Shown here: positions 1 through 64,000 of the stretch, piece after piece
Layout of the letters: each line of letters begins with the position of its first letter
Position numbering within the stretch: the stretch's first letter is position 1
Notes under the pieces: model-generated
What the model was told of the DNA's origin: nothing
The model's database searches: none
What the model saw: the letters and a program-made list of their open reading frames with translations, nothing else
Assembly (NCBI GenBank): GCA_963666835.2
Contig: CAXXGO010000003.1
Location: 320,001 to 384,000, forward strand
DNA: 64,000 nt
Direction of reading: 5' to 3'
From: Phycisphaerae bacterium
Lineage (GTDB): Bacteria; Planctomycetota; Phycisphaerae; UBA1845
Position numbers and translations under genes: made by a program

Positions 1-1
1 C

Positions 2-967
2 GAGGTTGTCATCCGCGGCGTCCTCCGGGTTCTTGAGGAAGAACCGGCCCTGCAAGTTGTTCTGCTGGGCGATGAGCCCCGGATCCGGCAAGAGTTGTCC
101 TCCAAAGGCGGCGGTGCGGTGGAGTCGCAGCTCCGCATCGTACACACCTCCGAAGTGATCCCAATGGATGCTCCGCCGGTGGAGGCTCTGCGTACGTACA
201 AAGACTCTTCGCTTGTGCGGATGGCCGAGATCGCTGCCGCCGGCGAAGTTGACGCCGTAGTCAGTGCCGGCAACACAGGGGCTTGCGCAGCCGTATGTCA
301 GTTGAAATTGAAGCCGCTTCCCTGCGTGACTCGACCGGGCATTGCCGTGACAATACCGTCGTTCCGCGGTCCGTTTGTTATTTGCGACGTCGGCGCTAAT
401 ATTCACGCCAAACCGCGGCATCTTTTCGAGTATGCCGTGATGGCCACCCTGTACGCGGAACGCGTGATCGGAATCGCAGACCCCCGAGTTGCACTGATAT
501 CGATCGGGGAAGAAAGCTCCAAAGGCACCGGCTTGGTCAAGAAGACGCACAAACTGCTGGAGTCTGATCCGACGATCAACTTCGTCGGTAATGCGGAAGG
601 CCGTGAGCTGTTTGAGAACCGCTGCGACGTGGGGATCTGTGATGGATTCGTGGGCAACGTGGTGCTCAAGTTTGTTGAAGGGCTTGCGGAGGGCCTTTTC
701 CGAACGATTGCGCGGGAGTTCGAAGACGAAGGCCCCCAGCTCCGGCAGAGGTTCGGCGAGATACTCGATCGCGTTCAACAACGGCACCACTACAGCACAT
801 ACGGCGGAGCGCCCTTGCTGGGTGTCAACGGGGCGTGCATCATCTGCCATGGTCGTAGCAGTGATCTCGCCGTCTGCAATGCAATCAAGGCTGCCCGGAG
901 TTTCGTGGAACACCGCTTCAATGAGGCGATCCTGGCGCGACTGAAACCGCTCCGGCAACGGGACTGA
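2..967 (+). CDS. plsX: Phosphate acyltransferase PlsX (5' end lies outside the window)
   Basis: Frame is open from base 2 (EVVIRGVLRVLEEEP...). Motifs VSAGNTGA, DVGAN, DGFVGNVVLKF, YGGAPLLG, ICHGRS. First gene of the fab cluster. Confidence 0.95.
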   Translation, partial: EVVIRGVLRVLEEEPALQVVLLGDEPRIRQELSSKGGGAVESQLRIVHTSEVIPMDAPPVEALRTYKDSSLVRMAEIAAAGEVDAVVSAGNTGACAAVCQLKLKPLPCVTRPGIAVTIPSFRGPFVICDVGANIHAKPRHLFEYAVMATLYAERVIGIADPRVALISIGEESSKGTGLVKKTHKLLESDPTINFVGNAEGRELFENRCDVGICDGFVGNVVLKFVEGLAEGLFRTIAREFEDEGPQLRQRFGEILDRVQQRHHYSTYGGAPLLGVNGACIICHGRSSDLAVCNAIKAARSFVEHRFNEAILARLKPLRQRD

Positions 968-972
968 ACCTG

Positions 973-1968
973 ATGACCGTACGCTATCCGATAGAGATTC
1001 TGGGAACCGGGATGTACGTTCCCGAGACCATCCGCGACAACAAGCATTTCGTCGATTATCTCGATACCAGCGAAGAGTGGATTGTGACGCGCACCGGCAT
1101 TCGGGAACGCCGGGTCGCGGCCCCGGAGCAAGCGACTTCAGATTTAGCCGCTGAGGCGTCCCGCCGCGCCCTCGAGGATGCTCAGCTCGAGCCGGACGAC
1201 ATCGATGCCATCATCTGCGCCACGGCAACCGGCGATCACCAGTTTCCCGCAACGGCGGCCTTCGTCCAAGCCGGTCTGGGGTGCCGGCGGCAGATTCCCG
1301 CGTTTGATGTAAGTGCGGCCTGTGCCGGCTTTCTGCACGCGGCCACTCTTGCGGCGCCGATGTTGGGCTCGGGGATGTACGACAAGGTGTTGGTGATCGG
1401 GGCGGAGACCCTGACGCGGTTTCTGAATCCCAATGACCGAGGCACGGCTATCCTGCTAGGGGACGGTGCCGGCGCCGCGATACTGGGCCGAGCTACCGAC
1501 TCCGAGAAAGGGGTTCTGTACTGCGAGCTGGGCTGTGACGGCACGCGCGCCAACCACATCATCAACCCGGCCGGAGGCTCACGCTTGCCGGCGTCTGCCG
1601 GAACGGTGGCGGAGAGCCAGCATTTTATGGTCATGCGCGGTCGTGAAGTGTACAAGTTTGCGGTGTCGAAACTGCAGGAGTTGACCGACCGGGCTTTGAA
1701 GGAAACCGGTTTGCAGCCCGATGACCTGAAGCTGGTCATTCAGCACCAATCTAATCTTCGGATTATCGAATCGGCCCGGGAGAAACTCGGGCTACCCAAA
1801 GAGAAGGTCGTCGTTAACATCGACAAATACGGGAATACCTCGGCTGCTTCGGTGATCATGGGGCTTGATGAGTCCCGCAGAAGCGGAGCCCTTGAGGATG
1901 GGGATTATATCCTGTTGTTGGCCCTCGGTGCCGGACTGTGCTGGGGATCGATGATCATCAGGGTATAA
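973..1968 (+). CDS. fabH: 3-oxoacyl-ACP synthase III
   Basis: DTSEEWIVTRTGIRERR, catalytic AACAGF, HQSN and YGNTSAAS. Confidence 0.96.
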   Translation: MTVRYPIEILGTGMYVPETIRDNKHFVDYLDTSEEWIVTRTGIRERRVAAPEQATSDLAAEASRRALEDAQLEPDDIDAIICATATGDHQFPATAAFVQAGLGCRRQIPAFDVSAACAGFLHAATLAAPMLGSGMYDKVLVIGAETLTRFLNPNDRGTAILLGDGAGAAILGRATDSEKGVLYCELGCDGTRANHIINPAGGSRLPASAGTVAESQHFMVMRGREVYKFAVSKLQELTDRALKETGLQPDDLKLVIQHQSNLRIIESAREKLGLPKEKVVVNIDKYGNTSAASVIMGLDESRRSGALEDGDYILLLALGAGLCWGSMIIRV

Positions 1969-2049
1969 GAACGGTCCGGTTCGAGGCGACGAGGGAATCT
2001 CGGGGACGGTTACGCTGGTTTCAACGGCTTGATCTAGCAAGGAGAGACG

Positions 2050-2994
2050 ATGGGAAGCACAGCGGTCATCTTTCCGGGGCAGGGGTCCCAGATCGTGGGG
2101 ATGGGACGCGACGTAGCCGATCAAAGCGCGCGGGCTCGGGAGCTCTTCGCCCGCGCGAATGAGGTGCTCGGCTTTGACTTGACGCAACTTTGCTTCGAGG
2201 GGCCCGCCGAGGAGATCGAGAAGACAGACAACCAACAGCCCGCTATTTTCGTGACCAGCGCGGCAATCTGGGAGGCGTTCTGCGAAGCCGGCGGCGATCC
2301 GAAGTCCTTCTCCAGAACCGGTGGCTTGAGTTTGGGCGAGTACACTGCGCTCTATGTTTCGGGAGCGGTAGGGTTCGAGGATGCCCTGAGGCTGGTCCGT
2401 CGGCGAGGGCAGCTCATGCAGGAGGCGGCCCTGGCTACACCGAGCGGAATGGTATCTCTGATCGGAGCGGGCGAAGAGTCGGCGCTGGCGCTGTGCGAGC
2501 GAGCCCGGAATGGCGATGTGCTGGTCGCTGCGAATTTCAATTGCCCCGGGCAGATAGTCTTGTCCGGCAGCAAGGCGGCGTGCGAACGAGCGGTGGAGCT
2601 GGCCGGCGAATTCGAGTGTCGGGCGGTATCGTTGCCGGTGGCCGGGGCGTTTCACTCGCCGCTGATGGATTCGGCTGCCGAGGGGCTGCGGCCGATGTTG
2701 GCCGCTACCGAGTTTGCTACGCCTGCCGTGCCGACAATCGCCAACGTGAACGGCGAGTACCACACGGATCCGGCTGAGATTAGGGAGTTGCTTCGTAGGC
2801 AGGTAACTGAACCGGTGCGATGGCAGCGTTGCATGGAGCGTTTCATCGAAGAAGGCGTCGATCGGTTCGTAGAAATGGGCCCCGGGCGTGTATTGACGGG
2901 GCTGATGCGGAAGATCAATCGCAAAATGACCGCGGTGAACGTAAGTACTGCGGATGGGATTACTCAGGCCGCAACGTCACTGAGTGTCGCGTAG
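2050..2994 (+). CDS. fabD: Malonyl-CoA:ACP transacylase
   Basis: FPGQGSQ, QPAIF, nucleophile GLSLGEY, GAFHS, GPGRVL. Confidence 0.96.
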   Translation: MGSTAVIFPGQGSQIVGMGRDVADQSARARELFARANEVLGFDLTQLCFEGPAEEIEKTDNQQPAIFVTSAAIWEAFCEAGGDPKSFSRTGGLSLGEYTALYVSGAVGFEDALRLVRRRGQLMQEAALATPSGMVSLIGAGEESALALCERARNGDVLVAANFNCPGQIVLSGSKAACERAVELAGEFECRAVSLPVAGAFHSPLMDSAAEGLRPMLAATEFATPAVPTIANVNGEYHTDPAEIRELLRRQVTEPVRWQRCMERFIEEGVDRFVEMGPGRVLTGLMRKINRKMTAVNVSTADGITQAATSLSVA

Positions 2995-3018
2995 CCCCGC
3001 CCCAAGGAGGATACCGCA

Positions 3019-3759
3019 ATGCAGGATAAGATCGCTTTGGTGACCGGCGGAAGTCGGGGAATAGGTCGGGCCATCTGTCTCGCGTTGGCCGAACGCGGGG
3101 CGACGGTTATCGCTTGTGCGCGAAACGCGGATGCCCTCGCAGAGTTGGCCGCCGAAGCCAAACAGCGGGAGACCGCTGGGCGGATCGATCCGCGGAAGCT
3201 CGATGTCACCGAGCGCGAGAGCATCGACAAGTTGGTCAAGACCGTTGCTGAGGAATACGAGCGAATCGACATACTGGTCAACAACGCGGGGATAACGCGC
3301 GACGGGCTGTTGATGAGCATGGAGGACGAGCAGTTTGACGATGTCCTCACTACCAACCTCCGCAGCGTCTTCTGGATAACCCGAGCCGTCAGCCGCCTGA
3401 TGGTGAGCCGGCGCTACGGGCGGATTGTCAACATCAGCAGCGTGGCCGGCGTGATGGGGAATCCCGGGCAGGCAAACTACGCGTCCAGTAAGGCTGGCCT
3501 GATCGGAATGACCAAGTCCGTGGCAAAAGAGCTTGGCAAGCGGAAGATCACGTGTAATGCGGTGGCTCCCGGGTTCATCAAGACGGATATGACGGCCGTT
3601 CTCCCGGACACGGTCATGGACTCCGCCAAGGGGTTCATTCCGCTCAAGCGGATCGGGGAAGCTGAGGAAGTGGCGGAGGCGGTGGCGTTTTTGGCGAGCG
3701 ACGCGGCCTCGTACATCACGGGGCAGGTCCTGCTTGTGGACGGTGGTATGCACATGTAG
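3019..3759 (+). CDS. fabG: 3-oxoacyl-ACP reductase
   Basis: [31 protein letters not shown]. Confidence 0.96.
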
Positions 3760-3832
3760 CGATGCCCGGAGTGGGAAGACTGTCGGACCGAAATCGCCAG
3801 GATATCACCGCAGAACAGCGACGGTGAGGGGG

Positions 3833-3861
3833 TTGCAGGGGACCGCCGACCCTATTAGTAT
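3833..3861 (+). promoter_or_regulatory. Putative sigma70-type internal promoter for acpP-fabF
   Basis: TTGCAG-N17-TAGTAT in the fabG-acpP gap. Confidence 0.5.
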
Positions 3862-3922
3862 TCCGGCACCCTGCAACAGTGTAGGTTTACGCATTCTACG
3901 ATTGCATCTGGAGGATTCAGCA

Positions 3923-4177
3923 GTGGCGACTGCGTTGGAAATCGAAGAGAAGGTCACTCAGATCGTCAGCGAGCAGTTGAGCGTTGACAAAAGCGAGATT
4001 GCCCGAGAGACGTCGTTCGTTAACGATTTGAACGCCGACTCACTCGACACGGTGGAGCTGGTCATGGAGCTCGAAGACGAGTTCGATCTGACCATCCCCG
4101 ATGAAGATGCCGAGAAGCTCAAGACCGTCGGTGAGGCAATCGACTACATCCAGGCACAAAAGGAAGGTAAATCCTAG
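3923..4177 (+). CDS. acpP: Acyl carrier protein
   Basis: [20 protein letters not shown] phosphopantetheine motif; GTG start after GGAGG. Confidence 0.96.
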
Positions 4178-4197
4178 CCGTTGGGAGGGCGAAGGCT

Positions 4198-5439
4198 GTG
4201 GCACGACGCCGCGTCGTCATTACGGGGATCGGGGCCGTCACCCCGGTAGGATTGACGATCGATCGCTACTGGGAATCGCTTGTCACCGGTCGAAGCGGTA
4301 TTGCTACGGTTACACGGTTCGACCCCTCCGATTTCGACGCTAAGATCGGCGGCGAGTGCGCTGACTTCGATGCGTCGAACTACCTTGATCGCAAGGTTGC
4401 CAAGCGGTTGGACCGGTTTGCGCAGTTCGCTCTGGTCGCCTCAGACGAAGCCGTGAAGGCCTCCGGGCTGAACCTCGACGAAGAGGATCGTTGGCGAATC
4501 GGAGTAGTGCTCGGCTGCGGTATCGGTGGATTAAGCGAGCTGGAAGAGCAGCACTCGAGGCTTGAGTCTCGAGGGCCGGCAAAGGTCTCGCCGTTCACTA
4601 TTCCGAGGCTTATGGCCAACGCCGCCAGCGGTAACGTCTCCATCGCCGTGGGAACTAAGGGTCCCAGTCTCACCGTTACCAGCGCCTGTGCTTCGGCGAC
4701 TAACGCGATGGGCGAGGCCGCCAATCTTCTGCGTCACGGGGTGGTTGATGTGGTCTTGACCGGTGGGGCGGAAGCGGCGCTAACGCCGCTGGCGCTGGCC
4801 GCATTCGCGTCGATGAAAGCGCTGAGCACGCAGAATGATGATCCCCCGCGAGCTTGTCGTCCTTTCGACCGCGACCGTGACGGATTCGTTCTCAGCGAGG
4901 GGGCGGGAACGCTCGTTTTTGAAGAATACGAACACGCCAAACGCCGGGGCGCTCCAATCCTCGCCGAGTTCATCGGATACGGGTCGACGGCGGACGCTGA
5001 TCACATCACCCAACCGTCCGAAACTGGAGAAGCGGCCAGCAAGGCGATGGAATTGGCGCTTGCCGATGCCGAAATAGCGCCGGACCAAGTAGACTACATA
5101 AACGCCCACGGAACCGGCACCCCGCTGGGAGACAAGGCGGAAAGCCTGGCTATCAAGCGCGTGTTCGGCGATGCCGCCCGCAAGTTGGTCATCAGCAGTA
5201 CAAAGAGCTCTACGGGGCACGCGTTGGGGGCCAGCGGGGCTATTGAGCTGATCGCCACGATTCTGGCCATGAAGAACGGGGCGGTGCCGCCGACGATCAA
5301 CCTCGATAATCCGGGGGAGGGGTGCGATCTCGACTATTGCCCGAACACCGCCCGGGATGCCAACATCCGAATCGCCCTGAGCAACTCCTTCGGATTCGGT
5401 GGGCACAACGCGTGCGTTTTGGTTAAGCGAATGAGCTAA
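4198..5439 (+). CDS. fabF: 3-oxoacyl-ACP synthase II
   Basis: RRVVITGIG, SACAS, INAHGTGT, GHALGA, SNSFGFGGHN. Confidence 0.96.
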   Translation: MARRRVVITGIGAVTPVGLTIDRYWESLVTGRSGIATVTRFDPSDFDAKIGGECADFDASNYLDRKVAKRLDRFAQFALVASDEAVKASGLNLDEEDRWRIGVVLGCGIGGLSELEEQHSRLESRGPAKVSPFTIPRLMANAASGNVSIAVGTKGPSLTVTSACASATNAMGEAANLLRHGVVDVVLTGGAEAALTPLALAAFASMKALSTQNDDPPRACRPFDRDRDGFVLSEGAGTLVFEEYEHAKRRGAPILAEFIGYGSTADADHITQPSETGEAASKAMELALADAEIAPDQVDYINAHGTGTPLGDKAESLAIKRVFGDAARKLVISSTKSSTGHALGASGAIELIATILAMKNGAVPPTINLDNPGEGCDLDYCPNTARDANIRIALSNSFGFGGHNACVLVKRMS

Positions 5440-5641
5440 CCCGTCCGCTCCGCGGGTCTGAGATACTCCCGTTTTGCCCCAGTCCGGCCTGCTTCTCACT
5501 CGGTTCGGCGGAGCGAACGGAACGGGCGGGCAGGACGGAAGCCTACCGCTTTCAAGCATCGACCGCTAAACCACCGATAGGAATGTAGCAGGGAATGGTG
5601 TGCGCAGAGTTTGCGCTTGGCTTGAAACGGCGAAAGGTGGT

Positions 5642-5974
5642 ATGTCGCAGCTAACGGGTACCGGCGTCATCGGCAGATCTGCCGGCATGCCTACGTCGAC
5701 GTTCGGCGAAGCGGAAGTCAAGCGCATTCTCGGCTTATCCGTCCCGATCACGGTTGTCCTGGCGGAGCGTCTTATGCCGGTCGAAGCCGCAATAGCCATA
5801 AGGGTCGGTACAATCATCGAGTTCGACGTGTTGTTCGATGAGGAGCCGGTACTATTCGTCGGGAACAGACCCATCGCGAAGGGACAGGCAGTCAAGGTCG
5901 GCGAGAACTTCGGGCTACGCGTCACCAAGGCCTATTCCGTCGAAGACCGCATCGCGGCTATGGGTGGGAAGTAG
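5642..5974 (+). CDS. FliM/FliN (SpoA) C-terminal domain protein; start may be 5687
   Basis: VPITVVLAER...GTIIEFD...IAKGQAVKVGENFGLRVT SpoA pattern. Confidence 0.8.
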   Translation: MSQLTGTGVIGRSAGMPTSTFGEAEVKRILGLSVPITVVLAERLMPVEAAIAIRVGTIIEFDVLFDEEPVLFVGNRPIAKGQAVKVGENFGLRVTKAYSVEDRIAAMGGK

Positions 5975-5981
5975 GCCCTCT

Positions 5982-7214
5982 CTACAACGACCGGACGAGT
6001 CGGCGGAGCATCTTCAGGGCGTCTTCTCTCGATCCGATTACCCCGTTCAACTGCGCTCGATACACTTCATCCAAGACCCGGCTGTAAGTAGGCCCGGGGG
6101 GCAGACCAAGGTCCGACACATCTGCTCCTGAGACAAGCGGTGGGGGGTTGATTTCACCCTCGGGAATCTTCCCGGCTCGGTCCTGCAGGCGACGAAGAGC
6201 ATGATTGTTCTGCCTGCTTGCGGCGAGGTCGGCTTCGAACAGTTCCAACAGAACCGGCCATGCCGGGCGCGCCATAAGGAGCTTGAGGTCTGCCGTTTCC
6301 AGCGAGTCCTCGTTGTGCAACATTGGCAATGACGTTACCAGCCAAGAGACCACTTCGATCAGTTGCTTACTCGTGCGGAGCGCGCGGCAGATTCTCTCGA
6401 TTCGTTTCGAATCACAGTTGCGAAGACAGACGGCCATCGCCAAGGCGACATCAACGTAGCGGGGCGGCAGGGTGGTCAACCATCGAGTGGTCTGCTCATC
6501 CTCGATCTCGTCCGCGGGCCACTCCTTGACGAGGTGCGCACGAAGCCCGGTTTTCAGCAGTAACTCCCACCCGGTTACCCGGCTGGGCGCGGTGAGGATC
6601 ATCCCGAACTCCAACCACACTCGCTCAGCGCTTATAACTTCGAGCCGGTGGGCATGTTGGCGGATGGCCTCCAAGGTGGGCGGGTCAATTGTGAAACCCA
6701 GGCGGGCAGCAAAGCGTACCGCCCGCAACATCCGCAAATGATCCTCGCCGAATCGGCGGGCGGCATCGCCGATGGTGCGCAGGACACGGCCGGTAATGTC
6801 CTTTTGCCCGTCAACGTAATCGATAATCCGGTTGGTGGTCGGGTCGAGGAACAGACCGTTGATAGTGAAATCCCGCCGTTGGGCATCTTCCTCCTGGTTA
6901 CCGAATCTGACTTCATCCGGGTGCCGGCCATCGGAGTAGGTGCCGTCCGCCCGGAAGGTAGCCACCTCGATGTCATGCCCATGTCGGCGGACTAACATTA
7001 CTCCGAACTTGGCTCCCACGCGACGCGCCCACGGGAAGATCTTCTTGACTGTTTTGGGGGTGGCGTCCGTTGCGACGTCATAGTCTTTAGGGGAAATCGC
7101 CATCAGCCGGTCTCGCACACATCCCCCGGCTAAGAGCGCCACGTGGTTGCCGGCGCGCAGTTTCTCTACGACGTACAACGCGGCATTCCAGGCATCTGAT
7201 TCGGGCACACTCAT
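5982..7214 (-). CDS. cca: Class II tRNA nucleotidyltransferase (CCA-adding enzyme)
   Basis: GGCVRD, KDYDVAT, RRDFTIN, EDHLRMLRAVRF; ATGA overlap with the rsmD stop. Confidence 0.88.
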   Translation of the reverse strand: MSVPESDAWNAALYVVEKLRAGNHVALLAGGCVRDRLMAISPKDYDVATDATPKTVKKIFPWARRVGAKFGVMLVRRHGHDIEVATFRADGTYSDGRHPDEVRFGNQEEDAQRRDFTINGLFLDPTTNRIIDYVDGQKDITGRVLRTIGDAARRFGEDHLRMLRAVRFAARLGFTIDPPTLEAIRQHAHRLEVISAERVWLEFGMILTAPSRVTGWELLLKTGLRAHLVKEWPADEIEDEQTTRWLTTLPPRYVDVALAMAVCLRNCDSKRIERICRALRTSKQLIEVVSWLVTSLPMLHNEDSLETADLKLLMARPAWPVLLELFEADLAASRQNNHALRRLQDRAGKIPEGEINPPPLVSGADVSDLGLPPGPTYSRVLDEVYRAQLNGVIGSREDALKMLRRLVRSL

Positions 7215-7792
7215 TGGGCAAAGAACGTCACAGCGTGGGTTCCGGACTCGCGTTGATCCGTTATCTGCCACGCCGAATCCGGGGCATCCGTAATCCGCAC
7301 GGAGGCTGCATGGTGCAAAACGATGAACGGGCGGTTATCGTCCCGCTCCGCAAGCCGCCGTAAGAACGCAGCAAAACGGCTTCCGTCCGAAAGGTCCTGC
7401 GTATCGCGATAAGGCGGGTCAAACAGAACGAGTTCATGAGGTCGACCCGTCGGGTCCAATACCGCTGAGGCCCACGCGTCATGTGTAACCACCGTAGCTT
7501 CCGAACCGGCTTCGACAGTCTGAAGGTTCCTTCGGAGGGCGACCAGAGCCTGCCGCCCGCGTTCATAGAAGCAGCAAGACGCTGCGCCGCGGGACAAAGC
7601 TTCAAGCCCCATGGATCCGCCACCAGCGAAGACATCGGCGACCCGAATCGGGGGAAGCGCGGATGGGCAATCGTAGCGCGAACCGAGGATATTGAAGATC
7701 GACTCTCGAAGGCGGTCGGGCATCGGACGGGTCCGATCCGTCCGAGGGCGGACCAGGCGTCTCGATTTCCATTTTCCCGCGATGATCCTCAT
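7211..7792 (-). CDS. rsmD: RsmD-family rRNA methyltransferase
   Basis: MRIIAGKWK, TRP..DRLRESIFNIL, DVFAGGGSMGLEALSRG, DPPY. Confidence 0.88.
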   Translation of the reverse strand: MRIIAGKWKSRRLVRPRTDRTRPMPDRLRESIFNILGSRYDCPSALPPIRVADVFAGGGSMGLEALSRGAASCCFYERGRQALVALRRNLQTVEAGSEATVVTHDAWASAVLDPTGRPHELVLFDPPYRDTQDLSDGSRFAAFLRRLAERDDNRPFIVLHHAASVRITDAPDSAWQITDQRESGTHAVTFFAQ

Positions 7793-7896
7793 AGCCTGCC
7801 CCGTCTTCTCGCCCGACGTTGACGCCGCGTCATACCCAATCCTATAATCCGTTCCTCCAGCAGGGTTTGCAAGAGTGCTACTTGGGAGTTGTCGAA

Positions 7897-8304
7897 TTGG
7901 GATCCGTACTTTGTGAGCATTGTGCCGCAGCATGCTGCCGTTATCTCGCGCTGCCCTTGGACAAGCCGACAAACCGACGGGACTACGACGACATCCGCTG
8001 GTACCTGTTGCACGAGAATATCTCCGTATTCGTCGAGGACGGCGACTGGTTCGTCCAGTTTCCGACGCGGTGCAAGCACATCGGGCCGGACAATCGCTGC
8101 ACCCTTTACGAGACGAGGCCGGAGATCTGCCGGGAGTATGATTTCGGACAGTGCGATTATAGCGGGACGACTTACAGCTATGAGCATTTGTTCACGCACG
8201 CGAAACAGATCGAGGAGTACTATCACCGCAAGACCGGCCGGAAGCTCGGAACGCCGTGCGTACCCGCAAAACAGCGGGCCCCGAAGATCTCGAAGGCCGG
8301 CTAA
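7897..8304 (+). CDS. YkgJ-family (CxxCxxCC) cysteine-cluster protein
   Basis: CEHCAAACC ... C.H....RCTLYETRPEICREY; TTG start after GGGAG. Confidence 0.85.
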   Translation: MGSVLCEHCAAACCRYLALPLDKPTNRRDYDDIRWYLLHENISVFVEDGDWFVQFPTRCKHIGPDNRCTLYETRPEICREYDFGQCDYSGTTYSYEHLFTHAKQIEEYYHRKTGRKLGTPCVPAKQRAPKISKAG

Positions 8305-8311
8305 GCGCAGC

Positions 8312-9073
8312 ATGCCGAAGGCCGGGCGTTTTCTTCCGGCGACGGTTCTGGCCGCGGTGATTGCGTTTGCCGGCGGTTGCATAACGGGATCGCTTGCGTC
8401 ATCCACCGGGGAGAGGTTGCCGGGCCACCAATGGTCTACCGAGAGCGCGCAGATGGTCCACGTTGGAGAGGAAGTCACGTTTGATTTCGTTCTGCAGGAC
8501 CTTCAAAAGCGGCGCGTCGATCCTACGGGAATCGCCGACTACTGCGTTGCTATGATTGGCAACGAGCGCATCGAAGTTGAGCCGGACCTGTATGGCCATT
8601 TCCAGTTCTCGCACAGTTTCGCTACGGTCAGGCCGGGCGAGAGAGTGAAGGTAAAGGCCGTTGCTTACCAACAGCGGGGGGGGCGCGACTACGTGAAGAT
8701 CCGGGACCGATGGATGAGCAACGATAGCCCCTATGAGCAGGCGGATCGGAAGATGCCGGGGGATGCCATTACGCTGATCGGGTACGTTGCCCCCATAGTG
8801 TTGCAGTTCCCGGCTCCCCCGGACGAGTTGGACCGGGATACCGGGGTGCTGCGGATCCGCCGTTCCGACGGCACTTCCACGGCGGTGTACGTCGACAAAC
8901 CGGGGAGGCCCGGCTTCACGCTGTCCGGGCCGGAGCCGGACGGAGTCTATCGCGTTGAGTATCTCCCGAAGGGCAACGAACTGAACCCAACGGGAACAAC
9001 GGAAGCAGAGTTCACGATTCTCGATGTTAACGGGCGCCGGCCGGAAGCGGCAGCAACTCTCGACACCCCGTAA
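8312..9073 (+). CDS. Hypothetical lipoprotein
   Basis: Signal peptide ending in FAGGC lipobox; beta-rich mature region. Confidence 0.7.
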   Translation: MPKAGRFLPATVLAAVIAFAGGCITGSLASSTGERLPGHQWSTESAQMVHVGEEVTFDFVLQDLQKRRVDPTGIADYCVAMIGNERIEVEPDLYGHFQFSHSFATVRPGERVKVKAVAYQQRGGRDYVKIRDRWMSNDSPYEQADRKMPGDAITLIGYVAPIVLQFPAPPDELDRDTGVLRIRRSDGTSTAVYVDKPGRPGFTLSGPEPDGVYRVEYLPKGNELNPTGTTEAEFTILDVNGRRPEAAATLDTP

Positions 9074-9122
9074 TCGCCGGGGGTGGTAGCCGGTGCGAGC
9101 CCGTCGGAACGAGGGTGAAGCA

Positions 9123-9629
9123 ATGGTCCATCGGCATATCCACTACGAGGCGGCGTTCGAAGACTACATCCGATCGCGCGGCTGGCCCTATATTCCGGTG
9201 GACGAGCAACGAAAAGCGATCTTCTCCGGAGCGAGAATCAAGTCGTTCGACTTTCTAGTGTATCGCCCCGGGCAGACTGCCTGGCTGGTGGACATCAAAG
9301 GGCGGAAGTTCCCGTACGAAGGCGAGCACGGCAAGCGGTATTGGGAAAACTGGGTCACGCGCGACGATATCGAGGGGCTGAGCAAGTGGGAGGCCGTGTT
9401 CGGGGAGGACTTCGAACCGGTGTTTGTGTTCGTCTATTGGATCATCGGGCGGCCGGCGGTTGAGCCCTCAAGCGACGTCCATCAGTTCCGCGGCGAGTAT
9501 TACGCGCTGCTCCTGGTCTCGGCCCGGGAGTATGCTGCGTTGGCCCGCGAACGGTCTCCGAAGTGGAATACTGTCTCTGTTCCGGTGCGCGACTTCCGGC
9601 GGCTTGTGCGGCCGATGGACGGTGCATAG
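9123..9629 (+). CDS. HYExAFE-family protein (PD-(D/E)XK-like fold)
   Basis: HYEAAFEDY N-terminal motif, KSFDF, VDIKGRKFPY, WENW. Confidence 0.85.
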   Translation: MVHRHIHYEAAFEDYIRSRGWPYIPVDEQRKAIFSGARIKSFDFLVYRPGQTAWLVDIKGRKFPYEGEHGKRYWENWVTRDDIEGLSKWEAVFGEDFEPVFVFVYWIIGRPAVEPSSDVHQFRGEYYALLLVSAREYAALARERSPKWNTVSVPVRDFRRLVRPMDGA

Positions 9630-9668
9630 CCACTTTACGCCTCGTGGGGCGGGGGTATAATCGTGTTT

Positions 9669-9920
9669 ATGAACAAGCAACGACGTTCTTCGTACTTCGG
9701 GGCGGCGCTTCGGCGTCGTGCGGTTCTTCTGAGGTCGACCGTGATTGTGGGGGCGGCGGGTCTGGTCCAGCATTTGGGTGCGGGGCTGGCGCTGGCGCAG
9801 GATCCCGGCCGGGCTGTCGATGATGAGGAGGCGGGGTTGCGGTGGGGGATCACCGCGGGGGTGGCGGTCGTCATTCTGGTGGCCGCGTTCATCCAATCGA
9901 AACGCTCGCACCTCGGTTAG
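9669..9920 (+). CDS. Small hypothetical membrane protein
   Basis: Signal-like N-terminus ending ALA-Q; C-terminal TM helix followed by KRSH. Confidence 0.55.
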   Translation: MNKQRRSSYFGAALRRRAVLLRSTVIVGAAGLVQHLGAGLALAQDPGRAVDDEEAGLRWGITAGVAVVILVAAFIQSKRSHLG

Positions 9921-9979
9921 TTCGGTTTCAGGCGCAAAACCGCTGTGGGCTGCGTGCCGGACCATTCTGGAGATCAACT

Positions 9980-10270
9980 ATGCTGAGTAGACGTTCTATC
10001 ATTGCCCTGTTGGTTGGGTTAAACGTCCTGCTGGGCGTTATCATGCTGGCGGGAGCTCGTTTTCTGCCGACCGCCAGCGCCGCCGGAAAGGGGGCTCGGG
10101 CGGGGGACTTTATGTGCGTGACCGCCAAACCGGCCGGGCAGAGCTTCGACGTTGTGTACATTCTGGATAAGGCGGAGCGCAAGCTTCACGCCTTCTATCC
10201 AACCAGCGCACGGGCTCCCAAGTATTCATACGGGAAGTCGCGGGATCTCGGAGCCGATTTCGGCAGGTAG
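9980..10270 (+). CDS. Small membrane-anchored or secreted hypothetical protein
   Basis: GGAGA RBS, N-terminal hydrophobic helix, VVYILD motif. Confidence 0.7.
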   Translation: MLSRRSIIALLVGLNVLLGVIMLAGARFLPTASAAGKGARAGDFMCVTAKPAGQSFDVVYILDKAERKLHAFYPTSARAPKYSYGKSRDLGADFGR

Positions 10271-10304
10271 TGCGTAAGACCCCTTGCAGGGAGTTAACCT
10301 GAAG

Positions 10305-10643
10305 ATGGATCAGAAGAACTTCGTAATCGGCATCCTATCAACGACCGCCGTCATTCTATTCGTCGGCGTGATGATTATTCATACGCAATCGACACCTGCG
10401 GTTGCCTCCGGACTTACCGCGACGAGCGGCACGTACGTTCTGACCGTCGGTACGTTCACGCGTAACGATGAGGAGCTGGTCTACGTTATCGACGCTGAGC
10501 AGGCCAAGATGATCGTCTACCGCTTCGACACCGGCAAAGGACAGATCGAAACGGCCGACGCCATAGACCTGGCCGAGATGCGCGCCGCCGGCGCAGCGCC
10601 GGCAGCCAAGACGTCAACGTCCCAAAGAGGCCGCAGGCCGTAG
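10305..10643 (+). CDS. Small membrane-anchored or secreted hypothetical protein, probable paralog of the upstream gene
   Basis: N-terminal hydrophobic helix, LVYVID motif. Confidence 0.7.
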   Translation: MDQKNFVIGILSTTAVILFVGVMIIHTQSTPAVASGLTATSGTYVLTVGTFTRNDEELVYVIDAEQAKMIVYRFDTGKGQIETADAIDLAEMRAAGAAPAAKTSTSQRGRRP

Positions 10644-10937
10644 AGGGCTAGTTGCGGTCGGACGTTTGTTGAGTGTCGCGGCTTCAGACAGAGATGGATG
10701 TCCGTCCTTGAGAACCGATTCGTTAGGCGGGCTGTCCGTGCGCCGTCTCGTCTATCCACGTGAGGGTCCACAGATGTGGAGATTGCTACCGCTGCGCGGC
10801 CCTCCGGAAACGGCCAATCTTGTGCAAGAAGAAGACGGTCCAGGCCTTTCGGATGGAGCCTGCAACGTCGTGACCGCTTCCCCCGTTGACGGTGTGGGCG
10901 TCATCCCACCGCCAAGCCCGGTCGCACATGGCGAGGG

Positions 10938-11078
10938 CTAGCCGACCGCGTTGGTGCTGAGATCCAGCCCATCGGGATCATCATACACATCTTCCGCGGG
11001 ATCGATCCAGAAGTCGAGGATTCCGGATGCTTCGACAACGTTCATCTGATCCTGCGTATCCACGTCTGACGGGGGCAT
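10938..11078 (-). CDS. Small acidic protein, antitoxin-like
   Basis: GGAGA RBS; 46 aa, very acidic, SGILDFWIDPAEDVY. Confidence 0.45.
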   Translation of the reverse strand: MPPSDVDTQDQMNVVEASGILDFWIDPAEDVYDDPDGLDLSTNAVG

Positions 11079-11167
11079 TGTTGTTTCTCCTACCCCTATA
11101 TTAGCGGATTCCCTGGGTCCGGAGCAATTAGGAATCCGCCTCTCGAACGCTCTTCGCACGACGTAAG

Positions 11168-11803
11168 TCATCGAGATTCCCCGAATCCCGATTTCGAGAT
11201 AGCATCCACAATGTCCTCAGCTGTGCAAAGTGCTTCTGGCACTAGGTCAGATTCAAACAACAGGTAGCCATCCCTTGAGACATCAGCGGGCTTAATCCGC
11301 TCAACGGCCCGTTCTACCGCAGCAGGATGGCGGGTCTTGGCCACATTGCCCCAGGAGTGCACGATGCAGTTCCTGAGCGCGATTAAATCGTGGAACTTGT
11401 ACAAGTCGTTTCGTATCGCGCCCGGGTCGAATGCGCCAGACTCGGAAAGAACGCGAACGTGTATGCGGAGCCAGTTGTCCTTCCTCTTGAGGGCCTTGAT
11501 TCTCGCGTCGTAATCCGAAACGAGGACTTTCGTGATGGCCTTCACGGCTTCCTCCAGAAACGAGCACGCACCGACGAGCATCGTGTAGCGGAACGTGTTT
11601 CCGACTACATACTCGATATGGTGGATCATCCTGCCAACGGCAGGATCGGACTTATCGAACTCTCCGCTGTCGATCCTCCTGCAGAGGTCCGCTTCATCAT
11701 CTCGGAGTTTGCTTTCGATTTCGGCGTTGCACCGAGCCAGGTGGTCGAACCGCCGACGGAAGTAGTCACCAAGTTCACGTTGGTAAGTCTCGGGAATGGT
11801 CAT
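11168..11803 (-). CDS. Hypothetical protein with a HEPN-like RxxxxH motif
   Basis: GGAG RBS; helical protein with SFLEE and LRNCIVH. Confidence 0.65.
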   Translation of the reverse strand: MTIPETYQRELGDYFRRRFDHLARCNAEIESKLRDDEADLCRRIDSGEFDKSDPAVGRMIHHIEYVVGNTFRYTMLVGACSFLEEAVKAITKVLVSDYDARIKALKRKDNWLRIHVRVLSESGAFDPGAIRNDLYKFHDLIALRNCIVHSWGNVAKTRHPAAVERAVERIKPADVSRDGYLLFESDLVPEALCTAEDIVDAISKSGFGESR

Positions 11804-12011
11804 TTCAACTCCATTCGCATGTTCAATGGGGCTTGACTCAATCAACTTGACCCACGAAACGCCGACCTGGGGCATCCGCTAGGATGTTGGGGGCGTTTCC
11901 GAACACGGTTCGACAATCCGTGGCACGTAGCCTTACATGACATCCCAGAGACTACCATCCGGCAACGGACGCGTCACGTGCGTGCTCCGGGCGCTGCCTA
12001 GGCCACGCCCA

Positions 12012-12039
12012 ATGCAACATAACATATATTATCGGACGT
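12012..12039 (-). other. dif-like XerC/XerD recombination site
   Basis: Minus strand ACGTCCGATAA-TATATG-TTATGTTGCAT, 11-6-11 layout like E. coli dif GGTGCGCATAA-TGTATA-TTATGTTAAAT. Confidence 0.7.
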
Positions 12040-12135
12040 CCGACATCTTGTACCGGGGGGGGCTTCGGATGACTTGCAGAGGCACGATCGTGCCCGTTCT
12101 GTCGAACAGTAGGTTTCGAATGATCGTCAGCCGCC

Positions 12136-13290
12136 TTATGACGGTGACTTGCTGGCCGATTGATGGCGTTGGGCCAACTCTGAGAGGCCGTCGTCGATAG
12201 CCTTCACGGCCGCGTCGGCTCCGAAGCGGGCTTCGAGCGAGGAACGGAGTCTCTCTCGCGTATCGGGCGGCAGCAACATACGCCCGGCGACCAGATCGCT
12301 CAGACGATCGAAGAGCGTATCGTCGGTCGGGTACAGACAAGATTGGTGAAGGTCGGCCGGGATAAGTTCCGGATACGCCAGGCGGTTCGGCAGCAGCGGC
12401 TGGCAACCGGCCAGGATCGCCTCGACGACGGCTATCCCGAAGTTCTCCTGGATTGCGGTGCTGACCACGATATCACTGCGACGCAGCATGTTCAGGTAGT
12501 CGGTGCGGCTTGGGAGGTAGCCGGCGTGGATGATGTGACGTTCCAGGCGGTTCCAGGAATCGGCGAATACCGGCGGGGCGGTTCGAAACTGTTCGCCAAC
12601 CAGGATTACGCCATACGAAAACCCCCTGTCTGCAAGACGGATCAGGGCCTCAAAGAACGGTTCGGGGTTTTTGTCGTATTCCCAGCGGTGTGGCCAGAGG
12701 ATGGTGAGCGGCGAATCGGGGGTTTTGGCAGAACGAGTTGCGAATTCGACGGCCACCGGCGGGGGGCGAACATCGCTCTTGGCGTGGATGGTCTCGATGA
12801 CCTCGGAGGGCACGAAATCGGGCATCTTGGCGAGTAGCCCCCCCGCCGCTTGGAGAAACTCGTTTCGGTGAAACGATGAGTTAAACCAGACCGCGTCGGC
12901 CGCGAGGCACGAGGTTATGTTGGTCATGCCGTATTGATAGTCGCGTTGTTGCTCGTCGGGAATCGGATACGTCAGTTGGTTCTCGTGGAAATAGCAGGCC
13001 ATCGGGATATTGCGACACGCCGATGGCAGTAAGGCTCGCAGATCAGCCACGGCCAGCATGTCATTGCACAGGATTACGTCGACCGGAGCACCGTCTTTAG
13101 CGGTAAGCCAGCCGTTATCTTCACGAGCAAACCAGGTTGCGGCGCCGCGCATGCGCCATTTCCATTTACGCGCGGGCAAACCGGCAACCGTAACCCGATG
13201 ACGGCTGCGCTCGACAAACACATCGACAAACGCCGCGTGCGATCCGCCGTAATACGGCTCCAGGACGGCCACGGCGAGCCTGTCGTCCAT
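12136..13290 (-). CDS. DUF3524-containing GT-B glycosyltransferase (GTDC1-like)
   Basis: EPYYGGSH, LPARKWKWRMRG, YFHENQLTYP, WPHRWEYDKNP, QENFGIAVVEA. Confidence 0.85.
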   Translation of the reverse strand: MDDRLAVAVLEPYYGGSHAAFVDVFVERSRHRVTVAGLPARKWKWRMRGAATWFAREDNGWLTAKDGAPVDVILCNDMLAVADLRALLPSACRNIPMACYFHENQLTYPIPDEQQRDYQYGMTNITSCLAADAVWFNSSFHRNEFLQAAGGLLAKMPDFVPSEVIETIHAKSDVRPPPVAVEFATRSAKTPDSPLTILWPHRWEYDKNPEPFFEALIRLADRGFSYGVILVGEQFRTAPPVFADSWNRLERHIIHAGYLPSRTDYLNMLRRSDIVVSTAIQENFGIAVVEAILAGCQPLLPNRLAYPELIPADLHQSCLYPTDDTLFDRLSDLVAGRMLLPPDTRERLRSSLEARFGADAAVKAIDDGLSELAQRHQSASKSPS

Positions 13291-13368
13291 TCCCGGTTCC
13301 TCTATAATGAAGGCCTTTTCGGCCGCGCCCCAACGGTTGTAACCCCCCTGCCGAATCCGCTTAGAAGC

Positions 13369-13947
13369 CTACTCGGGCACCTTAGGCTGAGGTCGCCGGC
13401 GCGAATCGCGCACCAGCGGTCCGACGGCCATTGCCACCAGGATCAGGTTGCGTCCGCCGCGCGTCAACTCGTAGAGATCACGTTGCTTGGGACGAATCAG
13501 GCCCGCCAGGCGTAGTTCATTGATGTGATGATAAAGGGGCCCGGGTTTCAGCTTGGTGATCCGCGCAAGGGTACGGTAGATGGCCGGCCCTTCCAGCAGC
13601 TTCTGCATCAGCTTCGCCCGCATGGGGTGTCCAAGCCCGGCGAGAGCACGACAGGTCGTCGCCGAAACGCCTGGTTTCCCCCCTACCGCTCTTTTGGTTG
13701 ATGTAATCTGCTGTTGCTCGACGGCCTCGTCCCACTGCCCTTTTGTCTGCTCGCCGACAACGATCGCAACGCCGCACCCGTCGTTATTTCTCAACGCCGG
13801 AAAGGTCCAACCCGGTCTCGGCGATCGCAGTCTGCCGGTTTTCTTTGCGTTGGGGGTAGTGCCGGCTTTCCTGCGTGGAGGCGAGGTCGTCAAAGACTGT
13901 TTTCGGCGGGTCTTTGCGGGCGGTTTCCGCGTCTTTTTCGTTGGCAT
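13369..13947 (-). CDS. Winged-helix (ArsR-like) regulator with a basic low-complexity N-terminus
   Basis: LAGLGHPMRAKL..LLEGP...GPLYHHINELRLAGLI...YELT; GAGGAG RBS. Confidence 0.75.
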   Translation of the reverse strand: MPTKKTRKPPAKTRRKQSLTTSPPRRKAGTTPNAKKTGRLRSPRPGWTFPALRNNDGCGVAIVVGEQTKGQWDEAVEQQQITSTKRAVGGKPGVSATTCRALAGLGHPMRAKLMQKLLEGPAIYRTLARITKLKPGPLYHHINELRLAGLIRPKQRDLYELTRGGRNLILVAMAVGPLVRDSRRRPQPKVPE

Positions 13948-14052
13948 AAGTTCAACTCCTCGGCATCGTGCGAAAGCCCCGGGGCACTTAACCCGGTGCC
14001 CCATTCATGCGCTGGTCAAAAGCAGTGGCGTACCCGACCGGATAATATAATT

Positions 14053-14086
14053 TAATACTAGTATTACACTATACTATAATACTAGT
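14053..14086. promoter_or_regulatory. Putative operator upstream of the wHTH gene
   Basis: Perfect 14-bp palindrome TAATACTAGTATTA (14053-14066) and a second TAATACTAGT (14077-14086) in an AT-rich patch. Confidence 0.6.
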
Positions 14087-14172
14087 GCAAAGACAAACGG
14101 TTGCACCGAAGGGATCCTACCCGCGATTGTGCGCCGGGACGTACCGATTCCACCGGACAGATTCAGAACCAA

Positions 14173-14889
14173 TCAGTTGCGAGGGTCCTTTCGTAACATC
14201 TCACGGGTGGACAAAATGATGTCCACCGCCTGGGTAGTGGAAAGACGCTCCAGGTTGATCGTAAGGTCGTGCCGGGTGGCGTCAGCGTTCTCGACCCGAA
14301 AATGCCGCTTGAGGAAGTCTCGGCGCTCGTTCTCGATTCGCGCCAGGCGCTCGCGCGCTGCTTCTACCGATACGCCGTGCTCTCCGGCGAACCGGGCCAG
14401 CCGCATATCCAGCGGCGCCACAAGGCGCACGCGAAAGCCGTACTGTGCCGGCAGAATCAGATGCACGCCGCGCCCCAGGAACACCGAGTGCCCCTGCCTT
14501 GCCAGCGACAAGACGCTCTGAGTAAGACGATGAAAGTAGTCGTTTCGGACGAAATCCGGCTGGAGCAGGACGCGAAGGGTCTCTTCGCTCCAGCTTGTGT
14601 CGCGCTCATCCATGGAGGCGTAGACCTGGCGGCGTAGCGAATCATCGCCGGCCATGGCGTCCAGAATCTCCTTATCAAAGACCGGCCAGCCCAGAGTCGC
14701 TCCGAGTTGGGCGGCGACCTCGCGCCCCCCCGCCCCTACCGCTCTGGATATGGCTATGAAATCCTCGACCTCTTCACGTTCCGGTTCCGGCACGGCTCCC
14801 CGTTGGGCCTTGGCCAGCTCCCAGTTGCGCATTTGTTTCTCTACGAGGGCAGCAAGGGCGGAGTGGCTCGACGCTCCTTTGGCGGACAT
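14173..14889 (-). CDS. Cytidylate kinase-like family protein
   Basis: IAISRAVGAGG..VA..LG..LGWPVFDKEIL, VFLGRG, RVRLVAP, DLTIN. Confidence 0.85.
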   Translation of the reverse strand: MSAKGASSHSALAALVEKQMRNWELAKAQRGAVPEPEREEVEDFIAISRAVGAGGREVAAQLGATLGWPVFDKEILDAMAGDDSLRRQVYASMDERDTSWSEETLRVLLQPDFVRNDYFHRLTQSVLSLARQGHSVFLGRGVHLILPAQYGFRVRLVAPLDMRLARFAGEHGVSVEAARERLARIENERRDFLKRHFRVENADATRHDLTINLERLSTTQAVDIILSTREMLRKDPRN

Positions 14890-14993
14890 GGTATCTCTCC
14901 TCTGATTCCGGAAATGCAGAAGACCGTAGACCTACTGCCTAACATCAAACAACACGGTAGCAAGTGCCAGGCGGGTTGGCAATGCACACAATG

Positions 14994-15025
14994 AAGCGGC
15001 CGGCCCGTTTCGGAGCCGGCCGCTT
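14994..15025. terminator. GC-rich hairpin downstream of PFOR, probable terminator
   Basis: AAGCGGCCGGC-N10-GCCGGCCGCTT inverted repeat; U tract is weak. Confidence 0.55.
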
Positions 15026-15103
15026 GACGACTTCAATCGTGATGACGTTCTGGGAGCGGACGTCAGCTTCCGGCGCCGCCTTTTGCTTTAAGCGATCGCC
15101 GCC

Positions 15104-18100
15104 CTACTTGTTTTCTGCATAGGGTTGGGCGCGCCGCTCGTATTCCTGATACCGCCGGTCAACTACTGACTGAGCATGCTCTGCTAGAGCGGCCGCCCGT
15201 TCCGGCTGGTTCTTCATGAGCATCTTGAACCGGTTCTCCGTTTCCATGTACTCCTTAATCGGGGTTATCGGAGCTTTGGAATCGAGCTGCAAGGGGTTGA
15301 GCCCCTGTGATATCCGGCGCGGGTCGTAACGGTACAACGGCCAATGCCCGCTTTCCACTGCGGCCTTCTGCTGGTGCAACCCGTGCCGCATGTTGATGCC
15401 GTGGGCAATGCAGTGCGAGTAGGCAATAACCAACGACGGCCCATTGTAGCTCTCAGCTTCGACGATGGCCTTGACGGCGTGATTGTCGTTCGCCCCCAAT
15501 GAGATCTGGGTGACGTAGGCGCTGCCGTAGGTCATCGCGATCATACCGAGGTCTTTCTTGCCCGCCGGTTTCCCGCCGGCCGCGAACTTGGCCACCGCTC
15601 CCATCGGGGTGGCCTTCGACATCTGCCCCCCGGTGTTGGAGTAGACTTCCGTATCCAGCACGAGCAGGTTGACGTTGCGTTGGGACGCCAGCACATGATC
15701 GAGTCCGCCGAACCCAATGTCGTACGCCCAGCCGTCGCCGCCGCACCCCCAGACGCTTCGATGGATCAGGTTATCCGCCACGGCCGCAAGATCGAGACAC
15801 TCCGGGGTGCCAAGCTTCTGCAGCTTGTCTTTCAGTTGGGCAACTCGCTCACGTTGGGCAATGATGCCGGCTTCGCCGACTTGGTCCGCGTCGAGAATAG
15901 CTCTAGCCAGGTCGCTACCGATCTGGTCGGCGAGTTTCTCGGTCAGCTCGCGGGCATACTCGGCTTGCTTGTCGATGGACAGCCGGAACCCCAGGGCGAA
16001 CTCGGCCGCATCCTCGAAAAGCGAGTTGGACCAAGTGGGCCCGTGCCCGTCGTTGTTCGTCGTCCACGGCGTCGTCGGCAGGTTGCCGCCGTAGATCGAT
16101 GAACAACCGGTGGCATTCCCGATCACGGCTCGGTCTCCGAAGAGCTGGCTGATCAGCTTTACGTAGGCCGTCTCGCCGCAGCCGGCACAAGCCCCGGAAT
16201 ACTCGAAGAGCGGCTCCAGCAACTGCGACCCTTTGACGGTAGCCAGTTTCAAGGCGCCGCGATCAAACTCCGGCAAGCCGAGGAAGAATCGGTAGTTCTC
16301 CCTCTCCGCTTCCCGCAGCGGTGGTTGCGGAGCCATGTAAATGGCCTTACGCGTCGGCTCGGCCTTGTTCTTGGCCGGGCAGATTTCGACGCAGGTCCCG
16401 CAGCCGGTGCAGTCCTCCGGAGCGATCTGCAGGGTGAACTGCTTATCCTTGAACTCCGGACCGCGGGCCGCGACGGATTTGAAAGACTCAGGTGCTCCGG
16501 CCGAGGCAGACGGATCGTAGATCTTCGCCCGAATAGCCGCGTGCGGGCACACGATGGAACACTTGCAGCACTGGATGCACGTCTCAGCATCCCAGACGGG
16601 CATCTCCAGAGCGATATTGCGTTTCTCCCACTTCGTCGTGCCAGTTGGGAACGTGCCGTCGACAGGCATCGCACTGACCGGCAGCGAATCGCCATTGCCG
16701 GAGATCATCTTGGCCAGCACATCGCGAACGAAGGCCGGCGACTCTTCGGCAACAACCGGAGGTCGGTGGTGCTTGCTGGTTACCTTGTCCGGGATCTTCA
16801 CCTCGAACAGGTTGGCAAGCGTGCCGTCTACGGCCGCGTAGTTCTTCTGAACAACCGCTTCGCCCTTCTTACCGTAGGTCTTGTAGATGGCCTCCTTGAT
16901 TTTCGCGATGGCTTCGTCGCGCGGCAGAACCCCGGAGATGGCGAAGAAGCAGGTCTGCATAATCGTATTGATCCGAGCGCCCATGCCTGTTTCCTTGGCG
17001 ACCTTGTACGCATCGATTACGTACAACTTCATCCGCTTGTTGATGAGCTGCTCTTGGACCTCGATCGGCAGCGTATCCCAGACTTCGTCCGGCCCGGCAA
17101 GGTTGTTCAAGAGGAACGTCCCGCCTTCAGTTGCACAGGCGAGCATGTCGTAGCGATCGAGGAAGACCTGCTGGTGGCAGGCGACGAAGCTGGCCCGCTG
17201 CAGCAAATAGCTGGACCTGATCGGCTTCTTGCCGAACCGCAGGTGGGATACGGTCACCGCTCCGGCCTTCTTTGAATCGTAGACGAAGTAACCTTGAGCG
17301 TAGTTGTCCGTGCCCTCGCCGATGATCTTCACGGAGTTCTTGTTCGCACCGACGGTGCCATCCGAACCGAGACCGAAGAACATGGCCTGCACGGCATCTT
17401 CATCTTCGGTAACAAACCCGGGGTCGTAGTCGATGGAACAATGAGAGACGTCATCCTCGATGCCGACTGCGAAGTGGTTCTTAGGTTTATCCTTGGCCAG
17501 TTCGTCGAAGACTCCCTTGGCCATCGCAGGCGTGAAGTCCTTGGAGGACAGTCCATATCGTCCTCCGACAATCCGCGGCATTGCGGCGAACCGCGCGCCA
17601 GGAGCGGCCATGTGTTCGATCAGAGCCGTGGCCACATCCTGATAAAGCGGCTCACCGGACGCCCCCGGCTCCTTCGTGCGATCGAGCACTCCGATGATCT
17701 TCGTCGTCTTCGGCAGGGCTGCGACAAACCGCTCCGAGTCGAACGGTCGGTACAAGCGGACCTTCAACATGCCGACCTTCTCGCCCTTAGCGGCGAGCAC
17801 ATCGATCGTCTCGTGAACGGATCCCGCTCCGGACCCCATAATGACGACAACACGTTCGGCGTCGGGAGCGCCAACGTAGTCGAAAAGGTGGTACTGCCGC
17901 CCCACCAGCTTGGCGAACTGGTCCATGGCGTCCTGCACCAAGCCCGGACAACGGGCGTAATACGTATTCATCGCCTCGCGAGCCTGGAAGAACACGTCAG
18001 GGTTCTGCGCTGTCCCGCGGAGGATGGGGCGCTCCGGGTTCATCGCCCGCTCGCGGTGCTCCCTGACGAGCTTGTCGTCGATCATAGCCCGCATGTCATC

Positions 18101-18664
18101 GTGGCTTAGCATTTCCGCCTTCGTCACCTCGTGCGACATCCGGAACCCTTCGAAGAAATGCACGAAGGGGATCCGCGAGGCGAGAGTTGCCGAATGGGCA
18201 ATCAGGCCGAGGTCCATTACTTCTTGAACCGTACCGGAAGCCAGCAATGCGAAGCCGGTCGACCTGGCAGCGGCGATGTCGCTGTGGTCGCCGAAGATGG
18301 ACAGCGCATGCGTAGCGACCGTCCGCGCCGATACATGGAAGACCGTCGGAGTGAGCTCTCCGGCAATCTTGAACATGTTTGGGATCATCAGGAGGAGGCC
18401 TTGCGACGCCGTAAACGTGGTTGACAACGCTCCGGTCTGCAAAGCGCCGTGTACAGCCGCGGCGGCTCCCGCCTCGCTCTGCATCTCGGTTACGCTTGGG
18501 ACGCTTCCCCAGATGTTCTTCTTACCCTGGGCTGACCACTCGTCCGCCCATTCACCCATGCCGGAACTTGGTGTAATTGGGTAAATTGCGATAGCCTCGC
18601 TGACGCTGTGCGCCACGTAAGCCGCCGCTTCGTTTCCGTCTATCGTCGCAATCGCTCTGGCCAT
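15104..18664 (-). CDS. nifJ: Pyruvate:ferredoxin (flavodoxin) oxidoreductase, single chain
   Basis: DGNEAAA, YPITPSS, MQSEAGAA, GLGSDGTVGANKN, two CxxCxxCxxxCP motifs, GACAGCGET, GGDGWAYDIG. Confidence 0.96.
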   Translation of the reverse strand: MARAIATIDGNEAAAYVAHSVSEAIAIYPITPSSGMGEWADEWSAQGKKNIWGSVPSVTEMQSEAGAAAAVHGALQTGALSTTFTASQGLLLMIPNMFKIAGELTPTVFHVSARTVATHALSIFGDHSDIAAARSTGFALLASGTVQEVMDLGLIAHSATLASRIPFVHFFEGFRMSHEVTKAEMLSHDDMRAMIDDKLVREHRERAMNPERPILRGTAQNPDVFFQAREAMNTYYARCPGLVQDAMDQFAKLVGRQYHLFDYVGAPDAERVVVIMGSGAGSVHETIDVLAAKGEKVGMLKVRLYRPFDSERFVAALPKTTKIIGVLDRTKEPGASGEPLYQDVATALIEHMAAPGARFAAMPRIVGGRYGLSSKDFTPAMAKGVFDELAKDKPKNHFAVGIEDDVSHCSIDYDPGFVTEDEDAVQAMFFGLGSDGTVGANKNSVKIIGEGTDNYAQGYFVYDSKKAGAVTVSHLRFGKKPIRSSYLLQRASFVACHQQVFLDRYDMLACATEGGTFLLNNLAGPDEVWDTLPIEVQEQLINKRMKLYVIDAYKVAKETGMGARINTIMQTCFFAISGVLPRDEAIAKIKEAIYKTYGKKGEAVVQKNYAAVDGTLANLFEVKIPDKVTSKHHRPPVVAEESPAFVRDVLAKMISGNGDSLPVSAMPVDGTFPTGTTKWEKRNIALEMPVWDAETCIQCCKCSIVCPHAAIRAKIYDPSASAGAPESFKSVAARGPEFKDKQFTLQIAPEDCTGCGTCVEICPAKNKAEPTRKAIYMAPQPPLREAERENYRFFLGLPEFDRGALKLATVKGSQLLEPLFEYSGACAGCGETAYVKLISQLFGDRAVIGNATGCSSIYGGNLPTTPWTTNNDGHGPTWSNSLFEDAAEFALGFRLSIDKQAEYARELTEKLADQIGSDLARAILDADQVGEAGIIAQRERVAQLKDKLQKLGTPECLDLAAVADNLIHRSVWGCGGDGWAYDIGFGGLDHVLASQRNVNLLVLDTEVYSNTGGQMSKATPMGAVAKFAAGGKPAGKKDLGMIAMTYGSAYVTQISLGANDNHAVKAIVEAESYNGPSLVIAYSHCIAHGINMRHGLHQQKAAVESGHWPLYRYDPRRISQGLNPLQLDSKAPITPIKEYMETENRFKMLMKNQPERAAALAEHAQSVVDRRYQEYERRAQPYAENK

Positions 18665-18824
18665 AATGATCCGTCCTAAACCAGGACCCTGTTGAAAAGA
18701 TAACCACGCCTGAGGCTTACGCTGGTTGATCGACCAAACCGCCGCCTGGGGCCCCGTCACCTCATGGATAGGCTGGAATTCCCTACCGGCGCAAACCAAC
18801 CACCGTGCACCGATAACCAAGCTT

Positions 18825-18840
18825 AGCAAATGCCGTTCCA
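18825..18840 (-). promoter_or_regulatory. Sigma54 (-24/-12) promoter for PFOR
   Basis: TGGAACG-GCAT-TTGCT vs consensus TGGCACG-N4-TTGCW: one mismatch, correct spacing. Confidence 0.7.
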
Positions 18841-19115
18841 GATCACCAGTATGGCCATGTTTTCATGCCCTGGTTTATTTCGAGGGCCCGCTCTCACCGC
18901 CCCCCTCTGAGGGATCTTGTCACGCTGGCGACCGATTTGCTGCCCGCCGGAAGTGTCGTAAAAGCGTCCGGAATCCGGTACAATTGGCGTTTTCGAGGGC
19001 ATACTAAGCTCATGGCCGGCGCTGGCAGAATGTCGCTCGGGCGACCTCTTGAAGAGGGGCCGGGGTGGAGATGCGAAAAAGACCGGGCGCGGCGTAATCA
19101 AGGAGTCCGGATTCG

Positions 19116-20675
19116 ATGATTCAGGGAAAGATAGGGCACCATCAGCGTGTGGGGTATTTCTTGGGGGTACTGTTCCTGTCAGTTGCCACAGGTGCGAGTC
19201 TGGCTGACCCACCGGCCGGGTACTACGACTCGGTGGACGCGACGGATGCGACAGCCCTTCGGACCACCCTGCACGCGGTGATCGACGACCACACGAAGAT
19301 ACCGTACACGTCCAGCTCGACCGATACGTGGGACGTTCTTGAAGAGGCTCAGGAGGATCCCGGCAACGGTTCCAACATCCTCGACGTTTACGGGAACCAG
19401 AGCATCCCGAAGTTTGGCGGCGGCACCGGCGATTACAATCGCGAACATAGTTGGCCGAAATCTTACGGTTTCCCGAATGACGGTTCAGCCAACTACCCGT
19501 ATTCGGATTGCCACCAGCTTTTCTTGTGCGACGTTGGCTACAACTCGGATCGGGGGCACATGCCCTTTCGCGATTGCGATGCCGGATGCACCGAACGACC
19601 GACCGAGGTCAACAACGGCCAGGGTGGTGGGAGCGGAACCTATCCCGGTAACTCCAACTGGTTCAGCGGCAGCTCTGTGTCCGGTATCTGGGAGACCTGG
19701 ATCGGGATGCGCGGTGACATTGCTCGGGCGCAGTTCTACATGGATGTCCGGTACGAGGGCGGCACGCACGGAGGTACCGGGTATTGGGAACCCGATTTGA
19801 TACTGACGGACGATCAGGCCCTGATGGCGGCGAGCCAGACCGGCAGCAACGAATCCGTGGCCTACATGGGCGAGCTGTCGGTGCTTCTGCAATGGCACGA
19901 GGACGATCCGGTCGACGACTTCGAACGTCAGCGCAACGACGTGGTCTTCAACTATCAAGGAAACCGAAACCCGTTCGTCGACAACCCGGACTGGGTGGAC
20001 TGTATTTTCGGTGACGCTTGTGATCCGGGCGGACCGGGAGAGGACGGTGACGCCTGGATCAATGAGATTCACTACGATAACACCGGCGGTGACACCGACG
20101 AGGGCGTCGAAATCGCCGGCCCGGCAGGGCTCAACCTCTCCGGGTGGTCGCTCGTCGGGTACAACGGAAGCACATCCCTGCAGTACGACACTGTCTTCCT
20201 TTCCGGCGTCTTGTCGGACCAGCAAGGTGGATTCGGGACCCTCTGGTTCGCGTTCGCCGGTTTGCAGAATGGCGACCCGGACGGTGTCGCCCTGCTGAAC
20301 GATTCGGATGAGGTCGTCGAGTTTCTCAGTTATGAGGGGTCTTTCACGGCCTCTGACGGCCCAGCATCGGGGTTGACGCCCGTGGACATCAACGTTTATG
20401 AACCGAGTGACACCCCCGTCGGTCAGTCGCTGCAATTGCAGGGAACCGGAAACAAGGCGAGTGATTTCACCTGGGCCTCTCCTGCCGCGCATAGTCGCGG
20501 GGCAGTGAACGACGGTCAGACTTTCATTCCAAGCGCCGGCGATGTACCAACCGTTTCGTCCTGGGGTCTGATCACAATGGTCCTGTTGACCCTCACGGCC
20601 GGAACCGTCGTGTTCAGGCGAGCGCGGGGGTTGGCAATGCAGCTCAGTGGGACGATCCGGCCGTTTCACTCCTAG
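19116..20675 (+). CDS. Secreted endonuclease I-family nuclease with lamin-tail-like domain and IPTL-CTERM-type sorting signal
   Basis: Signal peptide; NREHSWPKS, GDIARAQFYM, QGNRNPFVDNP; WINEIHYDN domain; VPTVSSWGL-TM-RRAR tail. Confidence 0.88.
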   Translation: MIQGKIGHHQRVGYFLGVLFLSVATGASLADPPAGYYDSVDATDATALRTTLHAVIDDHTKIPYTSSSTDTWDVLEEAQEDPGNGSNILDVYGNQSIPKFGGGTGDYNREHSWPKSYGFPNDGSANYPYSDCHQLFLCDVGYNSDRGHMPFRDCDAGCTERPTEVNNGQGGGSGTYPGNSNWFSGSSVSGIWETWIGMRGDIARAQFYMDVRYEGGTHGGTGYWEPDLILTDDQALMAASQTGSNESVAYMGELSVLLQWHEDDPVDDFERQRNDVVFNYQGNRNPFVDNPDWVDCIFGDACDPGGPGEDGDAWINEIHYDNTGGDTDEGVEIAGPAGLNLSGWSLVGYNGSTSLQYDTVFLSGVLSDQQGGFGTLWFAFAGLQNGDPDGVALLNDSDEVVEFLSYEGSFTASDGPASGLTPVDINVYEPSDTPVGQSLQLQGTGNKASDFTWASPAAHSRGAVNDGQTFIPSAGDVPTVSSWGLITMVLLTLTAGTVVFRRARGLAMQLSGTIRPFHS

Positions 20676-20837
20676 AACCTGTGAGCACCGAGGAGTTGAC
20701 CAGACGGGCTGAGGCCACGAACGCCCGCCGATCAACTCCTTGGCGTCTTCGAACCGCTGATAAGACCGTTCGCCGAAAGCGTGTTGGCACCGTGAGCGGA
20801 AACCCGCTAGGAACCGGTCTCTTTCTTCAATGGTCCG

Positions 20838-22928
20838 CTACGGGCAGTCGGTCGGATCACTAAACGGATACGCCTCGCCTTCGAATCCCGCCACGGCACG
20901 TTGAACGTCGGTCATATTTACGACCGCGTTGGGCACCTCAGGGTCAAGGTCTGCCCAGGTCATGGGAGGAGCGCCGGCCGCGCCGGAGAATCGCTGGAGG
21001 ATCGCCTGGATGTCGCCAAGATTCACGATGCCGTCGGGAGCCGCCCATGCCCCCTCATTGAAACCGCCCACCAGATCGCCCCAGTTTTTCGGCGACGGAA
21101 GACCCACAGTGCTCACTTCCACCGGGGCCTCGAACGAGACGCCGTCGAGCGTCGCCGACATTTCGTAAGTAGCGGCAGGCGTGATCTCGCAGTCACCCAC
21201 TCGCACCACCTCGGGCCAAGCATTACTATAATGAGCGAAGTCGGCAACCCGAGCCACGCCATCTTCATCCGGTTCACCGACCCAACCCAGGACTCCAACC
21301 GAGCCGGGGAAGAACTCGCTGGCGGTCATTTCCACGAGGTACGCAACGTTGCCCTCGGTATCGTCGGTACCGAATGACACATAGCGGTTCGTCGGGGCGG
21401 CCGCCGTTTGCACGACAAGCTCATCGTTTTCTGCGTTGTCATCACCCGCCAGCGTGGCGGTCACGGTTACCGTGTATTCCGCTCCGGTTGAGCCCGCCAC
21501 CTGCCAGGGGGCGAACTCCGCCACGTCGCCGCTACCGCCGGGCACGCTGACGGGGATGGTATCGCTGTACACGACGATTCCTTCGCTTTCGATAACGCAC
21601 GCAACGTCAAACTCCGCTTCGGTGCCGCGGAAATTCCGTACGGTGGCGGAAGGAACATGAACTTCCGAGACTGCTATCGCTTGGGGTACGTCGATCGCGG
21701 TGACCCCCACGTCCGGGGCGCCGGTACCGAGGGCATACAAATTGCCGTCGAAGCTACCGATGTATAGGTAGCCGTTGTCGTCAATTGTCGGGGAGGATTC
21801 AATCCCATCGAGCGTTTCGAACGTCCATCGAACACTGCCATCCGGATATAGCGCGTAGATCATCGCATCACGGGAACCGAAGTAGATGATTCCATCCCCA
21901 TCCACCGTTGGTGAACCGTCCACAATACCACCCGTAAGGAACTTCCATTTGAGAACGCCTTGCGAACCGGTATCCGTTACGGCATAGAGATAGCCGTCGT
22001 ACGATCCGAAGTAGATGGTCCCGTCCGGACCGATGGCCGGGCTTGATTCCACCCCGTCTTCAGTATCGAAAGACCACTTCAGGCTTCCGTCCGGGTTCAC
22101 TGCCCAGAAGTTGGTGTCGACAACAACCGGGGTCTGCCCCGCAGCGCCATATGGATCCGTGCCGAAGTAGATGGTGCCATCCGCACCGATAGCCGGAGAC
22201 GAGTCCACCAGGTGACCGTCGTAGAAGGTCCCGGCCGCAAACCGCCAGATGTATCCTTCGAGGTCGTCGTCGAACGCAAAAAGGCGATGGTCCTTGGATC
22301 CGATGTAGATCGTCCCGTCGTCGCCGATCGCGGGCGAGGAAATAATGCACCACTCGGTGCCCCAACTCCAATTCACCGAGCCGTCGTCCGGGTCGAGGGC
22401 GTAGAACCTGAAACTCGGACTGCCCACATAGACTGTCCCGTCATCGCCAACAACCGGAGAGGAAAGCGCGAACAGGTAGTCCAGATACGTTTTCCACTTC
22501 AGCTCCGCGTGGGTTTCGAGATCTTCGATCGCGTAGATGTGCCCGTCCAGAGACGTGATGTATATTATCCCGTTCGGGCCAAGCGCCGCCGAAGAAAAGA
22601 ACCCGTCGCCGCCCTCGAAGCTCCACTTGAGGGTCCCGTCCTGGTTCAGGGCGTAGACGTTGTGATCATCTGCTCCAAAGAAGTGCCATCCTGAGCCGAA
22701 GTAGATCGTGCCGTCCGTTCCGATCGTAGGCGAGGACACGATGCCGTCATTCGTTGGGAACGTCCACGCGAGCGTAGGGCTAGCCGGGCCCGTGTAGGGT
22801 GTGGCTCCGGTATGTTTCGCGTCGTGTCGAAACATCGGCCAGGGGCTCTCTTGCGCCACTGCCGACGCGGAAGACAGGGACATGAAGAGCGCAATGCTCA
22901 CGGTTATTCTGGAAGCGTTCCGGTACAT
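20838..22928 (-). CDS. Secreted PQQ-like beta-propeller protein with Ig-like and dockerin-like C-terminal modules
   Basis: Signal peptide, WPMFRHD, repeated SSPxIGxDGTIYxGS...KW blades, terminal GD..G..PDG.VN..D repeats. Confidence 0.85.
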   Translation of the reverse strand: MYRNASRITVSIALFMSLSSASAVAQESPWPMFRHDAKHTGATPYTGPASPTLAWTFPTNDGIVSSPTIGTDGTIYFGSGWHFFGADDHNVYALNQDGTLKWSFEGGDGFFSSAALGPNGIIYITSLDGHIYAIEDLETHAELKWKTYLDYLFALSSPVVGDDGTVYVGSPSFRFYALDPDDGSVNWSWGTEWCIISSPAIGDDGTIYIGSKDHRLFAFDDDLEGYIWRFAAGTFYDGHLVDSSPAIGADGTIYFGTDPYGAAGQTPVVVDTNFWAVNPDGSLKWSFDTEDGVESSPAIGPDGTIYFGSYDGYLYAVTDTGSQGVLKWKFLTGGIVDGSPTVDGDGIIYFGSRDAMIYALYPDGSVRWTFETLDGIESSPTIDDNGYLYIGSFDGNLYALGTGAPDVGVTAIDVPQAIAVSEVHVPSATVRNFRGTEAEFDVACVIESEGIVVYSDTIPVSVPGGSGDVAEFAPWQVAGSTGAEYTVTVTATLAGDDNAENDELVVQTAAAPTNRYVSFGTDDTEGNVAYLVEMTASEFFPGSVGVLGWVGEPDEDGVARVADFAHYSNAWPEVVRVGDCEITPAATYEMSATLDGVSFEAPVEVSTVGLPSPKNWGDLVGGFNEGAWAAPDGIVNLGDIQAILQRFSGAAGAPPMTWADLDPEVPNAVVNMTDVQRAVAGFEGEAYPFSDPTDCP

Positions 22929-23067
22929 GATTCGACCTCCATCGTTAAGTGAAACCTGTAGTTCGCCGCTGGGCTGGACTGCTGTCCGGACCTACCCGGG
23001 CTGCGTCAGCGCCTTGAGCACCAGCCGGTTGCAACTCTGTCGCAACCGTTAACATATCTCATCAGCT

Positions 23068-23096
23068 ATCATATAGCAGCCGGGACAGCAGGGCAA
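23068..23096 (-). promoter_or_regulatory. Putative sigma70 promoter for the beta-propeller gene
   Basis: TTGCCC-N17-TATGAT on the minus strand. Confidence 0.5.
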
Positions 23097-23407
23097 GCGT
23101 TATCGGCCGAACAAGCCTGGAAAAGTCGGAAAACGCCCGGTAGATGCACGCTAAGCCGGAAGCGGGCGGGGTCCTAGCAGGATATCACCTCGGGCTGAAC
23201 GAGCGTCTCGGTTTCGGCGGCGCGCGAAACCGCGGGCCACTACGCGAATCGGTTGCGTGATGGCTCGACACATCCCGCATGCCTTGCACAGCCTGCGAAT
23301 CGCGGGATATTCTTGCATCGGCGCTGAGACTTGCGTACGCTGTTAAGAGGCTCGGAGGGTACTGTAGTGTACTCGCCCCGCAACGAGTCTTGGACGGAGG
23401 ATGAAAA

Positions 23408-24118
23408 ATGAGCATGCGCGGCACTTCGTGGCTCGGTCTTTCAGTTGTCACTCTCTCGGCTGCCGGAGCCAACATGGCGGTGGGACATCCCCGTTACTTC
23501 AACGCGGAGGACGATGGCTGTCGAGCCTGTCACGGCTCGTTTAGCGGGCCGGTCTCTCCGAAGGGAACCGTTTTCCCGGCGAGCAACAAACACACGATGC
23601 ACTTGGGCTCGGGCTATATGGATACGGACTGCACGCTTTGTCACACCGACGGTGACGGCTTCAATCCGTTCCTCGGCTCCTCGGATGGGGCGACGGGCGT
23701 TCCCGGGGTCGGCTGCACGGGGTGTCATGGTCGTGACTACGGCGGGGCGCTTGGCGACAGTGCAGTCGGTCTTCGAGCCCAACACCTGTTGGCCGGCGAG
23801 ACCGGGTGCTTGGTTTGCCATCCCGGTGACCCTACCCCCCTACCGGAGGACGTTGCCCCTTCATACTACGGCATCGCCGAGACGAACGTGGATGACCCGT
23901 GTAATGGGAGCCCGGCTCATTTGGAGAACTGGTCAGTCGGTGACACCGCGGGACTGGACAATGACGGCGACGGCGTGTACGACCAGCTCGACTCCGACTG
24001 CGGGGGACCCTCAGAAGTGCCGGCCGTTTCCGAGTGGGGGCTGATTATCTTTGCGCTGATAATGCTGGTAAGCGCCGACATCTGCATCAGCCGGCGGGCA
24101 TCACCCGTGGAGCTATAA
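23408..24118 (+). CDS. Secreted tetraheme c-type cytochrome with IPTL-CTERM-type tail
   Basis: GGAGG RBS, signal peptide, CRACH/CTLCH/CTGCH/CLVCH, DNDGDG..D..DSDC loop, VPAVSEWGL-TM-RR. Confidence 0.85.
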   Translation: MSMRGTSWLGLSVVTLSAAGANMAVGHPRYFNAEDDGCRACHGSFSGPVSPKGTVFPASNKHTMHLGSGYMDTDCTLCHTDGDGFNPFLGSSDGATGVPGVGCTGCHGRDYGGALGDSAVGLRAQHLLAGETGCLVCHPGDPTPLPEDVAPSYYGIAETNVDDPCNGSPAHLENWSVGDTAGLDNDGDGVYDQLDSDCGGPSEVPAVSEWGLIIFALIMLVSADICISRRASPVEL

Positions 24119-24127
24119 CCGATTGCG

Positions 24128-24595
24128 CTAGCGGCGAGTCTGGGGAGGAACCCTGTCCAGCCAACCGGCGTCAACGATGCCCCACATGCCGATCAGGATT
24201 GCCTCTGCCGCGTCGTGGCGGAGTGATGTCGGACGCGTCGCCTGCGACCACTCTATTACCCGGCGGGCCATCTCCCCCGCCGTTCGCTTGGCTTGTTTAC
24301 CGTTGCGTTGTTCACGTGGATAGAACAAGGCGTCCCGCCAATCCTCCGCACTGATTCGGCGAACCAACACGCGGTGATTCTCCGCTTCGCGTTCCCAGAT
24401 TTCAGCCAGGGTCCCCCCGCCCTCGAGCACCAGGACGGCCAGAGTCGGTAGATCATTCAGCAAGCCATGAACTCGGCGCCGGAGACGATCGGCCGTCCCG
24501 AAGTTGCGAGAGCGATACCAGTGTAGGCGCCCGTTCCTCCCGTATAACGCCAGCCCCGTCTTGAGCCCCAGATCGACTGCAAGCAAAGTGTCCAT
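24128..24595 (-). CDS. RNase H/RuvC-like fold hypothetical protein
   Basis: LLAVDLGLKTGLA, LVLEG, HDAAEAILI: acidic-residue layout like RuvC. Confidence 0.65.
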   Translation of the reverse strand: MDTLLAVDLGLKTGLALYGRNGRLHWYRSRNFGTADRLRRRVHGLLNDLPTLAVLVLEGGGTLAEIWEREAENHRVLVRRISAEDWRDALFYPREQRNGKQAKRTAGEMARRVIEWSQATRPTSLRHDAAEAILIGMWGIVDAGWLDRVPPQTRR

Positions 24596-24995
24596 GCTGC
24601 CCAACCGTTCCCCAACCCAATTCGCCCGCCCCACGGGTCCAGATTATACCAACGCCCGACACCTCTACAACGCGGCTCCCGGAAGTTGGGGCAAGACCTC
24701 ACGTCACCTACAGATTCGAACCGGCCGGACCCGAGGCACTGCTCATGAGCAGCCGCGCACCCGAAGACCCGGGCGTGACGTGGCACTACGAGTACCACGT
24801 GTCGAAGCGCTGTTTGATCTCGCATTGTCCGAGTATGCGCAGGAGTTGATCGTCGCGACCGAGAACGACCGGACTTCCACTGCCCGATCGACTTCTCGTT
24901 AGTGTCGCGCGCGATGTTCTCGGTCGCAGCGTACGGAACGGCAGCTTCGGTATTGTAAGGTTAAGGATCAGTCTGTCCGCAAGGGGAAAGAAGGC

Positions 24996-26537
24996 ATGGC
25001 CATAACGGGTGTGACATCCGCGCGCGCAGGGGCTGTAAGCGCCACGCTGCAGGCTCTTCTGAGCCGGAAGGTTGGTCTGGCGTCTTCGCAAACGGAAGTT
25101 GCGACTACGACGGACCCTCTTGGCCCCGCGGTGCTACTGGAAAGCTCGAACAACCTCAGATCCGACGGGCTGTACAACTCACTCGGGCAGCTACTGATCG
25201 CGAATCAGCCCGCCATCGCTATCGCTGAAGGCACGACCGAAGCCGAAACACAGTCGCTTGCAATTACCGCCGCGGCCGAGCGAATCAGCGGCGGTGATCT
25301 CAGTGGTGGCCGGGCGGATGCCGAGGAGATTCTGAAGGACGATCCGAAGAACATCGAGGCGGTGCGTCTTGTCGCAGTGACGTATTTGCTCGAGGGTGAC
25401 TACCGGCAGGCGGAGCAGATGTACTCGCGGGCGGCGGCGTTGGTGCCGGACAACGCCGGCTACCAGGATGACGTGCGTATTGCGCAGTCGCTGCAAAGTA
25501 GTGATGAGGAGGTCCTCGCAGTTGCCCGGCGGGAAATGACGAATCCGGCGACTCGGAATCGAGCTATGCGTCTCCTCGGACAGTTGACGGGCCGATCGCC
25601 GGATAGCCTTGACGCGTATTTAGCATTGGCGGACGGTTTCACTTTGGCTCAGAAGCCCGAAAGCGTTTTCGCCGCCCTTGCTGGGGCCGCCGAGCGCGCC
25701 GGCGACTCTCGAATCGACGAGGTTGCGAGTCGGGCGCGAGATGTTGCGGCGCGACTTCCTCAGGTGGCTTCGGTGCACAACCTCCTGGGCCGCGTCTTGC
25801 TCCAAACCGGAGATCTCGACGAGGGGATCACTGAGCTGACTCAGGCTGCCGACCTCGATCCGTACGAGCTTTCATTCGGCACGGATCTGGCGGTTGGATA
25901 CGCGACACGATCTTTGAGTCGGCTCGAATCCGGAGACTTATCCGGGGCGCGGATGGACGTAACCGCCGCGAAAGTCATCGCCCCAACGGATCCGGTTGTG
26001 GCCGAGGCTACCGCCCGGGTGGCGGTCTATGAGGCTCGACGAGATATCGCAACCCAGCGGTACAGCTCGGCTCTTGGAAAACTGAGCATCGCTTACTACA
26101 AGCGTCCGGGCGATGCCGAGTTCGCCGAGAAACTGGCCGCGTTGTACACCGGGCTGGGCACCCATCTCGAGGGACGAAGTGACGATGCCCTGGCCTTATC
26201 TGCCTTCGCCAAAGCGTATGCTCTGGACCCGTCTTCGACTGTTGCCCGCAAGAAGGTGGCCGAGCTGAGTTTCTCGTTGGGCGTTGAAGCGGTCGATGCG
26301 AAGGACTACGACAAGGCCATAACCATGCTCGAACAGGCTTACGAGACCTACCGCCTTAGCTCCGATTACGGACAAGCTCTGGCAAACGCCTACGATCTGC
26401 GCGGTCAGCTCCGGGTCAGTCTGGATGAACTCGATCTGGCCATCGAGGACTTCAAGAGAGGTTCCTCGGTGGATCCGACCAACACGTCCCTAAGCGCTCA
26501 TTACGCCGCGGCCGTCAACCAGAAGAACGAGTCGTAG
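24996..26537 (+). CDS. Tetratricopeptide repeat protein
   Basis: Many helical repeats ending A..LDP/L.P. Confidence 0.8.
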   Translation: MAITGVTSARAGAVSATLQALLSRKVGLASSQTEVATTTDPLGPAVLLESSNNLRSDGLYNSLGQLLIANQPAIAIAEGTTEAETQSLAITAAAERISGGDLSGGRADAEEILKDDPKNIEAVRLVAVTYLLEGDYRQAEQMYSRAAALVPDNAGYQDDVRIAQSLQSSDEEVLAVARREMTNPATRNRAMRLLGQLTGRSPDSLDAYLALADGFTLAQKPESVFAALAGAAERAGDSRIDEVASRARDVAARLPQVASVHNLLGRVLLQTGDLDEGITELTQAADLDPYELSFGTDLAVGYATRSLSRLESGDLSGARMDVTAAKVIAPTDPVVAEATARVAVYEARRDIATQRYSSALGKLSIAYYKRPGDAEFAEKLAALYTGLGTHLEGRSDDALALSAFAKAYALDPSSTVARKKVAELSFSLGVEAVDAKDYDKAITMLEQAYETYRLSSDYGQALANAYDLRGQLRVSLDELDLAIEDFKRGSSVDPTNTSLSAHYAAAVNQKNES

Positions 26538-26977
26538 TCAGCCCTAGAGTGCCCCATCCTTCGCCCTGCGTAATCTCTCAGCAGGCAGAAGAGCCGCGTA
26601 GACAGGTGCGGTTACGGTATACGCGACATCTCCCAGGCGAAGGTTGGCGGACTGACTGCGGAGCGAGTCTGTTTCGGCTTCTCGTCCGTTCCCCACCCAT
26701 CCCGGCGGGAATTCGGCGCGGCTGTCCCGACCCCGAAACCGCCGGGATGGATGGGGCACCCGCGCGCCGCCCCGCACAATTGGCTTGGTGTCCGTTCTTG
26801 TCCAGGAGCCGACTCGGATCGTGGAAACAGATGCCGTACGCCGGTACCATGTGCGGCATGCTTAACAGAGCCGGGCGGCCTGCCGGCCGCTTCGTTCTGT
26901 TCGTAGCGGGGTGGACTGCGCGACGGTCCTCCCTTGGAGGATTCAGACAAGCGTTGGGCGATAGCACGGACGAAGCG

Positions 26978-29900
26978 ATGTTGCGGTACTCGAACGACTT
27001 TGCGTCGGCTACAGCTTGCCCGACGGTCGAGGTCGCTGGTCGTTTCGCCGCCCAAGGTCGCGGCTGCCCATGGCGCACGATAGCCTCGGCACTTATAGTC
27101 TTGGCGTGCAGTACCGCGTGCGCCCAAACCGAGCCGGACCTGAGCCGCGTTCCGGTCGACGGTGTAAATAGGGCGTTGACGGTCGAGACCGTCGAAGCGA
27201 TCACGATAGACGTGCCCGCGCCGATCGCGAACTTGTTTGCCCAGGCCGAAACTGGAATCGAGCGCGCTGATTGGAAACTTGCGGTCGACTGCCTGCAGCA
27301 TGTAGTGGACGACCCGGACCAGGCTCTGATCCGCCGACCTGACGATGGCCTTCCCGACGCGATCGTTTACGAATCTGCACGGTCTCGGGCCTTACGGATG
27401 TTGGCACAGCTCCCTCCGGAAGGTCTTGAAACGTACCGTCTGCTTTACGACGGTAATGCGAAGGGCAAGCTCACCCGGGCTCTGGCGACCGGTGACGTAT
27501 CCGGACTGCGGGTGGTCGCCGAACGCCTCTTGCTCACCCGGCACGGTGACGACGCGGCCGATCAGTTGGCTTCATGGGCTCTGGATGCGGGTCGCCCTGC
27601 GGAAGTGATCCAAGTGTTGGAGCCGCTTCGCGAGCTGGTTGCCGATGGCGATGTACCCGAGCACCTTATCGTGGCCAAGCTGGCGACGGCTTATGCAATG
27701 CTCGGCTGCGCAAGCGAGGCGCAGGCGGTGCTCGATGACTATCTGATACGCATGCGCGGCGTCCAAGCCGCGCCTGAGTGGATGAAAGAGCTGCGCGACC
27801 ATCTGCCAACGCAGCTCCTGACGGGCACAACAACGGTGCAAACCTCCGCTTGGCCCTTACCGGGGGGTTCCCCGGCACGCCGTGGACTTATGGCTCCGGT
27901 GAATCCTGCGCTGGTAGAAAGGCTGCCCTGGTACCACCGGGCCAGTCGCGCGAGAGCGCCTCGGTGGCCGCGAGCCCTCGATGAAGACCCGGCACACCCC
28001 GCGGAGCTACCTTCACCCCAGGTGGTTGCGGACGGTGGGCGGGTCTATGTACGTTTACCTCACAGTGTGCGGGCACTCAGCGCTAACGATCTTTCTCTGG
28101 TTTGGCAGGTTCCCCCGGCCGTTGAATCCGATGGTGAGTATGGACATCACCATCAGTTTCGCCCGGCCGGGTCGAATGAGCTTCCCGATGCAAGTCGGGA
28201 TTTTTTCAGCGACGTCGTCGTGACACAAGGTATGGTGATTGCCCTGGAAGGCGGAGATTCGCTTCTCGGGCTAGCGGACCTTGCGGAGCAATGGCTCCGG
28301 CGGGCCAACGCGGAACCACAGATTCTCGATCGGCGCACCCGGCTTGTTGCGCTCGATGCTCGGGATGGGCGAAAACTGTGGACGGCCGGACGATCCGCGG
28401 ATCCCGAAGACCCGCTCGGGAATGTAGAGTTCTGCGCCGTGCCGCTTGCCGTGGAAGGCAACCTGTGGGTGCCGTTCTGCAGAAACACGGCTCTGTGCGT
28501 GGGGGTTCTTAAGCCGAAGAACGGCACACTTGTGCGGGAGATACTACTCGGCTCCGTCGGTGAACTCATTGGCATGCCGCGGCAGGCGATGCGGCTTACA
28601 CACGCCTACGGAAAGGTCTTTGTTCCCTCGGGGCGCGGGGTGCTCTTCGCGGTCGAGGCTGACGATTTCACCCTCAGTTGGGCCGCCAGATTCGCCAATC
28701 CGCCGACGGATGCCGCAGCCTTGGCTATCGCGGATCGCTCTCGGTGGGTTCCCGCGCCCGCCGTGGCGGTCGGTGGTGCTATCGTGGTTCCGCCGACAGA
28801 ATGTTCGGAGCTGATGGCCTTCTCTGCCGTCACCGGTGAGCTACGCTGGACTGCCGAAGCTTCACGAGTGTCGTACATTGCGGCCGCAGACGACTCCTTC
28901 ATCTGGCTCGGTGGACGTGATATTTCGTGCCTGTCCGTGGCCGACGGCAGTTGTGTATGGACGACTCCGCTTGCATCGACTCCTACGGGTCGTGCTGCTG
29001 TGGCGGGAGACGTTGTCCTTGTTCCCACTCTGGCGGGTCTTTCCTTTCTAGACGCGGCGGTTGGAACCGTGATCCGGCAACAGCCTCTCCCCGGCGGCGC
29101 CTATCCCTTGGGAAACCTGTTGAGCTACGATTCGGCCCTGTACAGCGCCGACGCATCCGGAGTCCGTCGATACCCCGACCTCGACGCCGGATTCGCCAGG
29201 GCTTGCGATCGCTATGAAGGTGATCCGAACGACCCCACCGCTGCAGCCGAGCTAGTCTGGCTGGAGCTCTTTCGTGGACACCCTCAACGCGCCTTGGACA
29301 TTGCCGAGCGGATCCCGCCGGCTGCCGGGACGTTAACCCAAGGGCGCGTGGAGGCGCTCTTGGCGAAAGCTGACATGGAGCCGGCAAGCGCGCGGGATCT
29401 TCTTACACGGGCAACCGAAATCGCTCGGGCCAACACCGACAGGCTGCGCGCCACCGTGGCTCTGACTGAGCATCTCGCGTCCGAGGGACTGTATCTGGAG
29501 GCGACTCGGGCTCTTTGGGACGTCGGTTTGAACGCCGATTCTAAAGGTCTTGTGCCGCTGGGCCGATACGTTCGCGGTTCCGTCCACTTGGCAATCGCCC
29601 GGCACCTTCGGGCAATCGAACAACGTCTGACCGGCAGCGAGCGACGGCAGATCGAGGATTACGTGAGCGAACAGATTGCGTCGGCAGAGAGTGTTCTTGG
29701 TGATTCACAGGGTAGTCGCGATGCCGCTCGGCGATTACGTGCGATTGCCGACCTCGCTGCTTCTTCAACAAGGCAGCGAGCACTTCTGTCGCTTGCCCGG
29801 TGGCGACGCGAGCAGGACCGCTCGGAGCAGGCCGAACAGCTTCTTCTCGAAGCCACACGAATACATGCTGATCCGGAGCTGTCCGCGCGAGCTCGGTTGG

Positions 29901-31465
29901 AATTATGCGATACCTACCTGGACGGGCTCCCGCAACGACCTCAGGCAACATTGGATTGCATGAACGAGTTGGAGCGTCAGTATGGTGGCATGCCTCTTCC
30001 AGAACCTGGCGCGCGCGCCGGAGAACGAACTTTAAAAACAGAGCAAGCCCGGACCATCGCAGATTGGGTCGAAACCGCACGGCGCAGAATGCCACGTAAT
30101 CTCCCGGTGGCGACACCCTGGGGTCCGGCGCCGCCGCAGGTGGTTCTTACCGGGGCAGCCGATTGGACCCTGTCGACCGCCGCTATGGTTACCAAGCCTA
30201 GACTGGTACGTTTCGCCGACGGTGTCTCTGCCGCTATCGAGGACCGTTTTGTGTTCATGGAAGCTCGAGATCGCGTGCAGGCCATCGATGCCGACACCAA
30301 GTTGACATTGTGGGATGCGGAGCTTCGCCCTCCGGAGACGTTCTTCGAAACGCCGTCTGACGAGGGCGCACCAAGCGAGAGTGAGCGACGAGCCGTCGCC
30401 GACGGCGAGATCGCAGTGTTTCGCCGAAAGGAGGGACTGTATGCCGTCGGACTCATTACCGGTCGCAGGCTCTGGTTCAGGCCGCACTATTCGACGTACA
30501 CTCCGCCGGTTCCTTCAGGTCCGGACCTGACCGCGGCGGCGCATCACGGGCAGTTGGCCGCCATGCTGGGACCGGATCATCTGGCACTGTTGCGTCTGAC
30601 CGATGGATCGACAATCTGGGAGAGCAACCTCCGCGGTGAGCCCGTCAGTCACATTCGCTTCTCGGGCGATTATGTACTTGCGCTGGATGATAGCCTGGAA
30701 CGCGCGAGCGTGTTCGACCGGGCGAATGGCCGGCTCGTTCAACGTATCCGGTTCCGGCAAGCCGACCCGGAGGTGGCACCGGTGAGGGTCATTCACGCTG
30801 GAGGGATGTTGTGTGGTCCGCGCTGCAACGACAACGCCGATCGTGTGGCGGGGGTGGAAACGTCCACCGGCCGTACGGTTTGGGAGATTGCGCTCGAGAA
30901 GCCGCTGGTCCAGATCTTCCATCTGCAGGGCGAACTTGTGGGGATCGCCATGCTGGGAGGCGACGTTCGAATCGTTGAAGCCGCCACCGGAAACGTCGTA
31001 CTCGCCACCTCTGTCCGCGGGGCACGCATGGTAACGGACGCGATTTTGTTCGATGGGATCCTGGTTGCGCGACATATTCGACGGGTCGGGGCTGAGCGTC
31101 GGGTCGGTCTTGTCGCGATTGACATCGCTTCGGGAGATTCCCTCTGGCGGCGACGTGATCTCGTTTCCGATGTCGGCGTGAACGAGGCGCTCCGTCTTAT
31201 CGGCGGCGTGATCCCCGCATTAGTGGAGTATCGCGATTCCCTCCGCGCGCGGTATCCCGCCAAAGGGCTGGTAATGATAGATGCCCGGACCGGTGAGAAC
31301 GTGGGTCCGGGCGTGGAACTCATCGCAGCCGAAACGCGGGCCACGCTGACCGACGATGTCCACATCCGGCCGGGCGGGATTCTGGTCGGCACCAGTAACA
31401 CAATGTTCTCCCTGCCGATGAGATCGGCCGAGGAACCGATCATTCCCTCGGGAGAAGCTGAGTGA
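26978..31465 (+). CDS. Very large secreted PQQ-like beta-propeller/TPR protein (start uncertain)
   Basis: Signal-like segment ending ACAQ; repeated LxAxDxxxGxxxW blades interspersed with helical regions. Confidence 0.8.
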   Translation: MLRYSNDFASATACPTVEVAGRFAAQGRGCPWRTIASALIVLACSTACAQTEPDLSRVPVDGVNRALTVETVEAITIDVPAPIANLFAQAETGIERADWKLAVDCLQHVVDDPDQALIRRPDDGLPDAIVYESARSRALRMLAQLPPEGLETYRLLYDGNAKGKLTRALATGDVSGLRVVAERLLLTRHGDDAADQLASWALDAGRPAEVIQVLEPLRELVADGDVPEHLIVAKLATAYAMLGCASEAQAVLDDYLIRMRGVQAAPEWMKELRDHLPTQLLTGTTTVQTSAWPLPGGSPARRGLMAPVNPALVERLPWYHRASRARAPRWPRALDEDPAHPAELPSPQVVADGGRVYVRLPHSVRALSANDLSLVWQVPPAVESDGEYGHHHQFRPAGSNELPDASRDFFSDVVVTQGMVIALEGGDSLLGLADLAEQWLRRANAEPQILDRRTRLVALDARDGRKLWTAGRSADPEDPLGNVEFCAVPLAVEGNLWVPFCRNTALCVGVLKPKNGTLVREILLGSVGELIGMPRQAMRLTHAYGKVFVPSGRGVLFAVEADDFTLSWAARFANPPTDAAALAIADRSRWVPAPAVAVGGAIVVPPTECSELMAFSAVTGELRWTAEASRVSYIAAADDSFIWLGGRDISCLSVADGSCVWTTPLASTPTGRAAVAGDVVLVPTLAGLSFLDAAVGTVIRQQPLPGGAYPLGNLLSYDSALYSADASGVRRYPDLDAGFARACDRYEGDPNDPTAAAELVWLELFRGHPQRALDIAERIPPAAGTLTQGRVEALLAKADMEPASARDLLTRATEIARANTDRLRATVALTEHLASEGLYLEATRALWDVGLNADSKGLVPLGRYVRGSVHLAIARHLRAIEQRLTGSERRQIEDYVSEQIASAESVLGDSQGSRDAARRLRAIADLAASSTRQRALLSLARWRREQDRSEQAEQLLLEATRIHADPELSARARLELCDTYLDGLPQRPQATLDCMNELERQYGGMPLPEPGARAGERTLKTEQARTIADWVETARRRMPRNLPVATPWGPAPPQVVLTGAADWTLSTAAMVTKPRLVRFADGVSAAIEDRFVFMEARDRVQAIDADTKLTLWDAELRPPETFFETPSDEGAPSESERRAVADGEIAVFRRKEGLYAVGLITGRRLWFRPHYSTYTPPVPSGPDLTAAAHHGQLAAMLGPDHLALLRLTDGSTIWESNLRGEPVSHIRFSGDYVLALDDSLERASVFDRANGRLVQRIRFRQADPEVAPVRVIHAGGMLCGPRCNDNADRVAGVETSTGRTVWEIALEKPLVQIFHLQGELVGIAMLGGDVRIVEAATGNVVLATSVRGARMVTDAILFDGILVARHIRRVGAERRVGLVAIDIASGDSLWRRRDLVSDVGVNEALRLIGGVIPALVEYRDSLRARYPAKGLVMIDARTGENVGPGVELIAAETRATLTDDVHIRPGGILVGTSNTMFSLPMRSAEEPIIPSGEAE

Positions 31466-32529
31466 CAATCATTCTCCGAGCGTTGATTACGATAATGAGT
31501 CTGCTCGGGATCGTCCCGGCGACGGCAATCGGGGCGGATCCACCAACAGCTCCCCCACCACCGGTACGACGCCCATCCGGAATCACTTCAGAAACGGAGC
31601 AGGCCATCAATCGAGGACTGGCCTATCTGGTTCGCAGGCAGGATCATCAGGGGTCCTGGGCTAACCGGGACGGTCACGGCGAGTACACGGTGGCAATGAC
31701 CGCCTTAGCCGGACTGGCCCTGGTTATGGACGGCAACACGACCACCCAGGGACGATACGCACCACAGGTCGACCGAGCCACGAAGTTCCTGCTCGATTCC
31801 GCCGGCTCGAACGGCTTGATCAGTAGAGGGAAGTACGATTCCCGGCCCATGTACGGGCACGGCTTTGCGATGCTCTTCTTCGGGCAAGTATACGGGATGA
31901 CCGAAGACGCCGCCCGCGCTCGGGAAATCCACCACGCCCTGTCAGGAGGCGTGAACCTGATCGCTCGGGCGCAAAGTCGATTGGGAGGATGGTACTATAC
32001 TTCGGATTCGGGGAACGACGAGGGTTCCGTGACGGTGACCCAGATCCAAGCGTTGCGTTCGTGCCGAAATGCCGGGGTGGCCGTGCCCAAGACCGTCATC
32101 GATACGGCGATGGACTACCTGGCGCAGTCGCAGAACGAGGACGGAGGGATACGTTACATGGTTTCGCAACGTAGCGGGGCATCCCGACCGGCAATCACGG
32201 CGGCAGCGGTGTGCTGTTGGTATAACGCCGGACAATACGATACGCCCCGCAGCCGCCGGGCCCTGGACTTCTGTAAGGACCGGATCCCTCTCCGGACTGC
32301 TCTGGGCAATTATGATTACTATGCGCATCTCTATTTGGCCCAGGCACTTTTCATCGGCGCAGATCCGGACTGGGACGGCTACTACGCACAGCGACGGGAT
32401 TTTCTGCTCGGCGAACAGCAAGCGGACGGGTCGTGGTGGGGTGACGGGGTGGGCGACGTATACGGTACTGCCACGGCACTCATTATTCTGCAAATACCGT
32501 ATAATCGGCTGCCGATCATGCAGCGTTAG
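31462..32529 (+). CDS. Secreted prenyltransferase/squalene-cyclase-repeat (alpha/alpha barrel) protein
   Basis: QW-like repeats QDHQGSW, QSRLGGW, QNEDGGI, QQADGSW; MYGHGFA. Confidence 0.85.
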   Translation: MTIILRALITIMSLLGIVPATAIGADPPTAPPPPVRRPSGITSETEQAINRGLAYLVRRQDHQGSWANRDGHGEYTVAMTALAGLALVMDGNTTTQGRYAPQVDRATKFLLDSAGSNGLISRGKYDSRPMYGHGFAMLFFGQVYGMTEDAARAREIHHALSGGVNLIARAQSRLGGWYYTSDSGNDEGSVTVTQIQALRSCRNAGVAVPKTVIDTAMDYLAQSQNEDGGIRYMVSQRSGASRPAITAAAVCCWYNAGQYDTPRSRRALDFCKDRIPLRTALGNYDYYAHLYLAQALFIGADPDWDGYYAQRRDFLLGEQQADGSWWGDGVGDVYGTATALIILQIPYNRLPIMQR

Positions 32530-32572
32530 GAAGTAGCAAACTGGCGACAGTGAGGATGGCACGGAGCACACG

Positions 32573-33658
32573 ATGTCGAAGAGGAAGAACAAGATGACGC
32601 CCGGTACCGGCGAGCCCGCAGCCGACGTCGACGCGGCGGCAATAGAACGGGTTTGCGAGGCGCGCGCGAGCATCGCCCGCGAACTTGGCAAGATCATCGT
32701 CGGGCAGGAGGGGGTGATCGACCAGCTCCTTATCGCCCTGGTGGCGAACGGGCACTGCATCCTCGAGGGCGTCCCCGGTTTGGCGAAGACACTGATGATA
32801 TCTAGTCTGGCCCGGTGTCTGGCGCTGTCGTTCAACCGAATCCAGTTCACCCCCGACCTTATGCCCTCCGACATTACCGGGACGGAGGTAATCGAGGAGG
32901 ATCGGTCCAGCGGTGGGCGGTCGTTTAAGTTCCTTCCGGGGCCGGTCTTTGCCAACGTAGTGCTGGCGGACGAAATCAACCGCACGCCGCCCAAGACCCA
33001 AGCCGCTTTATTGGAGGCAATGCAGGAGCGACATGTGACCATCGGCGGCGAACGTCACGACTTGTCGCCGCCCTTCTTCGTGCTGGCTACCCAGAACCCG
33101 ATCGAGCAAGAGGGTACATACCCACTGCCCGAGGCTCAACAAGATCGTTTCCTCTTTAAGGTCTTTATCCGGTATCCCTCCTATGAAGAGGAATACGCGG
33201 TAGCCGAGCGAACCACGGCCTCACTTGATCCCGAGGTCAGCCGGGTGGTCACGGGTGAGGACGTGCTCGAGTTCCAGAGGGTCGTTCGTGCGGTACCGGT
33301 GGCCCCCGACGTGATCCGATTTGCTCTCGATTTGGTTCGGGCAACCCGACCGGTGGAACCGACCAGCCCCGAGTTCGTCAAGGAGATGGTAACCTGGGGC
33401 GCCGGGCCACGCGCCGTACAGGCCCTGATTGTTGGCGGCAAGGCCCGCGCGGCGCTGGCCGGGCGTCATCACGTTGCCCCTCAGGACATTCAGGAACTCG
33501 CCCGCCCCGTGCTTCGGCACCGGATTGTCACAAACTTCTCTGCAGAGGCGCAAGGGTTCACTCCGGATCGGATTATCGAGGATCTGCTCTCGCAAACTGA
33601 TCCGCATCGAACAGTATTGGATGACGATGAGCACACGCGCAAAGTACTTTCTTCCTGA
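32573..33658 (+). CDS. MoxR-family AAA+ ATPase
   Basis: [48 protein letters not shown]. Confidence 0.95.
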
Positions 33659-34544
33659 AGTTCTTACCCGGATCTCGCCGTTGGAGCTGCGCGCCCGGCG
33701 CGTGGTGGAGGGCTTTGTCAGCGGGATGCACCGGAGCCCGTTCAATGGTCGGAGCATCGAATTTGCCGGCTATCGACCGTACGTTCCGGGCGACGACATC
33801 CGGCACATCGATTGGCGCGTCTTCGGGAAAGCAGATCGGTACTTCATTAAGGAGTACGAAGAGGAAACGAATATGCGGGTCCAGTTGCTGCTGGATTGCA
33901 GCGGCTCGATGGCCTATCCGCAGCGGCCGGCTCCCGACCGCCTGTCCAAATGGAACTATGCGGCGACCCTGGCGGTGTCTTTTGCCCACCTGCTGATTCG
34001 CCAACAAGATGCCGTCGGGTTGACCCTGTTTGATCACCAGGTGCGCCGCCGGTTGCCCGCCTCGTCAAATACGGCGGCGTTGGCAGCGATGACTGCGGCT
34101 ATAGAGGAGGCGAACCCGCAAGACGAAACGGGAATGGCGTCCTTTTTCGGCGAACTGCCAGCGCATTTGCCACGGCGAGGTATGGTGGTGATCTTGTCTG
34201 ATCTGCTCGCAGAGGTGGGCGAGTTCATCCAGGGACTTCAACGTTTGCGTTTCGATGGGCACGACGTATTGGTTATGCAGATTCTGGACCGAGATGAGCT
34301 CACCTTCCCGTTCACCCGGCGGACCCAGTTCGAGGGGCTGGAGGGCACGCTGCCCGCAACGACGATCGATCCGCAATCACTTAAGCGCAGCTACCTCGAT
34401 GCGGTGAGCTCGTTCACAACGCAGATCCGGTCGGCATGCCTGGATCATAAGGTGGATTACGCCCTGGTCAGTACCGCCGACCCGTTGGACGTGGCCCTGT
34501 CCGCGTTTTTGGCAACTCGCATGCATCGTCAACGAGCGGAGTAG
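33627..34544 (+). CDS. DUF58 (vWA-like) protein
   Basis: [29 protein letters not shown]. Confidence 0.92.
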
Positions 34545-34634
34545 GACGAGTGAGTAAGCGCGAAGGAGCGTGTTCCATAATGCCGTTGCAGCGATGCAGA
34601 CGTAGCTTGTAGCACTGCGAACCGAGACGAAACC

Positions 34635-36911
34635 TTGGCTGAGTTGCCTCCTCTATTCCTTGCGGCATTCGTTTCTCCCGGATACCTCTACGCCGGAATA
34701 GCGGCGACCGGTATACCGATTCTCATTCACCTGCTGGCCAGGCGCCGGTTTACGCGGGTCCGGTGGGCGGCGATGGAGTTCTTGATCGTCGCCCGGCAGC
34801 GCAACCGCCGTCGGATTCAGATGGAGGAGTGGATCCTGCTCGCTTTGCGCTGCCTGGCCGTTCTTGCTATTGGCTCGGCTCTGGCTCGCCCGTTTCTGAG
34901 CCCAACCGGTCTGCTGTCGGCCGTGGGTTCACCCGTTCGGACCGAGCACGTGTTGGTCATCGATGATTCTTTCAGCATGGGATACAAGTCCGATGGCTCG
35001 ACCTCATTCAACCGGGCCCAGGAAGCGGCAAGGCGGCTGCTGGTCGCGATCCGGACGCAATCGCCCGGCGACACGGTCACCCTGCTGCGAATGTCCGCCG
35101 CCGACCAGCCAATCGACGCCGGCGCCTTCCTCGACGATGCCCGAGTCGAAGCCGTTCTGGCCCACATTGACGAACTTCCTATTACTCACGGGACGATAAC
35201 GCCGGCGGCGGTATTGCAGGGAGTCGCCCAGACCCTTGCAACCGCGCCCGAGGTTCTAAACGCGGCGGTCTATCTGTTCAGTGACTTCCAGCAACGGGAC
35301 TGGGCCGGGCCGAACGTGGTTGAGTCAACGCGCGGGGCAGAGTCCGGGATCTTCGCGCCGCTCAGCAGGTGGGCCGGCCGGGACCGCCAAGTGCGAGTCG
35401 TTCTTGCGAACACCGGTGATCCCGATGCCACCAACACCGCGGTTACCCGGCTTCAACTGAGGGGAGGGCGACTGGTAGCGGGAACCGAGGCAGTTCTACA
35501 AGCTGACCTTGTAAACTGGGGCGCCCGTCCCGCTACGAACGTCGAAGGCCGGGTTGAGCTCGGGGGTTCGGACGGCGGGGTTAGGAACGTCGATCGGATC
35601 GAGGCCAGGCAGAAGACGTCTGTTGAGTTCTCGATTAAACCCGACAATGTCGGAGTCGGAGCCTTGCGCGTCGAGTTGGCTCCGGACGGGTTGCCGATCG
35701 ATGATGTCCGGTATCTTGCCGTTGACGTAGCGGCGGCCTGTCGGGCCCTGGTGGTGAACGGCGAGCCCTCGCCCGATCCGTTCGACGATGAAGTCCTCTT
35801 CTTAACCACGGCGTTGAGGCCCCGCGGTGAGATCTTCAGCGGAATCGAGCCGGTCGTTATCGACGAGGCTGAACTGGCTGATGCCGACCTAGGCGAATAC
35901 CACGCCGTGATCCTGGCAAACGTCTATCGCCTCAGTGAATCGGCAGTCGACGCCCTCGAATGTTTCGCCGACAAGGGCGGCGGAGTCGTTTTCTTTGTCG
36001 GAGATCAGGTGGACCCGGGACTGTACAATGCTTCGCTCTACCGCAACGGGGCCGGTCTGCTACCGGTTGCACTCGACGGGGTGGTGCGCGTTACCGAATC
36101 CGCCCATCTGGTCGCAACCGAATCGCGCCACCCGATCACACGCAACCTGCTGGTTGAAGGCGACCCTCTGGGCATCGACCGGGTGGCGTTTACGACGCTT
36201 ATGGGCTGCACTCTTCCGCAAAGCGTCGCCGCGCCGGATGAAGCGGACACAGGAAACGGCTCGGTGCGAGTCGCCACCGCATTCGACGACGAAACGGGAC
36301 GGCCCGCAATTGTCGAACGCGCTTTCGGCAACGGGCGGGTCGTTCTGGTCCTGACCAGCGCCGACAAGGAGTGGAACAACTGGCCGGACCATCCGACTTA
36401 TCTCCCGTTTATTATGGAACTTCTTCGATATGCCGCGTCCGGCAATGACCAAGCCCCGGACCAATTAGTGGGGGCTCCGATTCGATTGCCGATAGACCCC
36501 GTCCTGTTCGACCCTGAGGTTCTGATCAGAACGCCACTCTTCCCGGCGGAGCCCGAAACGCGCTTGACCGCGAAGGTCGCCGAGGACGGGCATGGATTGT
36601 CCTTGGTTTGGGAGGACACGAACACGCCGGGGGTCTATCAGTTTGAGCTCAGACGTCGGGGCGGACCGGAGGAGATTCGTATGGTCGCCGTCAATGTCGA
36701 CTCGCGGGAGAGTGATCTTGCCATGGCCTCTGAGGCTAAGCTGCGCCGCGCCGCGGGTGATTTCCCCATCGAGTACGTCGAAGACGCCGCTGCCGCGGCA
36801 ATGACGGATTCCATGCACCGCCATGAACAGTGGATGATGTTCTTGGTCGCAGCGATCGTCATCCTGATGACCGAACACGGATTGGCCTGGTGTTGGGGAG
36901 GGCGGTCGTGA
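34635..36911 (+). CDS. BatA-domain/vWA membrane protein
   Basis: PILIHLL.RRR...V.WAAM.FL, LARP, IDDSFSM MIDAS motif, C-terminal TM helix. Confidence 0.88.
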   Translation: MAELPPLFLAAFVSPGYLYAGIAATGIPILIHLLARRRFTRVRWAAMEFLIVARQRNRRRIQMEEWILLALRCLAVLAIGSALARPFLSPTGLLSAVGSPVRTEHVLVIDDSFSMGYKSDGSTSFNRAQEAARRLLVAIRTQSPGDTVTLLRMSAADQPIDAGAFLDDARVEAVLAHIDELPITHGTITPAAVLQGVAQTLATAPEVLNAAVYLFSDFQQRDWAGPNVVESTRGAESGIFAPLSRWAGRDRQVRVVLANTGDPDATNTAVTRLQLRGGRLVAGTEAVLQADLVNWGARPATNVEGRVELGGSDGGVRNVDRIEARQKTSVEFSIKPDNVGVGALRVELAPDGLPIDDVRYLAVDVAAACRALVVNGEPSPDPFDDEVLFLTTALRPRGEIFSGIEPVVIDEAELADADLGEYHAVILANVYRLSESAVDALECFADKGGGVVFFVGDQVDPGLYNASLYRNGAGLLPVALDGVVRVTESAHLVATESRHPITRNLLVEGDPLGIDRVAFTTLMGCTLPQSVAAPDEADTGNGSVRVATAFDDETGRPAIVERAFGNGRVVLVLTSADKEWNNWPDHPTYLPFIMELLRYAASGNDQAPDQLVGAPIRLPIDPVLFDPEVLIRTPLFPAEPETRLTAKVAEDGHGLSLVWEDTNTPGVYQFELRRRGGPEEIRMVAVNVDSRESDLAMASEAKLRRAAGDFPIEYVEDAAAAAMTDSMHRHEQWMMFLVAAIVILMTEHGLAWCWGGRS

Positions 36912-36952
36912 ACCCTGGAGTCATATCAACCAACTGAACCCGACACCGGAAC

Positions 36953-39433
36953 ATGGATACGCGTCTCCTGACAGTCTGGCATACCTTCATCGGTTCCGTA
37001 GTTCAGAACCGCAAGGAATACGTGACGGAATTCGGCAACCTCCCTGAAGGATGGTCTGCGCTTTTCGCAGTGCTTATCGGTGTCGCTCTTCTGGCAAGCG
37101 CGGTTCACATGTACCTTCGCGAAGGCCGTTCGGGGATATCGCTCCGCAAACGCATCCTGCCGGCCGCTCTGCGTTGTTGTGCTCTCACTATCCTGATGTT
37201 CATCCTCCTGGACCCGGCGCGCGTGCGGATCCTCCGCCACCGAGTTGACTCATACACGGTGCTTCTGGTCGACAACTCGCCGAGCATGGACTTGAACGAC
37301 ACCTACCGCGCTCCGGCGGACGCCGCTCGGATCAGGTCGGCATTCGAGGGTGAACTCGAACCGCCTTTGCGCCGCAGTGATATTGTCCATCGCCTGTTGA
37401 ATAGGGACAACCGGGCGTTTTTGGCAGGATTAGCCCGGAACAACCACGTGCGTCTTCTGACCTTCAATGATGAAGTTGAGCATCGTGGGGAAGTTGCCGC
37501 CGCGGTGGAGGATCCCGCGGATCGGAACGAAGCGGTTTCCGGCGCCGCGCTATCTTCGTCTGTACAAGACGCCGAAACCCGATTCGACATGAGCGGGTCC
37601 GCTACCAATATCGACTTGGGGATCCGCCGGGCTATCGAGGTTGTCGGCGGGGCTCCGCTGGCCGGGATTGTCGTACTGAGTGACGGCGGCTTCAATGACG
37701 GGGCCCCGGTTGAAGAGGCGGCCCGGCGGGCGCGCGACCGGGGTGTTCCGATCCACGTTGTCGGCATTGGCGATCCAACCGCGCCGCGGAACATCCGGGT
37801 GACCGACATAATCGCCCCGGATACCACCTTAACCCGCGACCCCTTCGCCATAACCGCCCGGATAACAGCCCATGGTTTTGAGGGGCAGTCTCTGCGCGTC
37901 CGGCTTCACCAGAAGGCGCCCGACGACTCGCACAGCCGGTTCGTTGCCGATCAGGAGGTTACCGTTCAGCCCGACGGCTCCATAGACCCGGTCACTTTTC
38001 AAAGGAGCCAAGAGCAGGCCGCGCCCCTTCTGTTTAGTGTGGAGGTGCCGGTCCGGGAATCCGAAGCGATCACGTCGGACAACCGTAAGCAGGCCACCGT
38101 TAACGTCGTTGACTCGCGAACTCGAGTGCTGGTAGTCGCCGGTGGTCCGAGCTGGGACTACCGTTTCGTCACTCGACTTCTGGAGCGCGACGCCGGTGTG
38201 GACGTTACGTGTTGGCTGCAATCAGCCGATCGAGACGCCGTTCGCGATGGGAATGTCGTGGTGGATCACCTGCCGCAAGCACCCGAAGAGCTGCTCGAGT
38301 TTGATGTCATTATTCTGATGGACGCCGACCCGACGAACCTCACGGAGTTCTGGTGTGAATCGGTGCATTCACTGGTTACCCAGCACGGCGGCGGATTACT
38401 CATGACCGCCGCGCGCCCGCACACCTCGGAGCTTGTCCGGGCTCCGGTGTTCGAGCCGTTGCGCGGCATCTTGCCGGTGGTTCTGGACCCCCAAGCGGAC
38501 CTGATTCAGAGTCGAATAGGGCATTATCAGCTCTCTCCGTCTCCCATCGAAGTCCCGACCTCGGCGCTGAGCCATCCGATCATGCGTCTGGCGGACGATC
38601 CCGCCGCCAACCGGCAAACGTGGAACGACTTCGGCGAGGTCTACTGGCACTACCCCGCCCTGCGTGGGAAACCGGCGGCCACCGTCCTTATGCGTCACGG
38701 AAGCCCCCGCATGCGCGGCCCGGACGGCGGACATGTTCTGGCCGCCGTGCAGTATGTCGGGTCCGGTCGCGCCGGATTCCTGGCATTCGATGGAACGTGG
38801 CGTTGGCGACAGTATGCAGAAGACAAATACAACAGGTTCTGGGTGCAGCTTGTACGCCATCTTGCGGAAGGCAGACTCCTGGGACAGGCGCGGGGCGGCG
38901 TAGTGTTGACCGATCGTGATCGATACGCACCGGGTGATACGGTTAACGTATCCGCCCGTCTGCTGAACAAACAGTACGAACCGTTGGCAGCCGACCGAGT
39001 CCGCGCGATTGCGTCTATGGAGGGTGAAGATCGCGAGTTCTCCCTGGAGGCTCGCTCCGCTGAGCCCGGGTGGTTCGAGGGCAGCTTCACGGCGGATCGC
39101 GTGGGGACGTTTCGTGTGGAAGTGCGAACCGCCGCCGCGGATGACCAACCGGCGATTGCGTGCGATGTAGTGGTTTCACGGCCGAATCTCGAGATGTTGC
39201 GTCCCCAAATGAACCGATCCGCCCTTTCCGTCCTGGCCGAGCAATCCGCGGGTGGGCGGTACTTCGACGTGGACGAAGCACGCGAACTCCCCGCCGCAAT
39301 CCCGGATTTGCACGAAGAAGTCTCGGTCCGATCGGACGTGGACCCGCTCTGGGACAGTTGGACGGTACTGGGAGTCCTCTTCGCGCTGCTCTGCGCGGAG
39401 TGGGGCATACGAAAGTGGAGTAACCTGCTATGA
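36953..39433 (+). CDS. vWA plus glutamine-amidotransferase-like domain membrane protein
   Basis: Two N-terminal TMs, VDNSPSM, LSDG, PSWDYRF, TWRWR, EWGIRK C-terminus. Confidence 0.85.
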   Translation: MDTRLLTVWHTFIGSVVQNRKEYVTEFGNLPEGWSALFAVLIGVALLASAVHMYLREGRSGISLRKRILPAALRCCALTILMFILLDPARVRILRHRVDSYTVLLVDNSPSMDLNDTYRAPADAARIRSAFEGELEPPLRRSDIVHRLLNRDNRAFLAGLARNNHVRLLTFNDEVEHRGEVAAAVEDPADRNEAVSGAALSSSVQDAETRFDMSGSATNIDLGIRRAIEVVGGAPLAGIVVLSDGGFNDGAPVEEAARRARDRGVPIHVVGIGDPTAPRNIRVTDIIAPDTTLTRDPFAITARITAHGFEGQSLRVRLHQKAPDDSHSRFVADQEVTVQPDGSIDPVTFQRSQEQAAPLLFSVEVPVRESEAITSDNRKQATVNVVDSRTRVLVVAGGPSWDYRFVTRLLERDAGVDVTCWLQSADRDAVRDGNVVVDHLPQAPEELLEFDVIILMDADPTNLTEFWCESVHSLVTQHGGGLLMTAARPHTSELVRAPVFEPLRGILPVVLDPQADLIQSRIGHYQLSPSPIEVPTSALSHPIMRLADDPAANRQTWNDFGEVYWHYPALRGKPAATVLMRHGSPRMRGPDGGHVLAAVQYVGSGRAGFLAFDGTWRWRQYAEDKYNRFWVQLVRHLAEGRLLGQARGGVVLTDRDRYAPGDTVNVSARLLNKQYEPLAADRVRAIASMEGEDREFSLEARSAEPGWFEGSFTADRVGTFRVEVRTAAADDQPAIACDVVVSRPNLEMLRPQMNRSALSVLAEQSAGGRYFDVDEARELPAAIPDLHEEVSVRSDVDPLWDSWTVLGVLFALLCAEWGIRKWSNLL

Positions 39434-39455
39434 AAGCACTGGACCGGGTTGAGGA

Positions 39456-41591
39456 ATGACAGGCGACGCCAACCACAATCCTAATCCTCCAGCCACGGCG
39501 CTGAGCGAGCCTCTGGCGCTTCGTCTACGGTCGACAGCCGGGCGTCTGCGGCGATATACCGTGCTTGCGGGCTTGGCTTGCGTAGGCTGGGCGACACTGC
39601 CCCTCGCGTTGGCCCAATTCGCGGTTGATTCCTACGCCGGGGGCCTGCGTTGGAGCATGCGGGCGACTGCGCTGGCGATTATTCTCCTTTGGGTGGTCCG
39701 CCTGGCGTGGCGGCGAGTCTGGCGCCCGTGGCATCTTCCGTTTGGGCTGCCCGAAGTGGCTCATCTGATCGAGCGTCGCCATCCGGAACTGGCCGGGGTA
39801 TTGATCTCTGCGGTACGGTTTGCCGGCGGTGAAACGGGCCACAGTGCTACAGCCTCCGGCGCATTGACTGCGTCGGTAATGTCCCAGGCTTCTGCTTCAA
39901 CAGTGAATCTCGACTTCGATACGGTCCTGAACACCAGACGGGCTCGACTCGCCACGCTGTCACTGACCGGTGTCCTCATCACTGGTATCGCCATTACCGT
40001 TGCGGCCCCGGACCAGACGGTGCTGTGGTTCCGGCGAAACGTCCTGCTTCAGAATACGCCGTGGCCCCGGCAAACTCGGCTTGTTGTAGACCTGGACGAC
40101 GGTGTTCTGACCGGCGCAATAGGTGATGATCTGACAATCCGAGCCCACGCCGAGGGCATTCAGCCGCGCGACGTCGAGATTGTGCTGGAGACGGTCTCCG
40201 GACGGAAGCAGCGGGGAATGATGGTAACCGTCGGTAGCCACGATGCCCGCCGGTATCGCTACACGGTCAAGAACGCCACAGAGGACTTCTCCTTCCGGTT
40301 GCGCGGGGGCGATGATCGCACCAATCCCTATCATGCGCACCTGTGCGAGCGTCCTCGGATAGCGCATACCCAGATGCACCTGATTCCGCCTTCGTATACC
40401 GGGCAGGATCCCGTAATCCTGGGCAACGACGAACGGTCCGCCCGAGTCTTGTCGGGCACTACCGTGACAATCCGATTCCGCACAAACAAGCCGGTCCGGC
40501 GAGCGATACTGATGTCCGGTGAGAAAGAGATCGTCCAAGCCGACCCTGATGCACAGTGGCATACGGTGACGACCAGCCCGACGATGACAGGCACTTATCA
40601 TTTCAGCTTGGAAGACGAGGTGGGACTGACTAACCGCCGGCCGGTGTTTCTGTCTCTGCAGGTAGTCCCGGACGAACCTCCCCGAGCTCGCTTGAGGATT
40701 CCCGATGCCCAAGAGGTGATTACCTTGGACGCGATTCTCCCGGTAGAGTTGGAGTTCGCTGATTCTCACGGGCTGGCTACGGCAAGCCTCACCTATCACC
40801 TCTCCGGAGAGGGAACGGGCGAGAAACGCATAGCGCTGGCAGGGCTTTCGCCGGGAGCCAGGTCCTTCTCAACGGACATCACCTGGAGCCCGCCGCGGAC
40901 GGCATCTCCGGGCGATCGCGTAGCGCTGCAGGCTCATGCAACCGATCTGAACGACGTTACCGGCCCCGGGGTGGGCAAGTCGCATCAGGTCACTCTGCGA
41001 ATCGCCACTCGGGAGGAGTTCCTTGCAGAATTGTCGCGGCGCGAGAAGGAGTCGCGGGCGGCCTTCGAACGGCACATCGACACTCAAGAGGATCTTCGAC
41101 GACGTCTTCTCAGTTCTGTGGCTGCAGCCCGGATGGAAGGCTCGGACGGGGGCGAATCGGATGAGACCCTCGCAAACCTCGCCCACCGGCAACGCAACCT
41201 CGCCGGGGCGGTCAACACCGTACGCCATCACTTCGGTCAGATCCTCGCCGAGCTGATGGTCAACCAACTCGACACTCCCAACGAACACGCACGACTATCT
41301 CAGGGTATTATTGAGCCGCTAAGCCGTTTGGCTGAGCGCGATCTTGTTGCGGCCGCGGATTCCCTGCAGGAGTGTTCCCGGCAGAAACTTGCGGAACAGT
41401 CTGCCGCGATCGATGCTCAGCAGGCCGCGATGCTATCCGATATGCGCGCTGTGTTGGACGAAATGGTACAATGGGAGGGCTACAACGAACTGCTGGACAT
41501 GATTCGCGCTCTCATCCGGCTGCAGGACGAGTTGATTGCCGAGACTCAGGATGCCCTTACGGAACAGGCCGACAATGTGTTTGAAGACTAG
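39456..41591 (+). CDS. Membrane protein with Ig-like and coiled-coil regions (DUF4175-like)
   Basis: N-terminal TMs, A.LIERRHPEL...LISA, PPSYT, helical C-terminus. Confidence 0.7.
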   Translation: MTGDANHNPNPPATALSEPLALRLRSTAGRLRRYTVLAGLACVGWATLPLALAQFAVDSYAGGLRWSMRATALAIILLWVVRLAWRRVWRPWHLPFGLPEVAHLIERRHPELAGVLISAVRFAGGETGHSATASGALTASVMSQASASTVNLDFDTVLNTRRARLATLSLTGVLITGIAITVAAPDQTVLWFRRNVLLQNTPWPRQTRLVVDLDDGVLTGAIGDDLTIRAHAEGIQPRDVEIVLETVSGRKQRGMMVTVGSHDARRYRYTVKNATEDFSFRLRGGDDRTNPYHAHLCERPRIAHTQMHLIPPSYTGQDPVILGNDERSARVLSGTTVTIRFRTNKPVRRAILMSGEKEIVQADPDAQWHTVTTSPTMTGTYHFSLEDEVGLTNRRPVFLSLQVVPDEPPRARLRIPDAQEVITLDAILPVELEFADSHGLATASLTYHLSGEGTGEKRIALAGLSPGARSFSTDITWSPPRTASPGDRVALQAHATDLNDVTGPGVGKSHQVTLRIATREEFLAELSRREKESRAAFERHIDTQEDLRRRLLSSVAAARMEGSDGGESDETLANLAHRQRNLAGAVNTVRHHFGQILAELMVNQLDTPNEHARLSQGIIEPLSRLAERDLVAAADSLQECSRQKLAEQSAAIDAQQAAMLSDMRAVLDEMVQWEGYNELLDMIRALIRLQDELIAETQDALTEQADNVFED

Positions 41592-43503
41592 AGCAGTTTC
41601 CAGAAAGGTCCGTCTGGATCTCTCGCCTTACGATGGCACTCATGCGGGAGAGCGGCGACCGATCTTCGGACGAGGTGTTGTCTTTCTGGCTGCGCTTGCT
41701 CTGGCCGTAGGAGCGGCATCTCTTGCGCAGACTCCAACGACGACGGAGGTCGATCCGCTTTCCACGAAGGAGCAGATGATTCGCGACCGCTTTGAGCGTT
41801 TCGAGGATCGGGTATTCAAGCTCCGCGAGCAGCTTGCTCTTGAAGAGCCGGAGACCGCCGCCCGCCTCGAGCGTGTTCTGCAGCGCGCCGGCGAACTCGG
41901 GCTCGCCGGACAACTCGATGATGTAATCGAATTGCTAAGGACCGATGCTCCCTTGACGGTGGTCATCGATGCCCAGAAGGAATGGACGCAGCAGGCCGGG
42001 GGGCTCCTCGACATCCTCCTTGCACGCGATAACCGTAGTGATCAAGAGAACACCCGCCGCGACCTATTGCAGGATTATCAGCAGACCGTCTCGGAATTCC
42101 TCGATCGGCAGAACCGGCTTCGTCAGGCTTCACAACGGCTGGCGTACGCGCAGCAACTGGCTCAACAGCTCGACGCCGCCGCGCAGCTCACCAACGCGTT
42201 CATCGACCGCCAGAAAGCCATCACGGCCGGCCCGTCCGTTGACTCGGCGCCAACGCTGCAGGCCGATCTTGCAGCCGAGACCCGGCAACTTGCCGACTCC
42301 TTGCTTCGTGCCGCGCAGCAGGATCCCGAGTCATCATCCGGGGCACTCGACCTGGATTCTACAAAGGCACAGACGGCCGATGCGGCGGACCTGCTGAGCG
42401 AGAGCGCCGTGAACATGGCCGAAGCGGCGAGAGCCCTGCGTGATACGCCGACACAACCGGTTGCGCCGCTGCAGAACGTTGCGGAGCAGGAGCTGAATCG
42501 CGCTTACGTACTTCTGCAAACCGCGCAGCAAGAACTCCGCGAGGTGCTGTCCGGTGCCAACGAGGCTGAGCGTCAACATGCTGTCGCTGACGAAACCCGC
42601 AGTCTCGCCGACAGGATGCAACACGATCAAGTGTCCGGCAACCTAAGATCCACAGTGGGCGAGTCCGGAAGTTCCGCCCGGCGGGAACTCGACCAAGCCC
42701 ACGAAGCTATGACTAAGGCCGCCGACAGCCTCGAACAGGACCAACCGGGGGCGGCGGCAGCGGAACAGGCTGACGCGCTCGAGCATTTGAAGCAAACTCA
42801 GCGCGATCTGGATGAGGCTCTAGAGCGAGATCGACAAGAGGATCGTGCGAAGATGATGCAGGATCTCACCCGGCGTTTCCAGGAGATGCTGGCCGAACAA
42901 CAGGACATCAACCAAGCATCCGCGGCCTTCCAGATGCGTACCCCGCAGCACCTGCCGCGTTCGGAGCAGCTCCATCTGGCGAACCTCTCGACCCGCCAAC
43001 GGTCGCTCTCCGAACAGGCGGACCAGTGTCATAATACTCTTCATCGAGAGGACGCCACTGTGGTGCTGCCCTATCTTGCGGGGCAACTTGCCGAGGACAT
43101 GCGCAATCTTGCCGGCCGGCTCGCGAAGTTCGACGTCGGCCCGCTGACTCAGACCATCCAGAAAGAAGTCGTCGAAACCCTCCAGCAGCTTCTCGACTCG
43201 ACCGCGCAAATGGCCGAGTCTGGAGAATCTGCAGAGGAGTCTACCGGACGCGATGCGGACGAACCCCCGGACAAGTCGCTTATGCCATCGTCATCCGAAC
43301 TGAAGCTGCTTCGCTCCATCCAACTTCGCATCATCGCCCGCATGGCGACCATAGAAGCAGCCGCCGAAGATCACCCGCAAGGCAGCCGGTCTCCGAACCC
43401 GGCGTTGGAGTCAATCGCTACGCGACAGACGGAATGCGCGCGGCTTGCCCAGGAGCTCTGCGATCGAGTCCGGCAAACCGCATCCGGGGAGGACGAAGAA
43501 TGA
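41575..43503 (+). CDS. Secreted Q/E/A-rich coiled-coil protein
   Basis: Signal-like segment, long heptad repeats, ELKLLRSIQ. Confidence 0.7.
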   Translation: MCLKTRAVSRKVRLDLSPYDGTHAGERRPIFGRGVVFLAALALAVGAASLAQTPTTTEVDPLSTKEQMIRDRFERFEDRVFKLREQLALEEPETAARLERVLQRAGELGLAGQLDDVIELLRTDAPLTVVIDAQKEWTQQAGGLLDILLARDNRSDQENTRRDLLQDYQQTVSEFLDRQNRLRQASQRLAYAQQLAQQLDAAAQLTNAFIDRQKAITAGPSVDSAPTLQADLAAETRQLADSLLRAAQQDPESSSGALDLDSTKAQTADAADLLSESAVNMAEAARALRDTPTQPVAPLQNVAEQELNRAYVLLQTAQQELREVLSGANEAERQHAVADETRSLADRMQHDQVSGNLRSTVGESGSSARRELDQAHEAMTKAADSLEQDQPGAAAAEQADALEHLKQTQRDLDEALERDRQEDRAKMMQDLTRRFQEMLAEQQDINQASAAFQMRTPQHLPRSEQLHLANLSTRQRSLSEQADQCHNTLHREDATVVLPYLAGQLAEDMRNLAGRLAKFDVGPLTQTIQKEVVETLQQLLDSTAQMAESGESAEESTGRDADEPPDKSLMPSSSELKLLRSIQLRIIARMATIEAAAEDHPQGSRSPNPALESIATRQTECARLAQELCDRVRQTASGEDEE

Positions 43504-44513
43504 GCGCAAGGACGACTCGGAGTGTTCTCTTTGTGACTGTCGTCGCGGCACTCGCGGCTGAAACGACGAGGGCGCAGACTCCGACAGCGAACCTCATTGA
43601 CTACCTGGACGCGGACGGACAGGTCACTGCAGAGATCCGCCGGGAAGTCCGCACGACGTGGGAGGAGTGCCGCGCGGATGCCGCCGCCGAGTGCCTCACG
43701 CCGGCCCTGTCGACACTGTCTGCCACCTTCCGCGAAGGCGTTCTTGCCTACCGGAATGAACGCTATGCAACTTGTGCCACTATTATGGCAGAGTTGCGGA
43801 CTGATCCGAACCCGTTCCTGGCTGTCAACGCTGCCGCCTACGAAGTCAAGGCCCAGGTGGCCGCGGGCGCTGCCGTGGAGGCCCTGGACGTCTTTCCCAC
43901 ACTAACCGGCGACGGAACGGTAGGACTATCCGGTTTCACCCCATTCTCTGCGGAACTCGCTTTTCTGCGGGGGTTCTGCCTCTACTCCGACCTTCAATAC
44001 CACGCGGCCGCTTCCGCCCTGAACGAGTTCCTGGCAGAATACCCCCACGCACCCGCCCATCTGGCCGTGGCTGCTCGGCGGATACTCGGACAACTTGCCG
44101 ATCATCAGCCCGGCGGGCTCGGGGAGATTGCCGATCTCATGAATTACGCGGGGCAACGGCTCACGCGCGACGACGCCGGCGATACTGTTCGACAGCGTCA
44201 GCGGCGCGCCGTTGAATTGCTGGACAAACTGATTGACGCCGCCAAGCAACAGGAGCGCGGCGGAGACGGTGCCCAGGCCGGGGCGAGCCAGCAGGGCGCC
44301 CCCCCGCAACCGGGGTCCGCGTCTCAAACGACCGGCGGGCCGACACCGGGGGATGACCTGCGGGCCGCTCGTAGCGCCAATCCGGCCGAAGTGTGGGGAA
44401 CGATGCCGCCGGCCGAGCGCAAGAAGATCCTGCAGGCCTTGCGAGATCGCTTCCCCGACCGCTACCGCGGATTGATCGAGCAGTACTATGAGGAACTCGC
44501 TGAGGAGCGTTGA
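43500..44513 (+). CDS. Secreted TPR-like protein with a W..MPP.ER..FP.RY..LIEQYY tail
   Basis: ATGA overlap, signal peptide, conserved-looking C-terminal motif. Confidence 0.7.
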   Translation: MSARTTRSVLFVTVVAALAAETTRAQTPTANLIDYLDADGQVTAEIRREVRTTWEECRADAAAECLTPALSTLSATFREGVLAYRNERYATCATIMAELRTDPNPFLAVNAAAYEVKAQVAAGAAVEALDVFPTLTGDGTVGLSGFTPFSAELAFLRGFCLYSDLQYHAAASALNEFLAEYPHAPAHLAVAARRILGQLADHQPGGLGEIADLMNYAGQRLTRDDAGDTVRQRQRRAVELLDKLIDAAKQQERGGDGAQAGASQQGAPPQPGSASQTTGGPTPGDDLRAARSANPAEVWGTMPPAERKKILQALRDRFPDRYRGLIEQYYEELAEER

Positions 44514-44517
44514 GCTA

Positions 44518-45801
44518 ATGCCCGTAAATGGACTTCGTACCGCAAGAGCCCGACTACGCAGCGCCATTCCGAGGATTGCCTTCGTCGTTGCTATCCTACT
44601 CAGCGAAGTGACCTTCGGAGCTGCCGTGCGGGTCGTTCGGATTGACGGCACGAGCGTCACCGGCGAGTGGCTCGGCTGCCCCGCCGGTCAGCGACTCGGT
44701 TTGCGAACGGACCTCGGCGAAACCGAGATTGAACTTCACCAGGCCGCTGAACTGATCTTCAGCAACGTCGCAACCAATCCGCGAGGAACAACCGTATTTC
44801 ACCTGAATGGCGGCGGCCACATCGTCGGAGAGCCGTTGGAAACAGCGTCCGGGGGCGTTGCATGTCGAATGAACACCGGCGGCGGTGTCACGATTCGCTT
44901 TAACGATCTGGCGGGAGTCGAGTTCGGTTACACCGGCGATCCGCTGGGCGCGTCCGAGCTCTTTCAGTCAGCAATGGCTGACCGATCCGACGGCCAAGAC
45001 GCGCTGGTTACGCGACATGGTGACCGCCCACCCCAGATCCTCCATGGTCAACTCGAAGCTCTCGGGCCTGAAACCGGTATGTTCAGGTTCGATAATCGCC
45101 CGCGGACATTCCGCAACGAGAAGATCTTTGGAATAGTGATGGCCGCAGAGGTTGTCCCCCGCGAGCCGAGCCAAGTCCGAGTCTCGCTGGTGGCAGGTTC
45201 GGTGATTCCAGGGCGGCTGCGGGATGCGACGGCCGACATTCTCACGATAGAAACGACTTGGGGGCACCCGGTCACCATTCCGATTGAAGACATCGCCACG
45301 GTGGATTTCACCAGCGATCGAGTTGTCTACATTAGCGACCTAACCCCCAAGACCCAACACGTTGATGGACGGCTCCATCGTCCCTGGCCTGTACAATTGG
45401 ATCGAAGCGTGAGTGGCGGACCGTTGTCACTTGCCGGACAGACCTTTCGCAAGGGGTTGGGCGTTCACAGCCGCACGGAGCTGACTTACGAACTCGGCAA
45501 CGAATTCGACACCTTTCTTGCCACTATCGGAATCGACGACGCAGTTCGTCCGCGCGGGAGCGTGTGCTTTCGCGTGCGAGGCGATGGCCGTACCCTGTTC
45601 GATAGTGGCGAGCTAACCGGACTGGACGACCCCCGCGAGCTTGCCGTTGACATATCGGGTGTCTCGGTTCTCACCCTGGAGGTGGATTTCGGCGAAGGAC
45701 TGGATCTGGCCGACCACGCAGACTGGGGTCAGGCGCGCCTGCTCAAAGCGGCGGTCATCCCGTATCACGAGCCTTCCAACGGCATCGGGTCGGACAGGTG
45801 A
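44518..45801 (+). CDS. NPCBM/NEW2 domain secreted protein
   Basis: VYISDL, KGLGVHS, F.ATIGIDD, GSV.F.V.GDG, ADWG.ARL. Confidence 0.85.
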   Translation: MPVNGLRTARARLRSAIPRIAFVVAILLSEVTFGAAVRVVRIDGTSVTGEWLGCPAGQRLGLRTDLGETEIELHQAAELIFSNVATNPRGTTVFHLNGGGHIVGEPLETASGGVACRMNTGGGVTIRFNDLAGVEFGYTGDPLGASELFQSAMADRSDGQDALVTRHGDRPPQILHGQLEALGPETGMFRFDNRPRTFRNEKIFGIVMAAEVVPREPSQVRVSLVAGSVIPGRLRDATADILTIETTWGHPVTIPIEDIATVDFTSDRVVYISDLTPKTQHVDGRLHRPWPVQLDRSVSGGPLSLAGQTFRKGLGVHSRTELTYELGNEFDTFLATIGIDDAVRPRGSVCFRVRGDGRTLFDSGELTGLDDPRELAVDISGVSVLTLEVDFGEGLDLADHADWGQARLLKAAVIPYHEPSNGIGSDR

Positions 45802-45805
45802 TCCT

Positions 45806-47011
45806 CTATGCCGCTTCGGGTTCCTCGACCGGCCTGGCGGCATCGGCCCGCGGCGATCGTTCCGGCATCCACTTGTAGATCACCACAATGAAGGCTACGC
45901 CACCGGCAAACACCAAGACGCTCACAAACTGGGATATCGTGAGCCCGAGCGTATCGTGCGGATTGTCCGTGCGGATCATCTCGATCACGAACCGGCTGAT
46001 CGGATAGAGCACCGCGGCCAGGGCAATTACAATCCCATGGCGTTTCCTCACATAGAAAACCGCCGAAAGCAGACCGGACATCAGGAAGGCACTCACCGAA
46101 GCGTATAGTTGAGTTGGATGCACGGGCAGAGAATGGCACTGCGCCGCCAGGTCCTGCAGCTCTGATACCGACGTCTTACGCTCCGGGTGCTCTCGCGAGG
46201 GGAATCGCTGCGCCATCTCCAGAGCGTCCAGATGGTTCTTCTTCCGCCACGCTACCAACACCGCTTCCTTGCTCTTGATCTCAGAGTTGAGCGCTCGGAC
46301 CTCCGCGGAGTCGGCATCAATCTCCTTTGCCTCGGCCAGGGCGGTTTTGAGGTCGTCGATGTCGCGCTGCGGACGCTCCCGAGCTTCGACCGACAGGTTC
46401 AACGTCGCGGCCGGCAAAGGCAGACCTGCGTTACCCGCCATACTGATCAGCTCTGCCGGGATCGTTACGTCCCGATCCTGCCACTGCCGCAGGTGCGCCG
46501 GGCTTCCGTATGGAAACTCCACCGCCCAGGGGTACTTGGCTTGATCGGTCCCCTCGGCCACACATACCCCACCGAAACAGCACCCGTTGAAAAAGCAGCC
46601 GATCCGCCCGATCGCCAGCCCCCACAACAGACCCGGGGCGAGAATGTCAAGATACAGGCGGATGGACTGGCGCTTAATGGCCAGATAGATCATCACCGCC
46701 GCGGTTGCGCCCAGAAAGCCGCCCAGAAACTCCAACCCTCCCTGGCGGATGTCGATTACTGCAAACCAGACGTTCTTGAGCGGAGCAAAGTCCGTCTTCC
46801 AGTAGTGGATCACGTAGAACAGACGTGCCCCTCCCACCCCGAAAACCAGCGCGAGAAAAGACAGGTCAATCACCCGGTCCGGGTCGGCCTTGACCCTCGC
46901 CGCCCGGCGCATCGCCAGCCACACCGCGCTGAGGAACCCGACCATCAGGCAGAAGCCGTACGTCTTTACGCCGATTCCTAATACCGGCAACGTGAACAAT
47001 TCCGGGTGCAT
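45806..47011 (-). CDS. lgt: Prolipoprotein diacylglyceryl transferase with a long insertion
   Basis: MHPELF, YG, GARLFY, GGL.FLGG, GRIGCFFNGCCFG, HPTQLY, RF.IE.IR. Confidence 0.9.
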   Translation of the reverse strand: MHPELFTLPVLGIGVKTYGFCLMVGFLSAVWLAMRRAARVKADPDRVIDLSFLALVFGVGGARLFYVIHYWKTDFAPLKNVWFAVIDIRQGGLEFLGGFLGATAAVMIYLAIKRQSIRLYLDILAPGLLWGLAIGRIGCFFNGCCFGGVCVAEGTDQAKYPWAVEFPYGSPAHLRQWQDRDVTIPAELISMAGNAGLPLPAATLNLSVEARERPQRDIDDLKTALAEAKEIDADSAEVRALNSEIKSKEAVLVAWRKKNHLDALEMAQRFPSREHPERKTSVSELQDLAAQCHSLPVHPTQLYASVSAFLMSGLLSAVFYVRKRHGIVIALAAVLYPISRFVIEMIRTDNPHDTLGLTISQFVSVLVFAGGVAFIVVIYKWMPERSPRADAARPVEEPEAA

Positions 47012-47069
47012 ATATCCGCCTTCAGTGTTTGAACGTCAGCAACAGAACCTCGGCACGTTCACGAAGATC

Positions 47070-47930
47070 CTAACCGGACACAGGCGGCGGGTCCACGCCG
47101 ATGTTGTCGATCAGGCGACAGGTCCCAATCCGCACCGCCAGGCAGATACGCGCGGGCCGATCAACAACCGACAGCAACTCCAGCGATGTCACATCGACGA
47201 CGTCCACATATTCGATCTTCGCAGGTCCCGCTTGCTGAATCGTGCTCCTGATCTCCTCTTTTAACTCCGCCACGTCCCTCGCCCCGTTCGTCACCCGTTC
47301 TCGGGCGTTGAACAGAGCCTCGCTCAACGACCGCGCCTGTTCCCGCTGGTCAGCGGAAAGGTAGGCGTTGCGGCTCGATCGCGCGAGTCCGTCCGCCTCG
47401 CGGACCGTCGGACAACCAACAATCTCGATTGCCATGCTCAGGTCGAGAACCATCCGGCGAATCACCGCAAGCTGCTGAAAGTCCTTCTCGCCGAAAAACG
47501 CAACGTCCGCCGGCAAGATGCTGAACAGCTTGGCGACGACCGTAGCCACGCCGTCGAAGTGCCCCGGCCGGCATGGACCGCACAACGCATCCGTCAGCCC
47601 GCTGACGTGCACTGTTGTGAGCACGTCGGACGGGAACATCGTCTCGTTGTCCGGAGCGAATACCAGGTCGACGCCCTCTCGCGCACATGCCGCCAGGTCT
47701 TCAGCCAACGGGCGCGGATAGGCGTCCAGGTCCTCCTGCGGACCGAACTGCAGCGGATTAACGAAAATCGTTACCGCAACTGCCTGGCAGCGCGCTCGCG
47801 CCGCCCGAATGAGCGAGAAGTGCCCTTCGTGCAGAGCTCCCATCGTCGGGACCAGCCCGACGGACCGGCCCCGTTGGTGGAGCTGACGGACCGCGGCCCG
47901 AGCCTCCTCGACTCCGTGCAGTACCTTCAT
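47070..47930 (-). CDS. panC: Pantoate-beta-alanine ligase
   Basis: VPTMGALHEGH, FVNPLQF, RPGHFDGV, FGEKDFQQ, SSRN, RLIDN. Confidence 0.96.
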   Translation of the reverse strand: MKVLHGVEEARAAVRQLHQRGRSVGLVPTMGALHEGHFSLIRAARARCQAVAVTIFVNPLQFGPQEDLDAYPRPLAEDLAACAREGVDLVFAPDNETMFPSDVLTTVHVSGLTDALCGPCRPGHFDGVATVVAKLFSILPADVAFFGEKDFQQLAVIRRMVLDLSMAIEIVGCPTVREADGLARSSRNAYLSADQREQARSLSEALFNARERVTNGARDVAELKEEIRSTIQQAGPAKIEYVDVVDVTSLELLSVVDRPARICLAVRIGTCRLIDNIGVDPPPVSG

Positions 47931-48212
47931 TGCCCGTCTCATTAACAGTCCTCGAATGCCTCTTTTTCGGACCGTACTGTACGCCTGCAACCCGATTATG
48001 CAAAATGGGGCCGATGGGCCCGTGATTGCCGACGCAACAGGCCGGGCGTTCGCGGTGGGAGACGCCCCTCGCCGAACAGTGGGTTCGAGCCTTTAGGCCG
48101 GTAAAGCGAGCCCTTCAGGGTCGTTAGAGCCTGGATCGGCTGGGGCAGCAAGATCGCCCGGCGGATACCGAACTTACCGCTAACGATCCTGCGGGTCAGA
48201 CTGTCTAAATCC

Positions 48213-48827
48213 TTGGATCAGAGCGACTTGGACACCGTCGTGGAACAGACGAAGGCGGCCGAAACATCCCTGGTTGAACGAGCCCGCGGTGGTGACTCGG
48301 CAGCCTTCGCCGATCTGGTGCGAGCGTACCAGCGGCGCGCGGTCTCGGTCGCCTACCGGTTGCTCGGCAATGTTGAGGACGCCGGCGATGTCAGCCAAGA
48401 TGCCTTCGTTCGGGCCTACCGCTGCCTGGAGCAGCTCGACGATCCGGCCCGGTTCGGGTCCTGGCTGCTGCGTATCGTCAGCAACCTCGCCCTCAACTAC
48501 CGCCGGGCCCGGAGTACTCGGGCGGCGGCTTCGCTGGACGACGACCTCGCCCTGCCGAGCAACATTCGGAACCCGTCCACCGTACAGCGGAGCGTTGGAC
48601 TTGCTCCGGATGAAGACGGAGTTCTTCCCGCGGAGCTGCGCGGGGGGATCCAGGCGGCTATGGAGCAACTGCCCGAGAAACAACGGCTGGCCCTGATCCT
48701 GTTCAGCGTAGAGGGCCTTCCGCAGAAGGAGGTTGCCGAGATTCTCGAATGCACCGTTGAACTGGTGAAATGGAACGTCTTCCAGGCCCGTAAGAAGCTC
48801 AAAGAGTCGCTTAGGGAGTACCTTTGA
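48213..48827 (+). CDS. ECF sigma factor (start uncertain)
   Basis: GD..AF..LV..YQ, D.SQDAF, FGSWLLRI..N, LPEKQR, EVAEIL...VK..ARKKL. Confidence 0.92.
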   Translation: MDQSDLDTVVEQTKAAETSLVERARGGDSAAFADLVRAYQRRAVSVAYRLLGNVEDAGDVSQDAFVRAYRCLEQLDDPARFGSWLLRIVSNLALNYRRARSTRAAASLDDDLALPSNIRNPSTVQRSVGLAPDEDGVLPAELRGGIQAAMEQLPEKQRLALILFSVEGLPQKEVAEILECTVELVKWNVFQARKKLKESLREYL

Positions 48828-48888
48828 TAGGGACTGCCTCGTAACGGTGCCGAACGGCAGAAGCAGTGATTAGACGAAGAAGCCTACG

Positions 48889-49551
48889 ATGACCGAAGCA
48901 CAGTACAACCCGAACGATCCTGCCTATCTTGCCAGCCGGGCGTTGGACGAAGAGCTTCCTGCTGAGGAACGGCGGCGGCTCGATGCCGCTCTGGCGGAAT
49001 CGGCAGAGTTGCGCGTCGAAGCCGGCGAGCTTGCCGGTGTCGACCGCCTGGTCAAGCGGTGGGCAGGCGACGGGCCGGAGTTGGATTGGGAGAACCATGC
49101 CCGGCTCGTAAGTGATCGGATCAACTCGGACGTCGACGAGGGCGACCTGGCTCAGGTTGATCGGCTTCTCACGCGGTGGGGACAGGACTCTGCCGAGATC
49201 GACGCCGACCGGTTCACTGCCGAGGTAATGCAGAGGGTCTGCGCTGCGGATCAGCGGCATCCGCGGCGGAACCTGCTCTTGCGGCTCGCGGTTCCTCTGG
49301 CCGCCGCCGCTGCAATCGTCGTCGCCGTGACCGGTCCCTTCCGGCAAACCACCGCGCCTTCGACGGTCTCGCAGGTGGCGTTTCGTCCGATCGTTCAAGC
49401 GGCTGCCTTGCCGCAGACAACGTCAATCGTGCAGTTCGATCGCACTGCGGTCGCGGATGCAACGCCCGGATCGGAGGATTCGAGTTTGTCTATATTGATA
49501 GTCGGGTCATCACCACTGCCGAGAGCTTTTGAGGAAGTGCCACCAGCATGA
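48889..49551 (+). CDS. Putative membrane anti-sigma factor
   Basis: Directly follows the ECF gene; S..LD.EL..EE N-terminus; single TM LAAAAAIVVAV. Confidence 0.7.
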   Translation: MTEAQYNPNDPAYLASRALDEELPAEERRRLDAALAESAELRVEAGELAGVDRLVKRWAGDGPELDWENHARLVSDRINSDVDEGDLAQVDRLLTRWGQDSAEIDADRFTAEVMQRVCAADQRHPRRNLLLRLAVPLAAAAAIVVAVTGPFRQTTAPSTVSQVAFRPIVQAAALPQTTSIVQFDRTAVADATPGSEDSSLSILIVGSSPLPRAFEEVPPA

Positions 49552-49634
49552 CAGAGGTTAATCGGAGTTTCCTTTTGGACGTACCCGAGACCCACCGGCG
49601 AGAGTCGCCGCCGGCCTGTTGGCGAGAGAGTAAG

Positions 49635-50783
49635 ATGACGATTGCCGAGTTCAATACTGCTGCCTTCAAGAAGTTGATCGCGGTCTTCGCGATTATCGCG
49701 GCTTGGGCAACGTCCGTTGCCACTGCCCAGCTCGACCGGCGCGGGCTCATCGAGCAGGCCCTCGATGAACCCACCCATATCACGCTGGAAGATATCCGGC
49801 TCGGCGACGCTATAGAGAAAGTCTCCGAACAGACCGGCATCAGGGTCTTCATGCCACCTTCCGTGATGGCGTTTGTTCCGTACGGAGCCGACACCGTGGT
49901 GCGCCGCGTCGAGATCGAGGGTATCTCTCTGCGCCAGGGGCTGACCAACCTGTTCGCTCCCCTTGGGATGACCTTCCGAGTTGATGCCGACCACGTGGTC
50001 GTCGACCCGCACGACGCCTTGCGTAATCTCGGACGAGCCCCCACTTGGACCGAGCTGGACACTCTGGCGGAGCTGCGGGGAATACGTCCCGGCGTGGACG
50101 ATAATGACCTGAACCGCTTGCGCGGTCGTATCCGCTTCGCCGTCCCGATCCCTGACGGTTGGACCCCGCTGGCGGCCGCGATTCGCAGCGTTGGGTCGGG
50201 CCCGGGGGACACGGTTCTGTCTCTCGCCTGTTCTCACCTGGGCTGGGGCTGGAGTCTGGATGGCGACGGAATAACCGTGGTCTCCGGCGCCGGTCGGATC
50301 CAACGTACCCTCCAGCAGCCGGTCTCGCTTCGCATGAACTTCAAGCCCCTCATCGATGTTCTGCAAGAACTCGGGCGGGTAACGGGTGTTGCGATTCGGA
50401 CTGAGCCCGCAGTGCTGGCCTCCCTACCGGTCCAGGTCCGCGAGAACTTCTCGATCAACGCTCACAACACACCGGCCGAGCACATTCTGGAGAAGATCGC
50501 TGCGTACACGGGGTTAGGCTATCTGGTCGAAGCGGACGGAGTCCTCTTCTACGACGCCACCGGGGCTCCGCCACAAACCTCGGGCGCGGAGCCGATCACG
50601 GAAACCCCACCGGTCAACGATCCCTACGTGGGCAAAGTCGTTACTCCGGTCGGAGATGGTCGAACGGTGGAATGGCTTGTGCGCCGATCCGAACTGCCCC
50701 CCGACCTGCGCACGATGCGGCAAGAGGACCTCAAAGAAGCCTTCGAAGCCATCCGCGCCCAGAAGGCCGATCCCAAACCATAG
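49635..50783 (+). CDS. Secreted protein with STN/secretin-N-like repeats
   Basis: Signal peptide; repeated L..P.....L.D....L...TG motifs. Confidence 0.6.
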   Translation: MTIAEFNTAAFKKLIAVFAIIAAWATSVATAQLDRRGLIEQALDEPTHITLEDIRLGDAIEKVSEQTGIRVFMPPSVMAFVPYGADTVVRRVEIEGISLRQGLTNLFAPLGMTFRVDADHVVVDPHDALRNLGRAPTWTELDTLAELRGIRPGVDDNDLNRLRGRIRFAVPIPDGWTPLAAAIRSVGSGPGDTVLSLACSHLGWGWSLDGDGITVVSGAGRIQRTLQQPVSLRMNFKPLIDVLQELGRVTGVAIRTEPAVLASLPVQVRENFSINAHNTPAEHILEKIAAYTGLGYLVEADGVLFYDATGAPPQTSGAEPITETPPVNDPYVGKVVTPVGDGRTVEWLVRRSELPPDLRTMRQEDLKEAFEAIRAQKADPKP

Positions 50784-50828
50784 CCCCCGAAATCGGCCAC
50801 TCACTTGCCCGACGCGCGTGATTAATAC

Positions 50829-50850
50829 GTAGACCAGGTCAATGACCTGC
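50829..50850 (+). repeat. GTAG-type REP-like palindrome (left copy)
   Basis: GTAG-AC-CAGGTCA-A-TGACCTG. Confidence 0.6.
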
Positions 50851-51137
50851 CTAAACCATTTGCCGCGTGTATACGCAAGGAATATGATTCCGGTATGCCA
50901 ACTTGCGCAGGGGCCATCTTCCTGATGGTCATCCTGTGGCCTGTAGCCAAGTATGTGTGCTTGTTGCTTACTGAGGAGTTTGCGATGGGATGGGTTTGAC
51001 GGCGGTTCTTGCCACATTGGCCGATTGGCACCAGTCGTGCAGCGATGCGAGCACGACGTTGGTTCGAGTCCCCGACCTCTGAAGAGGCGAGCCACCCAGT
51101 CTACGACAGACCACTTGGCCGCGCGACGCCCGAACGT

Positions 51138-51370
51138 ACGCCGAAGGCGTTTAACAGCAAAGCCCAGGGTAAACGAAGCGGCGCAGCCGCTTCAGTGCCA
51201 CCCTGGGTCACAAAGCCCCCTTCCACACCAACCCCGAAGTGGGTTGAACAACAGCGTTCGGCCTGTGAAACCCTTACAGGGTTCGCTCGACCGAGACGAT
51301 TCGATACCCAGGGTGGCGTCCCGGCAAGCCGGGACTGACCCTGGGCTATGCTGTTGAGCCCCTTCGGGGC
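51138..51370. repeat. Long imperfect inverted-repeat element (REPIN/MITE-like)
   Basis: Terminal 33-nt arms match 27/33 as inverted repeats; nested CCCAGGGT/ACCCTGGG hairpins. Confidence 0.7.
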
Positions 51371-51656
51371 ACGCGTCAACCCGCGTTAACGTCCTTCGCG
51401 TAACGTAGGCATCCGTCGGGTAGCGCAGCCATTCGTCTCGTAGCGTAGACATCCTACCTGCAGTACGTCGGCTAACACACGGAATCCCGGCCGGGCGGAT
51501 GTTCTATTGACTTTCGCGAATGCCCCAGGCGTCCGAGTCCACCACCTCTGAAGAGGCGGGCCACCCGGCGGGATCTAGTCCAAACGACCTGCCTGACATC
51601 AACGAGCGATAGTAAAGGCAGATCGTTGAAGTGCTCTATCCATGCTATGGAGTTTG

Positions 51657-52700
51657 CTATGGCGCAAGGTGTCCAATCTGCGCCGGCCCTGCCCTCTTAA
51701 CGAGTCTCGCCTCTTGCTCCAAGAGCAGTCGGGCTTGCTCAAGTTGCTCTGCGGATAGACGTCCTTCGATTCCCTCGATGTCCGCCACAAGTTCGTCCTT
51801 CGCGTCGGTACCTGCGCGCCCGAGGTTCAAGTACACCCAAGCCCAAACGTCATCCTTATCTACACCATGCCCGACAGAGTACATATGGCCGACATGTAGA
51901 AAGGCTGCAGCGTTGCCTCGCCTTCCCGCAACCCGGAACCAGTGCTGAGCAAGCTGTGCGTCTTGCGGCGTCGCGTTTCGGTCGAAATACAGCCGGCCAA
52001 GATTGAACGGCGCTGTCATGCTACCGTTCTCGCTCGCCTTCTCTAACCACTCTATCGCCCTGTCGACATCCTTCTCAAGCCCCAAGCCCAGCAGATACAT
52101 CATACCGAGCCTATTCTGCGCAGACGCAGATCCGTTCGCAGCCAAACGCCGTACCCACTTCTCTGCGCGCGCGTAATCACGCGGAACAACTGTTCCATCG
52201 GAGTAGGCTGCTGCAAGATTCGTGGCCGCGAGCATACTACCCTGATCGGCCGCACGCTCCAGCAGGCTAATGCCCTTCGTGACGTTCCTGCGGTCCCCTT
52301 TTGCAGTGCACAACAGGACCCCGAGAGCAACCTGCGATTGCGTATCTCCGTTCTCTGCAGCCATCTCGTACCAGCTCACCGCCTTATCCAAGTCGAGTAC
52401 GCTAGCCTCTGTATTGTAGATTGCCCCAAGATTAGCCTGGGCACTCGCACTGCCCTGATTGGCCGCCCTCGTATACCAGGCAACTGCCTGTTCGAGGTCT
52501 CGTGTAACACCTTGCCCAGAGTAGTACATGTCTCCGAGTTTATGCTGGGCATAGGTGTCACCTGAATCGGCTAATGACCGGAAGATGGCTAGTGCCGACT
52601 TGTAGTCTCCGCGATTGTAGGCATTCTTGCCGCTCTCGAGATCGGTCTTCTCGGCCGGAATCGAAACCAGCACGGCCAAGAGAATCAGCATCGTTTTCAT
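51657..52700 (-). CDS. Secreted SEL1-like repeat protein
   Basis: GGAGG RBS, signal peptide, repeated AQ..LG..Y..G.GV..D...A..W...AA..G. Confidence 0.92.
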   Translation of the reverse strand: MKTMLILLAVLVSIPAEKTDLESGKNAYNRGDYKSALAIFRSLADSGDTYAQHKLGDMYYSGQGVTRDLEQAVAWYTRAANQGSASAQANLGAIYNTEASVLDLDKAVSWYEMAAENGDTQSQVALGVLLCTAKGDRRNVTKGISLLERAADQGSMLAATNLAAAYSDGTVVPRDYARAEKWVRRLAANGSASAQNRLGMMYLLGLGLEKDVDRAIEWLEKASENGSMTAPFNLGRLYFDRNATPQDAQLAQHWFRVAGRRGNAAAFLHVGHMYSVGHGVDKDDVWAWVYLNLGRAGTDAKDELVADIEGIEGRLSAEQLEQARLLLEQEARLVKRAGPAQIGHLAP

Positions 52701-52912
52701 ATCAAACCTCCCAGAAGATCGCGTGGCTCCGTCTGACGACCGTCGTGTGTCTTCTCCGGTGACCGGACGTACACCGCGCCGCTTCGTTTCTCAGCACGTT
52801 TGATGACGAACGTGGTCCTCGAAAACACGTCATCGGACCGGGCAGGACTACGCTGATCACGAGGCGTTCTCGCCAACGCGTTGGTAGCCCGCACCTATAA
52901 TGCCCGTTACTC

Positions 52913-52937
52913 AGACCAGGTCAATGACCTGCTCTAC
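52913..52937 (-). repeat. GTAG-type REP-like palindrome (right copy)
   Basis: Minus strand GTAG-AG-CAGGTCA-T-TGACCTG; 52913-52932 is identical to 50831-50850. Confidence 0.6.
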
Positions 52938-52984
52938 GCGCTGCGCATGGCCACCGGCAGATTGCCGCCGTACAATCATCCGCT

Positions 52985-54058
52985 ATGGCGAACGCCGATG
53001 ATATTATGAACCGTCCGGAACCGGCGCGCGGGTTCTTTGATCTGACGCCGGACACGCTCCGCAAGCTTCTGAAGGACTGGCGGGAGCCGGCCTTTCGATC
53101 GAAGCAGGTTCTGGAGTGGGCCTACGAGCACGGGGTCGGGTCCTACGACGACATGTCCAACCTGCCCAAGTTGCTCCGGAGGCGGCTTACTGCGGAACTG
53201 CCTCTGTACACGTCGACGATCGTATCGCGGCAGGAGTCTTCCGATCGCACGGTCAAGCTGCTGCTGGGCTGGCCGGATGGGGCGACGAGTGAATGCGTGC
53301 TCATCCCCGACGCTGAGCGCCGCACCGCGTGTATCTCCACGCAGGTCGGTTGCCCGGTAGGTTGCGTCTTCTGTGCGAGCGGGTTGGACGGGCTGCAGCG
53401 CCAACTTCGCCCCGGCGAGATCGTCGAGCAGGCCATGCGCGTCCGGCGGGAATGCGAACCAGACCGCCTGTCCAACGTCGTTTTGATGGGGCTCGGAGAG
53501 CCGCTGGCGAACTACGATGCCACGGTCCAGGCCGTGCGGACGGTCAACGCCGAGTGGGGCATGGCCATCGGCGGTCGCCGGATTACCATCAGCACCGTTG
53601 GTCTTCCTCGGCAAATCCGAAGGCTTGCCGACGAGCAGATGCAGATTACCCTGGCGTTGTCTCTGCACGCCCCTACCGACGAGCTTCGCAGTCAGATCAT
53701 CCCGTGGGCGGATCGCGCGAACATCGCGGAGCTAATCGACGCTTGCCGGTACTTCTTCGACCGCACCGGACGTGAGGTCACTCTCGAGTACCTTCTCTTG
53801 GGCGAGGTGAACGATGGCTCGGAGCACGCTCGACGGCTTGCGCGAGTGGCGAAGCAGATCCGCAGCAATGTCAACTTGATTCGTTACAACCCGGTGGCCG
53901 GGCTGCCGTACCGGCAGCCTTCGAGCGCTACGGTCCAGGAATTCCTTGACACCCTCATCACCCGGGGAGTTAACGCGCACGTCCGGCGAAGCCGTGGTTC
54001 GGATATCGACGCGGCGTGCGGTCAACTCCGCCGGCGAGAACAGGCCGGAGAGACTTAG
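52985..54058 (+). CDS. rlmN: 23S rRNA A2503 C2-methyltransferase (radical SAM)
   Basis: CISTQVGCPVGCVFC, MGLGEPL, ISTVG, SLHAP, AACGQL. Confidence 0.95.
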   Translation: MANADDIMNRPEPARGFFDLTPDTLRKLLKDWREPAFRSKQVLEWAYEHGVGSYDDMSNLPKLLRRRLTAELPLYTSTIVSRQESSDRTVKLLLGWPDGATSECVLIPDAERRTACISTQVGCPVGCVFCASGLDGLQRQLRPGEIVEQAMRVRRECEPDRLSNVVLMGLGEPLANYDATVQAVRTVNAEWGMAIGGRRITISTVGLPRQIRRLADEQMQITLALSLHAPTDELRSQIIPWADRANIAELIDACRYFFDRTGREVTLEYLLLGEVNDGSEHARRLARVAKQIRSNVNLIRYNPVAGLPYRQPSSATVQEFLDTLITRGVNAHVRRSRGSDIDAACGQLRRREQAGET

Positions 54059-54106
54059 TGAGCGCGATTATGCTCACGACAACGTTGCAGCGACGAGGTT
54101 CGATTC

Positions 54107-54952
54107 ATGACCACCGATAGTCTTGAGATCGGCGTCTGTAGTTGGGCGTTGGATCGCCATGACGTCTTGCGAGCCATCGACTTGGCAGGCGGGCCGCTGA
54201 ACCTGCGGATAATGCAGATCGGCTTTTTCACTGCGGAGGCCGTGCAAGACGCCGACCCTGGGAAGATCACGGCGGCTGCAGAAAGTGCGGGAGTCACGAT
54301 TGTGTCTTCCTTCGTGGCATTTGAGGGAGAGGACTACTCTTCAATCGCCCGGATCGCGGAGACCGGGGGCTACGGGTCTGACCGGGATTACTCGACCCGG
54401 CTCGCGCTGACTCGCAAGGTCGCCGAATTGACGAAAACGCTGTCCGCAAAGGCGGTGGCCGTGCATATAGGGACCGTTCCTGCTGACCCCGGCTCGCCGA
54501 TGTTCGCCAAGCTTGCGGCGCGCGTGGGCGAGGTGGCGGATTGTCTGCAGGAGTTCGGGTTACGCCTGCATATAGAGACCGGCCGCGAGTCGGCAGACAC
54601 GCTCGTGTCATTCCTGGATACGGTTAACCGGCCGAACATCGGAGTGAACTTCGATCCGGGCAATTTCATCGTGTATGGAACGGACGATCCCGGGCACGCG
54701 TTGCAGGTTCTCGGGAATCGGATCGAGGGCGTTCACGCGAAAGACGCTCGCCGCTCCGCGAGACCCGGCATCGATTATGGCGGACCTGCAGCGCTCGGCA
54801 CGGGCGACGTTGACTTACCGGGGTTGCTGGCCGACCTGCGCAACACCGGGTATTGCGGACCTCTGCTTATCGAGTGTGGGAGCAGAGATGCCGGCCTCGA
54901 TACGGTGGCGACCGCCGCCGAGGTTCTGCTCGCACACATGTCTGCTACATAG
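54107..54952 (+). CDS. Sugar phosphate isomerase/epimerase (TIM barrel)
   Basis: IETGRE, NFDPGN, VHAKD, GTGDVD, LLIE metal-ligand pattern. Confidence 0.85.
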   Translation: MTTDSLEIGVCSWALDRHDVLRAIDLAGGPLNLRIMQIGFFTAEAVQDADPGKITAAAESAGVTIVSSFVAFEGEDYSSIARIAETGGYGSDRDYSTRLALTRKVAELTKTLSAKAVAVHIGTVPADPGSPMFAKLAARVGEVADCLQEFGLRLHIETGRESADTLVSFLDTVNRPNIGVNFDPGNFIVYGTDDPGHALQVLGNRIEGVHAKDARRSARPGIDYGGPAALGTGDVDLPGLLADLRNTGYCGPLLIECGSRDAGLDTVATAAEVLLAHMSAT

Positions 54953-55265
54953 CCGGCAAGGTGGCCCACGTCCTCTTGTGTCCAGCGCATGCTCCGAACC
55001 GTTGCGGGCCGTTCAATATCCCGCCCGCCGGACGTGTGGGGGGGGCGATGACGGACTAGCGGCACTCGCGGCAGATCTTGCGTTTCGACCGACGGCAATT
55101 AATGGCAGGTCTCGTGCCTCGACCATGCCTACGGGGAATGCTAACGGTATGGCATGCGCCAACGACGATTCTACATTGCTCAAGAGCAGTGGTACACCCG
55201 AGAACCCGAGTGTGACATAGCACTCGCGCGTGGGGCGTGAAGTGTAGAGCGGGAGCGGTTTTCTC

Positions 55266-56456
55266 TTATGTCTGTTTGGCGCGGCGTCGCCCAAAAAAGC
55301 CGCGGCGTCTTGTGGCCTTATCCAGGTCGGATTCGCCGTACCCGGATATCTTTCCGGCCAGGCGGCGGATTTCGGTACGGACGGGATTGTCGCGCTCGGC
55401 CGCGGCAATCGGTCGGCCGAAGTCGAGCGACTGCGCGACATACTGATAGTCATTGGGAATGGTTGCGAAGACGGGCTTCTTGATGAGTTCTTCAATGTCC
55501 TTGGCGCTGACTCTCCCACCGGAGCTGTCGCCGCGATTGACGATCACTTCGATGCGATCTTCCGGAATACCTAGCTTCACCAGGGCGTCGAAGTACCGCT
55601 CGGCATTCCTGATACTCGGGACAAGAAGTTGACAGACAATCAGAATAAGGTCCGCCTGCTGCAGAGCCGCAAAGGTCACCGGCGAAATGAACCGGGGTAT
55701 ATCTATCACAACCGACTCGTGCATCGTAGTCAGCAGCTCGATAACATGGTGCACGACATCAGCCGTAATCCCGTCACACTCCCCAACCAGACGCGGCCGC
55801 GCCAATAGCGCAACATTGCAGGGCAGCACGGTCAACACGTTTTCCAGAACGGTCTGGTCGACACCCGCGCCCGCGGTGGCGATGTCGTGGATGGTGTAAT
55901 CCGGCTCCCGGTCGAAGTTCGTCGCGAGATCTCCGAACTGCAGGTTCAGATCCACCAACCCGCAGTTCTTATCACCAAGATGGCCAATCTCCATCGCCAA
56001 GTTGCACGCAATCGAGGTCGCCCCCACGCCGCCGCTGGCGCCGGTCACGCAAACACACTTGCTTCGCCCCTGCGTCAGCAGACGTTTTGCGGCTACCCGG
56101 CTGACCGCTGCCGCCAAATCGGCATGGACGATCGGCTCGCACACATACTGATCACATCCCGCTCGAATCGGGGCCAAGATCGCGTTGGGACCCGTCTGAT
56201 GGCTCAACGCAATCATGGGAACCGTGGGATGGTGCTGGGACACCTGATCTATCACCTCGACAACCGAGTCGGCGTCGGGGTCGAGGTGGAGGAACAGCAG
56301 GTTGATCTCATGGTCGCGCATCAGCGCGGCGAGTTCATCGGGGGTGTTGACCTCCGTAACTAGCCGCACGAAGTTGAGACTCGATATGCTGTGCCTGAGC
56401 GTCTCGGACGACTCGGCATCCTGGTTATACAGGCAAACCTGGAGTATGCTACTCAT
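55266..56456 (-). CDS. CpaE/TadZ-like receiver plus MinD-type ATPase-like protein
   Basis: Degenerate receiver domain, GASGGVGATS.A.NLA, VDLNLQFGD, IPNDY. Confidence 0.82.
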   Translation of the reverse strand: MSSILQVCLYNQDAESSETLRHSISSLNFVRLVTEVNTPDELAALMRDHEINLLFLHLDPDADSVVEVIDQVSQHHPTVPMIALSHQTGPNAILAPIRAGCDQYVCEPIVHADLAAAVSRVAAKRLLTQGRSKCVCVTGASGGVGATSIACNLAMEIGHLGDKNCGLVDLNLQFGDLATNFDREPDYTIHDIATAGAGVDQTVLENVLTVLPCNVALLARPRLVGECDGITADVVHHVIELLTTMHESVVIDIPRFISPVTFAALQQADLILIVCQLLVPSIRNAERYFDALVKLGIPEDRIEVIVNRGDSSGGRVSAKDIEELIKKPVFATIPNDYQYVAQSLDFGRPIAAAERDNPVRTEIRRLAGKISGYGESDLDKATRRRGFFGRRRAKQT

Positions 56457-56692
56457 GGCGTTCCCACGATAGATGCCTAACCGTGCGTATTGTCCCCACC
56501 TACGTCTCTATCGGCGTGACTGTTGTGTCAGTTTCCATCAACGCCCTACGCAGGGAAGGTCCGAGAATGCTGCCCCGCAGGTTCCGCAAACGCCTCGCTC
56601 TTCATGCCTCCGCGCGCTGCGCTCATGAACTCGCCACTTACGCCCCCATCCGCTATGATCCGCCGCGCACTGCAACCAACGGAGAAGACCTC

Positions 56693-57499
56693 TTGCCATT
56701 ACCGCGAGCCCAAACCGGATTGATGCTCGGCGAGTTTCCGTTCGCACGCGTGGGCACCGGCTCACGTTCCCTGGTCGTGTTCCCGGGAATTATGGACGCC
56801 CTCCAGGACGTCACCGGTAATCCCCGGTTCATCGCTTGGTTCTGCCAAGCAATGACGTTCAGCCATACTGTGTTTTGGATTGGGCGCAGGCGAGGGCTTC
56901 CTCACGATCATTCAACGCGCGACATGGCCCGGGACTATGCCCGCCTCTTTGCGGAAGAACTGGGCCCCTGCGATGTGCTCGGTGTGTCCATGGGCAGCGC
57001 GATCGCCCAGGATTTCGCCGCCGATTTCCCCCAGCACGTCGACCGACTGGTGCTGGCGATGTGCGGTCCGCGAATGGAGCCGGAGAAGAAGGAGCTCTGC
57101 CGGAACTGGATCACGTTGGCTCAAGGTGCGAGATGGAGAGATCTGTACCTCGACATGATCGCCCGGACATACCGCCCGGCGCGCCGCGCAGTCTACCAGG
57201 CCCTGATGCCAACGGTTGACAGCGTCTTCTCCGAAAGCCCTACAATCGGCTCGGATTTCGTCGTCTCGGGCCAGGCTTGCCTGGACTTCGATACCTCGGA
57301 GCGCCTGCCGCTCATAAAGGCTCGGACTCTGGTGCTCGGCGGGGCCGAAGACGTTCTCATGCCGGCAGAAGGCATTCGCGAGGTGGCAGACCGCATCCCC
57401 GGGGCTTCACTTCACCTTTTCGAGGGCTCCGGGCACGGTGCGTTCGAGGAGTGCAAGGAGGAGTTCGACCGGGTTATTAGCGAGTTTCTGACCGGCTAG
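56693..57499 (+). CDS. Alpha/beta hydrolase
   Basis: GVSMG nucleophile elbow, GAED, GSGH; TTG start after GGAGA. Confidence 0.85.
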   Translation: MPLPRAQTGLMLGEFPFARVGTGSRSLVVFPGIMDALQDVTGNPRFIAWFCQAMTFSHTVFWIGRRRGLPHDHSTRDMARDYARLFAEELGPCDVLGVSMGSAIAQDFAADFPQHVDRLVLAMCGPRMEPEKKELCRNWITLAQGARWRDLYLDMIARTYRPARRAVYQALMPTVDSVFSESPTIGSDFVVSGQACLDFDTSERLPLIKARTLVLGGAEDVLMPAEGIREVADRIPGASLHLFEGSGHGAFEECKEEFDRVISEFLTG

Positions 57500-57536
57500 C
57501 CCGCCGGCAGAGCCCAGAGTCGCCGACCGACGCGAA

Positions 57537-57815
57537 TCAGATTCCGACCGACGGCGCGAATCCGGCGACCCGGACCACCAGGTGGGTCACAAGCGCTATC
57601 GCCTCCACAGCCAGTACCGCTATGGCAACAATGGCAAACCGCCGCTCTCGCGCCGATGGCCAAGCCCGGCCCACGAAGTCGATCGCGAAGAGAACACCGC
57701 CCGCCATTACGCCCGTACCGAGCATATTGAGGACGTGCCCTCAGCAGAACCTGTCCCTCAGCATGTAGCCCACCGGGGGCAAAAGAGACATGAACAGAGC
57801 GATTCTACCGGGCAT
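57537..57815 (-). CDS. Candidate small membrane selenoprotein (Cys24-Sec25); alternatively a nonsense-mutated gene
   Basis: GGAGAG RBS, ATG at 57815, in-frame TGA at 57743-57741, frame stays open to 57537; SECIS-like hairpin downstream. Confidence 0.6.
57699..57734 (-). promoter_or_regulatory. Bacterial SECIS-like stem-loop
   Basis: Upper stem UAUGCUCG/CGGGCGUA with a GUA apical loop 22 nt after the UGA; extendable lower stem. Confidence 0.55.
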
Positions 57816-57966
57816 AACGGCTCTCCGTAAAACAAGCGACAACCTGCTCTCGCCTAGCCGCCGAGGGAGGCCGAACCGCAAGCCGACCGCCACAGTCGGC
57901 CGGTCGAGGTCGCCGGTTCCATCCGGCGAGAGGCATAGAGCATCGACATCTAGGGTGCAAACCCCT

Positions 57967-57995
57967 TTGACATTCGTCAATCGTATCGCAAGAAT
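57967..57995 (+). promoter_or_regulatory. Putative panD promoter overlapped by a TTGAC-N4-GTCAA palindrome
   Basis: TTGACA-N17-AAGAAT; TTGACATTCGTCAA at 57967-57980. Confidence 0.45.
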
Positions 57996-58029
57996 AACCT
58001 GTCGTTACGGCAGAGGTAGGACTGGGATC

Positions 58030-58437
58030 ATGATGATTCAAATGCTTAAAGCGAAGCTGCACCAGGCGTGCGTCACACATTCCGATGTGGACTACGAGGG
58101 CAGTTTCGGGATCGACTCCGAGTTGATGGAGGCCGTCGGGATCTTCCCGTACGAGAAGGTCCTGATTTCCAATATCAACAACGGACATCGGCTGGAGACC
58201 TACGCTATCCCAGAGCCCCCGGGTTCGCGTCGCATGGTGCTCAACGGGGCGGCCGCGCGCCTCGGAGCTGCCGGCGATCGAGTCATCATCATGTCGTTCT
58301 GCTCTGTGGACGACGCAATCGTTCGTCGGGGCGAGTTTCGCCCGGAAGTCATTTGGCTGAACGAACAAAACGAAGTGGTCCGCCGGATTCCGACCGTCAC
58401 CGTCCGCGACAAGGTCGCAACAGCAGGCGACGACTAG
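58030..58437 (+). CDS. panD: Aspartate 1-decarboxylase
   Basis: MLKAKLH, YEGS self-cleavage site, NG.RLETY, LNGAAAR, GDRVII. Confidence 0.95.
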   Translation: MMIQMLKAKLHQACVTHSDVDYEGSFGIDSELMEAVGIFPYEKVLISNINNGHRLETYAIPEPPGSRRMVLNGAAARLGAAGDRVIIMSFCSVDDAIVRRGEFRPEVIWLNEQNEVVRRIPTVTVRDKVATAGDD

Positions 58438-58668
58438 TCGGCCTCCCGCGCACAGCCAAGCGATCTTCCCGGTCTGTCGGGTGGATCGCTCACCGGACCT
58501 CGCGTCAAACCTCGCCGCCTCAGATGCCGTGGTGGACCAAACGCCCAACCCGAGCGTGCGGGTCGCCGTTTGTCAGGGCAAGCTTCGCCGCGCCGCGGGA
58601 ATCAAGGCTCGGCTCACGGGACACACCTGCCGATAATCAGTAGGCTAGTCCATGTGGAGAGCAAGAAC

Positions 58669-60309
58669 ATGAACCAAGCGAAGCACAGACCCGTGGTGTT
58701 GATAATCCGTGACGGCTGGGGGGAGAACCCGGACCCGAAATGGAACGAATCCAATGCCATATTCCTCGCTCGGACCCCGGTGAACGACCGGTTGGCGCGG
58801 GATTACCCGCGAACGCTGATCCACACCAGCGGGGAAGCAGTCGGCCTGCCCGCCGGAGTGATGGGCAACAGCGAAGTTGGGCATCAGAACATCGGTGCGG
58901 GTCGGATGGTGGAGCAGGAGGTCATGCGCATCACCGGGCGAATCCGCGACGAGAGCTTTTTCGAGAACCCGGCGCTCACTGCGGTGTTCGACCGCGCCCG
59001 CGAGACGGGCGGCTGCGTACATTTTATGGGACTTTGCAGCGACGGTCGGGTCCACAGCGACCTTGACCACTTGTACGGACTGTTCGAAATGAGCCGTCGG
59101 TTGCACTTCCCCGGTGAGCGGATCTTCGTTCATGCATTCATGGACGGCCGGGACACGCCTCCACATAGCGGAATCCAGTACATCGAGGAGATAGAAGCGA
59201 AATGCCGCGAGTTCGGCATCAACCCCGTGGCCAGCGTTATCGGGCGCTACTACGCCATGGATCGGGATAATCGTTGGGGGCGGGTGGAGAAGGCCTATCG
59301 CATGCTGACCCACGGTGAGGGTACGGTCTTCGCCTCGGCCACCGACGCGCTGCGAGATTACTATGAGAACCCGAGCGAACCCAGCCGGGTCGGTGACGAG
59401 TTCGTAACCGCCAGCCTCGTCCTGCAAAGCAATGACAAGCCGGCGACAATCCGCGATGGTGATAGTGTAGTCTTCTTTAATTACCGCGGGGACCGCCCGC
59501 GCGAATTAACCAAGGCCTTTGTTTACGACGAGTTTCCGTTCGAAGGCACCGGACTGGACGGAAAGGTCACCGGCTTTGCCCGAAGCGACAAGCTGGATCT
59601 GTGTTTCGTCACTATGACGGCCTACGAGGAGGGGCTGCCCGTAGACGTTGCCTTCGAGAAACCGCCCAAACTGAAGGACATTCTCGGGTCGTACCTGTCG
59701 GAACACGGGTTGACGCAATTCCGCTGCGCGGAAACCGAGAAGTACCCGCATGTGACCTTCTTCTTCAACGATTACCAGGTTGAACCGCACCCAGGGGAGC
59801 AATGGCATCTCGTCCCGTCGCCACGTGAGGTCAGTACGTACGATCAGAAACCGGAGATGTCCGCCGATGCGGTGACCGACGTGGTTCTGCGGCGTCTCGC
59901 CGGGGCCGATGACGACGTCATGATTATCAACCTCGCTAACGGAGATATGGTCGGGCACACGGGCAACTTGGCGGCGGCAATCAAGGCCGTCGAGACAGTC
60001 GACAAATGCGTCGGCGTGATGGTCGAGGCGGTGATGGAAAAAGGCGGCGGATTAATCATCACGGCGGACCACGGGAATTGCGAACAGCTTATCGACCCGG
60101 AGACCGGCGGACCTCACACCGCCCATACCACTTACGATGTCGAACTACTGGTCATCGACGACCGCTTCAAGGGACGCTCCCTGCGCAAGGGCGGCAGCTT
60201 GGCCGACGTCGCCCCTACCCTTCTGGCAATGCTGGGTCTGGACAAGCCGGAGAGCATGACCGGGTCGTCATTGATCGTGCATACCCCCTGTTCGTGCGCC
60301 GCCCGGTGA
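58669..60309 (+). CDS. gpmI: 2,3-bisphosphoglycerate-independent phosphoglycerate mutase
   Basis: DGWG, MGNSEVGH, DGRDT, GRYYAMDRD, AETEKYPHVTFF, DMVGHTG, TADHGN. Confidence 0.96.
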   Translation: MNQAKHRPVVLIIRDGWGENPDPKWNESNAIFLARTPVNDRLARDYPRTLIHTSGEAVGLPAGVMGNSEVGHQNIGAGRMVEQEVMRITGRIRDESFFENPALTAVFDRARETGGCVHFMGLCSDGRVHSDLDHLYGLFEMSRRLHFPGERIFVHAFMDGRDTPPHSGIQYIEEIEAKCREFGINPVASVIGRYYAMDRDNRWGRVEKAYRMLTHGEGTVFASATDALRDYYENPSEPSRVGDEFVTASLVLQSNDKPATIRDGDSVVFFNYRGDRPRELTKAFVYDEFPFEGTGLDGKVTGFARSDKLDLCFVTMTAYEEGLPVDVAFEKPPKLKDILGSYLSEHGLTQFRCAETEKYPHVTFFFNDYQVEPHPGEQWHLVPSPREVSTYDQKPEMSADAVTDVVLRRLAGADDDVMIINLANGDMVGHTGNLAAAIKAVETVDKCVGVMVEAVMEKGGGLIITADHGNCEQLIDPETGGPHTAHTTYDVELLVIDDRFKGRSLRKGGSLADVAPTLLAMLGLDKPESMTGSSLIVHTPCSCAAR

Positions 60310-60752
60310 AATCGCCAGGGCGGGAGCGCAGCGCAGTCGACTGACCTATAACTGTCACACAAAACGTAGTTCCTAGCCCGGATTACTCATAACATCCGCA
60401 CAAATGCGCGTAACTTACTGTAGCGTAACCTCTTGTGGGTGGCGCCAATGAGACACGGCGCGTTTCCACGCCCAGGATATGCCCTGGCGCTACATTGGTT
60501 CACGGCCTTTTCTTCGCTTACGTGAATAGCCCGGGCTGACCAGCAGACGTTGCTAAGTTCCAACCAGAGTCCGATCATCGGCCCGCTTGCGGGGTTTCTC
60601 TGCCATGTTGCCGTGCGGCAACGGTGGCGTGAAAACGTCCGGCCGATCTGCCGATGATGATCGAGGACCAACGCCCGCGTTGCCTCCGCACAACATAGGC
60701 GGGCTTGGGCACAAATGGGTCGGGTCATAATAACAGTGCTCTGGAGAACGAG

Positions 60753-61907
60753 ATGACGCCGGATTCACAAGCGGATTCTGCGGCGAAGCGCAAGACGTGG
60801 GACCTGTCCGCGTTTGCCCCGGCGATCTTAGATTCGCTCGATGCCGGCTTGCTGATAGTTGATCGTGATCGGACGATTCTCTACCGCAACAAGGTCGCGA
60901 AGGCGATGTTGATCCACGGCAACGATCTCGATACCGCGTTCCGCAACGCGAGGTTCCTCGATAAGTTCCCCGGTTGGGAGCAGGCCGTTGGCACAGTCCT
61001 CGACCGGAAAGATGAAGTCAGAATCCCCTGCGCTATCCCGACAATGGAGAAGGCCGGCCCAAAACTTGTGCTTCTGCGCTGTATGCCGTTGGTAGACCGG
61101 GGTCATGGGCAATCATGCGCCGTGATCACGCTGACCCAAGCGGAGAGCCCGCCCGCATTGAGCCAGGACCATCTCGAGGTCTCCCAACGTCTGGTCTCGC
61201 TGGGCCGGTTAGCGGCTCGGGTAGCCCACGAACTGAACAACCCTCTCGACGGGATCCTGCGATATGTGAACCTCGCCATCCGACTGGCCGGCGATGAGGC
61301 CTCGGAACCGAAGCTCAACACCTACCTCTCCGAGTCACGCACCGGGCTGCTGAGAATGGTACGGATCATCGGTGACCTTTTGGAGTTCTCGCGGACGACC
61401 GATGGCGAATTCGACGAGATGAATGTGAACGAGGTCGTCGAGCAGGCGGTTCGCAATGTGACGTCGACTGCCGATATGAGCCGAATCGTCGTAACGGTCG
61501 ATCTCCAGAATCACGACGCGCCGGTCCTGCGGAGTAGCCGGCTCTATCAGGTGTGCTGCAACCTCATCAAGAACGCGATCGACGCCATGCCCGACGGCGG
61601 CCGGCTCAGCCTGACCACCGGAGTGGTCGAAGGCACTGTGATTATCCGGGTAGCGGATACGGGGGTCGGTCTGCCGCCCGACGCCGACCGGGTCTTTGAA
61701 CCATTCTTCACTACCAAAGAGCCCGGTAAGGGAACCGGCTTAGGCCTGGCGATTTGCCGGGACTTCGTTGAGGACATGCACGGAACAATCGAGGCCTCAC
61801 CGGGAGAGGACGGAGGCGCCGTCTTCACCATCCAGGTCCCCGTCGAAACTCGGCATCGCCCCTCGCGGTTGACCGGATCGACGCCGGAGGGGCATCTTGG
61901 CTTGTAG
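60753..61907 (+). CDS. Cytoplasmic PAS-like sensor histidine kinase
   Basis: VAHELNNPL H-box, NLIKNAIDA, DTGVG, FEPFFTTK, GTGLGL; no TM segment seen. Confidence 0.92.
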   Translation: MTPDSQADSAAKRKTWDLSAFAPAILDSLDAGLLIVDRDRTILYRNKVAKAMLIHGNDLDTAFRNARFLDKFPGWEQAVGTVLDRKDEVRIPCAIPTMEKAGPKLVLLRCMPLVDRGHGQSCAVITLTQAESPPALSQDHLEVSQRLVSLGRLAARVAHELNNPLDGILRYVNLAIRLAGDEASEPKLNTYLSESRTGLLRMVRIIGDLLEFSRTTDGEFDEMNVNEVVEQAVRNVTSTADMSRIVVTVDLQNHDAPVLRSSRLYQVCCNLIKNAIDAMPDGGRLSLTTGVVEGTVIIRVADTGVGLPPDADRVFEPFFTTKEPGKGTGLGLAICRDFVEDMHGTIEASPGEDGGAVFTIQVPVETRHRPSRLTGSTPEGHLGL

Positions 61908-61964
61908 GAACTCGGGCTTTCTGCGCGTGTCGCGGCCCCGGCCGCACGAGTAGAGGAACTTCTC

Positions 61965-63365
61965 ATGCCGCCCAATAGCGAAACGAAAGCCAGAATCCTG
62001 ATCGTCGATGACGACCGGATCATCTTGGATTCCCTCGGCGAGTTTCTGCGCCTGGAGGGGTTCGAGCCGCTGACGGCCACCTCGTTTGCCGAAGCGACCC
62101 GGCTAATGCACCAACAGGCGGCCGATCTGATCATCTGCGACGTGAACATGCCCCGCGGAAACGGCTTCGAGCTGTTGCACGTTGCCCGCGAGAAGTGGCC
62201 CGACACCGTCGTCATCATGATCACAGCTTACGGAACGATTGAGAGCGCGGTCGAAGCCATCAAGATGGGCGCCTACGACTACCTGACCAAGCCCATCATC
62301 GACGACGAGCTCCGCCTTTGTGTCGAACGGGCGATGGCCCAGCAGAAAATCCTCCACGAGAACCGTGAGCTCAAGGAGAGACTCCACCATCGCTTCGGTA
62401 TGGAGAACGTCGTCGGGCAGGACTATCGCATGGTCAAGCTGTACGATCTAATTAACTCCGTAGCGGATTCCAAGGTCACGGTGTTGGTCCAGGGGGCGTC
62501 GGGGACCGGCAAGTCCCTGATTGCACGGGTGATCCACGATCAAAGCAATCGCGCCGAAAAGCCCTTCGTCGAAGTGAGCTGTGGAGCCATCCCCGAGACG
62601 TTGCTGGAAAGCGAACTGTTCGGCTACGTTCGCGGAGCGTTCACCGGGGCGGTCGCCAACAAACCCGGCAAGTTCAAGGCCGCCCACGGTGGGACCATCT
62701 TCCTGGACGAAATCGCCTCTGCCTCGCCGGGTTTGCAGGTGAAACTCCTGCGCGTGCTGCAGACCCAGCAGTTCGAGCCCGTCGGGAGCACCAAAACCCA
62801 GAAGGTCGACGTGCGGGTCATCCTGGCCACGAACCTCAACTTGGAGGAGGCCGTGCGAGACGGCACCTTCCGCGAGGATCTGTACTATCGGGTGAACGTC
62901 GTGACGATCGACATGCCGACCTTGTCCGAGAGAGTGTCTGACATCCCGCTCTTGGCCGCACACTTTCTGCGTGCAAGCTGCACAGAGATGAAACGGAGCA
63001 TCCGCGGCTTCGACGACCAGGCCATGGAGGTGCTGCAGAGATACCACTGGCCCGGCAACGTTCGAGAATTGGAGAACGCCGTAGCGCGCGGCGTGGTCTT
63101 GTGCAAGCATCATACCATCGGTGTTGACGACTTGCCGCCTAAGTTGGTCGAGTCGGCGGAGACCTTTGAGCCACCGGAGCATTACCAGCCGATGCCGCTC
63201 AAGCAGGCCCTCGAACAACCCGAGAAGCGCATTCTCGAAGCCGCGTTGCGGGCCAACGGCTGGAATCGCCAGGCCACGGCCGAGCAACTCGACATCAACC
63301 GCACGACTCTCTACAAGAAGATGAAGCGTTACGGCCTGGAGGGCGAGCCGGTGAGAACGCAGTGA
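61965..63365 (+). CDS. NtrC-family sigma54-dependent response regulator
   Basis: Receiver domain, GASGTGKS, ESELFG..GAFTGA, WPGNVREL, Fis-type HTH. Confidence 0.95.
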   Translation: MPPNSETKARILIVDDDRIILDSLGEFLRLEGFEPLTATSFAEATRLMHQQAADLIICDVNMPRGNGFELLHVAREKWPDTVVIMITAYGTIESAVEAIKMGAYDYLTKPIIDDELRLCVERAMAQQKILHENRELKERLHHRFGMENVVGQDYRMVKLYDLINSVADSKVTVLVQGASGTGKSLIARVIHDQSNRAEKPFVEVSCGAIPETLLESELFGYVRGAFTGAVANKPGKFKAAHGGTIFLDEIASASPGLQVKLLRVLQTQQFEPVGSTKTQKVDVRVILATNLNLEEAVRDGTFREDLYYRVNVVTIDMPTLSERVSDIPLLAAHFLRASCTEMKRSIRGFDDQAMEVLQRYHWPGNVRELENAVARGVVLCKHHTIGVDDLPPKLVESAETFEPPEHYQPMPLKQALEQPEKRILEAALRANGWNRQATAEQLDINRTTLYKKMKRYGLEGEPVRTQ

Positions 63366-63535
63366 ACAGGCGATCTTGCCGGCAGACCATCGACGATGAA
63401 GCCGGCCGCGAGCCGAGTGTCTCCAACGGCACCAAGAGTCGCCCTCGGCGAGCCGCACGAACGCTCCCTCAAGGGCCGGCCACGGCTGCAAGGCGGGAAC
63501 ATGAGAGACGCGCGCCGTTGGAGGCGAAGCCGGGG

Positions 63536-63563
63536 TTGCGAGAGGTCGACGAAACAGTATGCT
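63536..63563 (+). promoter_or_regulatory. Putative sigma70 promoter for the tRNA
   Basis: TTGCGA-N16-TATGCT ending 10 nt before the tRNA. Confidence 0.55.
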
Positions 63564-63573
63564 TTGGCCCAGC

Positions 63574-63647
63574 GCCGGCGTAGCTCAGTTGGTTAGAGCG
63601 CCTGCCTGTGGAGCAGGAGGTCCTTGGTTCGAGCCCAAGCGCCGGTA
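63574..63647 (+). tRNA. tRNA-His (GTG), CCA not encoded
   Basis: Cloverleaf: GCCGGCG/CGCCGGT acceptor, GCTC/GAGC D stem, CCTGC-CTGTGGA-GCAGG anticodon arm, CTTGG-TTCGAGC-CCAAG T arm. Confidence 0.95.
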
Positions 63648-64000
63648 GTTGTAAGTTGTTGTAAACAAAGCAGTTACTAAAACAAAGGCGGAGCCGGGGG
63701 TGGAGTGTGCGCGGTGTTTTCGGCCGCTACGCGATGGCGGTTCCCGCTCCTGGAATGCGCATAGCAGCCACGCCCACACTGATCAGGAGACCGCCGAAGG
63801 TCACCGTCACTTCAGATCAAACAGGCCCTTATGGCCCGCTTGGCCAGACCAGCCGATTTCGTAGAGTCGAGCGTGGGCCGTGCCGATGTCGAGTCGGGCG
63901 TGGACCGTTTCAAAGCCTGATACGCGTGCTCGGTAATCAAACTCGCGTCAGACACTGTCCGACAATCTACAAGTGAACTGGTTCTCTCTTCACCTGTTGT

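Follow-up and report, generated by a model that had tools for sequence, protein, structure and literature searches.

The open reading frame at positions 57537..57815 on the minus strand of the window, by which we mean the whole 64,000-nucleotide stretch of Phycisphaerae DNA under analysis, almost certainly codes for a selenoprotein of 92 codons. Its in-frame UGA at codon 25 would be read as selenocysteine (Sec) by SelB and tRNA-Sec on a SECIS hairpin that lies within the open reading frame, and the product of this stand-alone gene is predicted to be a small inner-membrane protein with a helix-CU-helix core, to which a third helix or an N-terminal helix is variably added. The conservation of the UGA, the SECIS element, the selection acting on the coding region and the fact that the Sec machinery is present all emerge from sequence comparison, and it is from them that we infer the insertion of Sec. 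The protein belongs to a real and apparently uncatalogued selenoprotein family, common in one planctomycete lineage and halved by gene finders, which follows the known bacterial mode of decoding and is unusual in its build and in the scarcity of its Cys forms.

The gene opens with an ATG at position 57815 and closes with a TGA at 57539-57537. Five nucleotides ahead of the ATG lies a ribosome-binding site, GGAGAG (57821..57826, minus strand), and purine-rich stretches precede the equivalent start in many homologues. The original prediction had described a single frame split by a TGA at 57743-57741, and its coordinates for this codon, for the ribosome-binding site with its 5-nt spacer and for the start codon agree with ours, as does the readthrough product of 92 amino acids with U25 that we obtained on translation. 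In the structure model (pLDDT 74, pTM 0.45), three helices comprise residues 2-22 (57750..57812), 28-50 (57666..57734) and, after a basic loop, 55-83 (57567..57653; all on the minus strand); the CU pair occupies the first loop, with Cys24 encoded at 57744..57746 and Sec25 at 57741..57743, both on the minus strand. These helices match the three hydrophobic segments foreseen earlier, with the qualification that helix 1 of the window member is only weakly hydrophobic (a 19-residue Kyte-Doolittle peak of 1.16 versus a family mean of 1.4-1.6). Helix 1 carries an invariant Gly16 and belongs to the part dropped by gene finders.

The gene is present as a single copy in the genome, and it stands alone rather than in an operon. 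A convergent alpha/beta hydrolase gene ends 37 bp beyond its stop codon, and on its other side it shares a divergent intergenic region (57816..58029) with panD, which starts at 58030 on the plus strand. A sigma70-like site on the plus strand (57967-57995) is oriented toward panD, and no promoter for the selenoprotein gene was identified in this intergenic region. An Rfam search over positions 56000-64000 returned tRNA only. Elsewhere in the window, a gene for a protein with a receiver domain and a ParA/MinD-like ATPase (55266-56456, minus strand) and a tRNA-His gene (63574-63647, plus strand) have no apparent link to the selenoprotein.

The UGA recurs throughout the family within the motif C-U-G-[H/D]-P-L-x-x-L-G. 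C-U-G stood at the same place in 15 of 15 loci fetched, and of the 61 distinct members that we read, 60 have TGA at the motif and one has Cys; the terminal stop codons of these 60 Sec members vary (TGA 26, TAG 22, TAA 12). A sequencing or assembly error, or a nonsense mutation, can be ruled out, since the same TGA stands unchanged in the full-length contig X3 of a second study, X1 being possibly the sample of origin, and in-frame TGA is found in 116 of 117 matches across the order. The stretch ahead of the TGA, which the original prediction expected to be conserved, is so, and both sides evolve under purifying selection: in eight non-overlapping close pairs, dN/dS is 0.19 for the part upstream of the UGA and 0.29 for the part downstream of the SECIS hairpin. 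The residue directly before Sec is Cys in 54 of the 60 Sec members (G 4, S 1, V 1), and the six replacements of Cys24 correspond to 2-3 changes on bootstrap trees. Two residues after Sec we found H 38 times, D 13 times, G three times, E twice and other residues four times (n = 60); the family alignment contains no other conserved Cys. The position of the CU pair in the first loop, as initially proposed, is borne out by the model, whereas the His thought to adjoin it is in fact two residues removed from Sec and is not conserved.

The SECIS hairpin (57690..57742, minus strand) begins at the UGA and carries an 8-bp upper stem (57726-57708) capped by the apical loop GUA (57718-57716), whose leading G and distance of 22 nt from the UGA had been correctly anticipated, as folding confirmed. 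Its fold of -27.3 kcal/mol (z -4.65) was matched in stability by none of 200 dinucleotide shuffles and by 3 of 500 synonymous recodings of the window peptide. The window hairpin, with a loop of 3 nt, a stem of 8 bp, G in first place, a distance of 22 nt and a core of -10.0, lies within the constraints listed for bacterial SECIS elements, namely a 3-9-nt loop, a 4-16-bp stem, G at loop position 1-2, 16-37 nt from the UGA and a minimum free energy of -7.5 or lower (PMC13188914). Across the family, 57 of 59 members have the loop at 22 nt, and its Gly codon is GGT in 53 of 56 cases versus 66 of 551 for other Gly codons. Synonymous divergence in the eight close pairs amounts to 0.14 in the SECIS core versus 0.44-0.46 elsewhere, and the core folds better than its synonymous recodings (median z -1.47; below -1 in 42 of 60 members), while control windows fell below -1 in 12 of 55 and 10 of 60 cases. 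One stem pair co-varies (C-G 34 and U-A 17 of 57), with a p-value that overstates the significance because the rows are related. The apical loop G-GU(A/C)-C is common to SelD and three other selenoprotein candidates of the genome, with a distance of 35 nt in SelD and 21-22 nt in the other three, so that the hairpin described here is of the organism's own type.

The Sec machinery that the original prediction had proposed to look for is encoded in the genome, with SelA, SelB, two SelD genes and a tRNA-Sec that is its sole tRNA with a TCA anticodon. One of the SelD genes (L004, G000:C1:1328296-1329225, minus strand; L005, C6:1524365-1525294, plus strand) has an in-frame TGA and one has not; the copy without it sits inside a 740-codon open frame, suggesting a fusion. 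Among the 251 genomes of the order, SelA is found in 106 of 111 carriers of the family versus 104 of 140 non-carriers. The remaining five carriers all have tRNA-Sec and two of them have SelB, which was also found in all five named carriers tested. Among the matches listed, 29 genomes of family f6 (e.g., G346, G353, G360, G365) yielded two SelA matches each at about half the usual score, a hint that selA in this lineage is split or carries an insertion.

A search with the single protein matched 23 of 41 genomes at E 0.1. With a 15-row profile the family was present in 111 of the 251 genomes, a scan in which the best 21 candidates per genome were scored and misses are possible; it adds a lineage-common family to the bacterial selenoproteome. 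In a second order it occurs in 10 of 81 genomes, with TGA in 10 of 10, and elsewhere in the phylum it turns up only rarely, with five true matches in 300 genomes after removal of one false match (G108, L029), which has no start and reads GC rather than CC. A DNA pattern demanding Cys ahead of the TGA, run over all species genomes, located at least 119 loci; 86 of the 119 matches listed are attributable to chance, with profile scores below 20 bits, and among the 33 listed above 20 bits, 32 are named Planctomycetota and one Verrucomicrobiota. The Planctomycetota among the matches listed comprise many Phycisphaerae and also Pirellulaceae, Gemmataceae, Isosphaeraceae and Rohdeia mirabilis Pla163, a cultured carrier with a two-helix form of the protein and with SelB. 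Databases mostly show a truncated half of the protein: a profile search of 1.84 billion protein representatives gave 48 matches, 35 of them with the post-UGA half only and 13 of full length, and we read 19 of the 48, all 13 full-length ones included. Database protein P0011 starts truncated at Met31, and in P0047 the post-UGA half follows 41 unrelated N-terminal residues, which may reflect an insertion or a chimeric gene call. A word-indexed protein search returned two matches from 8000 candidates.

Homologues keep the TGA at codon 25, a point that the original prediction had proposed to look for. Cys forms are few. A Cys aligned to the UGA occurs in L058:6413-6790, P0003, P0004, P0005, P0023 and P0042, and at the DNA level in one of 117 matches. 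In the 13 full-length database homologues, the Sec position holds Cys five times, Trp twice (P0006, P0009) and other residues six times; eight of the 13 have neither Cys nor Sec there, from which it follows that the scaffold can persist without a chalcogen. Trp or Arg at this codon in homologues had been named as evidence against Sec, and the retained TGA speaks in favor of Sec. The residues found in the full-length database proteins form the main counter-evidence; the two Trp forms among them may be gene calls made under code 4, or real. The locus DNA of P0009 was not found in the metagenome scan, and a pattern with a Cys or Trp codon gave no match in metagenome contigs. Tandem copies were seen at two loci. 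In one (L058:6413-7045, plus strand) the Sec copy comes second, after a Cys copy whose tail is rich in His; this Cys paralogue clusters with its Sec twin (98/94), and it has lost the SECIS stem and gained the tail. In the other (L059:5590-6214, plus strand) both of the adjacent copies are Sec forms, one of them with C-U-V-P-P.

In its UGA, the hairpin 3' of it, the G-first 3-nt loop at 22 nt and the equipment with SelA, SelB, SelD and tRNA-Sec, the gene resembles the bacterial selenoprotein genes with a SECIS element inside the reading frame that are treated in PMC13188914. It differs from them in that their Cys homologues are usually abundant and those of the window family are rare. This near-absence of Cys forms reverses the usual pattern and explains why searches based on Cys/Sec pairs would miss the family.

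The original prediction of an unannotated membrane selenoprotein is supported, with the TGA kept in homologues, the Sec machinery present and the part ahead of the TGA conserved; family libraries gave no match. NCBIfam release 20 offered no family for the query, the best stray matches being at E 0.006 for 15 members and E 0.0014 for 10 non-Sec homologues, and the 15 members did not match the NCBIfam models of CU-motif families; no Pfam family was common to more than two of 62 members. The PDB sequence search gave one match at E 2.4, and Foldseek found nothing at E 0.001. A fold search returned generic helical bundles only, the best at Z 8.3 with an rmsd of 2.7 over 84 residues among unrelated three-helix bundles, and Atlas feature matches were all below 0.9. 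Table 1 of PMC13188914 (119 families, 2026) contains no match by motif or domain; seven of its families have a plain CU and one has CUxxT, and none of these is described there as a small membrane protein. The placement of Sec in the outer loop of a membrane hairpin of 50-90 residues is a build absent from that catalogue, as far as its tabulated descriptions go. In Table S9 of PMC4807772 one plain 'hypothetical' entry is given by IMG ids only and is not comparable by sequence. We found no description of the family in the literature searched; Haft and Tolstoy (2025) and the groundwater candidate lists of Deng et al. may bear on its novelty. SaoL, SaoB, SaoC, HgcA, MbdU, KCU-star (DUF466) and Csac_0668 share with it the vicinal Cys-Sec pair, and their database entries are likewise cut short at the UGA. 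Judged from name and description, they comprise enzymes, binding proteins and CU-terminal proteins, several of them in conserved operons, whereas the window family is a stand-alone membrane protein of two to four helices with CU in a loop.

The build of the protein varies around this loop. Helix 3 is missing in five of 60 members (52-54 aa), whose chain stops in a basic tail behind helix 2, and an extra helix at the N-terminus is seen in several named members, so that members range from two to four helices and the conserved unit is a two-helix hairpin. A Pirellulaceae member (L080:1225-2385, plus strand) is extended at both ends, by further helices at the N-terminus and by a soluble stretch of about 230 aa at the C-terminus that gives a weak CarboxypepD_reg match (E 0.0055). 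Judged by counts of Lys plus Arg, the CU loop lies outside, and the N-terminus lies inside together with the loop between helices 2 and 3 or, in two-helix forms, the tail; the averages, inside versus outside, are 3.2 versus 1.3 per three-helix protein and 3.6 versus 1.2 per two-helix protein. Sec probably faces the periplasm by this measure; the CU flank averages one Lys/Arg and the charge bias is modest. A lipoprotein was set aside by inspection, as Phe or Tyr stands before the Cys in most members and some members have no Cys.

For the function of the protein we tentatively favor, by analogy and at somewhat less than an even chance, a selenol redox center at the membrane surface with an optional resolving Cys. 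In the topology, redox cycle and partnership that we infer, the hairpin would hold Sec25 as a reactive selenolate at the outer, periplasm-facing membrane surface, where it would attack an oxidant or a disulfide or persulfide. Cys24, where present, would form a vicinal selenenylsulfide that resolves the intermediate, as thioredoxin reductase does with its Gly-Cys-Sec-Gly tail, and a genetically unlinked envelope reductant would recycle it. The protein could not relay electrons across the membrane alone, since it has no second conserved Cys. A fixed Sec next to a Cys that is replaceable in 6 of 60 members would be the pattern of a nucleophile and its resolving residue, and Cys-Sec-Gly is known as the redox tail of mammalian thioredoxin reductase (PMC11508645). 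With that tail the family shares Cys-Sec-Gly (Gly-Cys-Sec-Gly in a few members), and a vicinal selenenylsulfide ring is possible in principle; the analogy is chemical only, as the window family has no flavoprotein body, its Sec is membrane-embedded and not terminal, and its Cys is dispensable in those six members.

No conserved operon exists; the 302 neighboring ORFs from 59 loci cluster among close kin only, and the divergent panD recurs at three of the 59 (the window and two others). Pfam searches on 96 of the 302 neighbors yielded a heterogeneous set without a theme and no conserved redox neighbor, with one peroxiredoxin among the 96. Exported Omp28-like thioredoxin-fold proteins are the obvious partners in the genome, and they do not co-occur with the family, which is present in 18 of the 36 genomes that score highest for them versus a base rate of 111/251; this search was noisy, because the C-terminal part of the model matches widely, and the best seven candidates per genome were scored. 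These results, the homologues without a chalcogen, the modest charge bias and the scarcity of Cys forms, which PMC13188914 would make atypical for ordinary thiol oxidoreductases, all weaken the redox reading.

Fairly unlikely, and best placed among the alternatives, is a soft-metal or metalloid site (Hg, Cu, Ag, As) at the membrane surface, in which Cys, Sec and the H, D or E at position +2 would bind a metal in order to scavenge it, sense it or pass it to a transporter. That +2 residue is H, D or E in 53 of 60 members, the C-terminal tails of the Cys paralogue and of P0005 are rich in His and predicted to lie on the same side, two of 59 loci have P-type ATPase genes nearby, and the organometallic SAO and HgcA selenoproteins are characterized by CU dipeptides (bioRxiv 2022.07.06.499078). 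Set against this are the 59 loci, which show no conserved mer, cop or ars neighborhood, the members without Cys24, and the lack of a conserved cytoplasmic Cys pair that could take over the metal. MerT (PF02411), including selenoproteins named 'putative mercuric transport protein', is similarly small, with about three helices and two adjacent Cys residues close to where the first hydrophobic stretch ends. MerT has a second, cytoplasmic Cys pair and a mer operon context. This second pair is visible in the MerT-like rows that we fetched and is missing from the window family, as is the mer context, and the known Sec form of MerT has a C/SxxU motif; kinship was not supported by a profile-profile comparison (2.3%, with six planctomycete MerT-like rows) in which the Cys pairs remained unaligned. 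The original prediction had left redox and soft-metal roles side by side, and the variable His together with a Cys that is dispensable in some members shifts the weight from a Cys/Sec/His metal site toward Sec-centered chemistry.

The scarcity of Cys forms would be explained by a job specific to selenium, as a membrane sink, carrier or sensor that binds selenide or perselenide at the envelope, for instance, or reports selenium supply through the ratio of full-length to truncated product. We consider this improbable. In its favor, TGA is absent in only one of 117 DNA-level matches, the Cys/Trp-codon pattern drew a blank in the metagenome contigs, 36 genomes lack both SelA and the family, and all five SelA-negative carriers have tRNA-Sec; nearly all selenoenzymes are said in PMC13188914 to have more abundant Cys homologues. 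Yet the neighbors scanned include no sel genes or selenium transporters, the protein library holds at least five Cys forms, and 104 of 210 SelA-positive genomes gave no match, which shows that the family is not core Sec machinery. A broader conception, to which we give little credence, is that of a nearly selenium-obligate planctomycete envelope device, a minimal two-helix hairpin whose periplasmic Sec would perform chemistry beyond the reach of Cys (selenium capture or sensing, an oxidation-resistant redox or metal site) and which would be lost rather than turned to Cys when Sec decoding goes. If true, such a device would be a minimal model for Sec retention and an example of a class that discovery methods based on Cys/Sec pairs miss. 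The family itself offers a compact setting in which to ask what Sec can do and Cys cannot, made testable by its natural CU, GU and CC variants and a cultured carrier.

Somewhat more improbable still is a part in some larger membrane complex, as a small subunit of accessory or regulatory kind on a DUF4190-like scaffold, with Sec serving as a redox switch or covalent tether instead of a catalyst. The chalcogen-free homologues that keep the scaffold would suit such a subunit, and so would the cores that bear additional helices at the N-terminus and the one case of fusion to a soluble domain at the C-terminus. DUF4190 (PF13828) shares the hydrophobic hairpin with a central Cys, the basic loop and a third helix, and a DUF4190 cluster structurally resembles the Cys paralogue (TM 0.79 by query). 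The profile likeness to DUF4190 (46.6%) is nevertheless confined to 25 columns of helix 3, where a score of 25.4 compares with at most 14.8 in 30 column shuffles and with 21.0 in a reversed control, and no partner gene is linked. The CD225/dispanin family (PF04505) has an 'FCC' motif on its side, and kinship to it was not supported (3.6%, on a three-row CD225 alignment). That the UGA is a real stop or a Trp codon, so that the locus would yield a peptide of 24 residues and, separately, a protein of 62, or be a conserved pseudogene, is very improbable indeed: the 35 post-UGA fragments among the 48 library matches and the two Trp-bearing proteins would agree with it, but neither TAA nor TAG occupies the site in any of 60 members although their terminal stops vary, contiguous Cys homologues exist, both halves are under selection around a constrained hairpin, and the gene itself ends in TGA in a genome whose only TCA-anticodon tRNA is tRNA-Sec.

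A rough scan of the genome for further Sec genes produced 37 candidates, of which nine sites were read and three were convincing. These three (L203, G000:C6:417381; L204, C6:886751; L205, C6:954496; all on the plus strand) are likely selenoproteins, apparently exported, that score below the NCBIfam cut-offs, and they comprise one DUF1573/OS_HP2-like protein and two Omp28-related UxxC proteins, one of the latter joined to a multiheme cytochrome c region and thrombospondin-type repeats. A TGA is also present in a further Omp28-like match, at G000:C1:1961902-1962549. One more Sec site may exist in a 1119-codon, Cys-rich and probably exported ORF (L206:364-3720, plus strand; G000:C6:1476308) that has no family match, where an in-frame TGA near codon 916 (G-U-M-C-H) stands ahead of a hairpin of 8 bp with the loop GGUC.
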